A stretch of 62,421 nucleotides of DNA from Gemmatimonadales bacterium (lineage in GTDB: Bacteria > Gemmatimonadota > Gemmatimonadetes > Palauibacterales > Palauibacteraceae): the NCBI GenBank assembly GCA_037385645.1, contig JARRMU010000016.1:1-62421 (forward strand), in the 5' to 3' direction. The number at the start of each line of letters is the position of its first letter. The first letter of the stretch is position 1. Position numbers and translations under genes: made by a program. Below, in pieces: positions 1 to 62,421 of this stretch. A model generated the notes under the pieces. It was not told the origin of the DNA. It saw nothing but the letters and a program-made list of their open reading frames with translations, and searched no databases.

Positions 1-171
1 GATCGTCGCCGTGCTGGCCCTCTTGTTGACCACGACCAGAGTGCCCGTGACCTCGACGGCCTGACCGCGCGCCTCTCCGGCCGTGATGAGCCCCAGGGCG
101 ACGGTTGCGATCGCGATGCGCTGAACGGTGCGCCGAATGGCATCCCCAGCGATGGTGCGAGCCTCGATCAT
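1..171 (-). CDS. N-terminal fragment, cut by the window edge, of a secreted protein; the LVVVNK..ASTATI motif may indicate a YncE-like beta-propeller repeat
   Basis: ATG at 171-169 preceded by GGAGG. Translation is MIEARTIAGDAIRRTVQRIAIATVALGLITAGEARGQAVEVTGTLVVVNKRASTATI, with a hydrophobic signal-like segment. It is open to the window edge and absent from the ORF track because it has no stop. Confidence 0.35.
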   Translation of the reverse strand, partial: MIEARTIAGDAIRRTVQRIAIATVALGLITAGEARGQAVEVTGTLVVVNKRASTATI

Positions 172-265
172 CGATCCCGACCTCCGGCGTTCTACTGAGC
201 AATCATTCTCTGATCCCTTCAATCTGCGAACCGCGGGGCTGCCATGGGAAGGTCGAGCGTGCATC

Positions 266-1171
266 CTAGATTCTCCAGGCGGCGCCGGCGCCGATGAAGA
301 AGTTCGGCCGCGGACCGCCAAGACCGACCCCGACGCGGGCGTCGAGCTGAAAGCCGGGACTGAGCAGGTACGTGAAGCCGGCGTCGGCGTTGTTCGCGGC
401 CTCCCGGTCCGACGGGAGCGGATAGATGCCAAACCACTCGGCGAAGGCGCCGAGTCTTTTCGTCAGCCCAAAGCCGAGGGCAACGCTACCCGAGAGCTCG
501 TCGAAACGGCCGTTCTCGTCTTCAGGATACGCGTAGCCCACGTTCATGCCGGCCGAGAGCCAATCCGTGAGGTCCCAGCCTGCCGCCAGGATCGCACCCG
601 GCTGCAGGCCCGATGACCCGATCTCTGAGCGTCCGGTAGGGATGGTGGTGCCGACCAGAATCCCCAGCTGCGGCAGGCCGGGCTTCGACGGTGGGTGCCT
701 GAGTACCTCCACCTTGAGCCCGAGCGTGACGTCGTCCAGCCCGCGCAGGGAGCGATTCCGTTCGGACGGAAGGCTGTCGACCGCATCTGGCTCGCTGCGG
801 AAGACGAAGGAGTTGAGTCCGAGCCGGAACTCGAGGCGGTCCACGACGCCGATCCGTGCCAGCAGCTCGCCGACCGTATGGCTTCTCTCGCCCTCGAGTC
901 TCGAGAAGGTGTAACCGCCCTCCAGTTGAAAGCGGCCCGGCGCCACAGTGAGCGCGCTCTCCGTAAAGTCGGGCCTGTCCGTGACAAGGGCGTCGGCCCA
1001 TCGATCGACCTCATCCTCCCGCACCGGCTGAGCCTGCAGCGCCCCAACCGGGAGGACCAGCAGACTGACGAGGCAGGATGGAGACCACAGGGCGCGCGCC
1101 AGGCCCGCTAACCGATGGGTTGGGTTCCCGATTGGGACGGCCAGCCTGTCCCCGGCTCGTGCTTCGTTCAC
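266..1171 (-). CDS. Outer-membrane beta-barrel channel, MetA/phenol-degradation-like family (hydrophobic compound transport)
   Basis: Signal peptide, then DRPDFTESALTVAPGRFQLEGGYTF, typical of this family. Alternating beta-strand pattern and an aromatic-rich C-terminus. Confidence 0.65.
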   Translation of the reverse strand: MNEARAGDRLAVPIGNPTHRLAGLARALWSPSCLVSLLVLPVGALQAQPVREDEVDRWADALVTDRPDFTESALTVAPGRFQLEGGYTFSRLEGERSHTVGELLARIGVVDRLEFRLGLNSFVFRSEPDAVDSLPSERNRSLRGLDDVTLGLKVEVLRHPPSKPGLPQLGILVGTTIPTGRSEIGSSGLQPGAILAAGWDLTDWLSAGMNVGYAYPEDENGRFDELSGSVALGFGLTKRLGAFAEWFGIYPLPSDREAANNADAGFTYLLSPGFQLDARVGVGLGGPRPNFFIGAGAAWRI

Positions 1172-1292
1172 GTCATCTCGGTATAAGTAAGAGCTGCTCA
1201 GGGAGCCTCCCGACTGTGCACAACGGCCGCCAACGGGGTAGATTGGCGCCGCTTGTCGGATCCAGTTGCCGGATCCAATGTTTTAGGGGTCC

Positions 1293-1308
1293 CTAAATAT
1301 TTATTTAG
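1293..1308. promoter_or_regulatory. Perfect palindrome CTAAATA-TT-TATTTAG in the only AT-rich island upstream of shc; candidate operator or promoter element
   Basis: Read directly from the sequence. CCCTAAAT also occurs twice (1291-1298 and 1313-1320). Lies in the 276-bp divergent intergenic region between the OM channel gene and shc. Confidence 0.3.
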
Positions 1309-1447
1309 AATGCCCTAAATTCGCAACCGAGGGGGCTCGGAAGCTTCGCAGTGCGGGCCTCTCGATATGTGTCGTTGCGCACGGCCGGCTCGGATTCGGC
1401 GTCCGAAGTGGGGATAGGCAAGGGCTAGCCGCCGAACAGACTCTGAC

Positions 1448-1573
1448 ATGACTTCTGGGACGACCAATACGCCTATGCAGGTCGCGGAACAAGCATCTCG
1501 CGCCGTGGCCGAAGCCTCCGGCGCACCGATCTCAGCGGAGCAACTCGATCGCGCCATCCATCTCGCGGCTGCC
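1448..1573 (+). other. shc: Detached 5' fragment of squalene-hopene cyclase, in a different frame from the main shc ORF
   Basis: Encodes MTSGTTNTPMQVAEQASRAVAEASGAPISAEQLDRAIHLAAA. LDRAI..A is the usual SHC N-terminal helix. The frame then runs into nonsense and a stop at 1663. Confidence 0.6.
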
Positions 1574-1613
1574 CGAGGGAGGTTGGGCCATCTACCACGG
1601 CGGCCCGCCGGAG

Positions 1614-3269
1614 GTGAGCGCGTCCGTCAAGGCGTACTTTGTCCTGAAGCTTCTTGGAGATGATCCGGATGCCCCGCACATGGCAAAGGCACGCCGGGTC
1701 ATCCTCGACCTCGGCGGCGTCGAGGCCACCAACACCTACACCCAGATCTACCTGTCCATCTTCGGACAGTACGGTTGGGAGAAGTGCCCGGCCGTCCCGC
1801 CCGAAATGCTGCTCCTGCCGGGGTGGTTCTACTTCAACCTCAACGAGATGTCATCCTGGTCACGCGGCATCTTCGTCCCCCTCTCGATCATCTGGGCCTA
1901 CAAGCCGCGCTGTCCGGTGCCGGAGCATGCGCACATCCGCGAGCTTTTCCTGCCAGCGAGCGAGTCCCGGACGACGACGAACGGGGAAGGCCGCTGGACC
2001 AGAGGGTGGCACTACCTGTTCCACCGGGCCGATCAGGGAATCAAGCTGCTGGAGCGGGGCCGCTTCAAGGTTCTGCGCCGCAAGGCGCTACGCGTTGCCG
2101 AGGAGTGGACCCGAAGACGACTCGCCATGAGCGACGGTCTGGGAGCGATCTTCCCCGCGATCGTCAACACGGTGTTTGCGTTTCGATGTCTCGGCTACTC
2201 GCCGGACGATCCGGCCATCGAGAGTCAGCTCCGTGCGCTCGAGAAACTGGAGGTCGACCTCGGGGACGCGCTGAAGATCCAGCCCGCGCTCTCGCCGGTA
2301 TGGGATACGGCCCAGGCAGCTCGGATCCTCGCGGCGACCGGTCTCGATCCGGACCACGAGGCGCTCCGGCGAGCGGCCGAATGGTTGCTCACCAAGGAGG
2401 TGAGACATCCCGGGGACTGGCAGCGGAAGAACGGCCACCGCGAGGTCAGCGGCTGGTACTTCGAGTACGCGAACGAGTTCTATCCCGACTGTGACGATAC
2501 CGCGATGGTCCTCACCGCCCTCGGGCGGATGCGGATCACCGACCCCGAGCTCGGCGAGCGGGTCGACGCGGCCCGGCGTCGCGCGTTCCGGTGGCTGCTC
2601 TCGATGCAGAACCCGGACGGCGGCTGGGCGGCCTTCGACCGGGGCTGCGACAAAGAGTTGTTGAAGCTCATCCCGTTCGCCGATCACAACGCGATGATCG
2701 ATCCCAGCTGGGAGGACATCACGGGTCGTGTGCTCGAGACCCTCTCGCTCGAGGGCTTCGATCCGAACGACCCTGCGGTGCAACGGGCCATCGCGTTTCT
2801 CGAATCGCGCCAATGCGAGGACGGCACGTGGTATGGCCGTTGGGGCTGCAACTACATCTACGGTACCTGGCTGGCCCTGGACGGTCTCAGCCGGTTCGGC
2901 GTGGATATGCAGCAGGAGCGCTACCAGCGCGCCGTTCGTTGGCTGCGCTCCCGTCAGAACGAGGATGGTGGGTGGGGCGAGACGCTACGCTCGTACGAGG
3001 AGCCGGACCTGAAGGGCATCGGCGACAGCACGGCCGCTCAGACTTCCTGGGCGCTGCTGGGACTGTTCGCGACCGGCGACTACACGTCCGACGCGGTCCG
3101 CCGGGGCGTGGATTTCCTCAGGCGCATGCAGCTCAAGGACGGGTCCTGGGACGATGAGCATTGGACGGGCACCGGCTTCCCCAAGGTGTTCTATCTGAAG
3201 TACCACCTGTATGATGACTACTTTCCGCTGCTTGCCCTCGCCACATACCGCCAGGCGATCGATCTCTGA
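1614..3269 (+). CDS. shc: Squalene-hopene cyclase (HpnF), main body; the N-terminus is disrupted (see findings)
   Basis: DCDDTAM (DxDD) catalytic motif, repeated QW-type motifs (RQNEDGGWGE, MQNPDGGWAAF, RQCEDGTWYGRWG) and GTGFPKVFYLKYH near the C-terminus. SHC-like sequence (EGGWAIYHGGPPEV) continues in frame upstream of the GTG to about 1575. Confidence 0.88.
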   Translation: MSASVKAYFVLKLLGDDPDAPHMAKARRVILDLGGVEATNTYTQIYLSIFGQYGWEKCPAVPPEMLLLPGWFYFNLNEMSSWSRGIFVPLSIIWAYKPRCPVPEHAHIRELFLPASESRTTTNGEGRWTRGWHYLFHRADQGIKLLERGRFKVLRRKALRVAEEWTRRRLAMSDGLGAIFPAIVNTVFAFRCLGYSPDDPAIESQLRALEKLEVDLGDALKIQPALSPVWDTAQAARILAATGLDPDHEALRRAAEWLLTKEVRHPGDWQRKNGHREVSGWYFEYANEFYPDCDDTAMVLTALGRMRITDPELGERVDAARRRAFRWLLSMQNPDGGWAAFDRGCDKELLKLIPFADHNAMIDPSWEDITGRVLETLSLEGFDPNDPAVQRAIAFLESRQCEDGTWYGRWGCNYIYGTWLALDGLSRFGVDMQQERYQRAVRWLRSRQNEDGGWGETLRSYEEPDLKGIGDSTAAQTSWALLGLFATGDYTSDAVRRGVDFLRRMQLKDGSWDDEHWTGTGFPKVFYLKYHLYDDYFPLLALATYRQAIDL

Positions 3270-3270
3270 G

Positions 3271-4275
3271 ATGCGTTTTCCCCTTCATATCACCACCGAC
3301 ATGATCAGGCTGCAGGTGAGGAACGCCCTGCGAGGCAACAAGCGTTTCCCGTTCGTGATGATGCTCGAGCCTCTTTGGACCTGCAATCTAGCCTGCCTCG
3401 GCTGCTCGGTGGAGCGGCACACCGGCGAGCTCAAGGACCGTCTTCCGGTGGATGTCTGCCTCAAGGCGCTGGACGATTGCGGGGCGGCGGCGGTCTCGCT
3501 GTGCGGTGGAGAGCCGACGGTCTACCCGGAGCTCAAGGAGCTCATCCACGGGATCATCGCCCGCAAGAAGCACATCTATCTCTGCACCAACGCCTTGCTG
3601 CTCGACAAGCGCGTCTTCGGCAAGATCGAGCCCCACAAGCGACTCACGATCAACGTTCACCTCGACGGGATGCAGGCGACGCACGACTACGTGGTCGACC
3701 GGGAAGGCGTGTTCGACAAGGCGATCGCGATGATGAGAGAGGCCAAGCGCCTCGGGTATCACGTGATCACCAACACGACGGTCTACAAGGAGACCGATAT
3801 CGCGGAGGTGGAGGAGCTGTGCGAGTTCCTGACGCGTGACGTGGACGTCGACGGGATGCTCATCTCGCCCGGCTATCAGTACGAGTCCGTCGAGGAGAGC
3901 ATCTTCCTGACCGGTCAGGACATCGAGCGTAAGTTCAAGCGTGTGCTCGAGCTCTCGGATCGCTACAAGTTCACGTCCACGCCGATGTTCCTCGAGTTCG
4001 CGGCTGGCTATAGAGACTACGGCTGCTCCCCATGGAGCACCGTGACCTTTACGCCCATGGGGTGGAAGGGTCCTTGCTACCTCATCCAGAAGACGAACAC
4101 GTTCGACTGGGATGAGTTCTGGAACGGTACGGATTGGAGCTACTGGGAGTCCCGATCCGATCCGCTGTGCACCAACTGCAAGATGCACTCGGGCTTCGAG
4201 GCGTCCGCGGTCATCGAGCTACGGAGGAATCCGCGTGATATGGCGCGGATGGTGAAATGGAATCTCGCCGGATAG
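3271..4275 (+). CDS. hpnH: Adenosylhopane synthase, hopanoid-associated radical SAM protein HpnH
   Basis: CNLACLGC radical-SAM cluster motif in the context MLEPLWTCNLACLGCS, plus a C-terminal Cys-rich region, directly downstream of shc. ATG 3271 is preferred over track start 3211, which would overlap shc by 59 nt. Confidence 0.85.
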   Translation: MRFPLHITTDMIRLQVRNALRGNKRFPFVMMLEPLWTCNLACLGCSVERHTGELKDRLPVDVCLKALDDCGAAAVSLCGGEPTVYPELKELIHGIIARKKHIYLCTNALLLDKRVFGKIEPHKRLTINVHLDGMQATHDYVVDREGVFDKAIAMMREAKRLGYHVITNTTVYKETDIAEVEELCEFLTRDVDVDGMLISPGYQYESVEESIFLTGQDIERKFKRVLELSDRYKFTSTPMFLEFAAGYRDYGCSPWSTVTFTPMGWKGPCYLIQKTNTFDWDEFWNGTDWSYWESRSDPLCTNCKMHSGFEASAVIELRRNPRDMARMVKWNLAG

Positions 4276-5072
4276 CGACGGTCTCGACCAGCCCGCGAAC
4301 GGCGGTGGTGGGCGCGATACCGGAGGAGCTTGCTCCTCTGGTAGGACGGTTGACGAACCGGACCGAGGCGCCACTGACGCTGGCGGAGGCGTCGGGGGGC
4401 TGGCTCGGCCTGACGTTGGGCCTCCTCGGCCACGAGCCGCTGGCGGTTCTCGTCACGGGAGATGGGGCGGAACGCGCTCTCAACGGCGTGCGGGCCCTGC
4501 TGGGGGCCGTGCCTGTGAATCGTGTGCTGGCGGTCGGCTCGGCCGGCGGTCTCAGTCCCGACCTCAGGCCTGCGGATCTCATCATGGCGCGTCGGGTCAT
4601 CTCGACCGACGGGTCGGGCCGAGAGGCGCCGGTGGTATCGGTCTCGGCAGCTCGGGCCGCCGGGGCAAGGCTCGGCACCGTCGTCACGGTCGATGACCTG
4701 GTTCTGACGGCGGACGAGAAGCACCGCGTGAGGCGGGACCTCGTGCCGGGAGGGGAAGCCGCCGTTCTGGATCTCGAGTCGGCCCACTTCGTGGCGGCGG
4801 CGGAGGAGGCTGGAGTGTCGTGGATCGTCATTCGGGCGGTCCTGGACACGGTTTCCGAGAGCCTTCCGGACTTCCTTCATGACTGTTCCGGACCAGGCGG
4901 GGAAATCCAGCGGCCGGCCGTCCTGCGTCACGCCGCACGTCACCCGCGCGTCATACCCGACCTTTTAAGGATGAGGAGCCGGATCGACGCTTGCGGTCGG
5001 GCTCTGGCGGAAGCCGTAGCCTGCTATCTTGCCGTTTCGGGTGGCGTTACGAGGACGAAGGTGGCGAGCTGA
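4257..5072 (+). CDS. hpnG: Hopanoid-associated nucleosidase/phosphorylase HpnG (PNP/UDP-1 fold)
   Basis: VVGAIPEELAPLV and VGSAGGL motifs of the nucleoside phosphorylase fold, positioned after hpnH. Confidence 0.7.
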   Translation: MESRRIATVSTSPRTAVVGAIPEELAPLVGRLTNRTEAPLTLAEASGGWLGLTLGLLGHEPLAVLVTGDGAERALNGVRALLGAVPVNRVLAVGSAGGLSPDLRPADLIMARRVISTDGSGREAPVVSVSAARAAGARLGTVVTVDDLVLTADEKHRVRRDLVPGGEAAVLDLESAHFVAAAEEAGVSWIVIRAVLDTVSESLPDFLHDCSGPGGEIQRPAVLRHAARHPRVIPDLLRMRSRIDACGRALAEAVACYLAVSGGVTRTKVAS

Positions 5073-6193
5073 TGGCCCCCACAGGGACGATCGAGGCCGA
5101 ACGGGGCTCCGCGATGTCCGGCTTTCTGCTCCGGCTCGAAGAGTTCCGCGAGCGTTTGGAGAGAGAGCTGGCCGACTTCTTCGATCGGAAGCTCCACGAA
5201 GTGGCGGAGGAGCCGGAGAGCCGCGAGCTGGTCGAGGAGGTGCGTCGTCTCGTCACCAGCGGCGGTAAGCGCCTTCGGCCGGCTCTGGTCTACCACACAT
5301 ACCGTGCGTGTGGCGGAGCTTCCGATCAGGCTGTGCTGCCGCTCGCCATGAGCACCGAGCTGCTGCACACCTATCTGCTCATTCACGACGACATCATGGA
5401 CCACAGCGAGACGCGCAGAGGGCAGCCTTCCGCGCACGCTCGCTATAGGGAGATCCATCAGGCTCGAGGCCGAGCCGGCGACGCCGCCGACTTCGGGCGT
5501 TCGGTGGCCATCCTGCTCGGCGATCTCGCGCACACATGGGCCGTGGAGCTGTATGCTTCGGCCCGTTGCTCGCTGAGCGACGGATCGGAGAACGGGCGTG
5601 CTCTCGACGCGGCGTTCTCGGGGATGTGCGAGGAGGTGATCCGCGGCCAGTACCTGGAAATGCTGCTTCCCTACGAGCCCGATCCGACCGAGGGTCAACT
5701 GCTTCGAGCGCTCCGCCTCAAGTCGGGCCGGTACTCGGTCGAGCGCCCGATAGAGCTCGGGGCGTTGCTGGCCGGAGCTCCGCCCGCCGCGCGGGCGGCG
5801 CTGGCTCGGTATGGCCGGGCCGTGGGAGAGGTCTTCCAGTTGCGGGATGATGTGCTCGGCACCTTCGGCGACGCCGAGGCGGTCGGTAAGCCGGTGGCGT
5901 CCGACCTGACCGAGGGCAAGTACACCTTCCTCATCCACCGGACGCTGGGGCTCGCCGAGGCAGGCGCGGCGAAGGAGCTTCGCGCGATGCTCGGACGACC
6001 GGATCTGGGAGAAGAGGAAGCTAGCCGCGCGAGACGGATCATCCTCGAGTCCGGCGGGCTCGACGCCGTTTCCCGGATGATCGAGGAGCGTCTCGAGGAT
6101 GCCCGGGCGGCGCTGGAAGAAGCGCCGCTGAGATCGGCAGATCACGGCTTTCTGGACGGTTTGATCGTGTATTCGGGACACCGGGACCGATGA
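5072..6193 (+). CDS. Polyprenyl (probably farnesyl) diphosphate synthase
   Basis: First and second Asp-rich motifs LLIHDDIMDH and FQLRDDVLG. Tyr at -5 from the first DDxxD suggests a short-chain product. ATG 5072 overlaps the hpnG stop (TGATG). The track start 4991 is an upstream extension. Confidence 0.85.
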   Translation: MAPTGTIEAERGSAMSGFLLRLEEFRERLERELADFFDRKLHEVAEEPESRELVEEVRRLVTSGGKRLRPALVYHTYRACGGASDQAVLPLAMSTELLHTYLLIHDDIMDHSETRRGQPSAHARYREIHQARGRAGDAADFGRSVAILLGDLAHTWAVELYASARCSLSDGSENGRALDAAFSGMCEEVIRGQYLEMLLPYEPDPTEGQLLRALRLKSGRYSVERPIELGALLAGAPPAARAALARYGRAVGEVFQLRDDVLGTFGDAEAVGKPVASDLTEGKYTFLIHRTLGLAEAGAAKELRAMLGRPDLGEEEASRARRIILESGGLDAVSRMIEERLEDARAALEEAPLRSADHGFLDGLIVYSGHRDR

Positions 6194-7224
6194 GCGACCG
6201 AGACACCGTCACGGCGATCGAGCGTGACCGGAAGGCCGAGCACATCCGCCTGGCACTCGACGCCGGCAACCAGGCGGGAGGCAGCTTCTTCGACGAGTAC
6301 GCCTTCGAGCACCATGCGCTGCCCGAGATTGCCCTGGATGAAATCGACCTTTCGGTCGAGTTTCTCGGAAAGCGCATCGAGGCGCCTCTGTTGGTCTCAT
6401 GCATGACCGGCGGCACGGAGGCGGCCGGCGAGATCAACCGCAACCTGGCACGGGCTGCGGAGGATCTCCGCATAGCGCTCGGCGTCGGCTCGCAGCGCAA
6501 GGCGCTCGAGGATCCGCTCCAGGCAGCCAGCTTCCAGGTGAGGGACCTCGCGCCAACGATCCCCCTACTGGCGAACCTCGGGGCCGTTCAACTCAATTAC
6601 GGGTACGGAATCGCGGAATGTAGGGCCGCCGTCGAGATGATTGACGCGGACGCGCTGGCATTCCATTTGAATGTGCTCCAGGAGGCGATTCAGCCCGAAG
6701 GCGACACGGATTTCAGTAGCCTGTTGCCGAAACTGGGAGGAATTGCCCGGGAGCTCGAAGTTCCAGTGATCGCCAAGGAGATCGGCTGCGGGATCTCTGG
6801 TGACACGGCGCGGGCGCTGGCGGAGCAGGGGATCAGGATCATCGACACGGCAGGGCTAGGTGGGACGAGCTGGGCTCGCATCGAGGCTCGTCGCGCCGAC
6901 GACGTGGAGATCGGGGAGCTTTTCGCCGATTGGGGTATTCCGACGCCTGTCTCGATCCAGGAAGTGGCGGCTGTCCCTGGCGTTACCGTGATCGGGAGCG
7001 GCGGGATCAGAAACGGGCTGGACGCGGCAAAAGCGATCGCCCTCGGTGCTCATCTGGTAGGTGCGGCATACCCGCTGTTGAAGCCCGCCACGGTGTCGAC
7101 CGAGGCGGTGATCGAAAGGGTGGGGCGGATCGTGGACGAACTCAGGATCGCGATGTTATGTGTGGGGACACGTACGATCGACGAGCTTCGGCACGTCGAC
7201 CTACTTAAAAGGTCCGGAACATGA
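6190..7224 (+). CDS. fni: Isopentenyl-diphosphate delta-isomerase, type 2 (FMN-dependent)
   Basis: ERDRKAEHIRLAL N-terminus, SCMTGG and GSGGIRNGLD motifs, TIM-barrel size. ATGA overlap with the upstream gene. Confidence 0.88.
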   Translation: MSDRDTVTAIERDRKAEHIRLALDAGNQAGGSFFDEYAFEHHALPEIALDEIDLSVEFLGKRIEAPLLVSCMTGGTEAAGEINRNLARAAEDLRIALGVGSQRKALEDPLQAASFQVRDLAPTIPLLANLGAVQLNYGYGIAECRAAVEMIDADALAFHLNVLQEAIQPEGDTDFSSLLPKLGGIARELEVPVIAKEIGCGISGDTARALAEQGIRIIDTAGLGGTSWARIEARRADDVEIGELFADWGIPTPVSIQEVAAVPGVTVIGSGGIRNGLDAAKAIALGAHLVGAAYPLLKPATVSTEAVIERVGRIVDELRIAMLCVGTRTIDELRHVDLLKRSGT

Positions 7225-8525
7225 GCAAAGCATCCACCTTAGCCTCCAAGGCGTCCAAGGCCTCTGTGGCCCGGACGCGGGACCAGCTCGTCCAGGCGCT
7301 CGTCGCGGGGGAGATCGGCTTTCACGAGCTTCCACGCGATCTTCCTCCGGATGTCCAGGCGGAGATCAGACGGCAGGCCCTCGAGCAGCTGACCGGTACC
7401 GGTCTGGAGGACATCGGGCATTTCTCGCTCGACTCTAGCCGGGCCGCACTCCGAAACTGCGAGAATTTCATCGGTGTGGCGCAGGTCCCGATGGGTGTCG
7501 TGGGGCCGTTGCACGTGCGGAGCGAGCACATGGACGAGGAAGTGTATGTACCTCTCGCCACCACGGAGGCGGCGCTCGTGGCCAGCACGAACCGGGGCTG
7601 CTCGGCGATCCGCGCCGCCGGTGGAGCCCGCGTGCACGTGGAGGACGTCGGGATGACGCGCGCGCCCGTCTTCCGGACGTCCGGGCTGGATGCCACTCGG
7701 AAGTTCATAGAGTGGGTCGAGGAGCGCATCGACGAGATCCGCCATATCGCCGAGAGGACGAGCCGTCACCTGAAGCTGCTCGACATTCGACCCAAGAGCT
7801 TCGGCACGACGGTGCTGCTGCGCTTCCGGTTCGCCTCCGGCGATGCCATGGGGATGAACATGGCGACGATCGCCTGCGACCGGATCGTCCGGGAGCTCAT
7901 CGAGCCCGAGACGGGTGTCGATTGTGTCGCCCTGTCAGGCAACTACTGCGTCGACAAGAAGCCGGCGGCGATCAACTTCCACGAAGGAAGGGGCAAGCGG
8001 ATCTTCGCGGAGGTCATCCTCGAGGCCGCCGTTCTTCGCAGAATCCTCAAGACGACGTCACGCGCGCTGGTCGAGGTCCAGTACCGGAAGAACCTGCTCG
8101 GCTCCATCGCCGCCGGCGCGGTGGGCTTCAACGCGCACTACGCCAACCTACTGGCCGCGCTCTTCATCGCGACGGGACAGGACCCGGCGCACGTCGTGGA
8201 AGGCTCTATGGGCATCACCTGCATAGAGGCGTTCGGTCCCGAAGCGGTTTACGCCTCGGTCTACATGCCGGCCGTGCCGATCGGCTGCGTCGGCGGCGGA
8301 ACGGAGCTGGACACGCAGAGGGAGGCGCTGGAGATGCTGGGCATCAAGGCGGATCCGTCACAGCCCGGACGAGCCGCGTTGCGTCTGGCGGAGATCTTCG
8401 GGGCCACGGTACTGGCGGGGGAGATGTCCTTGATGGCGGCGTTCACCTCTCAGGATCTGGCCAGCGCGCACGAGAAGCTGGGCCGTGGAAATGCACCCCC
8501 GGATGATCGGCCCGGCAGCGGCTGA
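7221..8525 (+). CDS. mvaA: Hydroxymethylglutaryl-CoA reductase (class I-like catalytic domain)
   Basis: ENFIGVAQVPMG, EAALVAS, GDAMGMNM and DKK motifs. ATGA overlap with fni. Confidence 0.9.
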   Translation: MSKASTLASKASKASVARTRDQLVQALVAGEIGFHELPRDLPPDVQAEIRRQALEQLTGTGLEDIGHFSLDSSRAALRNCENFIGVAQVPMGVVGPLHVRSEHMDEEVYVPLATTEAALVASTNRGCSAIRAAGGARVHVEDVGMTRAPVFRTSGLDATRKFIEWVEERIDEIRHIAERTSRHLKLLDIRPKSFGTTVLLRFRFASGDAMGMNMATIACDRIVRELIEPETGVDCVALSGNYCVDKKPAAINFHEGRGKRIFAEVILEAAVLRRILKTTSRALVEVQYRKNLLGSIAAGAVGFNAHYANLLAALFIATGQDPAHVVEGSMGITCIEAFGPEAVYASVYMPAVPIGCVGGGTELDTQREALEMLGIKADPSQPGRAALRLAEIFGATVLAGEMSLMAAFTSQDLASAHEKLGRGNAPPDDRPGSG

Positions 8526-8564
8526 TCTCGCCCCCGTACCTTCCAGGGCTCTTGGGTGGTCAGG

Positions 8565-8590
8565 GAGCGGGCGGCGGCGGTCGCCCGCTC
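8565..8590 (+). terminator. Strong GC hairpin (9-bp perfect stem GAGCGGGCG / CGCCCGCTC, 8-nt loop) between the HMG-CoA reductase gene and mvk
   Basis: Read directly from the sequence. No clear U-tract follows, so it may be an internal attenuator or an mRNA-processing or stability element rather than a full terminator. Confidence 0.3.
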
Positions 8591-8613
8591 CGTGCTTGTA
8601 GAGACTTGCAACG

Positions 8614-9753
8614 ATGTTGACTACCGTTCGGGCGTCGGTACCGGGGACGTTGATCCTCATGGGGGAGCACGCGGTCGTGTACGGTCATCCGGCGCTCGTC
8701 ACGGCCGTCGATCTGCGCCTCGTTGCCGCGGTGACCCAGAGGCCGAGGACGCCGGACGGCGGATCCGTCACGATCCGCGCGACCGAGCGTGCGGGTGGGA
8801 CCCTTCAGGCCTTGGAGCTCCAGTCGACATGGGCCGACCTGGCCTCATACGCCGAGTCCGTGCGCGAGCGCTGGGAGCGATATGCAGACGCGCCCACCGC
8901 GGAGGGCTTCAAGGGCGTGAGCGACGATGACCCCGCCCACCTCATCAAGGTCGCGGTCGGCGAGGCCATCGCCTACCTGCTAGACGAATCCGGGGCTATC
9001 GCCCCGACCGCTCCTCCATCCCTGACGCTCGAGGTGGAGTCCCGGATTCCGCTCGGGCGGGGCATGGGCAGCTCGGCTGCGCTGGCTGTCGGCGTCGTCG
9101 CCGGCACCCTCGCCGCCTGTGCCCCTCCCGTCGCCGACGACGTCGTCGAGCGAATCGCTCTCGAGGTCGAGAGGCGACAGCACGGGTTCCCTTCGGGTGT
9201 CGACGGATCCACGGTTCTGCAGGGTGGCATGGTCTGGGCGGAACCGGACGCGAGGGGCGACCTCCAGTTCAGCCGGGCGCTGGATCGCTCGAAGCTGCTG
9301 GCGGCGTTCCGCGTGTTCGACACCGGGCCGCCGGCCGAATCGACAGGTACGGTCGTGGAAGCGGTGCGAGAGCGGGTGGAGGCGGAACGCGGGCGCTACG
9401 GGCCTCTTCTCGAGCAAATGGGCGAGACGACGAGGACGTTTCGATCGGAGCTTGCCGAGAGCGAGCCCGAGCCTGCCGCCGTGATCGCATGCATCCGCGA
9501 GTACGAGCGAGGGCTGGAGGAGTTGGGCGTTGTCCCCGGGGAAGTTCGAGAGCTGATTCGACAGATAGAGGCCCAGGGAGGTGCTGCGAAGATCTCGGGA
9601 GCCGGCTCGCTGGAATCTACGCCCGCCGGCGCCGGCTGCATCCTCGTCTTCCATCCGGAGCCCTCGACTCTGGATGGCTGGGCGTTTCTCCGGGGCCTGC
9701 GTCGGTACGATGTGGGTCTCGGAGCGCCCGGATTGCGATTGGAGGCTGCGTGA
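8614..9753 (+). CDS. mvk: Mevalonate kinase (GHMP kinase)
   Basis: PGTLILMGEHAVVYGHPAL N-terminal motif and GMGSSAALAV ATP-binding motif. Confidence 0.85.
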   Translation: MLTTVRASVPGTLILMGEHAVVYGHPALVTAVDLRLVAAVTQRPRTPDGGSVTIRATERAGGTLQALELQSTWADLASYAESVRERWERYADAPTAEGFKGVSDDDPAHLIKVAVGEAIAYLLDESGAIAPTAPPSLTLEVESRIPLGRGMGSSAALAVGVVAGTLAACAPPVADDVVERIALEVERRQHGFPSGVDGSTVLQGGMVWAEPDARGDLQFSRALDRSKLLAAFRVFDTGPPAESTGTVVEAVRERVEAERGRYGPLLEQMGETTRTFRSELAESEPEPAAVIACIREYERGLEELGVVPGEVRELIRQIEAQGGAAKISGAGSLESTPAGAGCILVFHPEPSTLDGWAFLRGLRRYDVGLGAPGLRLEAA

Positions 9754-10766
9754 ACGGACGTGCCACGGCGGAGGCGCCGGCGAACATCGCGTTCATCAAG
9801 TACTGGGGGGCTCACGATCTGGAACGCGGCGTTCCCCTCAACACCTCCATATCCATGACTCTCAGCCGGTGCGTTAGCACATGCACGGTCGAGACGCGCC
9901 CAGCCGAGTCCGACGATCCCGGCTCGGCGGACGAGGTTTTTCTCGCCGAATCGGAAGGTCTTCAGCCCGCGCCGGAAGCCTTTGCAAGCCGAATTCTGGA
10001 CCAGCTGGCGCGCCTCCGGTGCCTGGCGGACGACGACGTGTCCTTCCGGGTGGCGACGAAGAACAGCTTCCCGGCCGCGGCGGGACTGGCATCATCGGCC
10101 TCCGGCTTCGCCTCTCTGACCCTCGCCACGACTCGGGCGTTGGGGCTCGCCCCGTCGAGACAGGAGCTGTCGGTCCTGGCGCGCCGCAGCGGGTCGGGCT
10201 CGGCGGCGCGCTCCGTGCTCGGTGGCTACGTAGAGCTTCCAGGCGGACCTCACGAGGAGGACGTGTATGGACGTCCGCTGGCATCCGCAGAGGATTGGGA
10301 GCTTCGTGACGTGATCGCGGTCGTGGCCACGGAGCCGAAGTCCGTCTCCTCGCTCGAGGGTCACCGCCGCGTGAGATCGAGCCCCTACTTTCGCGAACGG
10401 CTCGCCCTGCTGCCCGGGCGACTGGAGGCGGTGCGACAGGCCATCGAGAGCCGCGATTTCCACCTCCTCGGTCCCGTCATGGAGGAGGAGGGCATCGACC
10501 TTCATCTCGTGAGCATGTCTGCGATCCCGCCGATCTTCTACTGGACGCCCGGCACCGTCGAAACCCTGGAGGCGATCCGGCATCTGCGACAGGATGGCGT
10601 CGAGGCCTACTCGACCATGGATGCCGGACCGAACGTGCACGTCATCTGCCGGCCCGCCGATGAGGACCAGGTCGTAGAGCTTCTGAAGGAAACCGCTTCA
10701 GTGCGGCGCGTCATCCGGGACGGCGTTGGATCCGGCCCGAGACTGTCGGAGGATCATCTTCTATGA
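9750..10766 (+). CDS. mvaD: Mevalonate (di)phosphate decarboxylase family protein (MvaD homologue; by context possibly a phosphomevalonate decarboxylase)
   Basis: APANIAFIKYWG, FPAAAGLASSASGFA and RRSGSGSAARS motifs. GTG 9750 overlaps the mvk stop (GTGA). The track start 9489 is an out-of-context upstream extension. Confidence 0.85.
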   Translation: MNGRATAEAPANIAFIKYWGAHDLERGVPLNTSISMTLSRCVSTCTVETRPAESDDPGSADEVFLAESEGLQPAPEAFASRILDQLARLRCLADDDVSFRVATKNSFPAAAGLASSASGFASLTLATTRALGLAPSRQELSVLARRSGSGSAARSVLGGYVELPGGPHEEDVYGRPLASAEDWELRDVIAVVATEPKSVSSLEGHRRVRSSPYFRERLALLPGRLEAVRQAIESRDFHLLGPVMEEEGIDLHLVSMSAIPPIFYWTPGTVETLEAIRHLRQDGVEAYSTMDAGPNVHVICRPADEDQVVELLKETASVRRVIRDGVGSGPRLSEDHLL

Positions 10767-11599
10767 GGCCGGTCGTGCTCGTGAAGCTCGGCGGCAGTCT
10801 GATCACCCTAAAGGATCGACCCGACACGCCGCGGTCCGGGGTGATCGATCGGCTGGCCCGAGAGATCGCGGAAGCCTGGCCAAATCTGGAGGGAGGTCTG
10901 ATCCTCGGGCACGGCAGCGGCTCGTTCGGCCATGCGGCCGCGCATGATGTCGGGCTGCTGGGGGATGGTGCTTCCGGCAGAGCGCGGCTCAGCTCGAGCG
11001 AGGGCCTCGCGCGGATGGCTCGCGGCGCGCCCGACGTTCAGCGTAAGGCCGCCGAGCTTCACGCGCTCGTCATGGCCGCGCTCCGGGAGGTGGATCTGCC
11101 CGCTTTCTCGATCGCGCCAAGCAGCGGAGCGACCGCCTCCGAGGCTCGCATCCTCTCCTTCCAGGCGCAGCCCTTTGCACTCGCCCTGTCGGGATCGCTC
11201 CTTCCGGTGACGTACGGAGATGTCGTCATGGACCGGGAGCGGGGTGCGTCCATCCTCTCGACCGAGACCGTCCTCGCCGGACTGGCCGACTCGCTGCCCG
11301 ATCACGGCTGGGCCGTCGAGCGCGCGATCTGGCTCGGTGAAACCGACGGCATCTACGATGCGGAGGGGGTTACGGTGAGCAGGGTGTCGGCATCCCTCGG
11401 CGAGCGGCTGAGGCACAGCGTCGGCGGCTCGGGGGCGACCGATGTGACCGGAGGCATGGCTCACCGCCTGGACACTGCCTTGGCGCTGGCCGCGCAGGGC
11501 GTCCGCTCCTGGATCGGAGACGGGACCCGTGAAGGGGTTCTGGCCAGGGCCCTGATCGGCGAAGAAGTCGGCGGAACGGTCGTCCCCGCCGCTGCCTGA
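10763..11599 (+). CDS. ipk: Isopentenyl phosphate kinase (amino-acid-kinase fold)
   Basis: VLVKLGGSLIT and GHGSGSFGH motifs, about 278 aa. ATGA overlap with the decarboxylase gene. Confidence 0.75.
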   Translation: MRPVVLVKLGGSLITLKDRPDTPRSGVIDRLAREIAEAWPNLEGGLILGHGSGSFGHAAAHDVGLLGDGASGRARLSSSEGLARMARGAPDVQRKAAELHALVMAALREVDLPAFSIAPSSGATASEARILSFQAQPFALALSGSLLPVTYGDVVMDRERGASILSTETVLAGLADSLPDHGWAVERAIWLGETDGIYDAEGVTVSRVSASLGERLRHSVGGSGATDVTGGMAHRLDTALALAAQGVRSWIGDGTREGVLARALIGEEVGGTVVPAAA

Positions 11600-11606
11600 T
11601 CGCGGC

Positions 11607-14345
11607 GTGCGCGGTTCCGCCCGTTCTCCAGACGGCCGCCGGGCCGGCATGAGCGGCCTTCTCGCGGACTGGACCCGGATGGTCGGTCGCGTTCCGTCGC
11701 TCGTCGTGCTTCTCGCCGCCGCCGCCGCTGCTGCCTCCGCTTACGTGACCACCCAGCGGCTCGGCATCGATACGAACACGGTGGACATGCTCTCCGCCGA
11801 TCTTCCGTGGCGCGTCGAGAACGAGCGCCACAAACGGCTCTTTCCCCACTACGCTGACAACATCGTCGTCGTCATCCGGGGCGCCACTGCGGATCTGGCG
11901 GCCGACGCGCAACGTAGGCTGGGAGGACATCTTCGGGCCGAGCCGGATCTCTTCCAGGAGGTCCACCTCACGGGCGACGGGGAGTTCTTCGAGCGGAACG
12001 CCCTCCTCTATGCTGACCTCGAGGAGCTCCGGGATCTCGCGGACGGGCTCGAGAAAGCCCAGCCCTGGCTGTCCGACCTGGAGGGCGATCCCGACCTGGG
12101 TCGCTTCCTCACCGTCCTGGACAGCATGCTGATCGCGGACTCGGGGCGCGCCGTCGAACTGCTGGGCGCCGTCGGTGGGGCGTTCGAGAGCTCGATGGTC
12201 GACCGCGTGCAGCCGCTTCCGTGGCGCGATCTGATGAGCGGCCATCAGGCCTCACCGGAGGAGCTTCGACGTTATGTGGAGATCCTGCCGCGTCTGAATT
12301 TCGAGCTCCTGTTTCCCGGCGAGCCGGCGCTCGCCCGGATACGGACCCTGGTGGACAGCCTCGGGCTGACGGCGAAGGACGGTGTCGGCGTGAGCTTCAC
12401 CGGTTTCGTCCCCATGTCGGAGGAAGAGCTGCGCAGTGCTGCCGGAGGCATGAAGACGGCCGGCGTGCTGGCGCTGATCATGGTCGGTCTGATCCTGTAC
12501 GCGGGCTTGCGCTCCGCCCGGCTGATCACGGCCGCGCTCATCACTCTGCTGGTCGGGCTCCTGCTGACGGCGGCCTTTGCGGCGATCGCCGTCGGTCATT
12601 TGAACCTTATCAGCATGGCATTCGCGGTCCTCTACATCGGCCTTGGAATCGACTACGCGATCCACTACAGCCTGAGGTATCGGGAGCTGCGAACGCGTGA
12701 CGCGGCGAACCAGGACGCCTTGCAGCAGACGGCGACGGATGTAGGCGCATCGCTCCTCCTGAGCGCGGTGACGACAGCTGCCTGTTTCTTCGCGTTCGTC
12801 CCGACGGACTTCGAGGGCGTCTCGGAGCTCGGCCTGATCGGCGGAGCCGGTATGTTGATCAGCTTCGCCACCACGATCACGCTGCTTCCGGCCCTGTTCA
12901 GTCTTTTCCCGTTCCGACCCAAGCCCGGCGAAGCGCCTCTCGTAGGCGGCGTCCTGCCCCGAGGGATAGCGGGTGGGGTGACGAGCCATCGTACGGCGGT
13001 GCTCTTCGGCGCAGCGGTCGTAGCCCTCGCTTCCGTGGCGCTTCTCCCTCGCGCCCGCTTCGACTTGGATCCGCTCTCTCTACGCGATCCGGAAGGTGAG
13101 TCGACGGCGACCTTCCTCGAGCTTCTCCGAGACAGCACCGCCAAACCCATGACGGTCTCCGTTCTCGCGGCTGATCGAGAGGAAGCCGCCGAGATCGCCG
13201 AGGGGCTGGAGCGGCTCGATAGCGTCGAGGCAGCGGTTTCTCTGGAGGACTTCGTGCCCGAGAGGCAGGAGGAAAAGCTTGCCGTCATCGAGCGACTCGC
13301 CCGGATCGTGGGTCCTCCCCCCGAGGCCACCGCCCCGGAAGCCGGTGATCTCGCAGAGCCGGTCGACGAAGTTTCGGAGCGGGTCGTGCCGGAGCCCTCG
13401 GAGCGCATGGCGGAGGTGGAGCGTTTTCGGCGCAGCGTGCGCGAGCTGGAGCTCGAGCCGGACGAGGTCGATCTCGCCCGCTTCGTCACCTTCCAGATCC
13501 GCAGCTGGCAACGGCGGATGAACGATCTGTCCCGGCAGCGGCAAGCGCGAGCTCTCGCACGTGTCGAGGAGAGCCTGGTCGGAGGTTTGGGTCGAAGCCT
13601 GGCCGACCTTCGCGCCTCGCTGGCGGCGAAGTCCATCTCCGAAAGGAATCTGCCCGACGACTTGGTGCGGAGGTGGGTCGCCGCGGACGGTACCTGGCGT
13701 GTGGAGGTCATCCCGCGGGCCGATCTGGGCGACGAGGAGGCACTGCGAGCGTTCGTCGCCGAGGTTCGCACCATCGCTCCTCGTGCGACCGGCGAGCCGG
13801 TCATCAATGTCTCGGCCGGCGAGGCGGTCGTGGCGGCCTTCCGACGCGCCCTGCTCGGGGCGTCGGTCGCGACGCTTCTGCTCCTGCTGATAGCCCTGCG
13901 AAGCGTGCGTGACGCCTCGCGCGTCATGATTCCTCTGCTCCTGGCCGGTGCGATGACCGGCGCGGCCACCGTACTCCTCCGCCTCCCCTTCAACTACGCG
14001 AACGTGATCGCGCTTCCCCTTCTACTCGGAGTCGGCGTGGACAACGGGATTCACATGGTGCACCGACGCCGCGTGAGCTCGGCGTCGGACCGAGATCTGC
14101 TCGAGACCAGCACCGCCCGTGCGGTGTTGTATGCGTCTCTCACCACGATCTTCAGCTTCGGCAACCTGGCCTTTTCGAGTCATCCCGGAACGGCCAGCAT
14201 GGGCCGCCTTCTGACCATCGGCATGTTGGCGGTTCTCGGGTGCACTTTGGTGGTTCTGCCGGCGCTCGAGATGCCGCGAAGGGTGTCGCGGAAGCCGGCG
14301 GTGGCGCCGGAGGAGGTCTCGATCAGAGAGCCGACCAGGGTTTGA
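11607..14345 (+). CDS. hpnN: RND/MMPL-family hopanoid transporter HpnN
   Basis: About 900 aa with two 6-TM bundles (GIDYAIHY and GVGVDNGIHM motifs) separated by large periplasmic loops, inside the hopanoid cluster. The start could instead be ATG 11649. Confidence 0.8.
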   Translation: MRGSARSPDGRRAGMSGLLADWTRMVGRVPSLVVLLAAAAAAASAYVTTQRLGIDTNTVDMLSADLPWRVENERHKRLFPHYADNIVVVIRGATADLAADAQRRLGGHLRAEPDLFQEVHLTGDGEFFERNALLYADLEELRDLADGLEKAQPWLSDLEGDPDLGRFLTVLDSMLIADSGRAVELLGAVGGAFESSMVDRVQPLPWRDLMSGHQASPEELRRYVEILPRLNFELLFPGEPALARIRTLVDSLGLTAKDGVGVSFTGFVPMSEEELRSAAGGMKTAGVLALIMVGLILYAGLRSARLITAALITLLVGLLLTAAFAAIAVGHLNLISMAFAVLYIGLGIDYAIHYSLRYRELRTRDAANQDALQQTATDVGASLLLSAVTTAACFFAFVPTDFEGVSELGLIGGAGMLISFATTITLLPALFSLFPFRPKPGEAPLVGGVLPRGIAGGVTSHRTAVLFGAAVVALASVALLPRARFDLDPLSLRDPEGESTATFLELLRDSTAKPMTVSVLAADREEAAEIAEGLERLDSVEAAVSLEDFVPERQEEKLAVIERLARIVGPPPEATAPEAGDLAEPVDEVSERVVPEPSERMAEVERFRRSVRELELEPDEVDLARFVTFQIRSWQRRMNDLSRQRQARALARVEESLVGGLGRSLADLRASLAAKSISERNLPDDLVRRWVAADGTWRVEVIPRADLGDEEALRAFVAEVRTIAPRATGEPVINVSAGEAVVAAFRRALLGASVATLLLLLIALRSVRDASRVMIPLLLAGAMTGAATVLLRLPFNYANVIALPLLLGVGVDNGIHMVHRRRVSSASDRDLLETSTARAVLYASLTTIFSFGNLAFSSHPGTASMGRLLTIGMLAVLGCTLVVLPALEMPRRVSRKPAVAPEEVSIREPTRV

Positions 14346-14437
14346 CGGGCCTGTGGGCGTGCGGCTAGACTCGGCGGATGTGCCGGAACGGCTGACACAC
14401 CCTATCCCGACCGAAAGCCGCTCGAGAACAGGAGCCC

Positions 14438-15394
14438 ATGGCCGACCTGGATCTCTTGCTCGAAAAGACCAGCCGGACGTTTGCGCTCTCCATACCGCTG
14501 CTCCCGGAGCCGACGCGCCGAGAGGTGATGATCGCGTACCTCCTGTTCCGGATCGCAGACACCTTCGAGGACTCCTCGTCGTGGCCGCGAGAGAGCCGAA
14601 TCCAGGCGCTCGAGCAATTCTGCGAGCTCCTGCTACAGGCCGATGCGCCGGCAGACCCGGGGCTCACGAGCAAATGGGCCGCCGAGGCGAGGCGGCTCGC
14701 CGCCTATTGGGCGGCGGAGACGCCGGTATCGGACGATGGTTACCGTGAGCTGCTGGAGGACACGCCCCACGTTCTGGATGACTATGCCGGACTGAACCCC
14801 GAGGCCCGAGCGTTGGTGTGCCGGCACACCGTACGGACAGCGCGCGGGATGGCGGGTTTCGTGTCTGAAACGGACGATGAAGGTCGGCTGCAGCTCCAGA
14901 GCCTCGCGGACCTGCGCGGCTACTGCTACGTCGTGGCCGGGATCGTCGGTGAGATGCTGACCGAGCTCTTTCTGCTCGGGCGGCCCTCGCTTGCCGAAAC
15001 GGGTCCCTTCCTTCGGGAGCGCTCGCGGGCCTTCGGGGAGGGCCTGCAACTGGTCAACATCCTGAAGGACTCGGCTACGGACATCCGCGAGGGGAGAGCC
15101 TACATCCCGGCTGGCGTGGATCGTTCGGAGGTCTTCTCGGTCGCCCGCCGTGATCTGGAAACGGCGTCAGAGTACACGCTGGCCCTGCAGGGCGCCGGCG
15201 CGGAGGATGGGCTCGTCGCCTTCAACGCCCTTCCGTTGCGGTTGGCGTGGGCGACCCTGGATCGAGTCGAGCGGGATGGGCCCGGCGCCAAGATCTCGCG
15301 CGAGGAGGTTTGGGAGATCGTCGCCGACCTTAGCCAGTCCCTGGAATCCAATCGACCGGCAGTCGTTCTTCCCGTGAGCCACGCCGCCCGCTGA
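14438..15394 (+). CDS. sqs: Squalene synthase (farnesyl-diphosphate farnesyltransferase, single-enzyme SQS type)
   Basis: SRTFALSIPLL, FRIADTFEDS (first Asp-rich box), YCYVVAGIVGEM and NILKDSATDIREGRAYIP (second box). Confidence 0.85.
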   Translation: MADLDLLLEKTSRTFALSIPLLPEPTRREVMIAYLLFRIADTFEDSSSWPRESRIQALEQFCELLLQADAPADPGLTSKWAAEARRLAAYWAAETPVSDDGYRELLEDTPHVLDDYAGLNPEARALVCRHTVRTARGMAGFVSETDDEGRLQLQSLADLRGYCYVVAGIVGEMLTELFLLGRPSLAETGPFLRERSRAFGEGLQLVNILKDSATDIREGRAYIPAGVDRSEVFSVARRDLETASEYTLALQGAGAEDGLVAFNALPLRLAWATLDRVERDGPGAKISREEVWEIVADLSQSLESNRPAVVLPVSHAAR

Positions 15395-15405
15395 TTCGAC
15401 GCGCC

Positions 15406-15422
15406 GCGGGCCAGAGGCCCGC
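15406..15422. terminator. Hairpin GCGGGCC-AGA-GGCCCGC between the convergent genes sqs and the LolA-like gene
   Basis: Perfect 7-bp GC stem read directly from the sequence; no U-tract. Confidence 0.4.
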
Positions 15423-15439
15423 CGCACTCCAGACGAAAC

Positions 15440-16255
15440 CTAGAAAACGGTCAGCTCGCGGGTCTGCACCAGGACTTCGAACGTCCCGCTCTCGATCATC
15501 TGTTCGAGCTCCTGGATCCTGGGGCCGATCATCTGCTCGAGCGCGTCGCGCTCGGGCTCCGGCGTGCTCGCGATCTCCTCTTGCATCTGGCGGAGTCTCG
15601 CCAGCGTCTCCTGGAGATCGGCTTCCGTCATGCCGGGGGGCATCCCGGTGGCCGTCATCTGCATCTCGAACGGATGCAGCCAGCCCTCGATCTCCCTCCA
15701 GTCACGAAAGGCGATCTCGAACGTGAATGGGCTGGTCGCGTCGTTCGCGGCGAGCATCCCGTCCATCTCCACCTTCCTGAGCAGGTAGCTGTCCGAGTCG
15801 ATGTAGAAGGCTCCCGTCTCCGGCTCGAAGTCCTCGTTCTCGCCGGCGCCAACCTCTGCGCTCAGATCCAGCCCGCTGAAGTCGTCGACGCGAAGCACGT
15901 AGGCATCGTGGCCGTCCACCGTTGCGATGCCGTCCAACCACGCACGTTCCCCGAGCGTCGGATACGCGCTGTAGAAGTTGCCCCACGAGGCGATCTCCCT
16001 ACCCTCGGCCGTTGTCGACACGAACGCCGACCGGCCCTCCACGGTCTCTTTCGAGAACTCGAGCATCGTCTGGTAACCCATCGACTCTTGAACGACGGAG
16101 TATCCGGAGATCGCGGCCGCACGTTCCTCGTATCTTTCGAGGGCATGCCCGAAGACTTCCCCGGCGTCCTGGGCCCGAGCCTGGAAGGGGATGGACAGAA
16201 CGAGCGTTCCCAGGCCCAGGCTCCACCCGAGTCGCGCTCGATTCGATCGGATCAT
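15440..16255 (-). CDS. Secreted hypothetical protein, probable LolA-like (lipoprotein-sorting-like) fold with a helical C-terminal extension
   Basis: Signal peptide ending FQARAQD. Motifs DAYVLRVDD, AFYIDSDSYLLRKVEMDG and FRDWREIEGWLHPFEMQM resemble LolA_like domain proteins. Assigned by eye only. Confidence 0.45.
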   Translation of the reverse strand: MIRSNRARLGWSLGLGTLVLSIPFQARAQDAGEVFGHALERYEERAAAISGYSVVQESMGYQTMLEFSKETVEGRSAFVSTTAEGREIASWGNFYSAYPTLGERAWLDGIATVDGHDAYVLRVDDFSGLDLSAEVGAGENEDFEPETGAFYIDSDSYLLRKVEMDGMLAANDATSPFTFEIAFRDWREIEGWLHPFEMQMTATGMPPGMTEADLQETLARLRQMQEEIASTPEPERDALEQMIGPRIQELEQMIESGTFEVLVQTRELTVF

Positions 16256-16450
16256 GGCATCGCTCCTGCGGCGGAAACGGCCACGCGAACGGCGTCGGAT
16301 CCGCGCGCGGCGCGCCGGGTCTTACGAGTCAGGTCGGGTCGGGTTCCGGTGGTCTCGAGATAACCGTTTCTGTAGCTTAACGGCTTCGTGTCCGAGGGGT
16401 ACGGTGCCGCAGGCCGGATCTCGGAAGCAGCCACAGACGATGAGAGCTGA

Positions 16451-18583
16451 ATGATCACGCCGGTCGAACAACTGGAGAGACGAGTCGAGCCGGATGAGCG
16501 GTTCGGGCTGACGCCCGAGGATCTGCTCTCCATGTATCGCACGATGTACACCTCTCGCTGCATCGACGATCGCGAGATGGCGATGAAGCGGCAGCAGAAG
16601 ATCTTCTTCCAGATCAGCGGCGCGGGTCACGAAGCCGTGCTGACCGCCGCGGGGAAGGCGACCCGACCCGGCTACGACTGGTTTTTCACCTACTACCGGG
16701 ACCGTGCTCTCTGCCTCGAGCTCGGCGTCACGCCCTACGAGATGCTGCTGCAAGCCGTCGGCGCGGCGGATGATCCGGCCAGCGGCGGGCGCCAGATGCC
16801 CTCGCACTTCGGCCACATCAAGTACAACATCCCCTCCGCCTCGAGTCCGACCGGCACCCAGTTCCTTCAGGCCGTAGGCTGCGCCGAAGCGGGGGTGAAG
16901 GCGGCACGACTCGGCCTGGAGGAGCTCGTGCGATTCCAAAACGATGAGGTGGCGATTGTTTGCACGGGCGATGGTACGACCTCGGAGGGCGAGTTCTGGG
17001 AATCCCTGAACACCGCCTCGAACCTGAAGCTTCCCGTCGTCTACCTCGTCGAGGACAACGGCTACGCGATCTCGGTTCCGGTGGAGGTGAACACGGCGGG
17101 CGCGAGTATCTCGCGGCTCGTCTCCGGCTTCCCGGACCTATTGATCCGAGAGGTGGAGGGCACCGATCCGATCGCCAGCTACGGCGTGATGGCGGAAGCG
17201 GTGGCCTACTGTCGCGAGCGACGCGGGCCGGCGCTCGTACACGCCCGGGTCGTCCGGCCCTACAGCCACTCGATGTCGGACGACGAGAGGATGTACAAGC
17301 CTGAGGAGGAGAGGGCGGAGGAGAAAAGGCGCGACCCGATCAGCAACTTCGGCCTTCGCCTCATTCGGGACGGCGTCGCCACCGAGGAGGAGCTCGCCGC
17401 GCTGCGCGAGACAGTAAGGGAGGAGGTGGGGGAAGCTGCGGACCTGGCTGCCGAACAGCCGCAGCCAGGACCCGATACGGTGTACCGGCACGTCTACTCC
17501 TCGAGCGTTGACCCGACCTCCGACGACTTCGAGACGGAACCCCACTTCGATGGGGATCCAAGAACGACCGTGGACCTGCTGAACGCCTGCCTTCGCGATG
17601 AGTTGGCGCGTGATCCGCGTATCGTGGTCTTCGGTCAGGATGTCGCCGATCTGAGCAGAGAGGACTATCTGGAGGAGTTGAAAGGGAAGGGTGGGGTGTT
17701 CAAGGTGACGGCCAACCTCCAGCGACTGTTCGGCGCCGAGCGTGTGTACAATTCACCGCTCGCCGAGGCGAACATCGTCGGCCGCGCCATCGGGATGGCG
17801 CTGCGGGGGATGAAGCCGGTCGTCGAGATCCAGTTCTTCGACTATATCTGGCCGGCCTATCACCAGCTGCGGAACGAGCTAGCGACCTATCGGTGGCGCT
17901 CGAACGGGACCTTCAGCTGTCCGGTGGTCGTTCGGACGACGTACGGCGGCTACTTGGCCGGCGGTGCGATGTACCACTCCCAGACGGGCGCGTCGCTGTT
18001 TACGCACACGCCTGGCGTGCACGTGGTTTGCCCCTCCAACGCCCTCGACGCCAACGGATTACTGCGGACGGCGATCCGCTGCGAAGATCCGGTCCTCTTT
18101 CTCGAACACAAGCACCTGTACAGGCAGCCGTACGCCAAGTCCGCGTATCCGGGCCCCGACTTCATGATCCCGTTCGGCCGGGCCAGTATCGTACGCCCCG
18201 GGAACGACCTCACGCTCGTCACCTACGGCGCGCTCGTCGAGCGCTCGCGGAAGGCCGTGCGCCAGCTGGAAAAGGAGGGACGACCGGTGGATGTCGAGAT
18301 CATTGATCTTCGCACCCTGAACCCGCTCGACATGGCCACGGTCTCGGAGTCGGTGCGGCGGACGAACAAGCTGATCGTGGCCTACGAGGACGCGAAGTCA
18401 TTCGGCTTCGGCGCCGAGATCTCGGCCCGGATCGCCGACGAGGTTTTCGAGTGGCTGGATGGGCCGGTGCGCAGGATCGCTTCGTTGGACACGTTCGTCG
18501 GCTATGCGCCCCGGCTGGAGGACGCCATCCTTCCCCAGGTGGATGACATCGCCGAGGGGATCGCCGAGCTGGCGGCCTACTGA
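16451..18583 (+). CDS. 2-oxoacid dehydrogenase E1 component, fused alpha and beta subunits (branched-chain type)
   Basis: TPP motif [19 protein letters not shown] in the N-terminal half; transketolase-like pyrimidine-binding and C-terminal domains ([18 protein letters not shown]) in the C-terminal half; 710 aa. Confidence 0.85.
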
Positions 18584-18591
18584 GCGAGCGG

Positions 18592-18996
18592 GTGCCCCGA
18601 AGCTTCGAACGGTTCGCTTCCGGCGTACCGCTCATCGCGGCTCTGGGATACCGGCTCTTGGAGGCGAGCGAGACGGAGGTCGAGCTTGCCGCTCCCGTTT
18701 CGGATTCCTCGCTCCAGGTCGACGGGTGGGTTCACGGCGGGATGCTCGCGACGCTCGCCGACACGGCCGGAGCGTATCTCCTCTACCGAAGCCTTCCTCC
18801 TGATCGCAGCATGACCAGCATCGAGTTCAAGCTGAACTTCCTGCGGCCGGCGGTTGCCGATGCGGGAGATTTAAGCGCCCGCGCGCGGCTCGTGAAGCAA
18901 GGTCGGCAGGTGGCGCTATGTGATATCGAGGTGGCGCAGGGAGGGGAGCTGGTGGCGAAGGGCCTGTTCACCTATCTGCTGCTGCCGCCTGACTGA
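18592..18996 (+). CDS. PaaI-family hotdog-fold thioesterase
   Basis: VHGGMLATLADTAG motif, 134 aa. Confidence 0.75.
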   Translation: MPRSFERFASGVPLIAALGYRLLEASETEVELAAPVSDSSLQVDGWVHGGMLATLADTAGAYLLYRSLPPDRSMTSIEFKLNFLRPAVADAGDLSARARLVKQGRQVALCDIEVAQGGELVAKGLFTYLLLPPD

Positions 18997-19029
18997 CCGG
19001 ATGCCGTCCCCGAGGCTGCGGCCGACGGG

Positions 19030-19329
19030 TCAACCGCCGGGCACGGCCGGATTGATTCGATCTCGCCGCGCCCTCCACCAGCGGAGGTCACCGACGAGCT
19101 CCGCGCGACTCACGCCGGGCCCGCAACGCTCCAGGTGCTCTCCGAAGGCGTCGAAGTGCGGTAGGGCGTTCCGGCGATCGATCCACTCCGACTCGAGGCC
19201 GTGCTCCCTCCCCCAGGCGATGAGCTCGGCGAGCGACCGGTCGCTGTAGACATGGCACATGCGATCCCCTCGGCGGACGCCGAGGCGGGGCAGGTCCCGC
19301 GGTGCTGAGTGATAGTGATACTTGATCAC
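19030..19329 (-). CDS. DUF4031-like small protein
   Basis: MCHVYSD..LAEL..WGREHGL...W......PHFD pattern. GTG 19329 (VIKYHYH...) is preferred; the rest of track ORF 19030..19590 is Arg/Pro-rich extension. Confidence 0.5.
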   Translation of the reverse strand: MIKYHYHSAPRDLPRLGVRRGDRMCHVYSDRSLAELIAWGREHGLESEWIDRRNALPHFDAFGEHLERCGPGVSRAELVGDLRWWRARRDRINPAVPGG

Positions 19330-19481
19330 GGCGGGCGAATCTTTCCCTCTGTCCGTCGCCCCACAAGTCGAGGGCTTACCAGCCTGCGCTCGCCGCGTCG
19401 CGCCGGCCGGTGTTGCCGGGCGGTGACCCGAGGTAAAGATTCCGGGCTTCGTTGGTGGCGAACCCTCCGGGAGGTCACGGC

Positions 19482-20963
19482 ATGAAGACGATGAATCGCA
19501 GGGAGCTGATCCGGCGGGCGATGCCCGGCACCGGCACCCCAGGCGGCACCGATGCGGCTGTCGGCGTCGAGACACGGAGCCAGCCGGCATCGGCTGCTGG
19601 GTTGTCGGAAGAAGAGGCGAAGCAGCTCGCCGACCGGATCCTGGCCATGAGCGGAGCCGACGAGACGGAGGTTCGACTCCGGAGCGGCCGCCAGTCCAAC
19701 ACCCGCTACGCCGTCAACCGAGTCACGACGGCCGGGGACGCGGATGATGTCACGGCGGTCATCACGGCCCGGTTCGGCCAGCGTGCCGGGAGCGTGACGA
19801 CGAACAAGCTGGACGACCAATCGCTGAGCGAGGCGGTCGAGAGCGCCGAGGAGTTGGCCCGCCTGGCGCCGGAGAACGACGAGCGCATGCCGTTGCTGGG
19901 TCCGCAGACCTATCTGGAGACGCGTGGCTACTTCGACTCGACCGCCGAGCTGAACGCCGAGAGGCGTGCGGAGGTGGCGGCTTCGGCGATCGGGGCAGCG
20001 AGCGAGACGGGCGGCCTCGCTGCGGCCGGGTTCCTCGAGTGCTCGGCCGGATCCACGGCGATCGCCAACTCGGCCGGCCTTTTTGCCTTCCATGCCTCTA
20101 CCGACTTCGACTACTCCGTCACCGTGCGAACGACGGATGGCAGCGGCTCTGGCTGGGCCGGAACCGGGGGGCGCGATTGGGCCGAGGTCGACTTCGACGG
20201 GATTCACCGACGTGCGATCCAGAAGGCGGTTCGCTCCCGCGACCCCCAGCCGCTCGAGCCCGGCACCTACCCCGTCGTGCTGGAGCCGCGGGCCGTCTCC
20301 GACCTCATCGGGCTCCTCGCCTTCTCGCTGAACGCGCGCACCGCGGATGAGGGGCGCAGCGCCTTCTCGGCCAAGGGCGGTGGCACGAAGATCGGTGAGC
20401 AGATCGTCGATTCCAGGGTCACGCTGCTGAGCGACCCCGCGGAGATGGGTGCCGCGCCGTTCGTCGGAGGGGGCGGATTCGGCTTCGGCGGCGGCTTTGG
20501 TGGAGGCTTCGCCTCGGACGACTCGGGACTGCCGCTGGGTCGTCAAGCGTGGGTCGAGGATGGGGTCCTCAAGAGCCTCTTCCAGTCGCGGTACTGGGCT
20601 AAGAAGCAGGGCTTGAAGCCCGTTGCCTTTCCCAGCACGCTCATCATGCAGGGAGACGATCAGTCGCTCGAGGATCTCATCGCCTCCACCGAGCGCGCCG
20701 TGCTCGTCACGCGCCTCTGGTACATCCGCGCCATCGACCCGCGCACGGTCTCATACACGGGCCTGACGCGAGACGGCAACTTCATGATCGAGGACGGCCG
20801 TATCTCTCACCCCGTCAATAACTTTCGCTGGAACGACTCACCGCTTGCCGTGCTGAGCAATCTTGAGGCGATGAGCCGACCCGAGCGTATCTCGGCGTCT
20901 CGAAACATGCCCGCGATCCGCTCCAGCGCGTTCACCTTCAGCAGCGTCTCGGAGGCGGTCTGA
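19482..20963 (+). CDS. TldD/PmbA-family metalloprotease-like protein with a twin-arginine signal
   Basis: MKTMNRRELIRRAMPG Tat-like N-terminus. Family-typical C-terminal region (VTRLWYIR, GLTRDG, FRWNDSP). Contains a GGGGFGFGGGFGGGF insertion. Confidence 0.75.
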   Translation: MKTMNRRELIRRAMPGTGTPGGTDAAVGVETRSQPASAAGLSEEEAKQLADRILAMSGADETEVRLRSGRQSNTRYAVNRVTTAGDADDVTAVITARFGQRAGSVTTNKLDDQSLSEAVESAEELARLAPENDERMPLLGPQTYLETRGYFDSTAELNAERRAEVAASAIGAASETGGLAAAGFLECSAGSTAIANSAGLFAFHASTDFDYSVTVRTTDGSGSGWAGTGGRDWAEVDFDGIHRRAIQKAVRSRDPQPLEPGTYPVVLEPRAVSDLIGLLAFSLNARTADEGRSAFSAKGGGTKIGEQIVDSRVTLLSDPAEMGAAPFVGGGGFGFGGGFGGGFASDDSGLPLGRQAWVEDGVLKSLFQSRYWAKKQGLKPVAFPSTLIMQGDDQSLEDLIASTERAVLVTRLWYIRAIDPRTVSYTGLTRDGNFMIEDGRISHPVNNFRWNDSPLAVLSNLEAMSRPERISASRNMPAIRSSAFTFSSVSEAV

Positions 20964-22594
20964 TGCAACGGCGTGATTTCGTGAAGAGCTCGGCGCTGGC
21001 GGCGGGGGCGATCGCGCTCGCCAAGCCCTCAGCCCGTGGGGCTTCCCACGGTGTGCGGACAGCCCGGGCGGGTCTGATGCTGGAGTCTCCGGCCGTAGAT
21101 CCGGCGACCCGGGATCTTCTACTCGAAGCCCTCGACGCGGCGACCTCGGCGGGCGCGCAGTACGCCGACGCCAGGGTCGGGCTCTACCTGAATCAGCGCG
21201 TCGGGACCCGGGAGGAGAAGGTCACGAACGTGAGCGAGACGAGCTCGCTCGGGATCGGCGTACGGGCGCTTGTGAGCGGTAGCTGGGGCTTCGCCGCCGC
21301 GAACGACCTGACCCGCGAAGCGGCGCGTCGGGTGGGCCGTGAGGCAGCGGCCACGGGGGCCGCAAACGCACGCGTCGAGCGCTCCTCGGTTTCGCTGGCT
21401 CCCGTCGACTCGTACGGCGAGGTCTCCTGGGCAAGCGCCTACGAAGTGGATCCGTGGGACGTGCCCGTCGGCGACAAGGCCGAGTACCTCCTTGCCCTCA
21501 ACCGGGCAGCGCTCGCCACGAAGGGCGTGAGCTTCGTCAACTCGAACCTCCACTTCGTGAAGATCGAGGAGACGTCCGCGACGACCGATGGGACGATCGC
21601 CGCCCAGCGGATCATCCGCGCGAACCCCAGCATGTCGAGCACGGCCGTGGCGCCTGATCGCAGTGACTTCCAGTCTCGCGGAGCGGTGCTGGAGCCCGCG
21701 GGGCGTGGTTGGGAGTACGTGCGGGATAACATGACCCTGGACGCAGTGGAGGTATGGGCTTCCGAAGCCGTTCAGAAGCTCTCGGCGGTGCCCGTGGAGC
21801 CGGGCACGTACGACCTCGTCCTCCATCCATCGCACCTGTGGCTGACGATCCACGAGTCGATCGGCCACCCGACAGAGCTTGATCGGGCGCTGGGCTACGA
21901 GGCGAACTACGCCGGAACGAGCTTCCTGGCGCCGCCGGCCGAGGTGCTCGGGAAACTCCGGTACGGGCCCGACTTCATGCAGATCGTTGGGGAGCGAACC
22001 TCGCCCGGCGGACTGGCGAGCATCGGCTGGGATGAGGAAGGCGTGAAGGCGGACGAGTGGCCGCTGATCAAGGACGGAATCTTCGTCGACTACCAGACGA
22101 CCCGGGAGCAGGTGGGCTGGATCTCCGATCTCACGGGCGTGACCCGCAGTCACGGCTGCTCGCACTGCCAGACGTGGGCCCACATCCCCTTCCAGCGGAT
22201 GCCGAACATCAACCTCATGCCCGCCGAGGAGCAGATCTCGGAGGAAGATCTGATTGGGGCGACCGATGACGGGATCTACATTGAGAGCCGCGGCTCCTAC
22301 TCGATCGACCAGCAGCGCTACAACTTTCAGTTCGGCGGCCAGGTGTTCTGGGAGATCAAGGGCGGGAAGAAGACCCGGATGCTCAAGGATGTGGCCTATC
22401 AGGCCCGGACGACCGATTTCTGGAACGCGATGGACATGATCGGCGGGCCGGAGACCTACTACGTGGGCGGGAGCTTCTACGACGGTAAGGGCCAGCCGGG
22501 CCAGGTCAACGCCGTCTCCCACGGCTGCCCGGTGTCGCGCTTCCACCAGATCAACGTGCTCAACACCGGCGCAGAAGGTGGTCGCCTCGGCTAG
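20963..22594 (+). CDS. TldD-family metalloprotease with a twin-arginine signal
   Basis: MQRRDFVKSSALAAGAIAL Tat signal; HESIGHPTELDR metal-binding motif; GGQVFWEIKGGK C-terminal region. Its start overlaps the upstream stop. Confidence 0.8.
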   Translation: MQRRDFVKSSALAAGAIALAKPSARGASHGVRTARAGLMLESPAVDPATRDLLLEALDAATSAGAQYADARVGLYLNQRVGTREEKVTNVSETSSLGIGVRALVSGSWGFAAANDLTREAARRVGREAAATGAANARVERSSVSLAPVDSYGEVSWASAYEVDPWDVPVGDKAEYLLALNRAALATKGVSFVNSNLHFVKIEETSATTDGTIAAQRIIRANPSMSSTAVAPDRSDFQSRGAVLEPAGRGWEYVRDNMTLDAVEVWASEAVQKLSAVPVEPGTYDLVLHPSHLWLTIHESIGHPTELDRALGYEANYAGTSFLAPPAEVLGKLRYGPDFMQIVGERTSPGGLASIGWDEEGVKADEWPLIKDGIFVDYQTTREQVGWISDLTGVTRSHGCSHCQTWAHIPFQRMPNINLMPAEEQISEEDLIGATDDGIYIESRGSYSIDQQRYNFQFGGQVFWEIKGGKKTRMLKDVAYQARTTDFWNAMDMIGGPETYYVGGSFYDGKGQPGQVNAVSHGCPVSRFHQINVLNTGAEGGRLG

Positions 22595-22630
22595 ACCCGC
22601 CGCTCGCTCTCGAGACGGGGCTCGAAGCTC

Positions 22631-25030
22631 GTGACCCTGCAAATCGCGCTCGTGTTCGCGATCCTGCTCGCCAGTCTCGTCCTGTTCGTCGGAGACTGGA
22701 TCCGGATCGATCTGGTCGCCCTACTCGTACTCGCGGGCCTGGCGATCAGCGGCCTGGTGAGCCCTCGCGAGGCCCTCTCCGGCTTCAGCAGCCCCGCGGT
22801 CGTCACCGTTTGGGCCATGTTCATCCTGAGCGGAGGCCTCGCGCGCACCGGCATCGCCGGCCGGTTGGGGGATCAGCTGCTCCACGTCGCCGGGCAGGGC
22901 GAGCTACGGCTGGTGCTGGTGATCATGCTGACGTCCGCGTTTCTCTCGGCATTCATGAACAATGTGGGGGTGGCCGCCCTCCTGCTCCCGGTCGTCATGG
23001 ACATATCACGGAGCACGGGAATCGCGCCGTCCAGGCTGCTCATGCCCCTGGCCTACAGCTCGCTGCTGGGCGGCCTTACGACACTTATTGGGACCCCGCC
23101 CAACATCCTCGTCGCGGAGGCGCTACGGGATCAGGGGCTGCGGCCCTTCGCGCTCTTCGACTACTCACCGGTCGGCGGTGGCGCGGCGCTCGGCGGCATC
23201 CTGTTCATGGCACTTGTGGGCCGCCGCCTCCTACCGGCGCGCGAGTCGCAGCAGGCGCCGAGCGAGGCCGTAGACGCCACGGTCGCGGAAGTCGCCCCGG
23301 AGGCCGCTGCCGCCAGCGGACGGCCGTCCGCCGCCGACCTCGAGGAGCTGTACGAGTTGCACGAGGAGCTGTTCACGATCCCCGTGGCGGCGGACTCTCC
23401 GGTCGTCGACAAGCCACTTGCCGAGAGCCGCTTCGGTGCCGCGCTCGACCTCAACGTCGTGGCCATCCTCAGGGACGGCGACACGATCCTCGCTCCCGGA
23501 CCGCAGGAGGCTCTCCGATCCGGCGACCGCCTGCTGGTGCAGGGCCGGCCGGAGCGCCTGGCGGAGTTCCGCGGCCGCCGCAGCCTGGTGATCAGCGAAG
23601 ACAGCCTGGCGGTGGAGCGGCTCACTTCGGCCGATGTGGACGTCGCGGAAGTGCAGCTGGCGCACGATTCTCCGCTCATCGGCCGGGCGCTGGAGGAGAT
23701 CGACTTTCGTGGCCGGTTCGGGTTGAATGTCCTGGCGATCGAGCGGGAAGGATCCGGGGACCGTCAGCCGCGACCCGCCATGTCCCTCCAGGCCGGCGAC
23801 CGGTTACTGGTGCAGGGTACCGCGGCGCGCCTCGAAGGGCTCCGCGCCGATCTCGGCTTCCAGGTGTCCGCGGCCGAGCACGCGCGCCTGTACCGGCTGG
23901 CCGAGCGACTGTTCGCCGTGCACGTGCCGCCCGAGTCCGTGCTGGCGGGAAAGTCGCTGGCGGAAATGCGGCTCGGGGGTGCGTTCGGGCTCTCGGTCCT
24001 CAGCATCCTGAGGCAGGGACGGGCCCATCCGATGCCGGATCCGGACGAAACGCTGCGGGCGCTGGATACCCTGATCGTGTCGGGCCGACCGGAGGACACG
24101 GAGGCGATCGAATCGCTCGGCGCGCTCGATGTGGAGCGCGCGGACTCTTCCGGCATGGAGTCGCTTCACTCGGAGCGCGTCGGGCTCGTCGAGGCCGTGC
24201 TTGCACCCCGCACCGCGCTCGCCGGCTCGAGCCTGCGGCAGCTTAATTTCCGAGTGAAATACGGCCTCACCGTTCTGGCGATCATGCGCCAGGGTGAGAT
24301 CATCCGGGAGAGCGTGGCGGATATCCCGCTACGATTCGGCGACGCGCTGCTCCTGTACGGACCGGCCGAGCGGCTGCGGATGTTGGGTGCCGAGCCAGAC
24401 TTCCTCGTGCTCACGCGCGGAGCTCAGGAGCCCCGAAGAACCGCCAAGGCTCCGCTGGCCGCGCTGCTGATGGGACTCGTGATTGTGCCGGTTCTCCTGG
24501 GGTGGGTGCCCATCTACATCGCGGCCGTGGCCGGCGCCGCGCTGATGGTGCTGACGGGCTGCCTGACGATGGACGAGGCGTATCGGGATATCGAGTGGCC
24601 GGCGGTGTTTCTGATCGCCGGGATGCTGCCCCTCGGCATCGCGCTCGACCGGAGCGGCGCGGCGGCGCTCGTCGCGGAGCAGGTGGTGACCTCCCTGGGC
24701 CGATTCGGACCCGTCGCCGTCATGGCCGGCCTGTTCGCCCTGACCTCCGCCGGCACGCAGATCATCCCGACGGCGGCCCTCGTGGTGCTGATGGCTCCTA
24801 TCGTTCTCAACACCGCTGCCGGGATGGGGATCTCCCCCTATGCCCTCATGATGACCGTTGCGATGGCCGCTTCGGCCAGCTTTGGCAGTCCGGTGTCGCA
24901 TCCGGCCAACGTGCTCGTTATGGGACCCGGCGGCTACCGATTCACCGATTACCTGCGCGTCGGTCTGCCGTTGACGTTCGTCGTCTTCGTCTTCGTCGTC
25001 CTGCTGACGCCCGTCTTCTGGCCGGTCTGA
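22631..25030 (+). CDS. SLC13/DASS-family permease with four tandem cytoplasmic TrkA-C (RCK_C) domains
   Basis: Two membrane halves (N-terminal about 230 aa, C-terminal about 230 aa) flank four repeats of the L.G+.L.E...R...G..V.AI.R pattern, each ending in GD.LLV.G. Confidence 0.8.
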
Positions 25031-26962
25031 TGCTAACGCCGGGAGAGGACCACACGGTGAGAGACGAGGCGGAAGGACGGCGCCTGCTCGCCCTGTCGCT
25101 CGCTGCGATCGGGGTCGTGTACGGGGACATCGGGACGAGCCCGATCTACGCCTTCCGTGAGTCCTTCCATACTTCCCATGGGATCGAGCCGGTATCCGCC
25201 AACATCCTCGGCGTTCTCTCCCTCATCTTCTGGTCCCTGATCATCGTCATCTCGGTGAAGTACCTGGGCCTGGTGATGCGCGCCGATAACCGCGGTGAGG
25301 GCGGAATCGTAGCGCTCACGGCCCTCGTGATGCCTCCCGACACACGCGTCACCGATGAGGAGCCGGTCGTCCGGATCCAGCGCAGCCGCCGGTGGCTGCT
25401 CGGCATGGTGGGGCTGTTCGGAGCCGCCCTGCTCTACGGGGACAGCATGATCACGCCCGCCATATCGGTGCTGAGTGCCGTCGAGGGTCTGGAGGTGGCT
25501 ACGCCCGTTTTTCGCCCGTTCGTCATTCCGATCACGATCGGCATCCTGCTGGCCCTCTTCTTCGTTCAGAGAAGGGGAACGGAGGGTCTCGGCGCCGTGT
25601 TCGGGCCCGTGACGCTTGTCTGGTTCATCTCCTTGGCCGCTCTCGGCGTGGCACAGCTCATCCACAATCCGGCCGTGATCAAGGCCCTCAGTCCCCACTA
25701 CGGCTTCGCCTTCTTCATCCACAACGGTCTTCGCGGCTTCCTCGTGCTGGGCTCCGTATTCCTTGTGGTGACGGGCGGCGAGGCCCTCTACGCGGACATG
25801 GGCCACTTTGGAAAGCGGCCGATCCGCCTGATGTGGTTCAGCGTCGTCCTCCCTTGCCTCCTCCTGAACTATTTCGGCCAGGGGGCCATGCTGCTGCGCA
25901 GGCCGGAGGCCGTGGAGCAGCCCTTCTTTCTCATGGCACCGGCCTGGGCGCTGTACCCGCTCGTCGCCATCGCCACGGCGGCGACGGTGATCGCGTCGCA
26001 GGCGGTGATCTCGGGGGCGTTCTCGCTGACCAGGCAGGCCGTCCAGCTGGGTTACCTGCCGCGGCTCAAGATCCTCCATACCTCATCCAAGCATCGGGCA
26101 GATCTACCTGCCCGCCGTCAATCTCGCCCTGATGATCGCCTGCATCGGACTCGTGCTCGGCTTCCGCACGTCCGGCAACCTGGCTGCGGCCTACGGTGTG
26201 GCCGTGACGACCGACATGGTCTTCACCACGATCCTGTTCGCGGCCGTGGCGAGGATGCGATGGCGGTGGGGGCTGTGGGCTACCGGGCTGCTCACGTTCG
26301 CCCTTCTGCTGGTGGACCTCTCCTACTGGTTCGCCAACCTTCCGAAGATCCCGCACGGTGGCTGGTTTCCGCTCGCCGTGGCGGGAACGGTCTTCATCGC
26401 GATGACGACCTGGAAGCGAGGACGGCGAATCCTCGCCGCGCGGTACCGGGAGCTTGTGATCCCGATGGACGACTTCCTGCTGAAGGTGGCGGCCGAGGAC
26501 CCGCTCCGGGTCCCCGGGACAGCCGTGTACATGAACTCCTTTCCTTACGGAACGCCGCCCGCTCTGCACAACAACCTCAAGCACAACAAGGTGCTGCACG
26601 AGCGTGTCGTGATGCTTTGTTTGCTACCCGGTGAGCGGCCGGTCGTCGTCGGCGATCGCTGCGACGTCTCCGACTACGGGCAAGGCATCTATCAGATCAC
26701 AGCGAGTTACGGCTTCACCGAAGACCCGGACGTGCCCGCGCTCCTGGCAGGTCGCGACCTCGGCGGCCAGCTCTTGGATCTGGAGGAGACGACATTCTTC
26801 TTGGGCAGAGAGACGCTCGTCCCAACTCGCCGACCGGGCGGCATGTCGATCTGGCGCGAGAGACTGTTCGCGTGGATGACCCGCAGCGCCCAACGAGCGG
26901 CCTCTTACTTCCAGATTCCTTCGGACCGCGTCATCGAGATCGGAAGCCAGATCGATTTCTAG
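25030..26962 (+). pseudogene. kup: KUP/HAK/KT potassium uptake transporter, reading frame broken by a 1-nt indel near 26095
   Basis: The N-part ([23 protein letters not shown] ... [10 protein letters not shown]) is in one frame. The C-part ([38 protein letters not shown] ... ) continues from 26096 in the +1 frame. ATG 25030 overlaps the SLC13 stop. Confidence 0.8.
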
Positions 26963-27007
26963 CGTCGCCTCCGGCAGACCTCCCTCTTCGCGCGCGGTCG
27001 CTCGGTC

Positions 27008-28327
27008 CTATCCGGAACCGCGGCGAAGCCGTTCGAACGTGACGTGCGCGACGGTCGTCGACAGGTAGACGGCAGCGGTGAAGGCAAGCGCCATCGGATC
27101 GTTCGCCGCCAGGTAGTAGGCGAGCAGCACGACCGTAACGCTCATCAGTCCCAGCGCGGCCACGATCGGTATCGACACGAGCAGAAACGTCATACTCGAG
27201 AAAGCGGCGATGACGGCCAGGCTCCCCAGACCGGCGAAGAACGCTGCCAGAATGGTGATGACCGTGACTCCCGCCACGGGGACGTCCGTGCGGCTCCGAA
27301 AGGAGAAGACGGCCGGCGCGAATCGCTCGGCCGCCATCTCGGAGGCGAGTCGAGCCGATCCGAAAAGGGTCGCGTTGATCGCGGATGAGGTGGCGAGAAG
27401 GGCCGCCAGGTCCACGAGCAGGACGCCGGCCTTTCCCAGGATCGGGCGAGCAACGACCGCGAGCGCGTACTCGTCGGCCGCCTTGATGGCCGCGGGATCG
27501 AGGGTCCCCACCGCCACCACGGCGATCGCGATGTAGATGGCCGACGTGATCAGAATCGAGCCGTAGATGCCCCGCGGGACGTTGCGATCCGGATCACGCG
27601 TCTCGAGCACCGCGTTGGTGATGAGCTGAAATCCCTCATAGGCGACGAAGATCAGCGCGCCGCCGAGCAGCGCTCCCGAGATCCCCCGGTCGAAGACCGG
27701 CACGAAGCGGGAGGAATCCACCGTGAAGAAACCGGCGACTCCCAGCACCGCCAGAAGCACAACCTTCGCGTATACGACCACGTCCTCGGCCCTTCCCATG
27801 GTGCCGGCGCCCATCAGGTTGATTGCCATGAACAGGAGCAGGACCCCCACTGAAAGGAGCACGCGGGTCGCGGCGTGGTCGGGTGTCCCCAGGAGGTGGC
27901 CTGCGTATGCGCCGAAGGTGAAGGCGTAGAGAGCGAGAGTTCCGATGTAGCCGACGACGACTGTCCAGCCGGCGATTCCCGCCACCTCCGGGCGTGTCGG
28001 GAAGGCGCGCTCCAGGTAGGTGAAGCTGGCCCCGTCGCTCCGGAAGGCCAAAGCCAGCTTCGCGTAGGAGTAGCCGGCCGCCAACGCAATCAGGCTTCCC
28101 GAGAGGAAGGCCAGCGGTGCCGCATGGCCGGCCACGTCGACGGCCAACCCGAGGATGGAGAAGATTCCCCCTCCGATCATGCCGCCGATGCCCATGGCCA
28201 CGAGCTCTTTGAGGCCGAGAGCTCCCTTTGGCGTTTCCGTCACCGCAACGCTCCTCCGTCCTTCCCGTGGCTCGCGGCCGCGACGGCGTGACCCATCTGG
28301 CCGGTCTGCGCGTAGACTCGCGCGCAC
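27008..28327 (-). CDS. APC-superfamily amino acid/polyamine permease
   Basis: 12-TM pattern; N-terminal LKELVAMGIGGMIGGGIFSILG motif. The true start may be GTG at about 28249. Confidence 0.75.
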   Translation of the reverse strand: MRASLRADRPDGSRRRGREPREGRRSVAVTETPKGALGLKELVAMGIGGMIGGGIFSILGLAVDVAGHAAPLAFLSGSLIALAAGYSYAKLALAFRSDGASFTYLERAFPTRPEVAGIAGWTVVVGYIGTLALYAFTFGAYAGHLLGTPDHAATRVLLSVGVLLLFMAINLMGAGTMGRAEDVVVYAKVVLLAVLGVAGFFTVDSSRFVPVFDRGISGALLGGALIFVAYEGFQLITNAVLETRDPDRNVPRGIYGSILITSAIYIAIAVVAVGTLDPAAIKAADEYALAVVARPILGKAGVLLVDLAALLATSSAINATLFGSARLASEMAAERFAPAVFSFRSRTDVPVAGVTVITILAAFFAGLGSLAVIAAFSSMTFLLVSIPIVAALGLMSVTVVLLAYYLAANDPMALAFTAAVYLSTTVAHVTFERLRRGSG

Positions 28328-28389
28328 ATCGAGCTCTTGCGCTCTCGGCCCCGCTCTTCAAACACGAGCGGATCCGCGGCTCCCTCCCA

Positions 28390-30420
28390 TCAACGGCCGG
28401 CGGACCCCTCGGAGATCCAGTCCTTCACCTCGCTCTCGTGCTCGGAAGTCGTCAGCAGAACGAGCACGTCCCCGGCCCTCACCCGCGCCTTCCGCTGCGG
28501 AGCGAAGAGCCGGCCCTCCCTTCTGACGAGCGTCACGAGCACCTCGGGCGGCAGGCGGATGTCCCGCAGCTGCAGATCGGCGAGGCGGCGATCGTCTCGT
28601 CCGACCTCGACCTCGATCTGCAGGACATCCTTGAGTTCCTTTCGCCTCATCCCTCTGACGGTGTCGAGGAGCTGCTGATGCTCGTCGCTCACGGTCTTGT
28701 ACGCCCAGATCATCTCGTGCCGCCTGAGGACGCCCGCGACCCGGAGCCCATCCGGGTCGTCCACCACCGGAATCAGCTGGATGTCGCGCTCGGCGAAGCG
28801 GCGGAAGGCTTCGCGCAGCGTGTCGGTCGGTCGCAGGGTCACGACCGAGGTCGACATGATGTCGGCTACGGTTGAAGGGCTCTCGGCGCCGGAGTCGAGC
28901 GCCAGCTCCAGATCCGTTCCGGCCACGATTCCGACCAGCTCACCGGCGGAGTCGACCACGGGCCAGCTTCGTGTTCGCCGGGTGCGGGCCAGCTCGGCGA
29001 GCTTTTCGAGCGGGAGCTCAGGGCTCACGGTGTCGAAGTCGTCGCGCATGGCGTCAACGACCAGCAGAAGGTCGAGCACGCTGACCTCGCGGTGCGGGTC
29101 CTCCATCCCGCCCAGACGAGCAAGCTTGATGGAGTAGATGGAATCGGCGAGCACCCGCGAGCTCGTCAGGTGACTCACGACGACAGCGAGCATGAGCGGG
29201 AGGATGATCTGGTAGTCGTCGGTCATCTCGAACAGGATGAGAATGGCTGTGATCGGCGCGTGAGCCGCGGCCCCGAAAAGCGCTGCCATTCCGACCAAGG
29301 CGTATGCACCCGATGGTGCGGTCCACTCCGGGAAGATTCCGTTGGCCACCAGGCCGAAGGCACCCCCCGCCATCGAGCCCATGAACAGCGCGGGCGCGAA
29401 GACGCCACCGGATCCGCCGGCCGCAAGCGTGAGCGAAGTGGCCAGCATCTTGAGGAACACGAGAAGCAGCATGAGGCCCACTGTGAGCTCGCCTGCCAGT
29501 GCGAGATCCACTCCGTCGTAGCCGACACCGAAGATGAGGGTGCTCCCGAACAGGCCCATCGCCCCGACGGCCAGGCCTCCGGTCGCCGCCTTGAACGTCA
29601 GCGGTTGCTGCCAGTTCTCGAACGCGATCTCCAACCGATCGAGGCTCTTCACGTACAGTGCGGCCAGGAGGCCCAGGAGCGTGCCGAGAAGCAGATACAG
29701 AGGAAATTCCCGCGGGCTGACGACTGAGAACCGATCGAGGAGTCGGAACGCCGGTTCGGGTCCGAGGACCGACCTCGACAGCGCGGTGGCGGCGACCGAG
29801 GAGATCACCACGAGCCCGAATGACCGCGCCGCGAAGGTTCCCAGGATGATCTCCAGGGCGAACAGCACGCCCGCGATCGGTGCGTTGAACGTGGCGCTGA
29901 TCCCGGCCGCGGCTCCACACGCGGCGAGCAGCTTCGTCTGCTCGTGCCCGAATCCGGCCAGCCGGGCCGTCGCACTCCCGAGAGCGGAGCCGATCTGGAC
30001 GATGGGCCCCTCCCGGCCGACCGAGCCGCCGGAACCGATGCTGATCGCGCTCGCGACCGCTTTGACGGCGGCGACGCGGCCCCGGATCCGGCCTCCCCGC
30101 ATCCTCACGGCGTACTGCACCTCCGGCACCCCATGGCCCCTCGCCTCCGGCGCCCATCGTTGCACGATGAGCACGACGATCACCAATCCGATCGCCGGCG
30201 CGAGGAGAATCTGGAGCTCGCTCCAGACTCCGTCGGCCGGAAACAACCCGGCGAGGAAGCCGTCCCCATCGAGGAACACCCACTGCGCCCCCCGAATCAG
30301 CCAGCGAAACGCGATCGCCCACGCCGCCGCCAGCACACCCACGAGCACGGCCAGCAGAACGGGCCCGGCAGCTTCCGAGCGCTGCAGGCGGTACCGCAGG
30401 TTGCGCGGCAGTTGAACCAT
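28390..30420 (-). CDS. ClC-family chloride channel / H+-Cl- exchanger with C-terminal CBS pair and an RCK_C-like domain
   Basis: GSGGSVGREGP, GISATFNAPIAG and GGSGGVFAP selectivity motifs, then CBS-like repeats and an LADLQLRDIRLP....V..VRREGR..AP......RAGDVLVLL RCK_C pattern. Confidence 0.85.
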   Translation of the reverse strand: MVQLPRNLRYRLQRSEAAGPVLLAVLVGVLAAAWAIAFRWLIRGAQWVFLDGDGFLAGLFPADGVWSELQILLAPAIGLVIVVLIVQRWAPEARGHGVPEVQYAVRMRGGRIRGRVAAVKAVASAISIGSGGSVGREGPIVQIGSALGSATARLAGFGHEQTKLLAACGAAAGISATFNAPIAGVLFALEIILGTFAARSFGLVVISSVAATALSRSVLGPEPAFRLLDRFSVVSPREFPLYLLLGTLLGLLAALYVKSLDRLEIAFENWQQPLTFKAATGGLAVGAMGLFGSTLIFGVGYDGVDLALAGELTVGLMLLLVFLKMLATSLTLAAGGSGGVFAPALFMGSMAGGAFGLVANGIFPEWTAPSGAYALVGMAALFGAAAHAPITAILILFEMTDDYQIILPLMLAVVVSHLTSSRVLADSIYSIKLARLGGMEDPHREVSVLDLLLVVDAMRDDFDTVSPELPLEKLAELARTRRTRSWPVVDSAGELVGIVAGTDLELALDSGAESPSTVADIMSTSVVTLRPTDTLREAFRRFAERDIQLIPVVDDPDGLRVAGVLRRHEMIWAYKTVSDEHQQLLDTVRGMRRKELKDVLQIEVEVGRDDRRLADLQLRDIRLPPEVLVTLVRREGRLFAPQRKARVRAGDVLVLLTTSEHESEVKDWISEGSAGR

Positions 30421-30548
30421 CGAGAGAGTCTCTCCGTGAAGGTTTCGATGGTGAGGATGGCGGATGGGCCCGCTTGTTCGAAAGGGCGTCTACCCATTCG
30501 AGGAGTGAGCGTGACCGAGCAAATGGAGCGTATCGGGACAAGCGATTG

Positions 30549-31205
30549 ATGGTCGCTCCCTTCCTTCTCGGCGCGCTCGCCATCGTGCTCATGCTCGCCT
30601 ACTGGCGACCGGGAGCGGGGGTCGTGGTCGCGATCCTGTTGCTCCTCCTCCTGCCGGGACGCTGGTGGCGATGGAAGACCCGGCGCTTCCACCGCGGGCT
30701 TCGAGCCTTGAAGGGGGGTGCCGCCTCGGAGGCCCGAACCGAGTTCGAGCAGTTCCTGAGCGAGTTCGAGGGCGAGCCACGACTCGATCGCTGGCAGCCG
30801 GTCTTCAACCTCGGGCGGCGTTACTCATACGGTGGCGCGGCGCACGCGAACATCGGCGTCACGTGGCTCCACGAGGGGGAGCCTGACAAGGCGCTCCGTC
30901 ACTTCGAGATCGCGCGCCGTTTGGACGAGACTTCCGCCCAGGCCGCGTTCGGCGAGGCGGCGGCCCGGCGGCGGCTGGGACAGCTGCGCAAAGCCGAAAA
31001 GGCGGCGGAGCGGGCGACGGAGCTCCGGCCGAGCTACCTGCCGGCGCGGCTGCTCCTCGCCGAGATCCGCCGCGCGCGGGGCGATGAGGAAGGAGCGGCG
31101 GAGGTGCTTCGGCCTCTGGCGGAGGACGGCCGCGATCCCGACTCTCTTATCCAGGAGATGCTGTCGCAGTGGCCGGAATCGGCTGACAAGGAGGAGCCAC
31201 GATGA
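30549..31205 (+). CDS. Membrane-anchored TPR-repeat protein
   Basis: Two N-terminal hydrophobic segments followed by TPR-like helices (ALRHFEIARRLD, AEKAAERATELRP). ATG 30549 is preferred over TTG 30474. Confidence 0.5.
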   Translation: MVAPFLLGALAIVLMLAYWRPGAGVVVAILLLLLLPGRWWRWKTRRFHRGLRALKGGAASEARTEFEQFLSEFEGEPRLDRWQPVFNLGRRYSYGGAAHANIGVTWLHEGEPDKALRHFEIARRLDETSAQAAFGEAAARRRLGQLRKAEKAAERATELRPSYLPARLLLAEIRRARGDEEGAAEVLRPLAEDGRDPDSLIQEMLSQWPESADKEEPR

Positions 31206-32242
31206 CGGATCGGGTCGGGTTCACGCTGGCGAGGCTGATCGTTCTTTCAGTCCCGGCGGTGGCCGCTTCACTCGGCGTCAGCCCCAACGATGTCCACGCG
31301 CAGGAGTCGCGGGCCGAATGGGCGATCGCCGTGCATGGCGGCGCGGGCACCGCACGCCCCGAGGACGTCGGCGGGGACCGCGAGCGTCAGTTCCGCGAGA
31401 AGCTGACTGAGGCCCTCTCGGCCGGAGGCGAGATCCTGGCAGCCGGCGGACGCGCTCTCGATGCCGTCGAGATGGCGATCCGGGTCATGGAGGACTCGCC
31501 GCTTTTCAACGCCGGAAAGGGAGCAGTCTTCACCCACGATGGGCGCAACGAGCTCGACGCTTCGATCATGGACGGCGCGACCCTGGAGGCTGGAGCCGTG
31601 GCGGCCGTCCACCACGTGAAGAACCCGATCACGCTCGCCAGGCACGTCATGGATTCTTCGCCCCACGTCCTGATTGGGGGTGCGGGCGCCGAGGAGTTTG
31701 CGCTCGAGCAGGGGATCGAGCTCGTGCCTACGTCCTACTTCTTCACGGAGTCCCGCTGGCGCTCCCTGCAGCGGGCGTTGGAGGCGGAGCAGAGCGCGGA
31801 GGCCCGGGGAAGCCGCGAGCTGGGCGCCGCCGGCACCGTCGGCGTCGTCGCCCTGGATAGGAACGGGGATCTGGCCGCGGGGACCTCGACGGGCGGCCGA
31901 ACCAACAAGCGCTATGGCCGCATCGGGGACTCTCCGATCGTCGGCGCGGGCACCTATGCCGACAACGACGCCTGCGCCGTCTCGGGGACCGGGCACGGCG
32001 AGTTCTTCATCACGAATGCCGTGGCCTACGACATCTGCGCGCGCGTCCGATATCTGGATGAGACGATTCGAGACGCCGCCGACTACGTCGTGATGGGCGT
32101 GCTCGTCGAGCAAGGCGCCGACGGCGGCGTGATCGCCATGGACCCGAACGGAGACGTGGCAATGCCCTTCAACACGTCCGCGATGCTCAGAGGGTATCTA
32201 CGGGCCGGTACCGAACCGGAGGTGGCGATCTTCAGGGATTGA
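31202..32242 (+). CDS. iaaA: Isoaspartyl peptidase / L-asparaginase (plant-type Ntn hydrolase), secreted
   Basis: Signal peptide, HGGAG, and the autoprocessing site GTVGVVALD. ATGA overlap with the TPR gene. Confidence 0.85.
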   Translation: MTDRVGFTLARLIVLSVPAVAASLGVSPNDVHAQESRAEWAIAVHGGAGTARPEDVGGDRERQFREKLTEALSAGGEILAAGGRALDAVEMAIRVMEDSPLFNAGKGAVFTHDGRNELDASIMDGATLEAGAVAAVHHVKNPITLARHVMDSSPHVLIGGAGAEEFALEQGIELVPTSYFFTESRWRSLQRALEAEQSAEARGSRELGAAGTVGVVALDRNGDLAAGTSTGGRTNKRYGRIGDSPIVGAGTYADNDACAVSGTGHGEFFITNAVAYDICARVRYLDETIRDAADYVVMGVLVEQGADGGVIAMDPNGDVAMPFNTSAMLRGYLRAGTEPEVAIFRD

Positions 32243-32269
32243 GCCGTGTGTTTTGTGATGGGAGTATGC

Positions 32270-33139
32270 CTAGGCCCCCGCGATCAGAAGCACTCCCGCC
32301 AAAATTACCACCGCACCCGCCAGCCGTTCGCGCAGCCGCGGCTCGCCGAACAGGAGGGCGCCTAGAATCACCGTGACGATCGCGCCACTACGTTTGATGG
32401 AGATGACGTAGGCGGCCAAGACGCGGCGGAGCGCCTCCATCTGCACGATGAACATCAGGGCGAAGAGCAGGCCCTGGATCGCGAGAAGCCACCCGGTCCG
32501 TCTCGACAGGGCCGACTTGAACCCCTCGCCACGCCGCATCACGAGCGGCGCGAACGCGAGGCCGATCACACCGGTCTGGAACGTCCCGTAGAAAGCGGTC
32601 GATGAGGAGATCGTGGCTACCTTGTCCACGACGGCGCTAATCGACCAGATGGCCGCCACCGCCAGCATCCTCCGTGCGCCCGGGTCTCGGAAGACGGCCG
32701 TTAGGGGCGCCAATAGACCCGAGCGTCGCTCCGAGAAGTTGAGTAGATAGACGCCTGTGACGACGAGCAGGATGCCTCCCGCGCCCTGCAATCCCGGAAG
32801 GTCACCTAGCAGCACCCATTCGATCGGCATCACGAAGATCGGCGTGAGCGCCAGGAGCGGATAAGTGAACCCGAGGTCGCTCTTCTGGATCGCCGACACG
32901 TATAGGTAGAACGACACCAGGTTGATCGTGACGTTGGTGAGGAGCGCCGGCCAGAACCGTGGCCCGACCGATTCCGGCGCTCCCTGGATGGCCAGGTAGA
33001 TCGCGAGGACGGGAAAGGCGAAGGCGAAGATCGCCCAGCTGGCGGCGGGGCCCGAGACTCTGCGGATGATCCACTTCGTCCACACGCCCTGCAGGCCGTA
33101 GAACAGGGCAGTCGCGAGTCCGAGCCAAAGCCAGCTCAA
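32270..33139 (-). CDS. EamA/DMT-family transporter
   Basis: 10-TM pattern in two EamA-like halves, 289 aa. Confidence 0.7.
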   Translation of the reverse strand: MSWLWLGLATALFYGLQGVWTKWIIRRVSGPAASWAIFAFAFPVLAIYLAIQGAPESVGPRFWPALLTNVTINLVSFYLYVSAIQKSDLGFTYPLLALTPIFVMPIEWVLLGDLPGLQGAGGILLVVTGVYLLNFSERRSGLLAPLTAVFRDPGARRMLAVAAIWSISAVVDKVATISSSTAFYGTFQTGVIGLAFAPLVMRRGEGFKSALSRRTGWLLAIQGLLFALMFIVQMEALRRVLAAYVISIKRSGAIVTVILGALLFGEPRLRERLAGAVVILAGVLLIAGA

Positions 33140-33296
33140 CGGGAGCGGGGCGTCTGGTGGGACCGAGAGGAGGTCACGGAGCGCGAGGTGGGACCGCCAC
33201 GTCTCGAGAAGCTAGAGAAACAGCAACGCTCCGGAGCGGGCACCGGCTCGGACTGGGGCCGCAGGTGAATGGCGATGAGCGCTGGAATAGACGTCG

Positions 33297-33316
33297 AGCC
33301 GGCCGTTGAGCCGGCT
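33297..33316 (-). terminator. Hairpin AGCCGGC-(6 nt)-GCCGGCT immediately downstream of the copper-protein gene stop
   Basis: Perfect 7-bp stem read directly from the sequence; no U-tract. Confidence 0.35.
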
Positions 33317-33321
33317 GTCAG

Positions 33322-34566
33322 CTAGCCGTTGCCCTGCTTCTCGCCTCCCTGCCCGGAGTGGTCGTGCCCGCCCGCCTTCTCCGGCTCGGGATGGTGGCCG
33401 GACGGCATCTCCATATCGCTCATGTCCTCCGCGCTGCCCTCGCCTTCGCCGGCCGCCGGCATCTCCATGTCGCTCATGCCCTCCATCGGCCGGGCGCTGT
33501 GACCGCCGCCGTGCCCGCCGTGTCCGTGGCCCTCCATTCGGTCGGGCGCGGTGATCGTGTTGTTCAGGTCCAGGATATAGGCCGGGTCGTTCGGGTCGCA
33601 CGGAGGCCACTCACCGTCGCCCATGATGGCGACGACCCCGCCGATCGCACCCATGCCCATGTCGGGCGCCGGAACGTCCAGCGGGTTCTCGTACTCCACG
33701 ACGATCCGGTACTCGCGGTCCTTGGAGATCTCCTTCCCGAGCTGGAGGAGGAACTTCGAGCTCGGCACGCCCACCATCCGTCCGGCCTCGTTATACTCGG
33801 GCTCAGCCCGCCACAGCACCTCGCCGGTCATGGCGTCCTCGAGACGAAGCTCGGTCGCGTAGTCGTGCACGTGGCAGCCGATCCCCAGAATCCGGGCATC
33901 CACGGCGGGACGGGCCGTGTAGGAGCGCTCCGTATGCCCGGGCGGCACCTCGAAGTCCTTCACGCCATCGAAGCCCATCACGTCCAGGTAGAACGGATAG
34001 ACCGCCATGGGCTTGATCAGCCCCTCATCGGCCTGGCTGTACAAGAGCTTGAAGTGCAGGTAGACGTCGGCGAAGTCCTCGCCCAGCGGATTGCCGAACA
34101 TCGTGGCGATCAGCATCCGGCCGCCTTCGTCTAGCGGAAAGCCGATCACGCCGGGGATGGACTCACGCTGGTTCTCCCGGCCCGCGGCGAGGACGCGGCG
34201 GGAGATCGGTGTGAACAGCTCTCGGTTGTCCGGATCGATCAGGTTGACATGGTGAAGCAGGTCAGCCGGCAGAGCCTCACCGTCGCCGTTTCGGATCTCC
34301 CACTCGAAGCCGTGCATGTAGGCGTCGAAGGGAAGCTTGACCCACTGCATCGGCAGGCGGATGTGCGGGCCATCCGCCGGAAGATCGACGGGTCCGATCA
34401 CGAACTCGAGCGCCTCGCCCGGATGGTCGATGAGCGTGAGGCTATCGTCGCTGTCGACAGTCACGGCCGGTGCTTCCGGACCGCAACTCGCCATGCTCGC
34501 CGCCAGGCCGAGGGTCAGTGCCGCGGCCGACATGTTCTTCAAACAACTTCGTCGCAAAGATCGCAT
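33322..34566 (-). CDS. Lipoprotein with PHM/DBH-like (copper type II monooxygenase-like) His/Met signature and a Met/His-rich C-terminal tail
   Basis: ATG 34566 gives MRSLRRSCLKNMSAAALTLGLAASMASC (signal plus lipobox-like Cys). HH at residues 105-106, H171, HxH at 232/234, and M303/M305, with local contexts resembling PHM. The tail is GHGHGGHGGGH...MSDMEMP...MSDMEMPSGHH. The upstream part of track ORF 33322..34899 is Arg/Pro-rich and was rejected. Confidence 0.55.
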   Translation of the reverse strand: MRSLRRSCLKNMSAAALTLGLAASMASCGPEAPAVTVDSDDSLTLIDHPGEALEFVIGPVDLPADGPHIRLPMQWVKLPFDAYMHGFEWEIRNGDGEALPADLLHHVNLIDPDNRELFTPISRRVLAAGRENQRESIPGVIGFPLDEGGRMLIATMFGNPLGEDFADVYLHFKLLYSQADEGLIKPMAVYPFYLDVMGFDGVKDFEVPPGHTERSYTARPAVDARILGIGCHVHDYATELRLEDAMTGEVLWRAEPEYNEAGRMVGVPSSKFLLQLGKEISKDREYRIVVEYENPLDVPAPDMGMGAIGGVVAIMGDGEWPPCDPNDPAYILDLNNTITAPDRMEGHGHGGHGGGHSARPMEGMSDMEMPAAGEGEGSAEDMSDMEMPSGHHPEPEKAGGHDHSGQGGEKQGNG

Positions 34567-34780
34567 CGAAAAAAGCTCGGTCTCGGGTTTATCTGGCTCG
34601 GCTCTCAAGCTCGCTGCTGCCGGCGCTCGGTTGTCAGGAGCGCGGTGCGGCCTGCTACGGTGGCGTCCGAGGTGCGGTCGGTCACGTCGCCTGGAGACAC
34701 CTGGACGGCCGCCCACGTTCCCGGTGGACACCGGCCCCACGGCCGGCTCGAGTTGGTGCAGATGGCGCGGAGCGCGACCG

Positions 34781-35026
34781 TCAGGGAGGCGGTACGTCGA
34801 AGTATACGTAATTCTTGGCGATGAAGGCGCTCCACTCCTCGGGGACCTCATCGTCCGGGAAGATCGCCTCCACCGGACACTCCGGCACACAGGCGCCACA
34901 GTCGATGCACTCCTCGGGGTGGATGTAGAACATGTCCTCCCCCTCGTAGATGCAGTCTACTGGGCATACGTCGACGCACGACGCATCCTTGGTGTCGATG
35001 CAGGGCTGCGTAATGATATAGGTCAT
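34781..35026 (-). CDS. fdxA: 7Fe ([3Fe-4S][4Fe-4S]) ferredoxin, FdxA type
   Basis: [29 protein letters not shown]....[27 protein letters not shown] lies 5 nt upstream of ATG 35026. Confidence 0.9.
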
Positions 35027-35301
35027 GGGGCTCCGAGTGGCGTCGTCGGTGTGCCTTGCCGGCGAAGCCCGGTTCCGCCGGCGCCGGTGAGAATATCGCG
35101 GACCTGGCACTTCTGCAACCGAGTTGAATAGTCGGCATTCCGGTGGACCTCCACCCCCATCCGGGGTATGTTTGCACGTCGCATTCGGGCTGGTTCGCGC
35201 CGGAACGCATCGCGCGCGATGGCGGCCGTTTACGAAGACACCGACGCCTCGTCTCCCCGCGAACTGTGCTGGGTGACGGGGCTTCGCCGTCGAAGGAACG
35301 G

Positions 35302-36243
35302 ATGAAACATCTCACGGTTCTGACAGCTTCAGACGCCCTCGACGCCTCGAACGGGACCGAGCACTGGCCCGCGCGGAAGCCTGACTGGCTGAAGGTCCGC
35401 GCGCCCGGTGGCTCGAACTACCGTCGCCTCAAGACGCTCATGCGCGGCGGAGAGCTGCACTCGGTGTGCGAGGAAGCGCATTGCCCGAACATCGGGGAGT
35501 GCTGGGAGGCCGGCACGGCCACCTTCCTCATCATGGGCGACATCTGCACCCGGAACTGCCCCTACTGCGCCATCGCCCACGGCCGGCCGGAGGAGCTGGA
35601 CGAGGACGAGCCGCGGCGGGTCGCCGAGGCCGTGGCGAGATTACAGCTGAACCACGTCGTCGTCACGTCGGTGGACCGCGATGACCTTCCGGACGGCGGA
35701 GCCTGGATCTTCGCCGAGGTCATTCGTGAGATCAGGGAGCGACTGCCCGCGTGCTCCATCGAGGTCCTCACGCCCGATTTTCGCGGGGACCGACGGGCGA
35801 TCCGAAGGGTGGTCGAAGCCGGTCCGGAGATCTTCAACCATAACATGGAAACCGTCCGGCGGATGCACCGGACAGCGAGGCCGGGCGGGCGTTACGATCG
35901 CTCGCTTCGGGTTCTCTCCGACGCCAGGAAGATGGATGACGAGGTGCTCATAAAGACCGGCATCATGCTCGGCCTCGGCGAAGCTCCCGATGACGTGCTC
36001 GAGTTCATGCACGATGCCGTGAACGCGGGCGTGCAGATCCTCACACTGGGGCAGTACCTGCGGCCCTCGTCGGAACATCTGCCGATTCATCGGTACGTGG
36101 CGCCCGAGGAGTTCGTCGAGTGGAAGCGGATCGGCGAGGAGCTCGGGCTGCTCCACGTGGAAAGCGGCGCTCTCGTTCGAAGCAGCTACCACGCGCGAGA
36201 GCAGGTCGAGGAGCTCAAAGCTCGCGCGGCGGCGTTGAGCTGA
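35302..36243 (+). CDS. lipA: Lipoyl synthase
   Basis: [12 protein letters not shown] and CTRNCPYC cluster motifs. AAGGA RBS before ATG 35302; the track start 35143 was rejected. Confidence 0.92.
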
Positions 36244-36307
36244 GTAGGCGCCGCTTCTGACCGTTCCCGGAGAACGCTCCCTAACGAGCCGGACCGAACA
36301 AGCGACC

Positions 36308-37405
36308 ATGGCAACGAAAGAGACCAGCGCGCACGGCAACGCGCCCCCGCAGGACACGCGATCGGACCGCGACGCGGCGGATCGGTCCGACCTCCTGGGC
36401 CTCGAGGATGGCGAGCTCAGGGAGCTGCTGCGGCTGATGATCCTGGCCAGGCGCTTCGAGGAGAAGACCGCCGAATCCTACCAGCTCGGCAAGATCGGTG
36501 GGTTCCTGCATCTCTACGTCGGCCAGGAGGCCGTGGCCGCGGGCGCCATCACGGCGTTGCGCGAGGACGACTACGTGATCTCGGCGTACCGCGAGCACGC
36601 GCACGCTCTCGTGCGCGGCGTCTCCGCCCGCGCCGTGATGGCAGAGCTGTACGGGCGGGCGACCGGGTGCTCGAAGGGGATGGGTGGCTCCATGCACCTC
36701 TTCGACCGCTCCGTAAACTTCTTGGGTGGGCACGCGATCGTCGGCTCGCACCTGCCGATCGCGGCCGGGGTTGGCTACGCGATCCGGTACCGGGGTGGCG
36801 ATCAGGTCTGCCTATGCTTCTTCGGGGACGCGGCGGTGAACATCGGCGCCTTCCACGAGGCCCTGAACATGGCCGCGAAGTGGGAGTTGCCGGTCGTATG
36901 GGTCATCGAAAACAACGCCTACGGAATGGGCACGGGGATCCGGCGATCGGCGGCGATCACGCAGCTGGTAGACCGGGCCTGCGCCTACGAGGGAATGGCC
37001 TCCGCGCAGGTCGACGGGATGGATGTCCTGCAGATGCGGGCCACCATCGACGAAGCCGTCCGGATCGCCCGGGAGGAGAAGCGACCGTCCCTCATCGAGG
37101 CGATCACCTACCGCTTCATGGGACACTCGATGGCCGATCCCTCCCACGGCACCTACCGGGCCCGCGAGGAAGTAGAGGAATGGAGGGAGGACGACCCGAT
37201 CCTCACGCTTGGCGACCGGTTGATCGAAGCGGGCCTGATGACCGCCGAGGAGTACGAGGCGATGGACCGCGCCGTGATCGAGGAGGTCGAGGAGTCGGCC
37301 GATTTCGCGGACGCCAGCCCCCGGCCGGACGAGAGCCACATCTACGACCTCGTCTACTCGGACGAGTATCCCCACGGCCTGGACCGGAGGGACAGATGGC
37401 GGTGA
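36308..37405 (+). CDS. pdhA: Pyruvate dehydrogenase E1 component, alpha subunit
   Basis: GFLHLYVGQEA, and the TPP motif FFGDAAVNIGAFHEALNMAA...VIENNAYGMGT. Confidence 0.9.
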   Translation: MATKETSAHGNAPPQDTRSDRDAADRSDLLGLEDGELRELLRLMILARRFEEKTAESYQLGKIGGFLHLYVGQEAVAAGAITALREDDYVISAYREHAHALVRGVSARAVMAELYGRATGCSKGMGGSMHLFDRSVNFLGGHAIVGSHLPIAAGVGYAIRYRGGDQVCLCFFGDAAVNIGAFHEALNMAAKWELPVVWVIENNAYGMGTGIRRSAAITQLVDRACAYEGMASAQVDGMDVLQMRATIDEAVRIAREEKRPSLIEAITYRFMGHSMADPSHGTYRAREEVEEWREDDPILTLGDRLIEAGLMTAEEYEAMDRAVIEEVEESADFADASPRPDESHIYDLVYSDEYPHGLDRRDRWR

Positions 37406-38382
37406 TCACCTACCGCGAGGCCCTCAATGAAGCGCTTCGTGAAGAGATGGCGCGCGACGAGAGCGTCTTCCTGATCGGAGAGGAGGTCGCAGAGTACGAC
37501 GGAGCCTACAAGGTGTCCAAGAACCTGCTGGAGGAGTTCGGGGAGTGGCGCGTGAGGGACGCGCCGATCGCCGAGCTGGGGTTCGCCGGCCTCGGGGTGG
37601 GCGCGGCGATGGTCGGGTTGAGGCCGATCGTCGAGTTCATGACCTGGAACTTCGCGCTGCTCGCCATCGACCAGGTCATCAACAGCGCCGCCAAGCTCTA
37701 CCAGATGTCGGGCGGCCAATACAACGTCCCGATCGTCTTCCGGGGCCCCGGAGGCGCGGCGCTCATGCTGGCCGCGCAGCACTCGCAGGCGCCCGAGCCG
37801 TGGCTCGCGTACGTGCCGGGCCTGAAGGTCTGCTCGCCCGCCACGCCGTATGATGCAAAAGGGCTCCTGAAGTCGGCCGTCAGGGACAACGATCCGGTCG
37901 TCTTCATCGAGGGCGAGCTCCTCTACAACGTGAAGGGCGAGGTGCCCGAAGACGAAGAAGTCCTGGTGCCGATTGGCTCGGCGGACGTGAAGCGGCAGGG
38001 GGACGACGTCACGATTGTCACCTATGGGAAGATGGTGCACGAGGCGTGGAGGGCCGCCGAGACGCTGGCGACCGAAGATGGGGTCGAGGCCGAGATCCTC
38101 GATCTGCGGACGGTGCGACCCATCGACGTCCCATCGGTTCTCGCCTCGGTCCAGAAGACGAACCGTGCGGTGATCGTCGAAGAGGGATGGCCGGTCGCCA
38201 ACATCGGGGCTCAACTCGTGGACGACATCCAGCGTGACGCGTTCGACGCCCTCGATGCCCCCGTAGCCCGGGTGACAGGGCTGGACGTCCCCATGCCCTA
38301 TGCCCGCAACCTCGAGAAACTGGTGCTCCCGTCCGCCGAGAACATTCGCGCTGCCGCCCGGGATGTCTGCTATGTGTCGTAA
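37396..38382 (+). CDS. pdhB: Pyruvate dehydrogenase E1 component, beta subunit
   Basis: MAVITYREALNEALREEMARDESVFLIGEEVAEYDGAYKVS and following sequence. The start overlaps the pdhA end by 10 nt. Confidence 0.9.
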   Translation: MAVITYREALNEALREEMARDESVFLIGEEVAEYDGAYKVSKNLLEEFGEWRVRDAPIAELGFAGLGVGAAMVGLRPIVEFMTWNFALLAIDQVINSAAKLYQMSGGQYNVPIVFRGPGGAALMLAAQHSQAPEPWLAYVPGLKVCSPATPYDAKGLLKSAVRDNDPVVFIEGELLYNVKGEVPEDEEVLVPIGSADVKRQGDDVTIVTYGKMVHEAWRAAETLATEDGVEAEILDLRTVRPIDVPSVLASVQKTNRAVIVEEGWPVANIGAQLVDDIQRDAFDALDAPVARVTGLDVPMPYARNLEKLVLPSAENIRAAARDVCYVS

Positions 38383-38469
38383 TGTACGGCTAGCGATAGA
38401 CTATCGGCACGATATGTATATTGTGAGTGATAATCCGCCACGACCGCGCACCGGAAGGGGCGATATCTA

Positions 38470-39777
38470 GTGGCCACGAAGGTCGTCATGGCACAGCTCA
38501 GCCCGACCATGGAGGAGGGCAAGCTGATCGAGTGGAGGATCGCCGAGGGCGATTCGGTAGCCCAAGGCGACATCGTGGCCGAGATCGAGACCGACAAGGC
38601 CAACATGGACGTCGAGGCGATGGGAGCCGGCGTCCTGCGGAAGATTCTGGTGCAGGCGGGGGCGACGGTGCCGGTCGGCACGCTGATCGGGATCATCGCC
38701 GAGCCCGACGAGGATATCGAGTCCCTGTTAACGGAGGCCGAGGCGGGCCCTGCGGTGCAGGCAGCCGAGGAGCTCTCTGGCGTTCCGGATGAGGTCACGT
38801 CCGCAGGGGAGACCGCCGCTCCGGATGAGACGGCGGAGGTCGCGGAAGAACGCGCGTCCGCGACTGCACCGCCGGAAGGCGAGCCTGGGGCGGCCGAGGG
38901 GCGCGTAAAGGCGTCCCCCGTCGCACGGAAGATGGCGACGGAGAAGGGGATCGAGCTTCGGACGTTAGCGGGAACGGGCCCTGGCGGCCGGATCGTGAAG
39001 GCGGACGTCGAGGCGGCTCTGGCCGCTCCCGCCACGGCGACGGCAGCGGCTCCAGGCGCGACCGGAGCCGTCGGACTTGCGGTGGAGCCGCGCCTGCGGG
39101 ACGAGCGGGTCGAGGCGAGCCAGATGCGAAGGGCGATCGCCCGGCGGCTGACGGAGTCGATCGGACCCGTCCCGCACTTCTACCTGACGATCGAGGTCGA
39201 CATGGAGCGGGCGCTCGACATGCGCTCCGAGCTCAACGCAGGGGCCGAGGGCTTCAAGATCGGCGTCAACGACATCCTCCTGAAGGCGGCAGCAGAGGCG
39301 CTCGTCCGCCACCCTCAGGTCAACGCCTCGTGGGATGGGGATGCCATCCAGTTCCACGGCCGCGTGGACCTCGGAATCGCGGTGGCGGTGGAGGGCGGCC
39401 TCATCACGCCGGTCCTGCGGAATGCAGACAAAAAGGGGCTTCGGCGGATCTCGCTGGAGTCGGCCGATCTGATAGAGCGAGCCAGGGCTCGCAAGCTCCT
39501 CCCCGAGGAGTACCAGGGGGCGACCTTTTCGGTCAGCAATCTCGGGATGTTCGGGATCGAGGAGTTCACGGCGGTGATCAACCCTCCGGAAGCGGCGATC
39601 CTCGCCGTTGGCACGACCCGGGAGAAGCCGTTCGCCGAGGGAGGGGAGGTCAGCGTGCGCCGGCGCATGCGCGTGACGATGTCGTGCGACCACAGGGTCG
39701 TCGACGGTGCGATCGGCTCGGCATACCTGGCGACGTTCAGGGAGATGCTCGAGAATCCGCTCAAGATGATCCTCTGA
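38470..39777 (+). CDS. pdhC: Dihydrolipoamide acetyltransferase (E2)
   Basis: Lipoyl domain IETDKANMDVEA, peripheral subunit-binding domain SPVARKMATEKGIEL..L.GTGPGGRI, catalytic DHRVVDG. Confidence 0.9.
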   Translation: MATKVVMAQLSPTMEEGKLIEWRIAEGDSVAQGDIVAEIETDKANMDVEAMGAGVLRKILVQAGATVPVGTLIGIIAEPDEDIESLLTEAEAGPAVQAAEELSGVPDEVTSAGETAAPDETAEVAEERASATAPPEGEPGAAEGRVKASPVARKMATEKGIELRTLAGTGPGGRIVKADVEAALAAPATATAAAPGATGAVGLAVEPRLRDERVEASQMRRAIARRLTESIGPVPHFYLTIEVDMERALDMRSELNAGAEGFKIGVNDILLKAAAEALVRHPQVNASWDGDAIQFHGRVDLGIAVAVEGGLITPVLRNADKKGLRRISLESADLIERARARKLLPEEYQGATFSVSNLGMFGIEEFTAVINPPEAAILAVGTTREKPFAEGGEVSVRRRMRVTMSCDHRVVDGAIGSAYLATFREMLENPLKMIL

Positions 39778-39932
39778 CATCGCCGTAGGTGAGCTCCCGC
39801 TTCGGCAGATTCCGACGCAGTGGAAGGCTCCGGCGCATCGGGGGTGATGGCGCGGCGCGGGTCGCAGCGCAGCGGGAGTCTACGGATAGACAGGCACGGC
39901 AGGCCCGCGGGCCGAAACGAGTGAGGCGCTAG

Positions 39933-41348
39933 ATGTCCGAATGGTACAACGTCGTGGTGATAGGGGCGGGTCCGGGCGGCTACGTGGCTGCCATCCGCGC
40001 CGCGCAGCTGGGACTGAAGACCGCCTGTGTCGAGGCCAACGGTTACGAGGGTGGCCTCGGCGGCACATGCCTCAACTGGGGCTGCATCCCGGCGAAGGCG
40101 CTCTTGGAGAGCGCCGCGCTGGCCCAAACCCTCAAGTCACAGGGCGCGGAGTTCGGGGTCCGGCCCGTCGATGTCCAGTACGATATGAGCGCCGCGGTCG
40201 ATCGGAGCCGGGCGATCAGCGAGAAGCTTACCAAGGGGATCGGCTACCTCTTCAAGAAGAACGGCGTCGAGTCGATCTCCGGGCAGGGACGCCTGACGGC
40301 CGAGCGCGATGTCATCGTCGACCCCATCGAGTCGGGCGGCGAGTCCCGGATCCTGGACGCCCGCCACGTGATCATCGCGACGGGCGCCGTGATGAAGACC
40401 TTCCCCGGCTTCGAGCTGGACGGCGAGAAGGTGATCGGCAGCCGGGAGGCTCTCGAGCTCCGGGAGCTGCCGAGAAGGATGGTCGTCGTCGGAGCCGGCT
40501 TCGTCGGCGTCGAGTTCGCGGACGTGTTCAACGCGTTCGGCGTCGACGTCACCGTCGTGGAGGCGCTCGAGACGCTCGTGCCGCTCGAGGATCCGGAGAT
40601 CGGCAAGACGCTGGCTCGCTCCTTCAAGAAACGCGGCATGGAGGTCCGAACGGGGACGATGGTGAAGGAGCTGGACCGCGACGCGAGCCCCATGGTGCTC
40701 ACCGTGGAGTCCTCCAGGGGGGAAGAGCGGATCGAGACCGACCTGGTGCTGATGGCGGTGGGGCGCGAGCCGGTCACGGAGGGGCTCGGCCTGGAGGAGG
40801 CCGGTGTGCAGGTAGCAGACGGCTTCATCGCCATCGATGAATACTGCAGAACGAGCGCGGAGACGGTCTACGCGGTGGGCGACGTCGCTGGCCCGCCGAT
40901 GCTGGCTCACAAGGGATCGCACGAGGGTATCGTGGCCGCCGAGCACATCGCCGACCTCGCTCCGCACCCGATGCTATACGACAACATCCCGAGCGTAGGC
41001 TACTGTCACCCCGAGATCGCCAGCATAGGACTCAGCGAGGCGGCGGCGGCCGAGGCGGGCCACGACGTGAAGGTCGGCAAGTTCCCGCTCGGCGCCCACG
41101 GCCGGGCGCTTACCGCGGGCCACAACGAGGGTTTCGTCAAGCTCGTCGCGGATGCCGAGTACGGCGAGATCCTGGGCGTCCACATGATCGGGCACAACGT
41201 GAGCGAGCTGATCGCCGAGGCGGGGATCGCCCGGATGCTGGAGGCCACGCTCGACGAGTTGGCCGCCCATGCCCATGCGCATCCGAGCATGGCAGAGGCC
41301 GTGATGGAGGCAGCGTTCGTGACGCTCGGCCGCGCGATCCACGTCTGA
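39933..41348 (+). CDS. lpdA: Dihydrolipoyl dehydrogenase (E3)
   Basis: GAGPGGY FAD motif, redox-active GGTCLNWGCIPAK, C-terminal HAHPSMAE. Confidence 0.92.
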   Translation: MSEWYNVVVIGAGPGGYVAAIRAAQLGLKTACVEANGYEGGLGGTCLNWGCIPAKALLESAALAQTLKSQGAEFGVRPVDVQYDMSAAVDRSRAISEKLTKGIGYLFKKNGVESISGQGRLTAERDVIVDPIESGGESRILDARHVIIATGAVMKTFPGFELDGEKVIGSREALELRELPRRMVVVGAGFVGVEFADVFNAFGVDVTVVEALETLVPLEDPEIGKTLARSFKKRGMEVRTGTMVKELDRDASPMVLTVESSRGEERIETDLVLMAVGREPVTEGLGLEEAGVQVADGFIAIDEYCRTSAETVYAVGDVAGPPMLAHKGSHEGIVAAEHIADLAPHPMLYDNIPSVGYCHPEIASIGLSEAAAAEAGHDVKVGKFPLGAHGRALTAGHNEGFVKLVADAEYGEILGVHMIGHNVSELIAEAGIARMLEATLDELAAHAHAHPSMAEAVMEAAFVTLGRAIHV

Positions 41349-41463
41349 GGCACATACGCTCATACCGCTGTGACTATAACCGCTTTACAGAGGTGCTTTA
41401 CGTCTGTAGGCTCCGGTCGTACGAGGTCGCCGGCCCGTAGCCTCCGTCTCCGGGAGGGGGCTG

Positions 41464-42363
41464 ATGAGCGGTGATCGGGGACCGCTCGTGCACGTCGTAC
41501 GCGTGCCCGGCCTCCTGCCATACGAGGCGGGGCTGGATTGGCAGCGCCGCTTGGCGCGGGCCCGCATCGACGGCCGGCTATCGACGGATCTGCTCCTGCT
41601 GGTCGAGCACGAGCCGGTCCTGACGCTCGGCCGCGGAGCCACGGGATCGGAGTCGGGCCCGCAGGATCTCGCAGCGGGCGGGATTCCGCGCTTTGAGATC
41701 GAGCGCGGAGGAGATGTCACCTACCACGGCCCGGGCCAGCTCGTCGGCTACCCGATCCTGGATCTCGAGGGCTTTCGGAAGGACCTCCACTGGTATGTAC
41801 GGACGCTGGAGGAAGCGCTGATCCTTTCCTTGGGGATGCTGAGCGTGCACGGATTCCGGGTCGCTGACCACACCGGCGTCTGGGTAGGCGATGGACGCGG
41901 CCTGGACACCCTCGGGCGGGAGAAGGCGTCGGGCGGCGATAGGGATGCTGGGTACGGAGATGCCCGCGGCAGCGCTGCTGGAGGCGGGGCGGAAGAGACC
42001 GGCGACTTCGTCCGCCGGCGGATCGCGGCCGGAAGCTTGCGGAAGATCGCGTCGATCGGCGTCCACGTGAGCCGCTGGGTCACCTGGCACGGTTTCGCGC
42101 TGAACGTGAGCGAGGCGGCGCTTGGTCCGTTCTCGGCGATCATCCCGTGCGGAATCCGCGGCGTGAGCATGACGAGCCTCGAGACCGAAGGCCCGGCAGC
42201 CCCGTGGGAGGAGATCGTCTCAGCCGTGGAGAGCGGTTTCGGGAAGGCGTTCCAGACGCGCACGGTGAGATGGTCGCCGGGCGAGCTCGAACGCCTCGAT
42301 CTGGCGCTCGAGCGGGGCCCTCCGACCCGCCGGCCGGAGCCGGCTCTTCCGGACCGTGGCTAG
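41464..42363 (+). CDS. lipB: Octanoyl/lipoyl transferase LipB with an internal insertion of about 49 aa
   Basis: RGGDVTYHGPGQLVGYPI, RKIASIGV (catalytic Lys), HGFALNV and IIPCGI (catalytic Cys). 299 aa, against about 210-230 aa typical. Confidence 0.85.
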   Translation: MSGDRGPLVHVVRVPGLLPYEAGLDWQRRLARARIDGRLSTDLLLLVEHEPVLTLGRGATGSESGPQDLAAGGIPRFEIERGGDVTYHGPGQLVGYPILDLEGFRKDLHWYVRTLEEALILSLGMLSVHGFRVADHTGVWVGDGRGLDTLGREKASGGDRDAGYGDARGSAAGGGAEETGDFVRRRIAAGSLRKIASIGVHVSRWVTWHGFALNVSEAALGPFSAIIPCGIRGVSMTSLETEGPAAPWEEIVSAVESGFGKAFQTRTVRWSPGELERLDLALERGPPTRRPEPALPDRG

Positions 42364-43021
42364 ACTCTTCGATATCCTCGGCCCGACCATGGTAGGGCCC
42401 TCGAGCTCGCACACGGCCGGTGCCTGCCGCTTGGGCCTGCTGGCCCAGGCCATCCTGGGTGGGACGCCGGAGCGAGCGCGAATCGGTCTACACGGAAGCT
42501 TCGCGATGACCGGCGAGGGCCACGGGACCAAGCGGGCTATCGTTGGCGGCCTTCTCGGCTTCCAGCCGGACGATCCGCGCCTCAGAGACAGCTTCGCGGA
42601 AGCCGGAGAAGCCGGTCTGGAGTGCGCGTTCGAGGCGATCGACCTGGGCGAGGATGCGCACCCGAACTCAGCGCGCCTCGAGGTCTGGCTCGGCGCCGAA
42701 CGGACGAGGATCGTCGGATCGTCGATCGGCGGAGGACGGGTTCGTCTTGATCGCATCGACGGGTTGGATGTGAGGGTGACCGGGAGTCTTCCGACCCTCG
42801 TGGTTTTGGCCGACGACGTGCCCGGCACGATCGCCCTCATCTCCGGCATGCTGGCCGACCGGGGGCTGAACCTGGCGACGATGCGGGTGGATCGGACCGG
42901 TCGTGGCGAGCGAGCCCTCATGACGATCGAGGCCGACCACGAGATTCCGGAGGCTCTGGTGGCGGACCTCGGGGAGCAGGATTGGGTGCACTGGGTGCGA
43001 CGCATCTCCGCTTGGGCTTGA
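42356..43021 (+). CDS. sdaAB: L-serine dehydratase, iron-sulfur dependent, beta subunit
   Basis: FDILGPTMVGPSSSHTAGA, GSFAMTGEGHGT, and a C-terminal ACT-like domain. Confidence 0.85.
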   Translation: MARLFDILGPTMVGPSSSHTAGACRLGLLAQAILGGTPERARIGLHGSFAMTGEGHGTKRAIVGGLLGFQPDDPRLRDSFAEAGEAGLECAFEAIDLGEDAHPNSARLEVWLGAERTRIVGSSIGGGRVRLDRIDGLDVRVTGSLPTLVVLADDVPGTIALISGMLADRGLNLATMRVDRTGRGERALMTIEADHEIPEALVADLGEQDWVHWVRRISAWA

Positions 43022-43030
43022 GGAGGCAGG

Positions 43031-43807
43031 TTGTTCGGATCGATCGCTGAATGGTTCGAAGCGGCCGGCAGCCGCGGCTCCAGCCTGCCCCTGGCGGTTC
43101 TCAGGGCGGAGGAGAAGGAGACGGGAGCCGACGGCGACCAGATCCGGGAACGGATCCGGGAGACGCTGGCCGTCATGAGAGCGGCCGTTGATGAAGGTCT
43201 GCGCTCGAGCGAGCAGAGTCCAACCGGGCTAACGGGAGGGCGCGCGAAAAGGCTGGCCCAGGGCGGGCCGAGCCTGCTGGGTCCGGACTTTTCCGTGATG
43301 CTGTCGCGCGCTATCGCGACGCTGGAGGTGAACGCTCGGATGGGGCTCATCGTGGCAGCGCCGACGGCGGGCGCGGCGGGAGTCGTCCCGGCCGTTCTCT
43401 TCACCCTCGAGGGAAAGAGAGGTTGGTCGCCGGATCAGCTCATCGACGGGATGCTGGTCGCCGGCGGCGTCGGCGCGGTGATCGCCCAGCGGGCGTCGAT
43501 CGCCGGAGCGGGCGGTGGTTGCCAGGCCGAAACGGGAAGCGCGGCCGCGATGGCGGCGGCCGCGGTCACCTACCTGGAGGCTGGGGTGCCGGAGCAAGTC
43601 GCTCAGGCCGTGGCGTTCACCCTGCAGGGGATGCTCGGAGTGGGACGAAAGATGGATGTACGCTACAGGGAAACGGCGCTCGGCGGGCTGGCCTCAACGC
43701 CCGCCGGACAGGAGATCGCGCGCCGAGCCGGGATGTCCGAGCTGGTGCAGCTGCAACGACGAGGCTCGACGGCGGGCGAGGGGTCGGCCAGATTTGGACC
43801 GAGCTAA
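43031..43807 (+). CDS. sdaAA: L-serine dehydratase alpha subunit, lacking the conserved CDP...PC segment (possible pseudogene)
   Basis: APTAGAAGVVPA and GAGGGCQAETGSAAAMAAAA are present. After QGMLG the sequence jumps straight to VGRKMDVRYRETALGGLASTPAG. TTG start with a GGAGG RBS. Confidence 0.75.
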   Translation: MFGSIAEWFEAAGSRGSSLPLAVLRAEEKETGADGDQIRERIRETLAVMRAAVDEGLRSSEQSPTGLTGGRAKRLAQGGPSLLGPDFSVMLSRAIATLEVNARMGLIVAAPTAGAAGVVPAVLFTLEGKRGWSPDQLIDGMLVAGGVGAVIAQRASIAGAGGGCQAETGSAAAMAAAAVTYLEAGVPEQVAQAVAFTLQGMLGVGRKMDVRYRETALGGLASTPAGQEIARRAGMSELVQLQRRGSTAGEGSARFGPS

Positions 43808-43940
43808 GAGCGCCGCCGCGGCGGCTCCGGCTCGTCGGCAGAGGGGACTCCCACGGGCCTCGCGGGTAGCCCATTCACCGGCAAAGAAGAGAACGCTCAT
43901 CGGTAACGACGGTACCGGACATCGAGGAAGGAGTCGTTAG

Positions 43941-44090
43941 ATGGTGCTCATCATCCTGCTGGCGACCTCCCTGGTCGTGGGCGGATTCATCGCCCTGCTG
44001 GCCGGTATAAAGGGTCCGAAGGCCCTCGGCCCGGGCGTGGCCATGATGGCGGCGACCCTGGTCTTCTATGGCCTGGTGGCCCTCCTATGA
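43941..44090 (+). CDS. Small (49 aa) two-TM membrane protein, below the ORF-track length cutoff
   Basis: GGAAGGAG lies 7 nt upstream of ATG 43941. Translation is MVLIILLATSLVVGGFIALLAGIKGPKALGPGVAMMAATLVFYGLVALL. The stop overlaps the pepP start (ATGA). Confidence 0.55.
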   Translation: MVLIILLATSLVVGGFIALLAGIKGPKALGPGVAMMAATLVFYGLVALL

Positions 44091-45532
44091 GTCGGCTCAT
44101 GAGCAGGCCCAAGACCGGACCCGACCCGCGGCCCGCACGGTCGCTGAGAGCGCGCGTCGTATCTGGCGCGGCGTTCGGCTACCTGCTCACCTCACAGCTT
44201 TCGGTGGCCATCGCCCAGCAGGCAGAACCGTCGTGGGCAGAGAGCCGGGTACCGTCCACGATCGCGGTCTCGGCTCCTGGCGAGCCGATTCGAAACGCGC
44301 CCTCCACCTCCACCGCGGCCCGACGGGCCCGGCTGGCCGAGGAGGTGGGAGACGGCGTTCTCCTGGTTCCTTCGGCCACGACAAAGAGCATCGAGGGCGA
44401 CTATCCGCAGGATTCGGACTTCCGGCAGGACAACAACTTCTTCTACCTGACCGGGCTGGAGGTGCCCGACTCCTGGCTCGTGATGATCGCTGCCGGCGGT
44501 GAGTTACGCGCCCAGATCCTCTTCATTCCGGAGCGGAAACCGGCGGAGGAGATGTGGACTGGCCCGAAGCCGTCCTTCCAGGAGGCGTCCAAGCTGTCGG
44601 GGATCGTAGATGTACGAGCCGTCTCCGACTTCGAGGAAACCGCTGTCGAACCCCTCAAGCAGGATGCAGGCATCGAGGCCATCTACGCACCGCTCAACCC
44701 GCACAGCCGGCACGATCCGCATATCCAGACGCTGCTGTTCGAGGGTCGGACGGAGGTACAGGACCTCGAGCCGGCGCTCGCTAGGCTGAGGCTCGTCAAG
44801 GACCCGTTCGAGATCGAGATGCTGCGTCGGGCAATCGCGATCACCGACGGCGCCCATGTCGCAGCCCTGAGGACCGCACGACCCGGCATGTACGAGTACG
44901 AGCTCGAGGCCGTGATCGAGTACAACTTCCGCCGTGGCGGTGCGGAGCGAGTCGGCTTCCCGAGTATCGTCGGCGCCGGGCCGAACTCGGTCGTGCTCCA
45001 CTACGACAAGAGCCGCCGCCGGATGGAGGAGGGCGAGCTCGTCGTCATGGATATCGGCGCCGAGTACAGCTACTACTCCGCCGACGTGACCCGGACGATC
45101 CCGGTCTCGGGACGCTTCACGAGCCGGCAGCGCGAGATCTACGATCTCGTTCTGGGGGCTCAGGAGGCAGCGCTGACGGCAGTGAAGCCGGGTAATACCC
45201 TGATGGACGTCGAGCGCGCAGCGCGGGTCTATCTCCAGGAGCACGGCGCCGGGAAGTGCGGCCCGAAGAGCTGCAACGACCAGTTCCCGCACGGCGTGAG
45301 CCACTGGCTCGGCATGGATGTGCACGATGTCGGCGACTACACGGTGAAGCTGGAGCCGGGGATGGTCCTGACGGTGGAGCCGGGGATCTACCTAGCCGAC
45401 GAGAGCATCGGAATCAGGATCGAGGACGACGTGCTCGTCACCGAGAGGGGATACGAGCTGCTGTCGAGCGCGCCGCGCGATCCCGATGAGATCGAGGCTT
45501 TGATGGCGGAGGCCACGACCGTCTCGCGTTGA
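44087..45532 (+). CDS. pepP: Xaa-Pro aminopeptidase (M24B), secreted
   Basis: N-terminal signal-like region, creatinase-like N-domain, and M24 metal ligands in VVMDIGAEYSYYSADVTRT, HGVSHWLGMDVHD and VLTVEPGIY..IRIEDDVLVT. Confidence 0.85.
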   Translation: MSRLMSRPKTGPDPRPARSLRARVVSGAAFGYLLTSQLSVAIAQQAEPSWAESRVPSTIAVSAPGEPIRNAPSTSTAARRARLAEEVGDGVLLVPSATTKSIEGDYPQDSDFRQDNNFFYLTGLEVPDSWLVMIAAGGELRAQILFIPERKPAEEMWTGPKPSFQEASKLSGIVDVRAVSDFEETAVEPLKQDAGIEAIYAPLNPHSRHDPHIQTLLFEGRTEVQDLEPALARLRLVKDPFEIEMLRRAIAITDGAHVAALRTARPGMYEYELEAVIEYNFRRGGAERVGFPSIVGAGPNSVVLHYDKSRRRMEEGELVVMDIGAEYSYYSADVTRTIPVSGRFTSRQREIYDLVLGAQEAALTAVKPGNTLMDVERAARVYLQEHGAGKCGPKSCNDQFPHGVSHWLGMDVHDVGDYTVKLEPGMVLTVEPGIYLADESIGIRIEDDVLVTERGYELLSSAPRDPDEIEALMAEATTVSR

Positions 45533-45581
45533 CGGCGCTCAGCCAGGCGGCGGCGCTCCAGCCAGACAGGGGACGAGGACG

Positions 45582-47882
45582 ATGGCGGGCTTCACGACGG
45601 AGCTGCTCAGGCGACGCATTCCACAGATCCTCGGCGCTTATCTCGTCGCGTCCTGGGCGGTGCTGGAGTTCGGCGACTGGGCGGTGAACCGGTACGTCCT
45701 GTCCCCCTACCTCGTAGATTTCGCGTTCGCGCTGCTCGCCCTGATGGCCCCCAGCGTCCTGCTCCTCGCCTGGTTCCACGGCGCGCCCGGGCGCGACTCC
45801 TGGACCCGGATAGAGAAGATCGGCATCCCTCTCAATCTGGCCGTGGCCGGCCTCGTCTTGTTCAGCGTCGTCCAGGGGCGGGATCTGGGGGCCGCCACGA
45901 CGACGGTCGTGGTCGCCGATGAGGAGGGCAACGCGCTGCAGCGCGTCGTGCCGAAGGCGGAGTTCCGGCGCAAGATAGCCATCTTTCCCTTCGACAACGT
46001 CTCTGCGGACACGTCGTTGAGCTGGATGCAGTACGGGCTTTCCCTCGCCCTGCTTCTCGATCTGCGGCAGGACACCTTCCTCGAGGTGCGGAACGAACAG
46101 CATTTCTCGGAGCGGCTTCGGGAAGCCGGTTACGAGACGGGCACCGGGGTTCCGCTTTCCCTCAAGCGTGAGATCGCGGAGGAGCAGCATCGCGACTACC
46201 TGCTGGCCGGCACGGTCGACCGCTCGGAGGGCATGATCCTCGTCGATGCCGAGCTCTACGACGTCCGACGGGGCCGCCTGCTCGAGCGGATGACCTTGTC
46301 GGAGTCGGATCTGATGCGGCTGGTCGATTCGCTCTCGGTCCAGCTCAAGCGCGGTCTCGAGATCCCGGCGCAGCGAATCGAGGACACCGCCGACCTGCCC
46401 GTCGCGGAGTTGGTTACGGCTGTCGAGCCGGCGTTCCGTGACCACGTCGAAGGCTACCGCAACCTGGTATTCGGCGGCGATTGGCAGGCGGCGCTGAGCC
46501 AGTTTCAGGCTGCAGCGGAGCTGGACCCGGCCTTCGCGTACGCCCACTTCGGCACCTACATGACCGCGGTGCTCGGCAACCTGGGTCCCGTGGCCAAGGA
46601 AGCGATCAAGGCGACCGTGGAACACGAGTACCGGCTGGCCGAGCGGGACCAGTATGCGGCCAAGGTCGAGTACTACCTCATCGCGCGGCAGGATCCGGCC
46701 AAGGCGCTCGCGGTGGCGGAGATGCATGCGAACCTTTTCCCGGACGATATCGAAGCGCGCTTTCGGCTCGGGTACCTCTACACCGTCCAGAACGACCGGC
46801 CCGCCGCGATCAGGGAATACAAGCGGATTCTCGAGGTGGACCCATCCCAGCACGACATGCTGCAGGAGATCGGCGGGCTCTTCGAGTCGATGGGCGAGTT
46901 CGAGCAGGCGCTCGATTACTACGGCCGGTACCTGGAGCGGTTCCCCGACAGCGAGCGCTCGTTCAGAGTAGTCGGGGATCTGTACCGCCAGCTCGGAAAG
47001 CAGGAGGAGGCCCGCGACAACTTCGAGCGAGCGCTGGTCATCGAACCCGAAAACGTGGAGGCGCTGACCGCCCTTGCCCAGCTCGAGTATGCGGTCGGGC
47101 GACCGGAGGAGGCCCAGGCGCGATTGGCCGAGGCTTCCGATGCCGCCCGGACTCCGTTGCAGCGAGCGCAGGTATACGAGGCGCTCCGCGATCTTGCCGA
47201 GTGGCAGGGAAGGACGCGTCAGGCGATCCAATATCGAGCGCAGCAGATGGCGGAGCTCGAGGCGAGCACCTTCCCGCCGTTGCTCGCCATCGTGAATCGG
47301 CTCACATCGCTGGACCTGTTCGTACAGGCCGGGCAGGCCGGAGCCGCGTTGGACTCACTGGCGTCGATCCAGGAAGCTCTTGAGCCGCCCTGGGACCTGG
47401 CGGGCTCCATCGGAGAGGTCGTCGTCTACAGGGAGCTCGGCGATGCGGAGAGCCTGGCCCGTGCGGTGGAGAGGCTCGACCGGATGATCCAGGCGCTCGG
47501 TTTCGAGAACCTGCGCGCCGTCTCGGAACGAGCAGAGGGTTTGCTCATGGAGCTGCGGGGCGATTGTGCGCGGGCACTGGATCGCTTCGACGAGGCGCTT
47601 TCTCTCGAGCCGACCCGAACCGAGGTCCACACCGACATCGGCCGCTGCGAGCGGAAGCTCGGGCGGCTCGACGAGGCGGCTGTGAGCTTGGAACGGACAC
47701 TCGAGGTTCGACCGGCCGACCCCAAGGCCCTGCTCGAGCTGGCTCGGGTCAGGGCAGAGTCGGGCGACCGGGAGGCGGCGCTGGAACGGGTCGAAGCGGC
47801 GCTCGAGGTGTGGGCGCAGGCCGATCCCGGCTTCGAGCCCGCGGCCGAGGCGCGGGCACTTCACGCACAGCTCGACACCTAG
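45582..47882 (+). CDS. Membrane-anchored protein with multiple TPR repeats and a TolB-N-like periplasmic module
   Basis: Three N-terminal TM segments, KIAIFPFDNVS motif, then at least 8 TPR-like repeats. Confidence 0.55.
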   Translation: MAGFTTELLRRRIPQILGAYLVASWAVLEFGDWAVNRYVLSPYLVDFAFALLALMAPSVLLLAWFHGAPGRDSWTRIEKIGIPLNLAVAGLVLFSVVQGRDLGAATTTVVVADEEGNALQRVVPKAEFRRKIAIFPFDNVSADTSLSWMQYGLSLALLLDLRQDTFLEVRNEQHFSERLREAGYETGTGVPLSLKREIAEEQHRDYLLAGTVDRSEGMILVDAELYDVRRGRLLERMTLSESDLMRLVDSLSVQLKRGLEIPAQRIEDTADLPVAELVTAVEPAFRDHVEGYRNLVFGGDWQAALSQFQAAAELDPAFAYAHFGTYMTAVLGNLGPVAKEAIKATVEHEYRLAERDQYAAKVEYYLIARQDPAKALAVAEMHANLFPDDIEARFRLGYLYTVQNDRPAAIREYKRILEVDPSQHDMLQEIGGLFESMGEFEQALDYYGRYLERFPDSERSFRVVGDLYRQLGKQEEARDNFERALVIEPENVEALTALAQLEYAVGRPEEAQARLAEASDAARTPLQRAQVYEALRDLAEWQGRTRQAIQYRAQQMAELEASTFPPLLAIVNRLTSLDLFVQAGQAGAALDSLASIQEALEPPWDLAGSIGEVVVYRELGDAESLARAVERLDRMIQALGFENLRAVSERAEGLLMELRGDCARALDRFDEALSLEPTRTEVHTDIGRCERKLGRLDEAAVSLERTLEVRPADPKALLELARVRAESGDREAALERVEAALEVWAQADPGFEPAAEARALHAQLDT

Positions 47883-47924
47883 ACTGCCCCGAACCGGGGG
47901 GCGGTGTCGAGCCGCTCCGCACTC

Positions 47925-49592
47925 CTAGGGCCGAGGCTCCAGACCGGTGAACGGCAGCCTGGAGTAGCTCGGGGGCACCGACTCTTGTAGCCTGGCCGCC
48001 GCCTCCTCCGTCTCGCGGAAGACACGCAGCAGGTTGCCTCCGAGGATCTTCCGAAGTTCCGCCTCCGTGTAGCCGCGCTCCAGGAGCACGGCGGTGAGCG
48101 CGGGAAAGTCGGAGACATCCTCGAGACCGCGCGGCACGACGGAGATCCCGTCGAAGTCCGAACCCAGCCCCACATGGTCGATTCCCGCGACACGGATGAT
48201 GTGTTCGATGTGGTCCGCCACCATCCCGATGTCTCCAGGTGTGATGTTCTCGAGCATCCAGGCCGTGAACGCCTCGCGAAAGGCGACCTCGTCCGGGTGC
48301 TCCTCGCGGAGTCGCTCCTGCACTTGGAAGATCTCCTGGATCTTGCGGGCGGATTCCGGGACGATGAAGCCCGAGAAGAAGTTCACCATCACGACTCCCC
48401 CGTTCTGGGCGACGAGGCGGAGAACATCGTCGGGGACGTTTCGCGGGTGATCCGCGATCGCCCGCGCCGAGGAGTGGGAGAAGATGACCGGCGCCCTCGC
48501 CACCTCGAGCGCGTCGCGCATGGCCTCATCCGTCACATGCGAGAGGTCCACAAGCATGCCGAGGCGGTTCATCTCGACCACCACCTCTCGGCCGAACGCG
48601 GTGAGGCCGCCATGCGCCGCCGTGTCACCTGCGGCGTCTGCCCAGGCCAATGTCTTGGAGTGGGTGAGCGTCATGTAGCGGGCGCCCGCCCGGTAGAGCT
48701 CGCGCAGCACGGGCAGCGAGTTGGAGATCGCGTGCCCGCCCTCGATCCCGATCAGCGAGGCGATCTTTCCCTCGGCGACGATGCGCTCGATGTCCGCCGT
48801 CGAGTACGCCATCTCCAAGTCGGCGGGATAGGCGGAGGCCAGGCGCTTGATGAGGTCGATCTGTTCGAGGGCGATGGGAGTGGCCCCGTCCCCGATGTAC
48901 TCGGTCTCGACGTAGGCGGCCCAGAACTGGACGTCCACGCCGCCCTCCCGGAGCCGCGGGAGGTCGGTGTGTCCATCGGGGCGTCCGGTCCCAAAGGCCA
49001 TGCCTTCCACGTCGAGAGCTGCCTGTTGCCGAATCCTCCATGGGAGGTCGTTGTGCCCGTCCACGACGATGGCGTCGCGGTGGATCCGCCGAGCCTCGTC
49101 CGCGACCGTGTCGGCGGGAAGGCCCGGGCCGCCCGTAACCACGGCAGCGGCAAGAGCCGGCTTGGTCAAGCGTACCGTGTCGCCGTGATGGATCAACAGG
49201 CCCAGCCAGCCGGCGTACGCGACCACAACGGCCGACGGTACCGAGACGGCGATCACGAACCGCCGCAGCCTCCGGTCACCCGCCTGAAGAAGCGAGAAAC
49301 CGGCAAACGTAGCGCAGATGATGAGAAGCACGGTTGCCCAGATGGACCAGAGGCGATGAGTCATGATCGGTGATTCCCCCACGAAGGTGCGTGCTTCCTC
49401 CACATCGGCCGCCGCCAGCCCGGTCACGAAGGCCGGTATCGAGAACAGACCGGCCAGGAGCAGCGAAACGACGGCGTAGCGCTCCAGGGCCTCCCGATCG
49501 GTAATCCACCCGATGAGGCCGGCGCCGACGCCGGCGAGGGCGAACACGACCGAGAACGGCTGACTGATCTGGTGCAAGTACTCCCAACTCAT
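47925..49592 (-). CDS. Membrane dipeptidase (M19 family) fused to an N-terminal 4-TM domain
   Basis: VVDGHNDLPWRIR, HVGLGSDFDG and THSKTLAW motifs. The N-terminal 150 aa or so are hydrophobic helices. Confidence 0.8.
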   Translation of the reverse strand: MSWEYLHQISQPFSVVFALAGVGAGLIGWITDREALERYAVVSLLLAGLFSIPAFVTGLAAADVEEARTFVGESPIMTHRLWSIWATVLLIICATFAGFSLLQAGDRRLRRFVIAVSVPSAVVVAYAGWLGLLIHHGDTVRLTKPALAAAVVTGGPGLPADTVADEARRIHRDAIVVDGHNDLPWRIRQQAALDVEGMAFGTGRPDGHTDLPRLREGGVDVQFWAAYVETEYIGDGATPIALEQIDLIKRLASAYPADLEMAYSTADIERIVAEGKIASLIGIEGGHAISNSLPVLRELYRAGARYMTLTHSKTLAWADAAGDTAAHGGLTAFGREVVVEMNRLGMLVDLSHVTDEAMRDALEVARAPVIFSHSSARAIADHPRNVPDDVLRLVAQNGGVVMVNFFSGFIVPESARKIQEIFQVQERLREEHPDEVAFREAFTAWMLENITPGDIGMVADHIEHIIRVAGIDHVGLGSDFDGISVVPRGLEDVSDFPALTAVLLERGYTEAELRKILGGNLLRVFRETEEAAARLQESVPPSYSRLPFTGLEPRP

Positions 49593-49662
49593 GCGGAACC
49601 TGTCGAGACGGTCGGGGTTGACAGTGACGCCGCCTTTCGTAGGATAGCGGGCTCGACAACAC

Positions 49663-49735
49663 GCCCCCTTCGTCTAGTGGCCTAGGATACCTGGTTCTCA
49701 GCCAGGAGACAGGGGTTCGATTCCCCTAGGGGGTA
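49663..49735 (+). tRNA. tRNA-Glu (anticodon CTC)
   Basis: GCCCCCTTCGTCTAGTGGCCTAGGATACCTGGTTCTCAGCCAGGAGACAGGGGTTCGATTCCCCTAGGGGGTA. Cloverleaf folded by hand; anticodon loop TTCTCAG; GTTCGATTC T-loop; CCA not encoded. Very similar to E. coli tRNA-Glu. Confidence 0.9.
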
Positions 49736-49739
49736 TGGG

Positions 49740-49770
49740 AGCCGCCGGGATGACCGGCGGCTTTTTCGTT
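49740..49770 (+). terminator. Rho-independent terminator after tRNA-Glu
   Basis: AGCCGCCGG-GATGA-CCGGCGGCT followed by TTTTTCGTTT. Confidence 0.8.
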
Positions 49771-49804
49771 TCAGGCAGACGATCTCCCTCACGTCAGCCG
49801 CCAC

Positions 49805-50704
49805 TCAGTAGTCGACGGGTCGCAGATACCACTCGCCGATCGCCGTTGAGGACAGCATCGGGACCGTCGGCAGGTGCCGCTTCCAGTGCGTTCCCTCCAG
49901 CCGCCGCCGAACGACGTCTAGCTTGGCGGGATCGAAACCGAACTCCGCCAGCTGATCAGCCGGGTAACCGCTGAGGAGGTGATGGAGGATGAGGTCCGCC
50001 TCCGCGTAGCTGACGCCAAGATCCTCCTCGTCCGTTTGCCCGTGGATCAGGTCGGCGCTGGCCGGTTTCTCCACGATCTCCTCGGGGATGCCGATCGCCC
50101 GCGCGAGCTCCCAAACCTGCACCTTGAACAGGTCGCCGAGCGGGTTGATCGGCGGCGTGTCGTCGGCATGCCAGGTGAAGTAGCCGAGAAGGCGCTCAGA
50201 CTTGTTGCCCGTTCCGATCGGAAGCGCGTCCAGCTTCGCCGCCTGATCGAAGAGCACGATCATCCGCTGCCTCGCCGCGACGTTCCCCCGCCGGTGATCG
50301 CTCATCCCGGTCTCGAACGACTCCGCGTATCCGTCCACGGCCTCCGTGATGTCGATCTCCCTCGTCTCGATCCCGAGCTCGTCGGCTAGCAGCAGGGCGT
50401 GGTCGCGGCTTTCCCGGCTCGATGTCCGGTATGGAAGGAGGAATCCCTTCACCTCCTCGGCTCCCAGCGCCCGGCGGCAGAGGGTGGCGGTGACCGAGGA
50501 GTCGACGCCACCGGAGAGGCCGATGACCACCTTCTCGAACCGCCGGCGTTGGATCTCGCTGCGGAGAAACTCTACGAGCCACCGCTCGACCAGCGTCGTG
50601 TCGATCGCTAGCGGTGAGAGGTCGTCAGGGCCCGGGGGGGCCGACACGTCGGGTGAATGAACGGCGTCCGGTATCTCGATGACGCCTTCGCGCTTCTCGC
50701 TCAC
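49805..50704 (-). CDS. nadE: NAD+ synthetase (ATP-pyrophosphatase domain only)
   Basis: GLSGGVDSS PP-loop motif, 299 aa, no fused nitrilase domain. Confidence 0.88.
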   Translation of the reverse strand: MSEKREGVIEIPDAVHSPDVSAPPGPDDLSPLAIDTTLVERWLVEFLRSEIQRRRFEKVVIGLSGGVDSSVTATLCRRALGAEEVKGFLLPYRTSSRESRDHALLLADELGIETREIDITEAVDGYAESFETGMSDHRRGNVAARQRMIVLFDQAAKLDALPIGTGNKSERLLGYFTWHADDTPPINPLGDLFKVQVWELARAIGIPEEIVEKPASADLIHGQTDEEDLGVSYAEADLILHHLLSGYPADQLAEFGFDPAKLDVVRRRLEGTHWKRHLPTVPMLSSTAIGEWYLRPVDY

Positions 50705-50734
50705 GCGGCCGCTCCGATCAACGCCGCTCGCCGT

Positions 50735-51676
50735 TCACGAGGCCGCGTCATCCATGCCGTCGGCATCGGGCTCGTGGCTGCCCGGCAGCCCAACCTCGGT
50801 CCCTCGCGGGCGGTGAAGAAGCAACCCCGGCAGCGCCCGCTCCAGGTCGGCCAGCAGCGGCGCTCCGACGCGGGCCGCGGAGATCTCGCGCAGGTCCAGG
50901 CGCATCCCGAGAAGCGCCTCTTCCCACAGGGGAGCTCGGGCGATCGCCTCTCCGCCGGGTCCGAACACGACCGAACCTCCGGCGAACCCCTTGCCCCCTT
51001 CGAAGCCGAGAATCTGGACCGCGGCGACGAAGACGCCGTGCTCCTCTGCGATCGTTCGCAGGACACGATCCCACCGCACGACGTTTCCAGGCACGCCGGG
51101 TCCAGGCTCGAAGCCACGCGCGGGCGAGGCGCTGGGGACGAGGATGAGCTGTGCGCCGTCCAGGGCCGCGAGGGTGCTCGACAGGGAATGGAACACGTCT
51201 TCGCAGATCAGCATCGCGGCGCGTCCCCAGCTCGTGTCGAAGGCTCGGACCGTGTGGCCGGGGTCCACGAAGCGCTCTTCCTGAAAGACGCCGTAGGTGG
51301 GAAGAAAGACCTTCCGGTGGACATGCAGTATCGCCGGGTCTTCGCCCAATCGGGCACACAGAGCGGCGTTGTATACGCGGTCGCGGTAAAGCTCGAAGAA
51401 ACCGATCACGATCTCGAGCGCCGCACCCTCGGGGCGAGCGACCGCGGACAGATACAGTCCGTTCAGCCTCTCGAGCAGGCGCTCCGCCGTCATCGCCTGC
51501 TCCCGAACGCCGCCCTCGAGGAAGTAACCGGTGAGGGCGGTTTCAGGGAACACCAGCATGACGGGCCGCGGCTTCATGGCCTCCACGCGCTCGAACACGC
51601 GGGCGGCCTCGGCCAAGCTCGCTTCCACGTCCGCCTTGACCGGACGGAACTGGCAGATGGCGAGGTCCAGCTTCAT
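50735..51676 (-). CDS. Carbon-nitrogen hydrolase (nitrilase superfamily), probable glutaminase partner of NadE
   Basis: Glu (FPETALTGY), Lys (HRKVFLP) and Cys (AMLICEDVFH) catalytic triad contexts. ATG 51676 (MKLDLAICQF) is preferred; track start 51706 would overlap the divergent gene. Confidence 0.75.
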   Translation of the reverse strand: MKLDLAICQFRPVKADVEASLAEAARVFERVEAMKPRPVMLVFPETALTGYFLEGGVREQAMTAERLLERLNGLYLSAVARPEGAALEIVIGFFELYRDRVYNAALCARLGEDPAILHVHRKVFLPTYGVFQEERFVDPGHTVRAFDTSWGRAAMLICEDVFHSLSSTLAALDGAQLILVPSASPARGFEPGPGVPGNVVRWDRVLRTIAEEHGVFVAAVQILGFEGGKGFAGGSVVFGPGGEAIARAPLWEEALLGMRLDLREISAARVGAPLLADLERALPGLLLHRPRGTEVGLPGSHEPDADGMDDAAS

Positions 51677-51747
51677 CGCAGCAACGTCCGATGCTTCGAA
51701 ATACATGTCAACTTGCGTGGCTCCACCGATTCCCCTATTCGACTTCC

Positions 51748-52503
51748 ATGCTCACCGGCGCTATCGCTCGCGGCTTCACCCTTTTCCTGCTCGTCGGCCT
51801 CCCGCTGATGGCCGCCCGGAATTCGCAGCTGGAGGAGCACGTGGGGGCCATTGAGGCCGCCCGGCCGGCGCTCTATCTGTCGGCCGCGCTTACGCTTCTC
51901 CTGATCGCGGGCCTTACGGCGATCATCGCCAGCTGGCAGGCCATCGCGCCCGAACAGCTGGGCTGGATGGTGGGTGAGCCGGCCGTGGCGCTCGGTTGGG
52001 GGCTGGCGGCTACGGCGGCCGGCCTCGGCATCGCGTGGCTGAGCGGCCTGATCGGCCGCCGCGCCAACCTGGAGGAGAGTCCGCTTCTGCGTCTCCTCCT
52101 CCCTCGCAGCGCTACCGAGCGTCGCGCCTTCCTGCTGCTGGCGGGCATAGGCGCCGTGTGCGAGGAATACATCTATCGCGGTTTCGCCTTGCACGTCCTT
52201 GCCGACTGGACCGGTCAGCCGTGGGGTGCTGCGGCGTTGACCTCGATTTCCTTCGGTCTCGCGCATGGTTATCAGCGGGTGAACGGGATTCTTCGTTCGG
52301 CCGGCCTCGGGATGGTGCTGGCCGTCCCGATCCTGTGGACAGGAAGCCTGTTTCCGTCCATCCTCGCGCACTTCTGGATCAACGCCGCGATGTCCTCTCC
52401 CGCGTCGCGCTGGCTTCTGGCCGATGTCGATAGCGAGGACGTGAACCCAGCCGGAGAGCCGGCGGAGCGAGAGAACAGCTCCACGCGCGGAGATGGCACG
52501 TGA
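51748..52503 (+). CDS. CPBP-family intramembrane glutamic endopeptidase (CAAX protease-like)
   Basis: EEYIYRGF, FGLAHGY and HFWIN motifs. ATG 51748 is preferred over 51691. Confidence 0.8.
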   Translation: MLTGAIARGFTLFLLVGLPLMAARNSQLEEHVGAIEAARPALYLSAALTLLLIAGLTAIIASWQAIAPEQLGWMVGEPAVALGWGLAATAAGLGIAWLSGLIGRRANLEESPLLRLLLPRSATERRAFLLLAGIGAVCEEYIYRGFALHVLADWTGQPWGAAALTSISFGLAHGYQRVNGILRSAGLGMVLAVPILWTGSLFPSILAHFWINAAMSSPASRWLLADVDSEDVNPAGEPAERENSSTRGDGT

Positions 52504-53609
52504 AGCCGCACCAGCTCGCCATGCCGGCCCTGGCAGCCCTGCTCACGCTCGCGACGGCGGGCCTCGGAGTCGACCTCCTGGCCCAGGAAGCCGGCGAGGC
52601 GCAGGAGGAGTCTGGCGCGAAGGAGCCGCCGAAGCTCTGGATTGATCCGATCGGCCTCGTGCGGGCCGGACTCCGCGTCGAGCCGGAGGATGCGCCGCAG
52701 AACACCGGTTTCGACCTCTTCGATGCCCGCCTGGGCGTCGAGGGCGGCTTCGGTTCCATTCTCGAGTACATCGTCCACGCGGGTCTGGAGCCACGCGCCG
52801 TCGACAAGGAGATCGAGTTCCTGGACGTCGCGCTCGCCGTGACGTTCATGCCCGAGCTGCACTTCGACGTCGGCCTCTACAAGGCGCCTTTCAGCCGCGA
52901 GGAGCTCGTCTGGAGGCCCGATATCAAGTTCGAGAGCCGCGCCCAGGCGGTGAACGCGATCGCGCCGGGGCGTCAGGTCGGTGCCGGTCTTTCGGGCACC
53001 TTCCTCGAGGAGCGGCTCGAATACGGGGTGGGGCTGTTCAACGGAAACGGGAAGTCGCTGGAGAACGACAACAACTCGTTTCTCTACGCGGGCCGTGTGC
53101 AATTCAACAACGTCGGCCCGGTGGGCTTCCGTGACGAGTTCGTGATTCAAGTCGGAGCCAACGCTGCTTTCTCGAAGGACAGCGCGGCGGATCTGTCGCG
53201 GATGGGGGGAGCGCCTGCTGCCGCCGAAGAGCTGTCGGCTTTCCGCGGCGACCGCTTCCTCTGGGGGTTCGACCTCTCATCCAGCTACCGGGGCTTCTTC
53301 GCGGACGCGGAGTTCCTGAGGGCGAAGCTCGATCCCCTGGCCGCCGAGGCCGCGAATCTCGTGGCCCAGGGTGGGTACGTGCAGGGTGGATACCGGTTTC
53401 TGGGCGGCTTCCTGGAGGGGCTGGTTCGATACGACGCGTTCGACCCGATCGAGGCCGAGGACAGTGACTATCTGTTGATCGGAGCGAACCTCTACTACCT
53501 GTACCACTTCCGGTTCGAGATGCAGTACGCCATAGGCCTCCACAACTCACCGCCCACGCCGGAGCTCTCCGACGGCCAGTTCATCTTCTTCCTGCAGCTG
53601 AGGCTTTAG
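52500..53609 (+). CDS. Phosphate-selective porin O/P-family outer-membrane protein
   Basis: Signal peptide; VGLYKAPFSREEL motif typical of the Porin_O_P family; beta-strand periodicity. Lies next to the pst operon. Confidence 0.6.
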   Translation: MKPHQLAMPALAALLTLATAGLGVDLLAQEAGEAQEESGAKEPPKLWIDPIGLVRAGLRVEPEDAPQNTGFDLFDARLGVEGGFGSILEYIVHAGLEPRAVDKEIEFLDVALAVTFMPELHFDVGLYKAPFSREELVWRPDIKFESRAQAVNAIAPGRQVGAGLSGTFLEERLEYGVGLFNGNGKSLENDNNSFLYAGRVQFNNVGPVGFRDEFVIQVGANAAFSKDSAADLSRMGGAPAAAEELSAFRGDRFLWGFDLSSSYRGFFADAEFLRAKLDPLAAEAANLVAQGGYVQGGYRFLGGFLEGLVRYDAFDPIEAEDSDYLLIGANLYYLYHFRFEMQYAIGLHNSPPTPELSDGQFIFFLQLRL

Positions 53610-53669
53610 GCATCGAGGTCCGCGTAGGCGGCCTGCGCGGATTCCCCACCGGCCCTTGGCGGTCCCTTC

Positions 53670-54344
53670 CTAGGCAGATTCCCCTTGTGCTCCGGCGCCG
53701 TGCCGGATGGTGCGGCCCTGAACCATGTAGAAGACATCTTCACCGATGTTGGTCGCCAGGTCTGCGATCCTCTCCAGGTTGCGGCCGATCAGCACCACCT
53801 GCAGGCAGGCGGAGATGTTGTACTCCTGCATGTGAGTGAGCATGACCCGCACCAGCGACTCGTGAAGCCGGTCCACCCGGTCGTCGCGACCTCCGACGTC
53901 GCGGGCCAGCTCGGCGTCTCGGGCGACGAAGGCGTCCAGAGCGTCGTTCAACATGCCTATAGCCACCCGCGCCATCTCACCCAACTCGGGCGGAATCGGC
54001 GGTCTCCGACGTCGCTTGGAGAGGCGATCGAACGCGTTCGCGATGTTGACGGCATGGTCGCCGATGCGCTCCAGGTCGTTGTTGATCTTGAGCACGGTCA
54101 CGAGGACCCGAAGATCCGTGGCCATGGGTTGGTGGAGGGCGAGAAGCTCGATCGTCGTCTCCTCGACGATGACTTCGGCCTCGTCGATCGCCTGGTCTGC
54201 GTCCCGGATCTCCTGCACCGCCGCCTCGTCGCAGGATTCGTCGAGGTTGATCGCCCGTTGCACCATCTTCTCGACATCGTGAGACATCGTGTGGAGCCGG
54301 TCGGTGAGCTCTTCGAGTCGCTCGGCGAAATTCTTGTGTGACAT
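53670..54344 (-). CDS. phoU: Phosphate signalling complex protein PhoU
   Basis: Two PhoU repeats (ERIGDHAVNIA and ERIADLATNIGE). Confidence 0.9.
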   Translation of the reverse strand: MSHKNFAERLEELTDRLHTMSHDVEKMVQRAINLDESCDEAAVQEIRDADQAIDEAEVIVEETTIELLALHQPMATDLRVLVTVLKINNDLERIGDHAVNIANAFDRLSKRRRRPPIPPELGEMARVAIGMLNDALDAFVARDAELARDVGGRDDRVDRLHESLVRVMLTHMQEYNISACLQVVLIGRNLERIADLATNIGEDVFYMVQGRTIRHGAGAQGESA

Positions 54345-54347
54345 GGC

Positions 54348-55184
54348 TTATCCGAACCGGCCCGTGATGTACTGCTCGGTCCGCTCCTCCTTGGGGTTCG
54401 TGAACAGACGGTCGGTCTCCCCGTACTCGATCAGCTCGCCCAGGTAGAGGAAGGCCGTGTAGTCGCTGACTCTCGCCGCCTGCTGCATGTTGTGCGTGAC
54501 GATCACTATGGTGTAGTCCCGCTTCAGCTCGTCGATGAGGTCCTCGATCTTGCTGGTCGCGATCGGGTCGAGGGCGCTCGCCGGCTCGTCCATCAGCAGG
54601 ATCTCCGGCTGCACGGCCAGCGCCCGCGCGATACAGAGCCGCTGCTGTTGCCCACCAGAAAGTCCGAGAGCGCTCTCGCGAAGACGGTGCTTCACTTCGT
54701 CCCACAGGGCGGCGTCTTGGAGGGACCTCTCCACGCGACCCTCGATCGACCCCTGGTAGCCGTTGATCCGGAGCCCGAAAGCCACGTTGTCGAAGATCGA
54801 TTTGGGAAACGGGTTGGGCTTCTGGAAGACCATTCCGATCCGCCGTCTGACCTCCACGGGATCGACATCCGGGTCGTAGAGATCGTTCCCGCGATACAGC
54901 ACGCGTCCTTCCACCCGCGCGCCGGGGATCAGGTCGTTCATCCGGTTGAACGCTCGAAGGAGCGTGCTCTTGCCGCAGCCCGAAGGACCGATGAATGCGA
55001 CGACGCGGTTGCGTGGGATGCCGAGCGAGATGTTCTTGATGGCGCTCGTGTCGCCATATAGAACGCCCAGCGCTTCGGTCGTCAGGACCGTCTCGCTGGC
55101 GTCGAAGCCGATGATCGACCCGTCGCGCTTCTCGTCGCCCCCGGCCGCGACCTCGGCGGCCTCGGTGATCGGAGTTTCCGCCAT
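54348..55184 (-). CDS. pstB: Phosphate ABC transporter ATP-binding protein
   Basis: GPSGCGKST Walker [15 protein letters not shown] signature, LLMDEP Walker B, PKSIFDNV. Confidence 0.93.
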
Positions 55185-56053
55185 CAGAGCTCCTGCCTGT
55201 ACTTGTTACGAAGCAGGATCGCCGTTGCGTTCATGAGGAGCAAGATGACCAGGAGCACGATGATCGCGGCGGCGGCGAGACTGTGGAAGTCCGCCTGCGG
55301 CTTCGCTGTCCAGTTGAAGATCTGGATCGGGAGGACCGTGAACGGATCCAACGGGCTCGTCGGCGCAAACGCGATGAACGTCAGAGCGCCGATCATGATC
55401 AGCGGCGCCGTCTCGCCGATGGCGCGTGAGAGCGAGAGGATGGTACCGGTCAGAATCCCGGGGAACGCGACGGGGAGCACATGATACCGAATGGTCTGCC
55501 ACCGTGTGGCGCCTAGGCCGTAGGAGGCTTCACGCAGCGATGGCGGAACCGCCCTGAGTGCCTCGCGGGACGCGATGATCACGACCGGAAGGATCAGAAG
55601 CGCGAGGGTGAGCGCGCCGGCCAGCACGCTCCGTCCCAGGCCGAAGACCCGCACGAACACCGTGAGCCCCAGAATGCCGTACACGATCGATGGCACGCCG
55701 GCCAGGTTGGCGATATTGGTCTGGAGAAGCCGCGTGAGCCAGTTGTCGGGAGCGTACTCCTCCAGGTAGATGGCGGCCCCGACGCCGAGGGGGAAGCTGA
55801 CCGCCCCGGTGAGCGCCATCATCCACAGCGTCCCGAGGATCGCCGAGCGGATGCCGGCCCTGGCCGGGATCCGGGAGGGGTAGTTGCGGAGGAAGTCGAG
55901 CGAGAGCCACGCGAGTCCATCAGCCGTAACCTTCACGAGTAGCACGACGAGCGTGATGCCCGCGAACCAGACCGCCGAAACGCACAGCCACCGAAAGATC
56001 CGTCCGCGCCGGTGGCGAGCCTCCCGCCGGGGATCGAAAGACTCCGCGCTCAC
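55184..56053 (-). CDS. pstA: Phosphate ABC transporter permease PstA
   Basis: [16 protein letters not shown]-loop, 6-TM permease, operon position. Confidence 0.9.
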
Positions 56054-57015
56054 TCGTACACCTCCCGAAACCGCCGCGTCACACGCTGGCTGAGCATGTT
56101 CATCGCCAGGGTTACGAGAAAGAGGACGAGCCCGACGGCGAAGATGGTTCGGTACTCGAGGGTGCCGTGCGGCGTCTCGCCCAGACTCACCTGTACGATG
56201 TAGGCGGTCATCGTTTGGATGCTTTCCAGGAAGCTGAGCGTCATCCGTGGAGTCGCACCTGCTGCGAGCGTGACCGCCATCGTTTCACCGATAGCGCGCG
56301 AGATTGCGAGGATGAAAGAGGCGACGATCCCCGAGAGCGCGGCCGGGACGACAACCCTGGTGGACACTTCGAGCTTCGTTGCCCCCAGCCCGTAGGCCGC
56401 CTCTCGCAGTCCCCGGGGGACGGCCGAGAGAGCATCCTCGGAAAGCGAAGACACCATCGGGATGATCATGATACCCACCACGATGGCGCCGCTGGCGGCG
56501 TTGAAGATCCCGGTCTCGGGAAAGAAGAAACGCAGGATCGGCGTGACGAAGGTGAGGGCAAAGTAGCCATACACGACGGTGGGAATGCCAGCCAGGACCT
56601 CGAGCACCGGCTTGACGATCTTCCTGATCCTGGTGTCCGCGTACTCGCTCAGGTAGATGGCGCTCAAAAGCCCGACGGGCAGCGCAACGAGCGAGGCGCC
56701 CACCGCGATTAGCAGTGTTCCGTTCAGCAGCGGCAGGATGCCGAAGGCCTGATCGCTGAACAGGGGTGCCCAACGGGTTCCGGTGAGGAACTCGACGACG
56801 CCGACCTCGCGGAAGAACCCGACCGATTCTCCGATGAGGACGACCACGATGCCCAGAGTCGTGAGGACCGAAACAAGGCCGCACAGGAACAGGACCAGAC
56901 CGATCGAGCCCTCCGTGAGGCGTCGCCGGCGCTGGGTCCGCAACGCCGGACGCGGCACGCTTGATACTGCGAGCGTCCCGCCGCCTTTGGAGCTTGCCGT
57001 TGGGCTGTCTTTCAA
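56050..57015 (-). CDS. pstC: Phosphate ABC transporter permease PstC
   Basis: [16 protein letters not shown]-loop, permease topology, ATGA overlaps on both sides. Confidence 0.9.
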
Positions 57016-57950
57016 TCCGTCACCGGCAGGCCCGACAAGAGCTCATCGTATTGGCCTCCACCGAGCGGCACGTAACCGACCTCCGGAACGAGAGCGGCCG
57101 CGTTCGTCAGGTAGAACTCCACGAACGCCCTCACCTCCGGGCGGGCCAGCGATGTCGGGTTCAGGTAGATGAACATCGGCCGGGAGAGCGGCGCGTACTC
57201 CCCGCTCTCGATCGTCTCGCGAGTCGGCGCCACACAGCCCGACCCGTTGTCGATCGCGACGGAGTTGAGCCGGTCCTGGTTTTCCTCGTAGTAGGCGAAG
57301 CCGAAGTATCCGAGGGCCTCCTGGTCTCCTTCGACACCCACGACGAGGACGTTGTCATCCTCGCTGGCCGTGTAATCCGGCCGGCTCGCGTCTTCTTCGC
57401 CGACGATGGCCTCGGTGAAGTAGTCGAACGTTCCAGAGTCGGTTCCGGGGCCGTACAGCTTCATCTCCATGTCGGGCCAGCCCTCCCGAACGTCGCTCCA
57501 TCGACTCACCGTGCTCCCCGGCTGCCAGACGCGCTTGAGCTCGTCGACCGTCATACAAGCCGCCCAGTCGTTCTCGGGGTGGATGACGACGGTGAGACCG
57601 TCCCAGGCCACGGGGACCTCGATGGGCCGGATTCCGTTCTCGCCGCACAACTCACGCTCCGACTCCTTGATCGGTCGGGAAGCGTCGCTGATGTCGGTTT
57701 CCCCGACACAGAACTTCTTGAAGCCGCCGCCGGTGCCTGAGATGCCGACCGTGACTCGCACGCCCGGGTTCGCGATCTGGAACTCCTCGGCCATCGCCTC
57801 CGAGATTGGAAAGACGGTGCTGGAGCCATCGAGCGTCACCATGCCTCCGAGGCCTCCCTCCGAGGCTCCTCCGCCGCCTCCGCACGCGATGACCCCAGCG
57901 ATCAGCGGCAATGCCAGTCCAACAGTCCTCATGTCGAATGCTTGTCTCAT
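57012..57950 (-). CDS. pstS: Phosphate-binding lipoprotein PstS
   Basis: Signal plus IACGGGGG lipobox; DGSSTVFP and GISGTGGGF motifs. GAGGGGGA RBS before ATG 57950. Confidence 0.9.
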
Positions 57951-57983
57951 TTTTGATCCCCCTCGATTCGCATCGGTTCGGGC

Positions 57984-59195
57984 TCAGAAGTAGCCCTGCA
58001 GCATCAGCTTGAAGGAGCTGGCGGACGAGGTGTCGTCCGAGAACAGGGCCACGTCCCAGTTCAGGGCGAGCTTGTTCCGGCCGTAGAAGAAGATCTGCAC
58101 GCCGGGTGTGATCCCCCAGTTGTCGTCCCGGTCTAGGTCGGTGTTCGGGTCGGCCCAGGTGACTCGGAAGACCGGCTGGATGGCCTCGATCGGTCGCTTG
58201 GCGATCGATCCCTGGTAGTCCTTCGGCCGCGTCAGGAACCTCCAGCCGGTATTCACCTGGAACGTCTGGGCACGGGCGAACTCGTCGGTGGGCGGGAAGT
58301 CGAGGATGTCACCCTGCCGGTTCTCGAACGGGTTCTGCCCGTACACGTACTCGCCCTGGAGGAGCGGGCCCTCGTTGAAGCCGCCCAGTTGGAGCCAGAG
58401 TTCCAGGTTCGTGAAATACTTGCCCGTGAACGTGACCCCGTCGTCGGTGACGAACGGGCGATCGGTCACGGCGCCGGCCACCGCGACATCCAGCGGCAGC
58501 TTCCCGACCTCGAGGTTGGCCTGCACCCGCCCGATCCACTGTCCTCGGCTGTCGGCGTTCGGCAAGGTGTCCAAGGCCTCTTGGATCTGTTGGCCCCCGA
58601 AGTAGCCGACCCAATAGGAGACGCGGCCGCCCGCGACATCTCCGCTCAGCTCGATGCCGACATCCCTGTCCGAGGCCCGAAAGCGCGTCGTCAGCTCGTC
58701 CAGGGAGAGAGCCCGAAGCGAGGGGACGCCCGGGATGTCCAGGTCCCGCTCTATGATGATCATCTGGCTCGAGCTCGTGAGCTGGAAGCCGTCGAACGGC
58801 CGCTTCATATTTCCGAACCGCACCTTGAGGGCGGGGAAGAAATTGAGCCGAGCGTATCCGTCCTTGATCGCCACATCGTCGAAGCCCGAGAAATCGAGCT
58901 GCAGCTTGACGTCGAGGAAGTCGAACAGGCCCGCCTCGATGCTCGTCCGGGCCCGGCGCAGAAAGATGTCGAACGGCGGAGCTCCCTCGTCGCAGGCCGA
59001 GTCGGGGTCGTTCTCCGGAAGGCCGGGCACGAAGCCCGAGCAGCTGCTCGACCACCCCTCGAGCTGAAGGCGACCGTGGAAGGTGAGCGTCACATCGTCG
59101 GTCTCGTACTTGATACTTGGCTGGCTCTGCCCGAATACCGCGCCGGGGATGAGTACAGACAGGCAGAACGCGCTCAAGATGAGCGTTCGTCGCAT
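57984..59195 (-). CDS. Phosphate-selective porin O/P-family outer-membrane protein, first gene of the pst operon
   Basis: Signal peptide [23 protein letters not shown]; [13 protein letters not shown] family motif; C-terminal Phe. GGAGG lies 8 nt before ATG 59195; the track start 59246 was rejected. Confidence 0.65.
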
Positions 59196-59316
59196 ACACG
59201 ACCTCCACATCATCGCGGGGTGACTCGGCCCGGAGAGCGGGCTCACTTTGCCTACGGATGATCGGCCAGCGGTTGGCAGCGCAGGGCCGACCTGCCGCGT
59301 ATGATGGGAGGCTACG

Positions 59317-59344
59317 GTAACTGTTTTGTAACATATACGTCACA
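59317..59344 (-). promoter_or_regulatory. Candidate Pho box: three direct hexamer repeats at exactly 11-bp spacing
   Basis: The minus strand reads TGTGAC-GTATA-TGTTAC-AAAAC-AGTTAC. It sits in an AT-rich island about 120-150 bp upstream of the porin-pstSCAB-phoU operon. Confidence 0.5.
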
Positions 59345-59459
59345 CTACGGAATAGATCGCGACCGACGCACGTCGTTCCATGCTAGCAGCGGCGTGTCCC
59401 AGCAAGGCCAACGGATGGGTAACGAAGTCGCAACAGGCGGCTTCTGCCTTCGCCACGAC

Positions 59460-61226
59460 TCAGACTCCTGGTGCTTCCTCTTCGGGGGACGTGGCTTCGG
59501 TCTTGGGGACGACGGTCGTGGCCGTCGCCTTGCTCGGGACCGGGATCGTGAACCATACAGTCGTTCCTGCTCCTATGTCGCTCACGATGCCGACGTCGCC
59601 CCCCTGCGCTTTGACGAGGTGCTTTACGATCGAGAGGCCGAGGCCCGTTCCGCCTTGCTCGCGCGATCGGGCCGGGTCGACCCGGTAGAAGCGCTCGAAG
59701 ACGCGCTCCTGGTGCACGGGCGGTATGCCCGGGCCGGAGTCGGTGATCTGTACGCGCAGGCCGCTCGCCTCCTTCTCGGCTCTAACCTCGATCTCGGAGC
59801 CGTCGGGAGCATACCGAGCCGCGTTCTCCAGGAGGTTACGCAGGATTTGCAGGAACGCCCCCGCGTCAGCCTGCGCGAGCAGCGTCTCCTCCGGCTCGAT
59901 CACCAGACGGATTCTTCGGCGCTCCGGGCCGGACGCGAGCGATGCCCAGACTTCGCGCACCGCCGCACCGACGTCCAACTCCTCCGGAACCGGCCGCCAG
60001 CTTCCCGTCTCGATCCGGGACAGATCCAGGAGGTCATCGACCAGCCTGCGCATCCGCTGAGCGGCGTGCAGGATCCGTCGGCCGAACGCGCTGGCCTCGT
60101 CAGGTCCGACATTTCCATCGGCGATGGGCTCGGCGAAGCCCATAACGGTCGTGAGTGGTGTCTTTAGCTCGTGTGAGACGTTGGCGACGAAGTCGCGCCT
60201 CACCCCCTCCAAGTGTCGGAGAGCCGTAAGATCCCTTAGCACGAGCAGGGCACCGTTGCCGTGCGGCAGTCCGGACACGAGCAGCGTTCGCTCGCGGCGC
60301 TGGGCTTCCAGATCCACGTGGTTGCCGGCGATCGCCACATCCGCCGCGCGTCGGACTTCGGCGGACCGGAAGAGCGAGGTGAGCCGCTCGCCCTCGATGT
60401 CTCCGCGGCCGACGATCTCCTTGAAGGCCCGGTTGGCCCGCAGCACGACCTGCTGGTCATCCAGTACGGCCAGCCCGTCCTCCAGGCTCTCGAACAGCGC
60501 ATCCAGATCGGCCTTTTCTCTCCGAAAGTCCGCCACCACCGTCTCGATACGGTCGGCCATGTCGTCGATCGAACGGCTCAGAGCGCCGAGCTCACCGGGC
60601 TCCGTCGATCGGCTCCGACGAGACAGATCTCCGGCGGTGATGGCCTCGGCCGTCTCACGGATCCCCCCGAGGGCGCGGGCCAGCATGTTCGTGACCAGCC
60701 TACTGAGGCCGAACACGAGCAGGAGCGTAAGGAGGGCCCCGACGGCGAGGATACCTCTGGTCCTCGCGACGATCGACGTCTGCTCGCCCGTCGATCTGGA
60801 TACGCGGACGACGCCGAGTGGGTGAGGAAGGGCCAAATATAGCAGCTTAAGGCTCACGGTCTGGCTCGGTCGAGAGGCGACGCCTTCGCGACCCGCCAGC
60901 GCCGAGCGTACCTCCGGCCGATCGGCGTGGTTCTCCACGGAGGGGAGTCGCTGCGCGGGCACCTCGGAATCCCCGAGAACGGTCCCATCTCGCCCGATCA
61001 ATGTCACCCGGATGGCGGTACCGGCGGCAAGGCGATCCGCAAGGGAGTCGGAGAAGGCTTGACGGCCGATACCGTGAACGACGAGCTGGGCGGCATCCCG
61101 TAGCTGGTCTCTGGAAGCGGCGTCGATGCCGGAGCGCAGCCGTGCATCCACCAGCCACGAGAGAATCAGGAATGCCACGGCCAGGGCGGCGACGAGAATC
61201 AGGCCGATTTTTTGATTCAGGCGCAA
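59460..61226 (-). CDS. phoR: PhoR-like sensor histidine kinase (2 TM, periplasmic domain, HAMP, PAS, HisKA, HATPase_c)
   Basis: SHELKTPLT H-box, LLENAARYAP N-box, DSGPGIP and GGTGLGLSIV G-boxes. Directly upstream of the pst operon on the same strand. Confidence 0.8.
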   Translation of the reverse strand: MRLNQKIGLILVAALAVAFLILSWLVDARLRSGIDAASRDQLRDAAQLVVHGIGRQAFSDSLADRLAAGTAIRVTLIGRDGTVLGDSEVPAQRLPSVENHADRPEVRSALAGREGVASRPSQTVSLKLLYLALPHPLGVVRVSRSTGEQTSIVARTRGILAVGALLTLLLVFGLSRLVTNMLARALGGIRETAEAITAGDLSRRSRSTEPGELGALSRSIDDMADRIETVVADFRREKADLDALFESLEDGLAVLDDQQVVLRANRAFKEIVGRGDIEGERLTSLFRSAEVRRAADVAIAGNHVDLEAQRRERTLLVSGLPHGNGALLVLRDLTALRHLEGVRRDFVANVSHELKTPLTTVMGFAEPIADGNVGPDEASAFGRRILHAAQRMRRLVDDLLDLSRIETGSWRPVPEELDVGAAVREVWASLASGPERRRIRLVIEPEETLLAQADAGAFLQILRNLLENAARYAPDGSEIEVRAEKEASGLRVQITDSGPGIPPVHQERVFERFYRVDPARSREQGGTGLGLSIVKHLVKAQGGDVGIVSDIGAGTTVWFTIPVPSKATATTVVPKTEATSPEEEAPGV

Positions 61227-61396
61227 AGCTTCCCTCGGAGTCGCGAGCTTGCCAGAACGGCTCCGTATCTCGGCCGCTACGTGGCTCTCATGAACGTGGA
61301 AGATAGACTGGACCGAAGAGTCAGCAAGCGCGGCCCTGGGATCCGTCCGGCCGGGGCGTTGGTGCGGGTGAGGGCCCTACGGAGCGATATGAGGGC

Positions 61397-61915
61397 TCAG
61401 TCCTTCGAGGAGTCTTCTTCCGATTCTGTCGGGGCCGATCCGCTGACGAGGTCCTTCCAGAGACCCATGAGGTGCTCATCGAAGCGGCTCGGATCGGCGG
61501 TGTATTCGCGCGCCCACGTCTGCAGATCCGGGAGCGGGACGCTCTGCTCCAGCTTGCTCGTGACCAGGCGGACCATCGTCTGAAAGTTCAGAGTACCGAC
61601 CTGGAGATTGGCTTCGCGAGCCGCTTCTTCGACGAGTCGGTAGATCCTCTCCTCGGAGAGGGATAGAAACACCTCGGTGAGGCGGGCGGAGCAGAAGTCG
61701 AGGTACTTCGCCCGAAGTACTTCGTCGATTCCGTCGCCGGAATTCAGGCCCGCGGCTCGTTCAGCGCCACCGACCGGATCGTGGCTCAAGAGGACGGGTC
61801 CTCCCGGAGTTCGCGGGTTCAGGGGGCTGCACCCATCGTAAGAAATAGGCGCACACGCCCCGGGAGTGTCAAGTTGGCGGATCCGCCGACCGCTTGGCGG
61901 CCGGACGAGGACCAC
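61397..61915 (-). CDS. Hypothetical protein; acidic C-terminus, start uncertain
   Basis: ORF only. The C-terminal 125 aa or so look protein-like (EERIYRLVEEAAREANLQVGTLNFQTMVRLV...). A TTG at about 61782 preceded by GGGAGGA is an alternative start. No receiver or HTH motif recognised. Confidence 0.35.
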   Translation of the reverse strand: MVLVRPPSGRRIRQLDTPGACAPISYDGCSPLNPRTPGGPVLLSHDPVGGAERAAGLNSGDGIDEVLRAKYLDFCSARLTEVFLSLSEERIYRLVEEAAREANLQVGTLNFQTMVRLVTSKLEQSVPLPDLQTWAREYTADPSRFDEHLMGLWKDLVSGSAPTESEEDSSKD

Positions 61916-62421
61916 GGGAGGCGGTCCGTCCGGGTAGGACGGGAACGCCTCCGCTACGTGATCTACGGCCTCCGCTTAAAGGCTGGCGGCGAAGCCCGCG
62001 TCGCTTCGGAGGGTGCGTTGGAGCTCCTCGAAGATGGTACGGCGGCAGAGTCCGTAAACGATGATGTCAGTTAGGAATTCCGGGTCCGTTTGGCGCACCT
62101 CCTCCACCTCGTCCACAGCCCTTCCGGTAGATTCACCACGAGTTCAACGGGTCGAGTATCCCTCCTGCGGCGAAGCATCTCCATCGCTAAAAAGTGAAGA
62201 ATTACAAGTATGACGCTTTTCTTGACCCGCCCGGCCTGACCGGCGGTGGCGGTGGTTCCTGAAGGCGATCAACTATATCATGATGCGTTTTCCCAAAGCA
62301 ACCCACACTCTTGGGTGATTGAACCGGGCTTGATCCTATAAGTGTAATCATGACACTGGCTTGATAATTTGTAGAAAACCCGGCTCTCGTCGTGGATTAC
62401 TGAGTCCGCGATCGTGCGTTG

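What the first reader, a model, noticed from the sequence alone, without database searches (positions are those of the whole stretch)
33322..34566. Bacterial lipoprotein with the copper-site signature and spacing of PHM/dopamine-beta-monooxygenase
Numbered from ATG 34566, the protein has HH at 105-106 (LLHHVNLI), H171 (VYLHFKL), HxH at 232/234 (IGCHVHDYA) and Met at 303/305 (PDMGMGAIGG). In peptidylglycine alpha-hydroxylating monooxygenase the ligands are H107/H108/H172 (CuH) and H242/H244/M314 (CuM), so the spacing is nearly the same. Local contexts also match: LP.D before the HH, P.GvGF before the third His, and vPPG about 20 residues before the HxH. This family is essentially eukaryotic and uses ascorbate. 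A lipobox-anchored, presumably periplasmic, bacterial version has no defined substrate or reductant. A 7Fe ferredoxin gene lies 214 bp upstream on the same strand and an EamA exporter downstream. This is the most novel-looking gene in the window.
Basis: partly seen in the sequence, partly recalled or inferred. Interest (0 to 1): 0.7.

Follow-up and report, generated by a model that had tools for sequence, protein, structure and literature searches.

The report
Exported PHM-like copper protein, Gemmatimonadota
This bacterial lipoprotein gene belongs to a large unannotated Gemmatimonadota family whose predicted fold and five near-invariant His/Met residues resemble the animal copper enzymes PHM and dopamine beta-hydroxylase, but it fails their sequence models and lacks one of their six copper ligands.

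Summary
The ORF is real: 33322-34566, minus strand, 414 aa, start ATG 34566.

Supported:
- The AlphaFold2 model is confident (pLDDT >90 over residues 40-345). Its 31 best PDB matches are all PHM or DBH (Foldseek E 4.5e-10 to 3e-7, both domains aligned).
- Across 107 diverse relatives (22-45% identity), H105, H106, H232, H234 and M305 are 96-99% conserved.
- Most members look exported. His/Met-rich low-complexity segments recur at different positions, which argues for copper.

Not supported:
- Pfam PF01082/PF03712 and NCBIfam give no hit. Profile-profile comparison is not significant.
- H171 and M303 are not conserved. H171 is not the equivalent of PHM H172; that position holds M156.
- PHM's conserved cysteines and R240 are absent.
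- The upstream ferredoxin is syntenic but lacks a signal peptide. The EamA gene is not a conserved neighbour.

Best reading: an exported PHM-like copper protein with an intact His2Met (CuM-type) site and an altered second site. It is probably an oxidoreductase of unknown substrate and reductant. This is a new variant of a known kind. Copper binding, site geometry and activity are untested.

The parts
33322..34566 (-). CDS of the PHM-like exported protein (414 aa plus stop)
   Evidence: ORF and translation. 244 homologues found, up to 97% identical. Start supported by the homologue alignment and a conserved upstream context.
34483..34566 (-). Signal peptide with lipobox (residues 1-28, LAASMAS|C28)
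   Evidence: Sequence pattern. Modelled as helix 4-26. Lipobox present in 24 of 95 clade members; a hydrophobic N-terminus is present in about 90% of the family.
33970..34464 (-). N-terminal beta-sandwich domain (residues ~35-199), counterpart of the PHM CuH domain
   Evidence: AF2 model with pLDDT >90. Foldseek alignments to PHM/DBH span ~310 columns.
34249..34254 (-). H105-H106, near-invariant His pair, aligned to PHM H107/H108
   Evidence: 96-98% conserved in 107 representatives. Register from hhalign. Lies at the start of strand 104-115.
34090..34101 (-). M156-F-G158-N159: M156 sits at the position of PHM H172 / DBH H333; G158 replaces the family's common His
   Evidence: hhalign register. 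M156 is 99% conserved in the clade and 66% in the broad family; position 158 is His in 56% of the broad family but never in the clade.
34363..34365 (-). H68, clade-invariant His in a loop that carries Met/His-rich inserts in other members; candidate extra ligand
   Evidence: 99% conserved in the clade, 65% in the broad family. Inserts map to query positions ~55-70. A role as ligand is inferred only.
34054..34056 (-).
   Evidence: Arg in 58% and His in 6% of 107 representatives. Does not align with H172: falls on a non-ligand His or a Gly.
33532..33969 (-). C-terminal beta-sandwich domain plus helix (residues 200-345), counterpart of the PHM CuM domain
   Evidence: AF2 models. In the domain-only Foldseek search PHM ranks first and takes 26 of the top 42 places, but E is only 8e-3 to 9e-2.
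33865..33873 (-). H232-V-H234, near-invariant HxH aligned to PHM H242/H244
   Evidence: 99% and 96% conserved. Same register in two hhalign runs.
33652..33654 (-). M305, near-invariant Met immediately before the last long strand; proposed counterpart of PHM M314
   Evidence: 97% conserved. Precedes strand 306-314. The hhalign alignment stops 6 residues short of PHM M314, so the equivalence is inferred.
33325..33531 (-). Disordered His/Met/Gly/Glu-rich C-terminal tail (residues 346-414; HGHGGHGGGH, two MSDMEMP repeats, HDH)
   Evidence: pLDDT <50. Composition. A tail with at least 6 His+Met is present in 87 of 95 clade members.
34781..35026 (-). Upstream ferredoxin gene (81 aa; CxxCxxCxxxCP motif plus three further Cys): conserved neighbour, probably not a functional partner
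   Evidence: Pfam Fer4. Directly upstream on the same strand in 55-58 of 71 informative loci. No signal peptide in the sequence.

Best explanation
The gene encodes a lipid-anchored, exported two-domain beta-sandwich protein. It is a remote, bacterial (Gemmatimonadota-centred) structural relative of the PHM/DBH copper monooxygenases.

It most likely binds copper through H232, H234 and M305 in the C-terminal domain. This is a CuM-type His2Met site, which in PHM binds O2. It probably binds a second copper, or shares the first, through H105/H106 of the N-terminal domain. M156 and/or H68 would replace the third histidine of the classical CuH site.

The disordered His/Met-rich tail probably captures Cu(I)/Cu(II) in the periplasm. 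The protein is then a copper-dependent oxidoreductase, most likely a monooxygenase or oxidase. It would act on an envelope or extracellular substrate different from PHM's and would use a periplasmic, non-ascorbate reductant.

Shown here: the ORF, the family, the conservation pattern, the export signals, and the predicted fold with its best PDB matches. Inferred: copper binding, the number and geometry of the sites, catalysis, the substrate and the electron donor.
For: Fold:
- AF2 model pLDDT 80.8 overall and >90 for residues 40-345; pTM 0.74.
- Foldseek against PDB: ranks 1-31 are all PHM or DBH, E 4.5e-10 to 3e-7, 297-345 aligned columns. The next hits are double-jelly-roll capsids (1.8e-5) and PNGase F (9e-4).

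Ligand pattern:
- H105, H106, H232, H234 and M305 are invariant in 95 close relatives.
- They are 96-99% conserved in 107 representatives at 22-45% identity, where only 15 columns reach 90%.

Register:
- hhalign places HH on H107/H108 and HxH on H242/H244. P138/G142/F143 fall on PHM's invariant P/G/F. N159-P160 falls on the N-P of DBH's HYHNP.

Copper link:
- A His/Met-rich tail is present in 87 of 95 clade members.
- His/Met-rich segments occur in 21 of 107 representatives against 1 of 272 neighbouring ORFs. They sit at different positions (N-terminus or loop before H68, or C-terminal tail), which implies repeated independent gain.

Export:
- A signal-like N-terminus is present in about 90% of members, and this protein has a lipobox.

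Family size:
- 1216 representative clusters at E<=1e-3. Nearly all named members are Gemmatimonadota.

PHM ligand facts come from PMC6123673.
Against: - No Pfam or NCBIfam hit for this protein or 107 relatives. No PDB sequence hit.
- hhalign against the PHM/DBH profile gives E 0.72. Per-domain P values (0.04 and 0.3) are no better than the cross-domain controls (0.02 and 0.11).
- Whole-chain TM-scores are modest (0.40-0.53 normalised to the target; rmsd 6.6-10 A).
- The C-domain alone matches PHM only at E 8e-3 with TM ~0.5, similar to generic jelly rolls.
- The third CuH histidine is missing. Its mutation to Ala inactivates PHM (PMC6123673). Here the position holds Met, and 18 of 107 relatives have neither M156 nor H158.
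- No conserved Cys, so none of PHM's disulfides. PHM R240 corresponds to Gly.
- No conserved operon partner that could be a reductant or substrate.
- No coordinates were available, so the site geometry is unverified.
Confidence: 0.55

Rival explanations
1. PHM-like fold, but with one merged or closely coupled copper site rather than two sites 11 A apart. H105/H106 from the N-domain and H232/H234/M305 from the C-domain would converge on a single copper or a short-distance pair, as in the closed conformers of H108A-PHM-citrate and DBH chain A. The chemistry could then differ from PHM, for example an oxidase or a mononuclear monooxygenase.
For: - The third CuH ligand is not conserved, while the other five residues are.
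- The best whole-chain TM-scores are to 6ala_A (0.53, rmsd 6.6), 5wja_D (0.52) and 6ala_C (0.51). DBH chain A scores above chain B (0.42 against 0.38, normalised to the query).
- 6ALA and DBH chain A are the closed, single-copper conformers according to PMC6123673.
Against: - The TM differences are small.
- AF2 does not model metals.
- No coordinates could be inspected.
- M156 (99% in the clade) and H68 could complete a separate second site.
Confidence: 0.2
2. A non-catalytic periplasmic copper-binding protein that buffers, sequesters or delivers copper and merely reuses a PHM-like scaffold.
For: - His/Met-rich low-complexity segments are typical of periplasmic Cu(I) handling proteins (established knowledge of CopA/PcoA, PcoC, CusF and CueO Met-rich motifs). 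They recur in the family.
- There is no reductant or substrate gene nearby.
- One relative is fused to a TonB C-terminal domain.
Against: - The gene is never seen next to cop/cus/pco genes in the loci examined.
- A rigid, near-invariant His2Met triad on a conserved 300-residue two-domain scaffold, plus further invariant polar residues (R115, E131, R287, Y292, N294), looks more like an active site than a buffer.
- The tails are absent from most of the broad family.
Confidence: 0.17
3. The resemblance to PHM is only generic double-jelly-roll similarity. The conserved His/Met residues serve another metal (Zn, Ni, Fe) or a non-redox function, for example a hydrolase or glycan-binding protein like PNGase F.
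For: - Sequence profiles show no significant relationship.
- The domain-level Foldseek E-values are similar to those for capsids, GOLD domains and toxin domains.
- PNGase F and GH172 are also among the hits.
Against: - PHM/DBH beat all other folds by about 5 orders of magnitude in the whole-chain search and fill ranks 1-31.
- HH in domain 1 together with HxH...M in domain 2 is the PHM ligand pattern, in the same order and at similar spacing.
- Met-rich segments point to Cu(I) rather than Zn or Ni (established knowledge).
Confidence: 0.08

Closest known systems
PHM / dopamine beta-monooxygenase / tyramine beta-monooxygenase (Pfam PF01082 Cu2_monooxygen + PF03712 Cu2_monoox_C; PDB 1PHM, 4ZEL)
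   Same: - Two consecutive beta-sandwich domains; best structural match in PDB.
- An HH pair in domain 1 and HxH...M in domain 2, in the same order and with similar spacing (126/71 against 134/70 residues).
- Shared small motifs: LP..G.GF, NP after the third-ligand strand, PPG before HxH, and G three residues after HxH.
- Both are exported or luminal proteins.
   Different: - No significant sequence or profile similarity.
- The third CuH His is replaced by Met.
- No conserved cysteines or disulfides. PHM R240 is not conserved, and its other substrate-binding residues N316/Y318 lie beyond the alignment.
- M305 follows the GG motif directly, whereas PHM M314 lies 6 residues further on.
- Bacterial, lipoprotein, with a His/Met-rich tail.
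- No DOMON or PAL domain.
- Reductant cannot be assumed to be ascorbate.
SURNod19 / MtN19 (Pfam PF07712), plant, fungal and bacterial proteins of unknown function
   Same: - Three of 107 family members give sub-threshold hits (best E 0.0095, 15.2 bits). They fall on the strand-turn-LLHH motif (query residues 81-107; profile positions 34-62 of 377).
- In common bean, Nod19 is a validated target of the copper-responsive microRNA miR398, which fits a copper protein (PMC3882225).
   Different: - Below the Pfam gathering score of 25 bits.
- Only a 27-residue stretch matches.
- The window protein itself gives no hit.
- I could not obtain Nod19 sequences to test the relationship by profile or structure.
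PNGase F (PDB 1PGS) and other double-jelly-roll proteins
   Same: Same general two-jelly-roll architecture. Present among the Foldseek hits (E 9e-4).
   Different: Scores about 6 orders of magnitude weaker than PHM. It is a hydrolase with no His/His/Met metal sites (established knowledge).
Periplasmic copper-handling proteins with Met/His-rich motifs (CopC/PcoC, CusF, CueO/PcoA Met-rich regions)
   Same: Exported, with Met/His-rich low-complexity segments likely to bind Cu(I)/Cu(II).
   Different: Different folds (cupredoxin, OB or Ig-like; established knowledge). No Pfam match to them. Not located in cop/cus/pco operons.

Membership tests
Cu2_monooxygen family (PHM/DBH/TBM; PF01082 + PF03712) | Significant match to the Pfam N- and C-domain HMMs | tested here: not met
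   0 families at E<=10 for the window protein. None of 107 relatives hits PF01082 or PF03712 at E<=1. Genuine members carry both domains in the precomputed annotation.
Cu2_monooxygen family (PHM/DBH/TBM; PF01082 + PF03712) | Profile-profile sequence homology to PHM/DBH | tested here: not met
   hhalign of A3 against A6 gives E 0.72. Per-domain P values are 0.04 and 0.3; cross-domain controls are 0.02 and 0.11.
Cu2_monooxygen family (PHM/DBH/TBM; PF01082 + PF03712) | Two-domain beta-sandwich fold of the PHM catalytic core | tested here: met
   Foldseek ranks 1-31 are all PHM/DBH, E down to 4.5e-10, ~310 aligned columns, TM up to 0.53. The domain-only test is weaker: PHM ranks first but E is 8e-3 and TM ~0.5.
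Cu2_monooxygen family (PHM/DBH/TBM; PF01082 + PF03712) | CuM ligands His-x-His plus Met in the C-domain | tested here: met
   H232 99%, H234 96% and M305 97% conserved. HxH aligns to H242/H244. The M305/M314 equivalence is inferred from its position before the last strand.
Cu2_monooxygen family (PHM/DBH/TBM; PF01082 + PF03712) | CuH ligands: the HH pair plus a third, invariant His (H172 in PHM, H333 in DBH) | tested here: not met
   The HH pair is present and conserved. The H172 position holds M156, position 158 is Gly, and H171 is unconserved and misaligned. The third His is invariant in the PHM/DBH alignment, and H172A inactivates PHM (PMC6123673).
Cu2_monooxygen family (PHM/DBH/TBM; PF01082 + PF03712) | Conserved disulfide-forming cysteines | tested here: not met
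   The PHM/DBH alignment has invariant or near-invariant C70, C183, C249 and C271. The bacterial family has no Cys column at 60% or more.
Cu2_monooxygen family (PHM/DBH/TBM; PF01082 + PF03712) | Two copper sites about 11 A apart across a solvent cleft | not testable with these tools
   Structure prediction returns no coordinates. The only hint is a slightly better TM to the closed conformers.
Cu2_monooxygen family (PHM/DBH/TBM; PF01082 + PF03712) | Copper- and reductant-dependent hydroxylation activity | not testable with these tools
   Requires biochemistry.
SURNod19 (PF07712) | Match above the Pfam gathering score (25 bits) | tested here: not met
   Best hit is 15.2 bits (P0156, residues 86-112). 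Three of 107 members hit; the window protein gives none.
Bacterial lipoproteins | Signal peptide ending in a lipobox with an invariant Cys | tested here: met
   MRSLRRSCLKNMSAAALTLGLAASMAS|C28. The lipobox is conserved in the closest relatives. This is a pattern match only; lipidation is untested.

The most novel reading that the evidence does not exclude
This is the first prokaryotic lineage of PHM/DBH-type copper oxygenases. It would be an exported family spread across Gemmatimonadota, with a conserved His2Met O2-activating site and a re-engineered His2+Met/His electron-transfer (or merged) site. It would run on a non-ascorbate periplasmic reductant, act on a new class of substrate, and possibly be the bacterial sister of the enigmatic plant and fungal Nod19/MtN19 proteins.
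Probability: 0.3. Interest if true: 0.8.

Novelty: new variant of a known kind. Interest (0 to 1): 0.6.

Why it matters
All named PHM, DBH and TBM relatives retrieved here were animal proteins. They are textbook non-coupled binuclear copper monooxygenases whose mechanism, including open versus closed conformers and the electron path between the two coppers, is still debated.

A large bacterial family with the same fold and the same CuM triad, but a naturally altered second site, would offer three things:
- an evolutionary outgroup;
- an easily expressed model for testing which features of the CuH site are essential;
- probably new copper-oxygen chemistry in the bacterial envelope.

It would also assign a first functional hypothesis to a protein conserved across much of a poorly studied phylum. 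It might give a lead on Nod19/MtN19 as well.

Tried and rejected
- Pfam and NCBIfam scans of the protein and of 107 relatives found nothing relevant.
- PDB sequence searches with the single protein and with two profiles found nothing. The one hit (7on6) is a repeat artefact.
- hhalign against the PHM single sequence, against a 43-sequence PHM/DBH profile, and per domain was not significant. Cross-domain controls were as good. Sequence-level homology is therefore rejected as evidence; only the register was used.
- H171 as the third CuH ligand is rejected.
- Ferredoxin as the reductant is rejected as unlikely: it has no signal peptide (so presumably cytoplasmic) and is syntenic with lipA-PDH.
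- EamA as a partner is rejected: present in 15 of 84 loci.
- No regulatory RNA or operator was found in the 214-bp spacer. There is no Rfam hit, no promoter or terminator pattern, and the spacer is not conserved apart from ~25 nt before the ATG.
- There is no paralogue in the window.
- The search for a conserved operon partner in the divergent branch found a stand-alone gene between DUF1207 and NlpC/P60.
- The literature gave no report of bacterial PHM-like proteins.
- 'MtN19' hits in two Pseudomonas papers were a false lead: MTN1907 is a cloning vector.
- I tried to show classical PF01082 members in bacteria. The P0488 neighbourhood looks eukaryotic, so no claim is made.
- Model coordinates are not exposed to the script environment, so copper-site distances could not be measured.
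- The remembered PHM and DBH sequences served only as bait. They were replaced by the authentic PDB sequences 4e4z_A and 4zel_A.
Full report
**Observation.** The minus-strand ORF 33322-34566 translates to 414 residues. A longer GTG-initiated ORF of 525 aa would overlap the upstream ferredoxin gene. ATG 34566 is the likely start for two reasons. Homologues begin at the same place. The ~25 nt before it are the only conserved part of the 214-bp spacer. The N-terminus (MRSLRRSCLKNMSAAALTLGLAASMAS|C) is a signal peptide with a lipobox, and the closest relatives keep a lipobox. The window has 66% G+C and holds no paralogue.

**Database status.** Pfam-A (including PF01082 and PF03712), NCBIfam and PDB sequence searches return nothing for the protein. 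A search of 5.8 billion proteins found 244 relatives. The closest (97% identity) is a 'hypothetical protein' of a Gemmatimonadales MAG, and none carries a Pfam domain. An exhaustive profile search of 1.84 billion cluster representatives found 1216 at E<=1e-3 and 535 at E<=1e-10. In species-representative genomes, 152 relatives were confirmed. Nearly all are Gemmatimonadota (Palauibacter, Longimicrobiales, 'Benthicola'), with a few Bacteroidota or Ignavibacteriales bins. Several genomes carry two copies. A profile made from the most divergent members again retrieved only unnamed Gemmatimonadales proteins. NCBIfam does not cover any of 107 representatives.

**Conservation.**
- In 95 close relatives (>=45% identity), H105, H106, H232, H234 and M305 are invariant.
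- In 107 representatives at 22-45% identity, only 15 columns reach 90% conservation. Those five residues are among them, at 96-99%.
- H171 is Arg in 58% and His in 6%. M303 is Gly in 75%.
- A motif M156-x-H158-N159-P is common in the broad family: M 66%, H 56%, N 85%.
- In the window's own clade, M156 is 99% conserved, position 158 is always Ala or Gly, and H68 is 99% conserved.

**Structure.** AlphaFold2 with the 95-sequence alignment gives a confident model. The pLDDT is above 90 over residues 40-345 and pTM is 0.74. The signal peptide is helical and residues 348-411 are disordered.
- Foldseek against PDB returns PHM or DBH at ranks 1-31 (E 4.5e-10 to 3e-7, probability 1.00, 297-345 aligned columns). 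Next come PRD1-type double-jelly-roll capsids (1.8e-5), GH172, and PNGase F (9e-4).
- TM-scores are modest (0.40-0.53 normalised to the target). The highest are for 6ala_A, 5wja_D and 6ala_C. DBH chain A scores above chain B.
- 6ALA and DBH chain A are the 'closed', single-copper conformers (PMC6123673).
- A separate model of the C-domain alone (pLDDT 86) again ranks PHM first, and PHM takes 26 of the top 42 places. However, E is only 8e-3 to 9e-2 and TM is ~0.5 over 116 of 151 residues, comparable to unrelated jelly rolls.
- The specific signal therefore comes from the collinear two-domain architecture, not from either domain alone.

**Residue register.** I recovered authentic PHM and DBH core sequences from PDB, using remembered sequences only as bait. 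I gathered a diverse PHM/DBH/TBM set in which every member carries PF01082 and/or PF03712 and aligned 43 of them.
- hhalign between this profile and the bacterial family is not significant (E 0.72). Per-domain runs are no better than cross-domain controls. Sequence-level homology is not demonstrated.
- The alignment that hhalign does find is nevertheless collinear with the ligands:
  - H105/H106 fall on H107/H108.
  - P138, G142 and F143 fall on the invariant P, G and F of 'LPkGvGF'.
  - M156 falls on PHM H172 (DBH H333).
  - N159-P160 falls on the N-P of DBH's 'HYHNP'.
  - H232/H234 fall on H242/H244.
- H171 does not align with H172. It falls on a non-ligand His in one run and a Gly in the other.
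- M305 follows the GG motif directly, whereas PHM M314 lies six residues further on. Both sit at the start of the last long strand, so their equivalence is inferred.
- The bacterial family has no conserved cysteines (PHM/DBH has several), and PHM R240 corresponds to Gly.

**Copper link independent of PHM.** The C-terminal 69 residues are disordered and rich in His, Met, Gly and Glu (HGHGGHGGGH, two MSDMEMP repeats, HDH). Such a tail, with at least 6 His+Met, is present in 87 of 95 clade members but in few distant relatives. Distant relatives instead often carry His/Met-rich inserts at the mature N-terminus or in the loop just before H68. Overall, 21 of 107 representatives have a 30-residue window with at least 8 His+Met, against 1 of 272 neighbouring ORFs. 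Repeated, positionally independent gain of such segments fits a copper-handling family, by analogy with the Met-rich Cu(I) motifs of periplasmic copper proteins (established knowledge).

**Genomic context.**
- Neighbours in the window are an EamA transporter (downstream), a Fer4 ferredoxin (upstream), lipoyl synthase, pyruvate dehydrogenase E1, an isoaspartyl peptidase and a TPR protein.
- Across 84 loci, the ferredoxin is directly upstream on the same strand in 55-58 of 71 informative cases. lipA (56 loci) and E1-alpha (50) are equally conserved on the other strand. This is block synteny.
- The ferredoxin has no signal peptide, so it is presumably cytoplasmic, while the PHM-like protein is exported. 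Direct electron transfer between them is implausible.
- Second paralogues and the divergent branch lack the ferredoxin. In the divergent branch the gene stands alone between DUF1207 and NlpC/P60 genes.
- EamA is downstream in only 15 loci.
- No Rfam element, promoter or terminator pattern was found in the spacer.

**A side lead.** Three of 107 relatives give sub-threshold hits to Pfam SURNod19/MtN19 (best 15.2 bits against a cut-off of 25). The matched stretch is the strand-turn-LLHH motif. Nod19 has no known function. In common bean it is a validated target of the copper microRNA miR398 (PMC3882225). This is suggestive only.

**Interpretation.**
- *Most likely (about 0.55).* This is an exported PHM-like copper protein with an intact CuM-type His2Met site and a modified second site (HH plus Met or His). 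It would act as an oxidoreductase on an unknown substrate with a non-ascorbate reductant.
- *Variant reading (about 0.2).* The five invariant residues form one merged or tightly coupled site, as in the closed PHM/DBH conformers. This would explain why the third CuH ligand is dispensable.
- *Other rivals.* A non-catalytic copper buffer or chaperone (about 0.17), and a generic jelly-roll protein with unrelated function (about 0.08).

It is not a member of PF01082/PF03712 by any sequence criterion, and it fails the third-His, disulfide and R240 features. It resembles that family in fold and in five of six ligands. I rate it a new variant of a known kind, with interest 0.6. The decisive tests are inspection of coordinates or metal-aware modelling, copper stoichiometry and spectroscopy of the recombinant protein, and activity assays.

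Noticed in passing
P0015 (677 aa; metagenomic relative): Tandem duplication of the whole two-domain unit in one polypeptide. Both halves keep HH, HxH and the GMG methionine.
   Followed up: partly
P0260 (426 aa; representative): Family core fused to a C-terminal TonB_C domain (Pfam 8e-21; NCBIfam tonB_Cterm 2.3e-14). This hints at a link to outer-membrane transport or envelope anchoring.
   Followed up: partly
P0156 residues 86-112 (= window protein residues 81-107; window 34246-34326): Sub-threshold match to Pfam SURNod19/MtN19 (15.2 bits, profile positions 34-62 of 377) covering the GF..D..G..LP..LLHH motif. Three of 107 relatives hit this family. Nod19 is a miR398 (copper microRNA) target of unknown function.
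   Followed up: partly
Family representatives P0144, P0196, P0212, P0217, P0235, P0246 and others: His/Met-rich low-complexity inserts, such as GNMAAGNMAAGNMAAG or MSSMAGMPGMPEMSGVM, at the mature N-terminus or in the loop before H68, instead of the C-terminal tail seen in the window's clade.
   Followed up: yes
L002 5695-7893 and L003 1201-3399: In one lineage a hybrid histidine kinase/response regulator gene (HisKA, HATPase_c, Response_reg; 732 aa) is inserted between the ferredoxin and the PHM-like gene.
   Followed up: no
window 34567-34592 (minus strand, just upstream of ATG 34566): About 25 nt (ACCCGnGAACGAGCnT..TTCnATG) are conserved among close relatives, while the rest of the 214-bp spacer is not. 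There is a T6 run and no obvious Shine-Dalgarno sequence directly before the ATG.
   Followed up: partly
L008/L011, L027/L032, L019/L047, L058/L063: Several Gemmatimonadota MAGs carry two paralogues. L011 and L019 have the ferredoxin-lipA-PDH context (L008 lacks enough upstream sequence to tell), and the second copies L032, L047 and L063 lack it.
   Followed up: partly
window 35143-38382 (+) and 34781-35026 (-): A conserved block of lipoyl synthase and pyruvate dehydrogenase E1 alpha/beta lies divergent from the Fer4 ferredoxin gene. The block is syntenic across Gemmatimonadota at about 50% protein identity.
   Followed up: partly
L087/L088 (contigs carrying P0488): A 284-aa protein with genuine PF01082+PF03712 domains sits on metagenomic contigs up to 308 kb. 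The fragmented gene calls, DUF716 and a split amino-acid permease look eukaryotic rather than bacterial.
   Followed up: no
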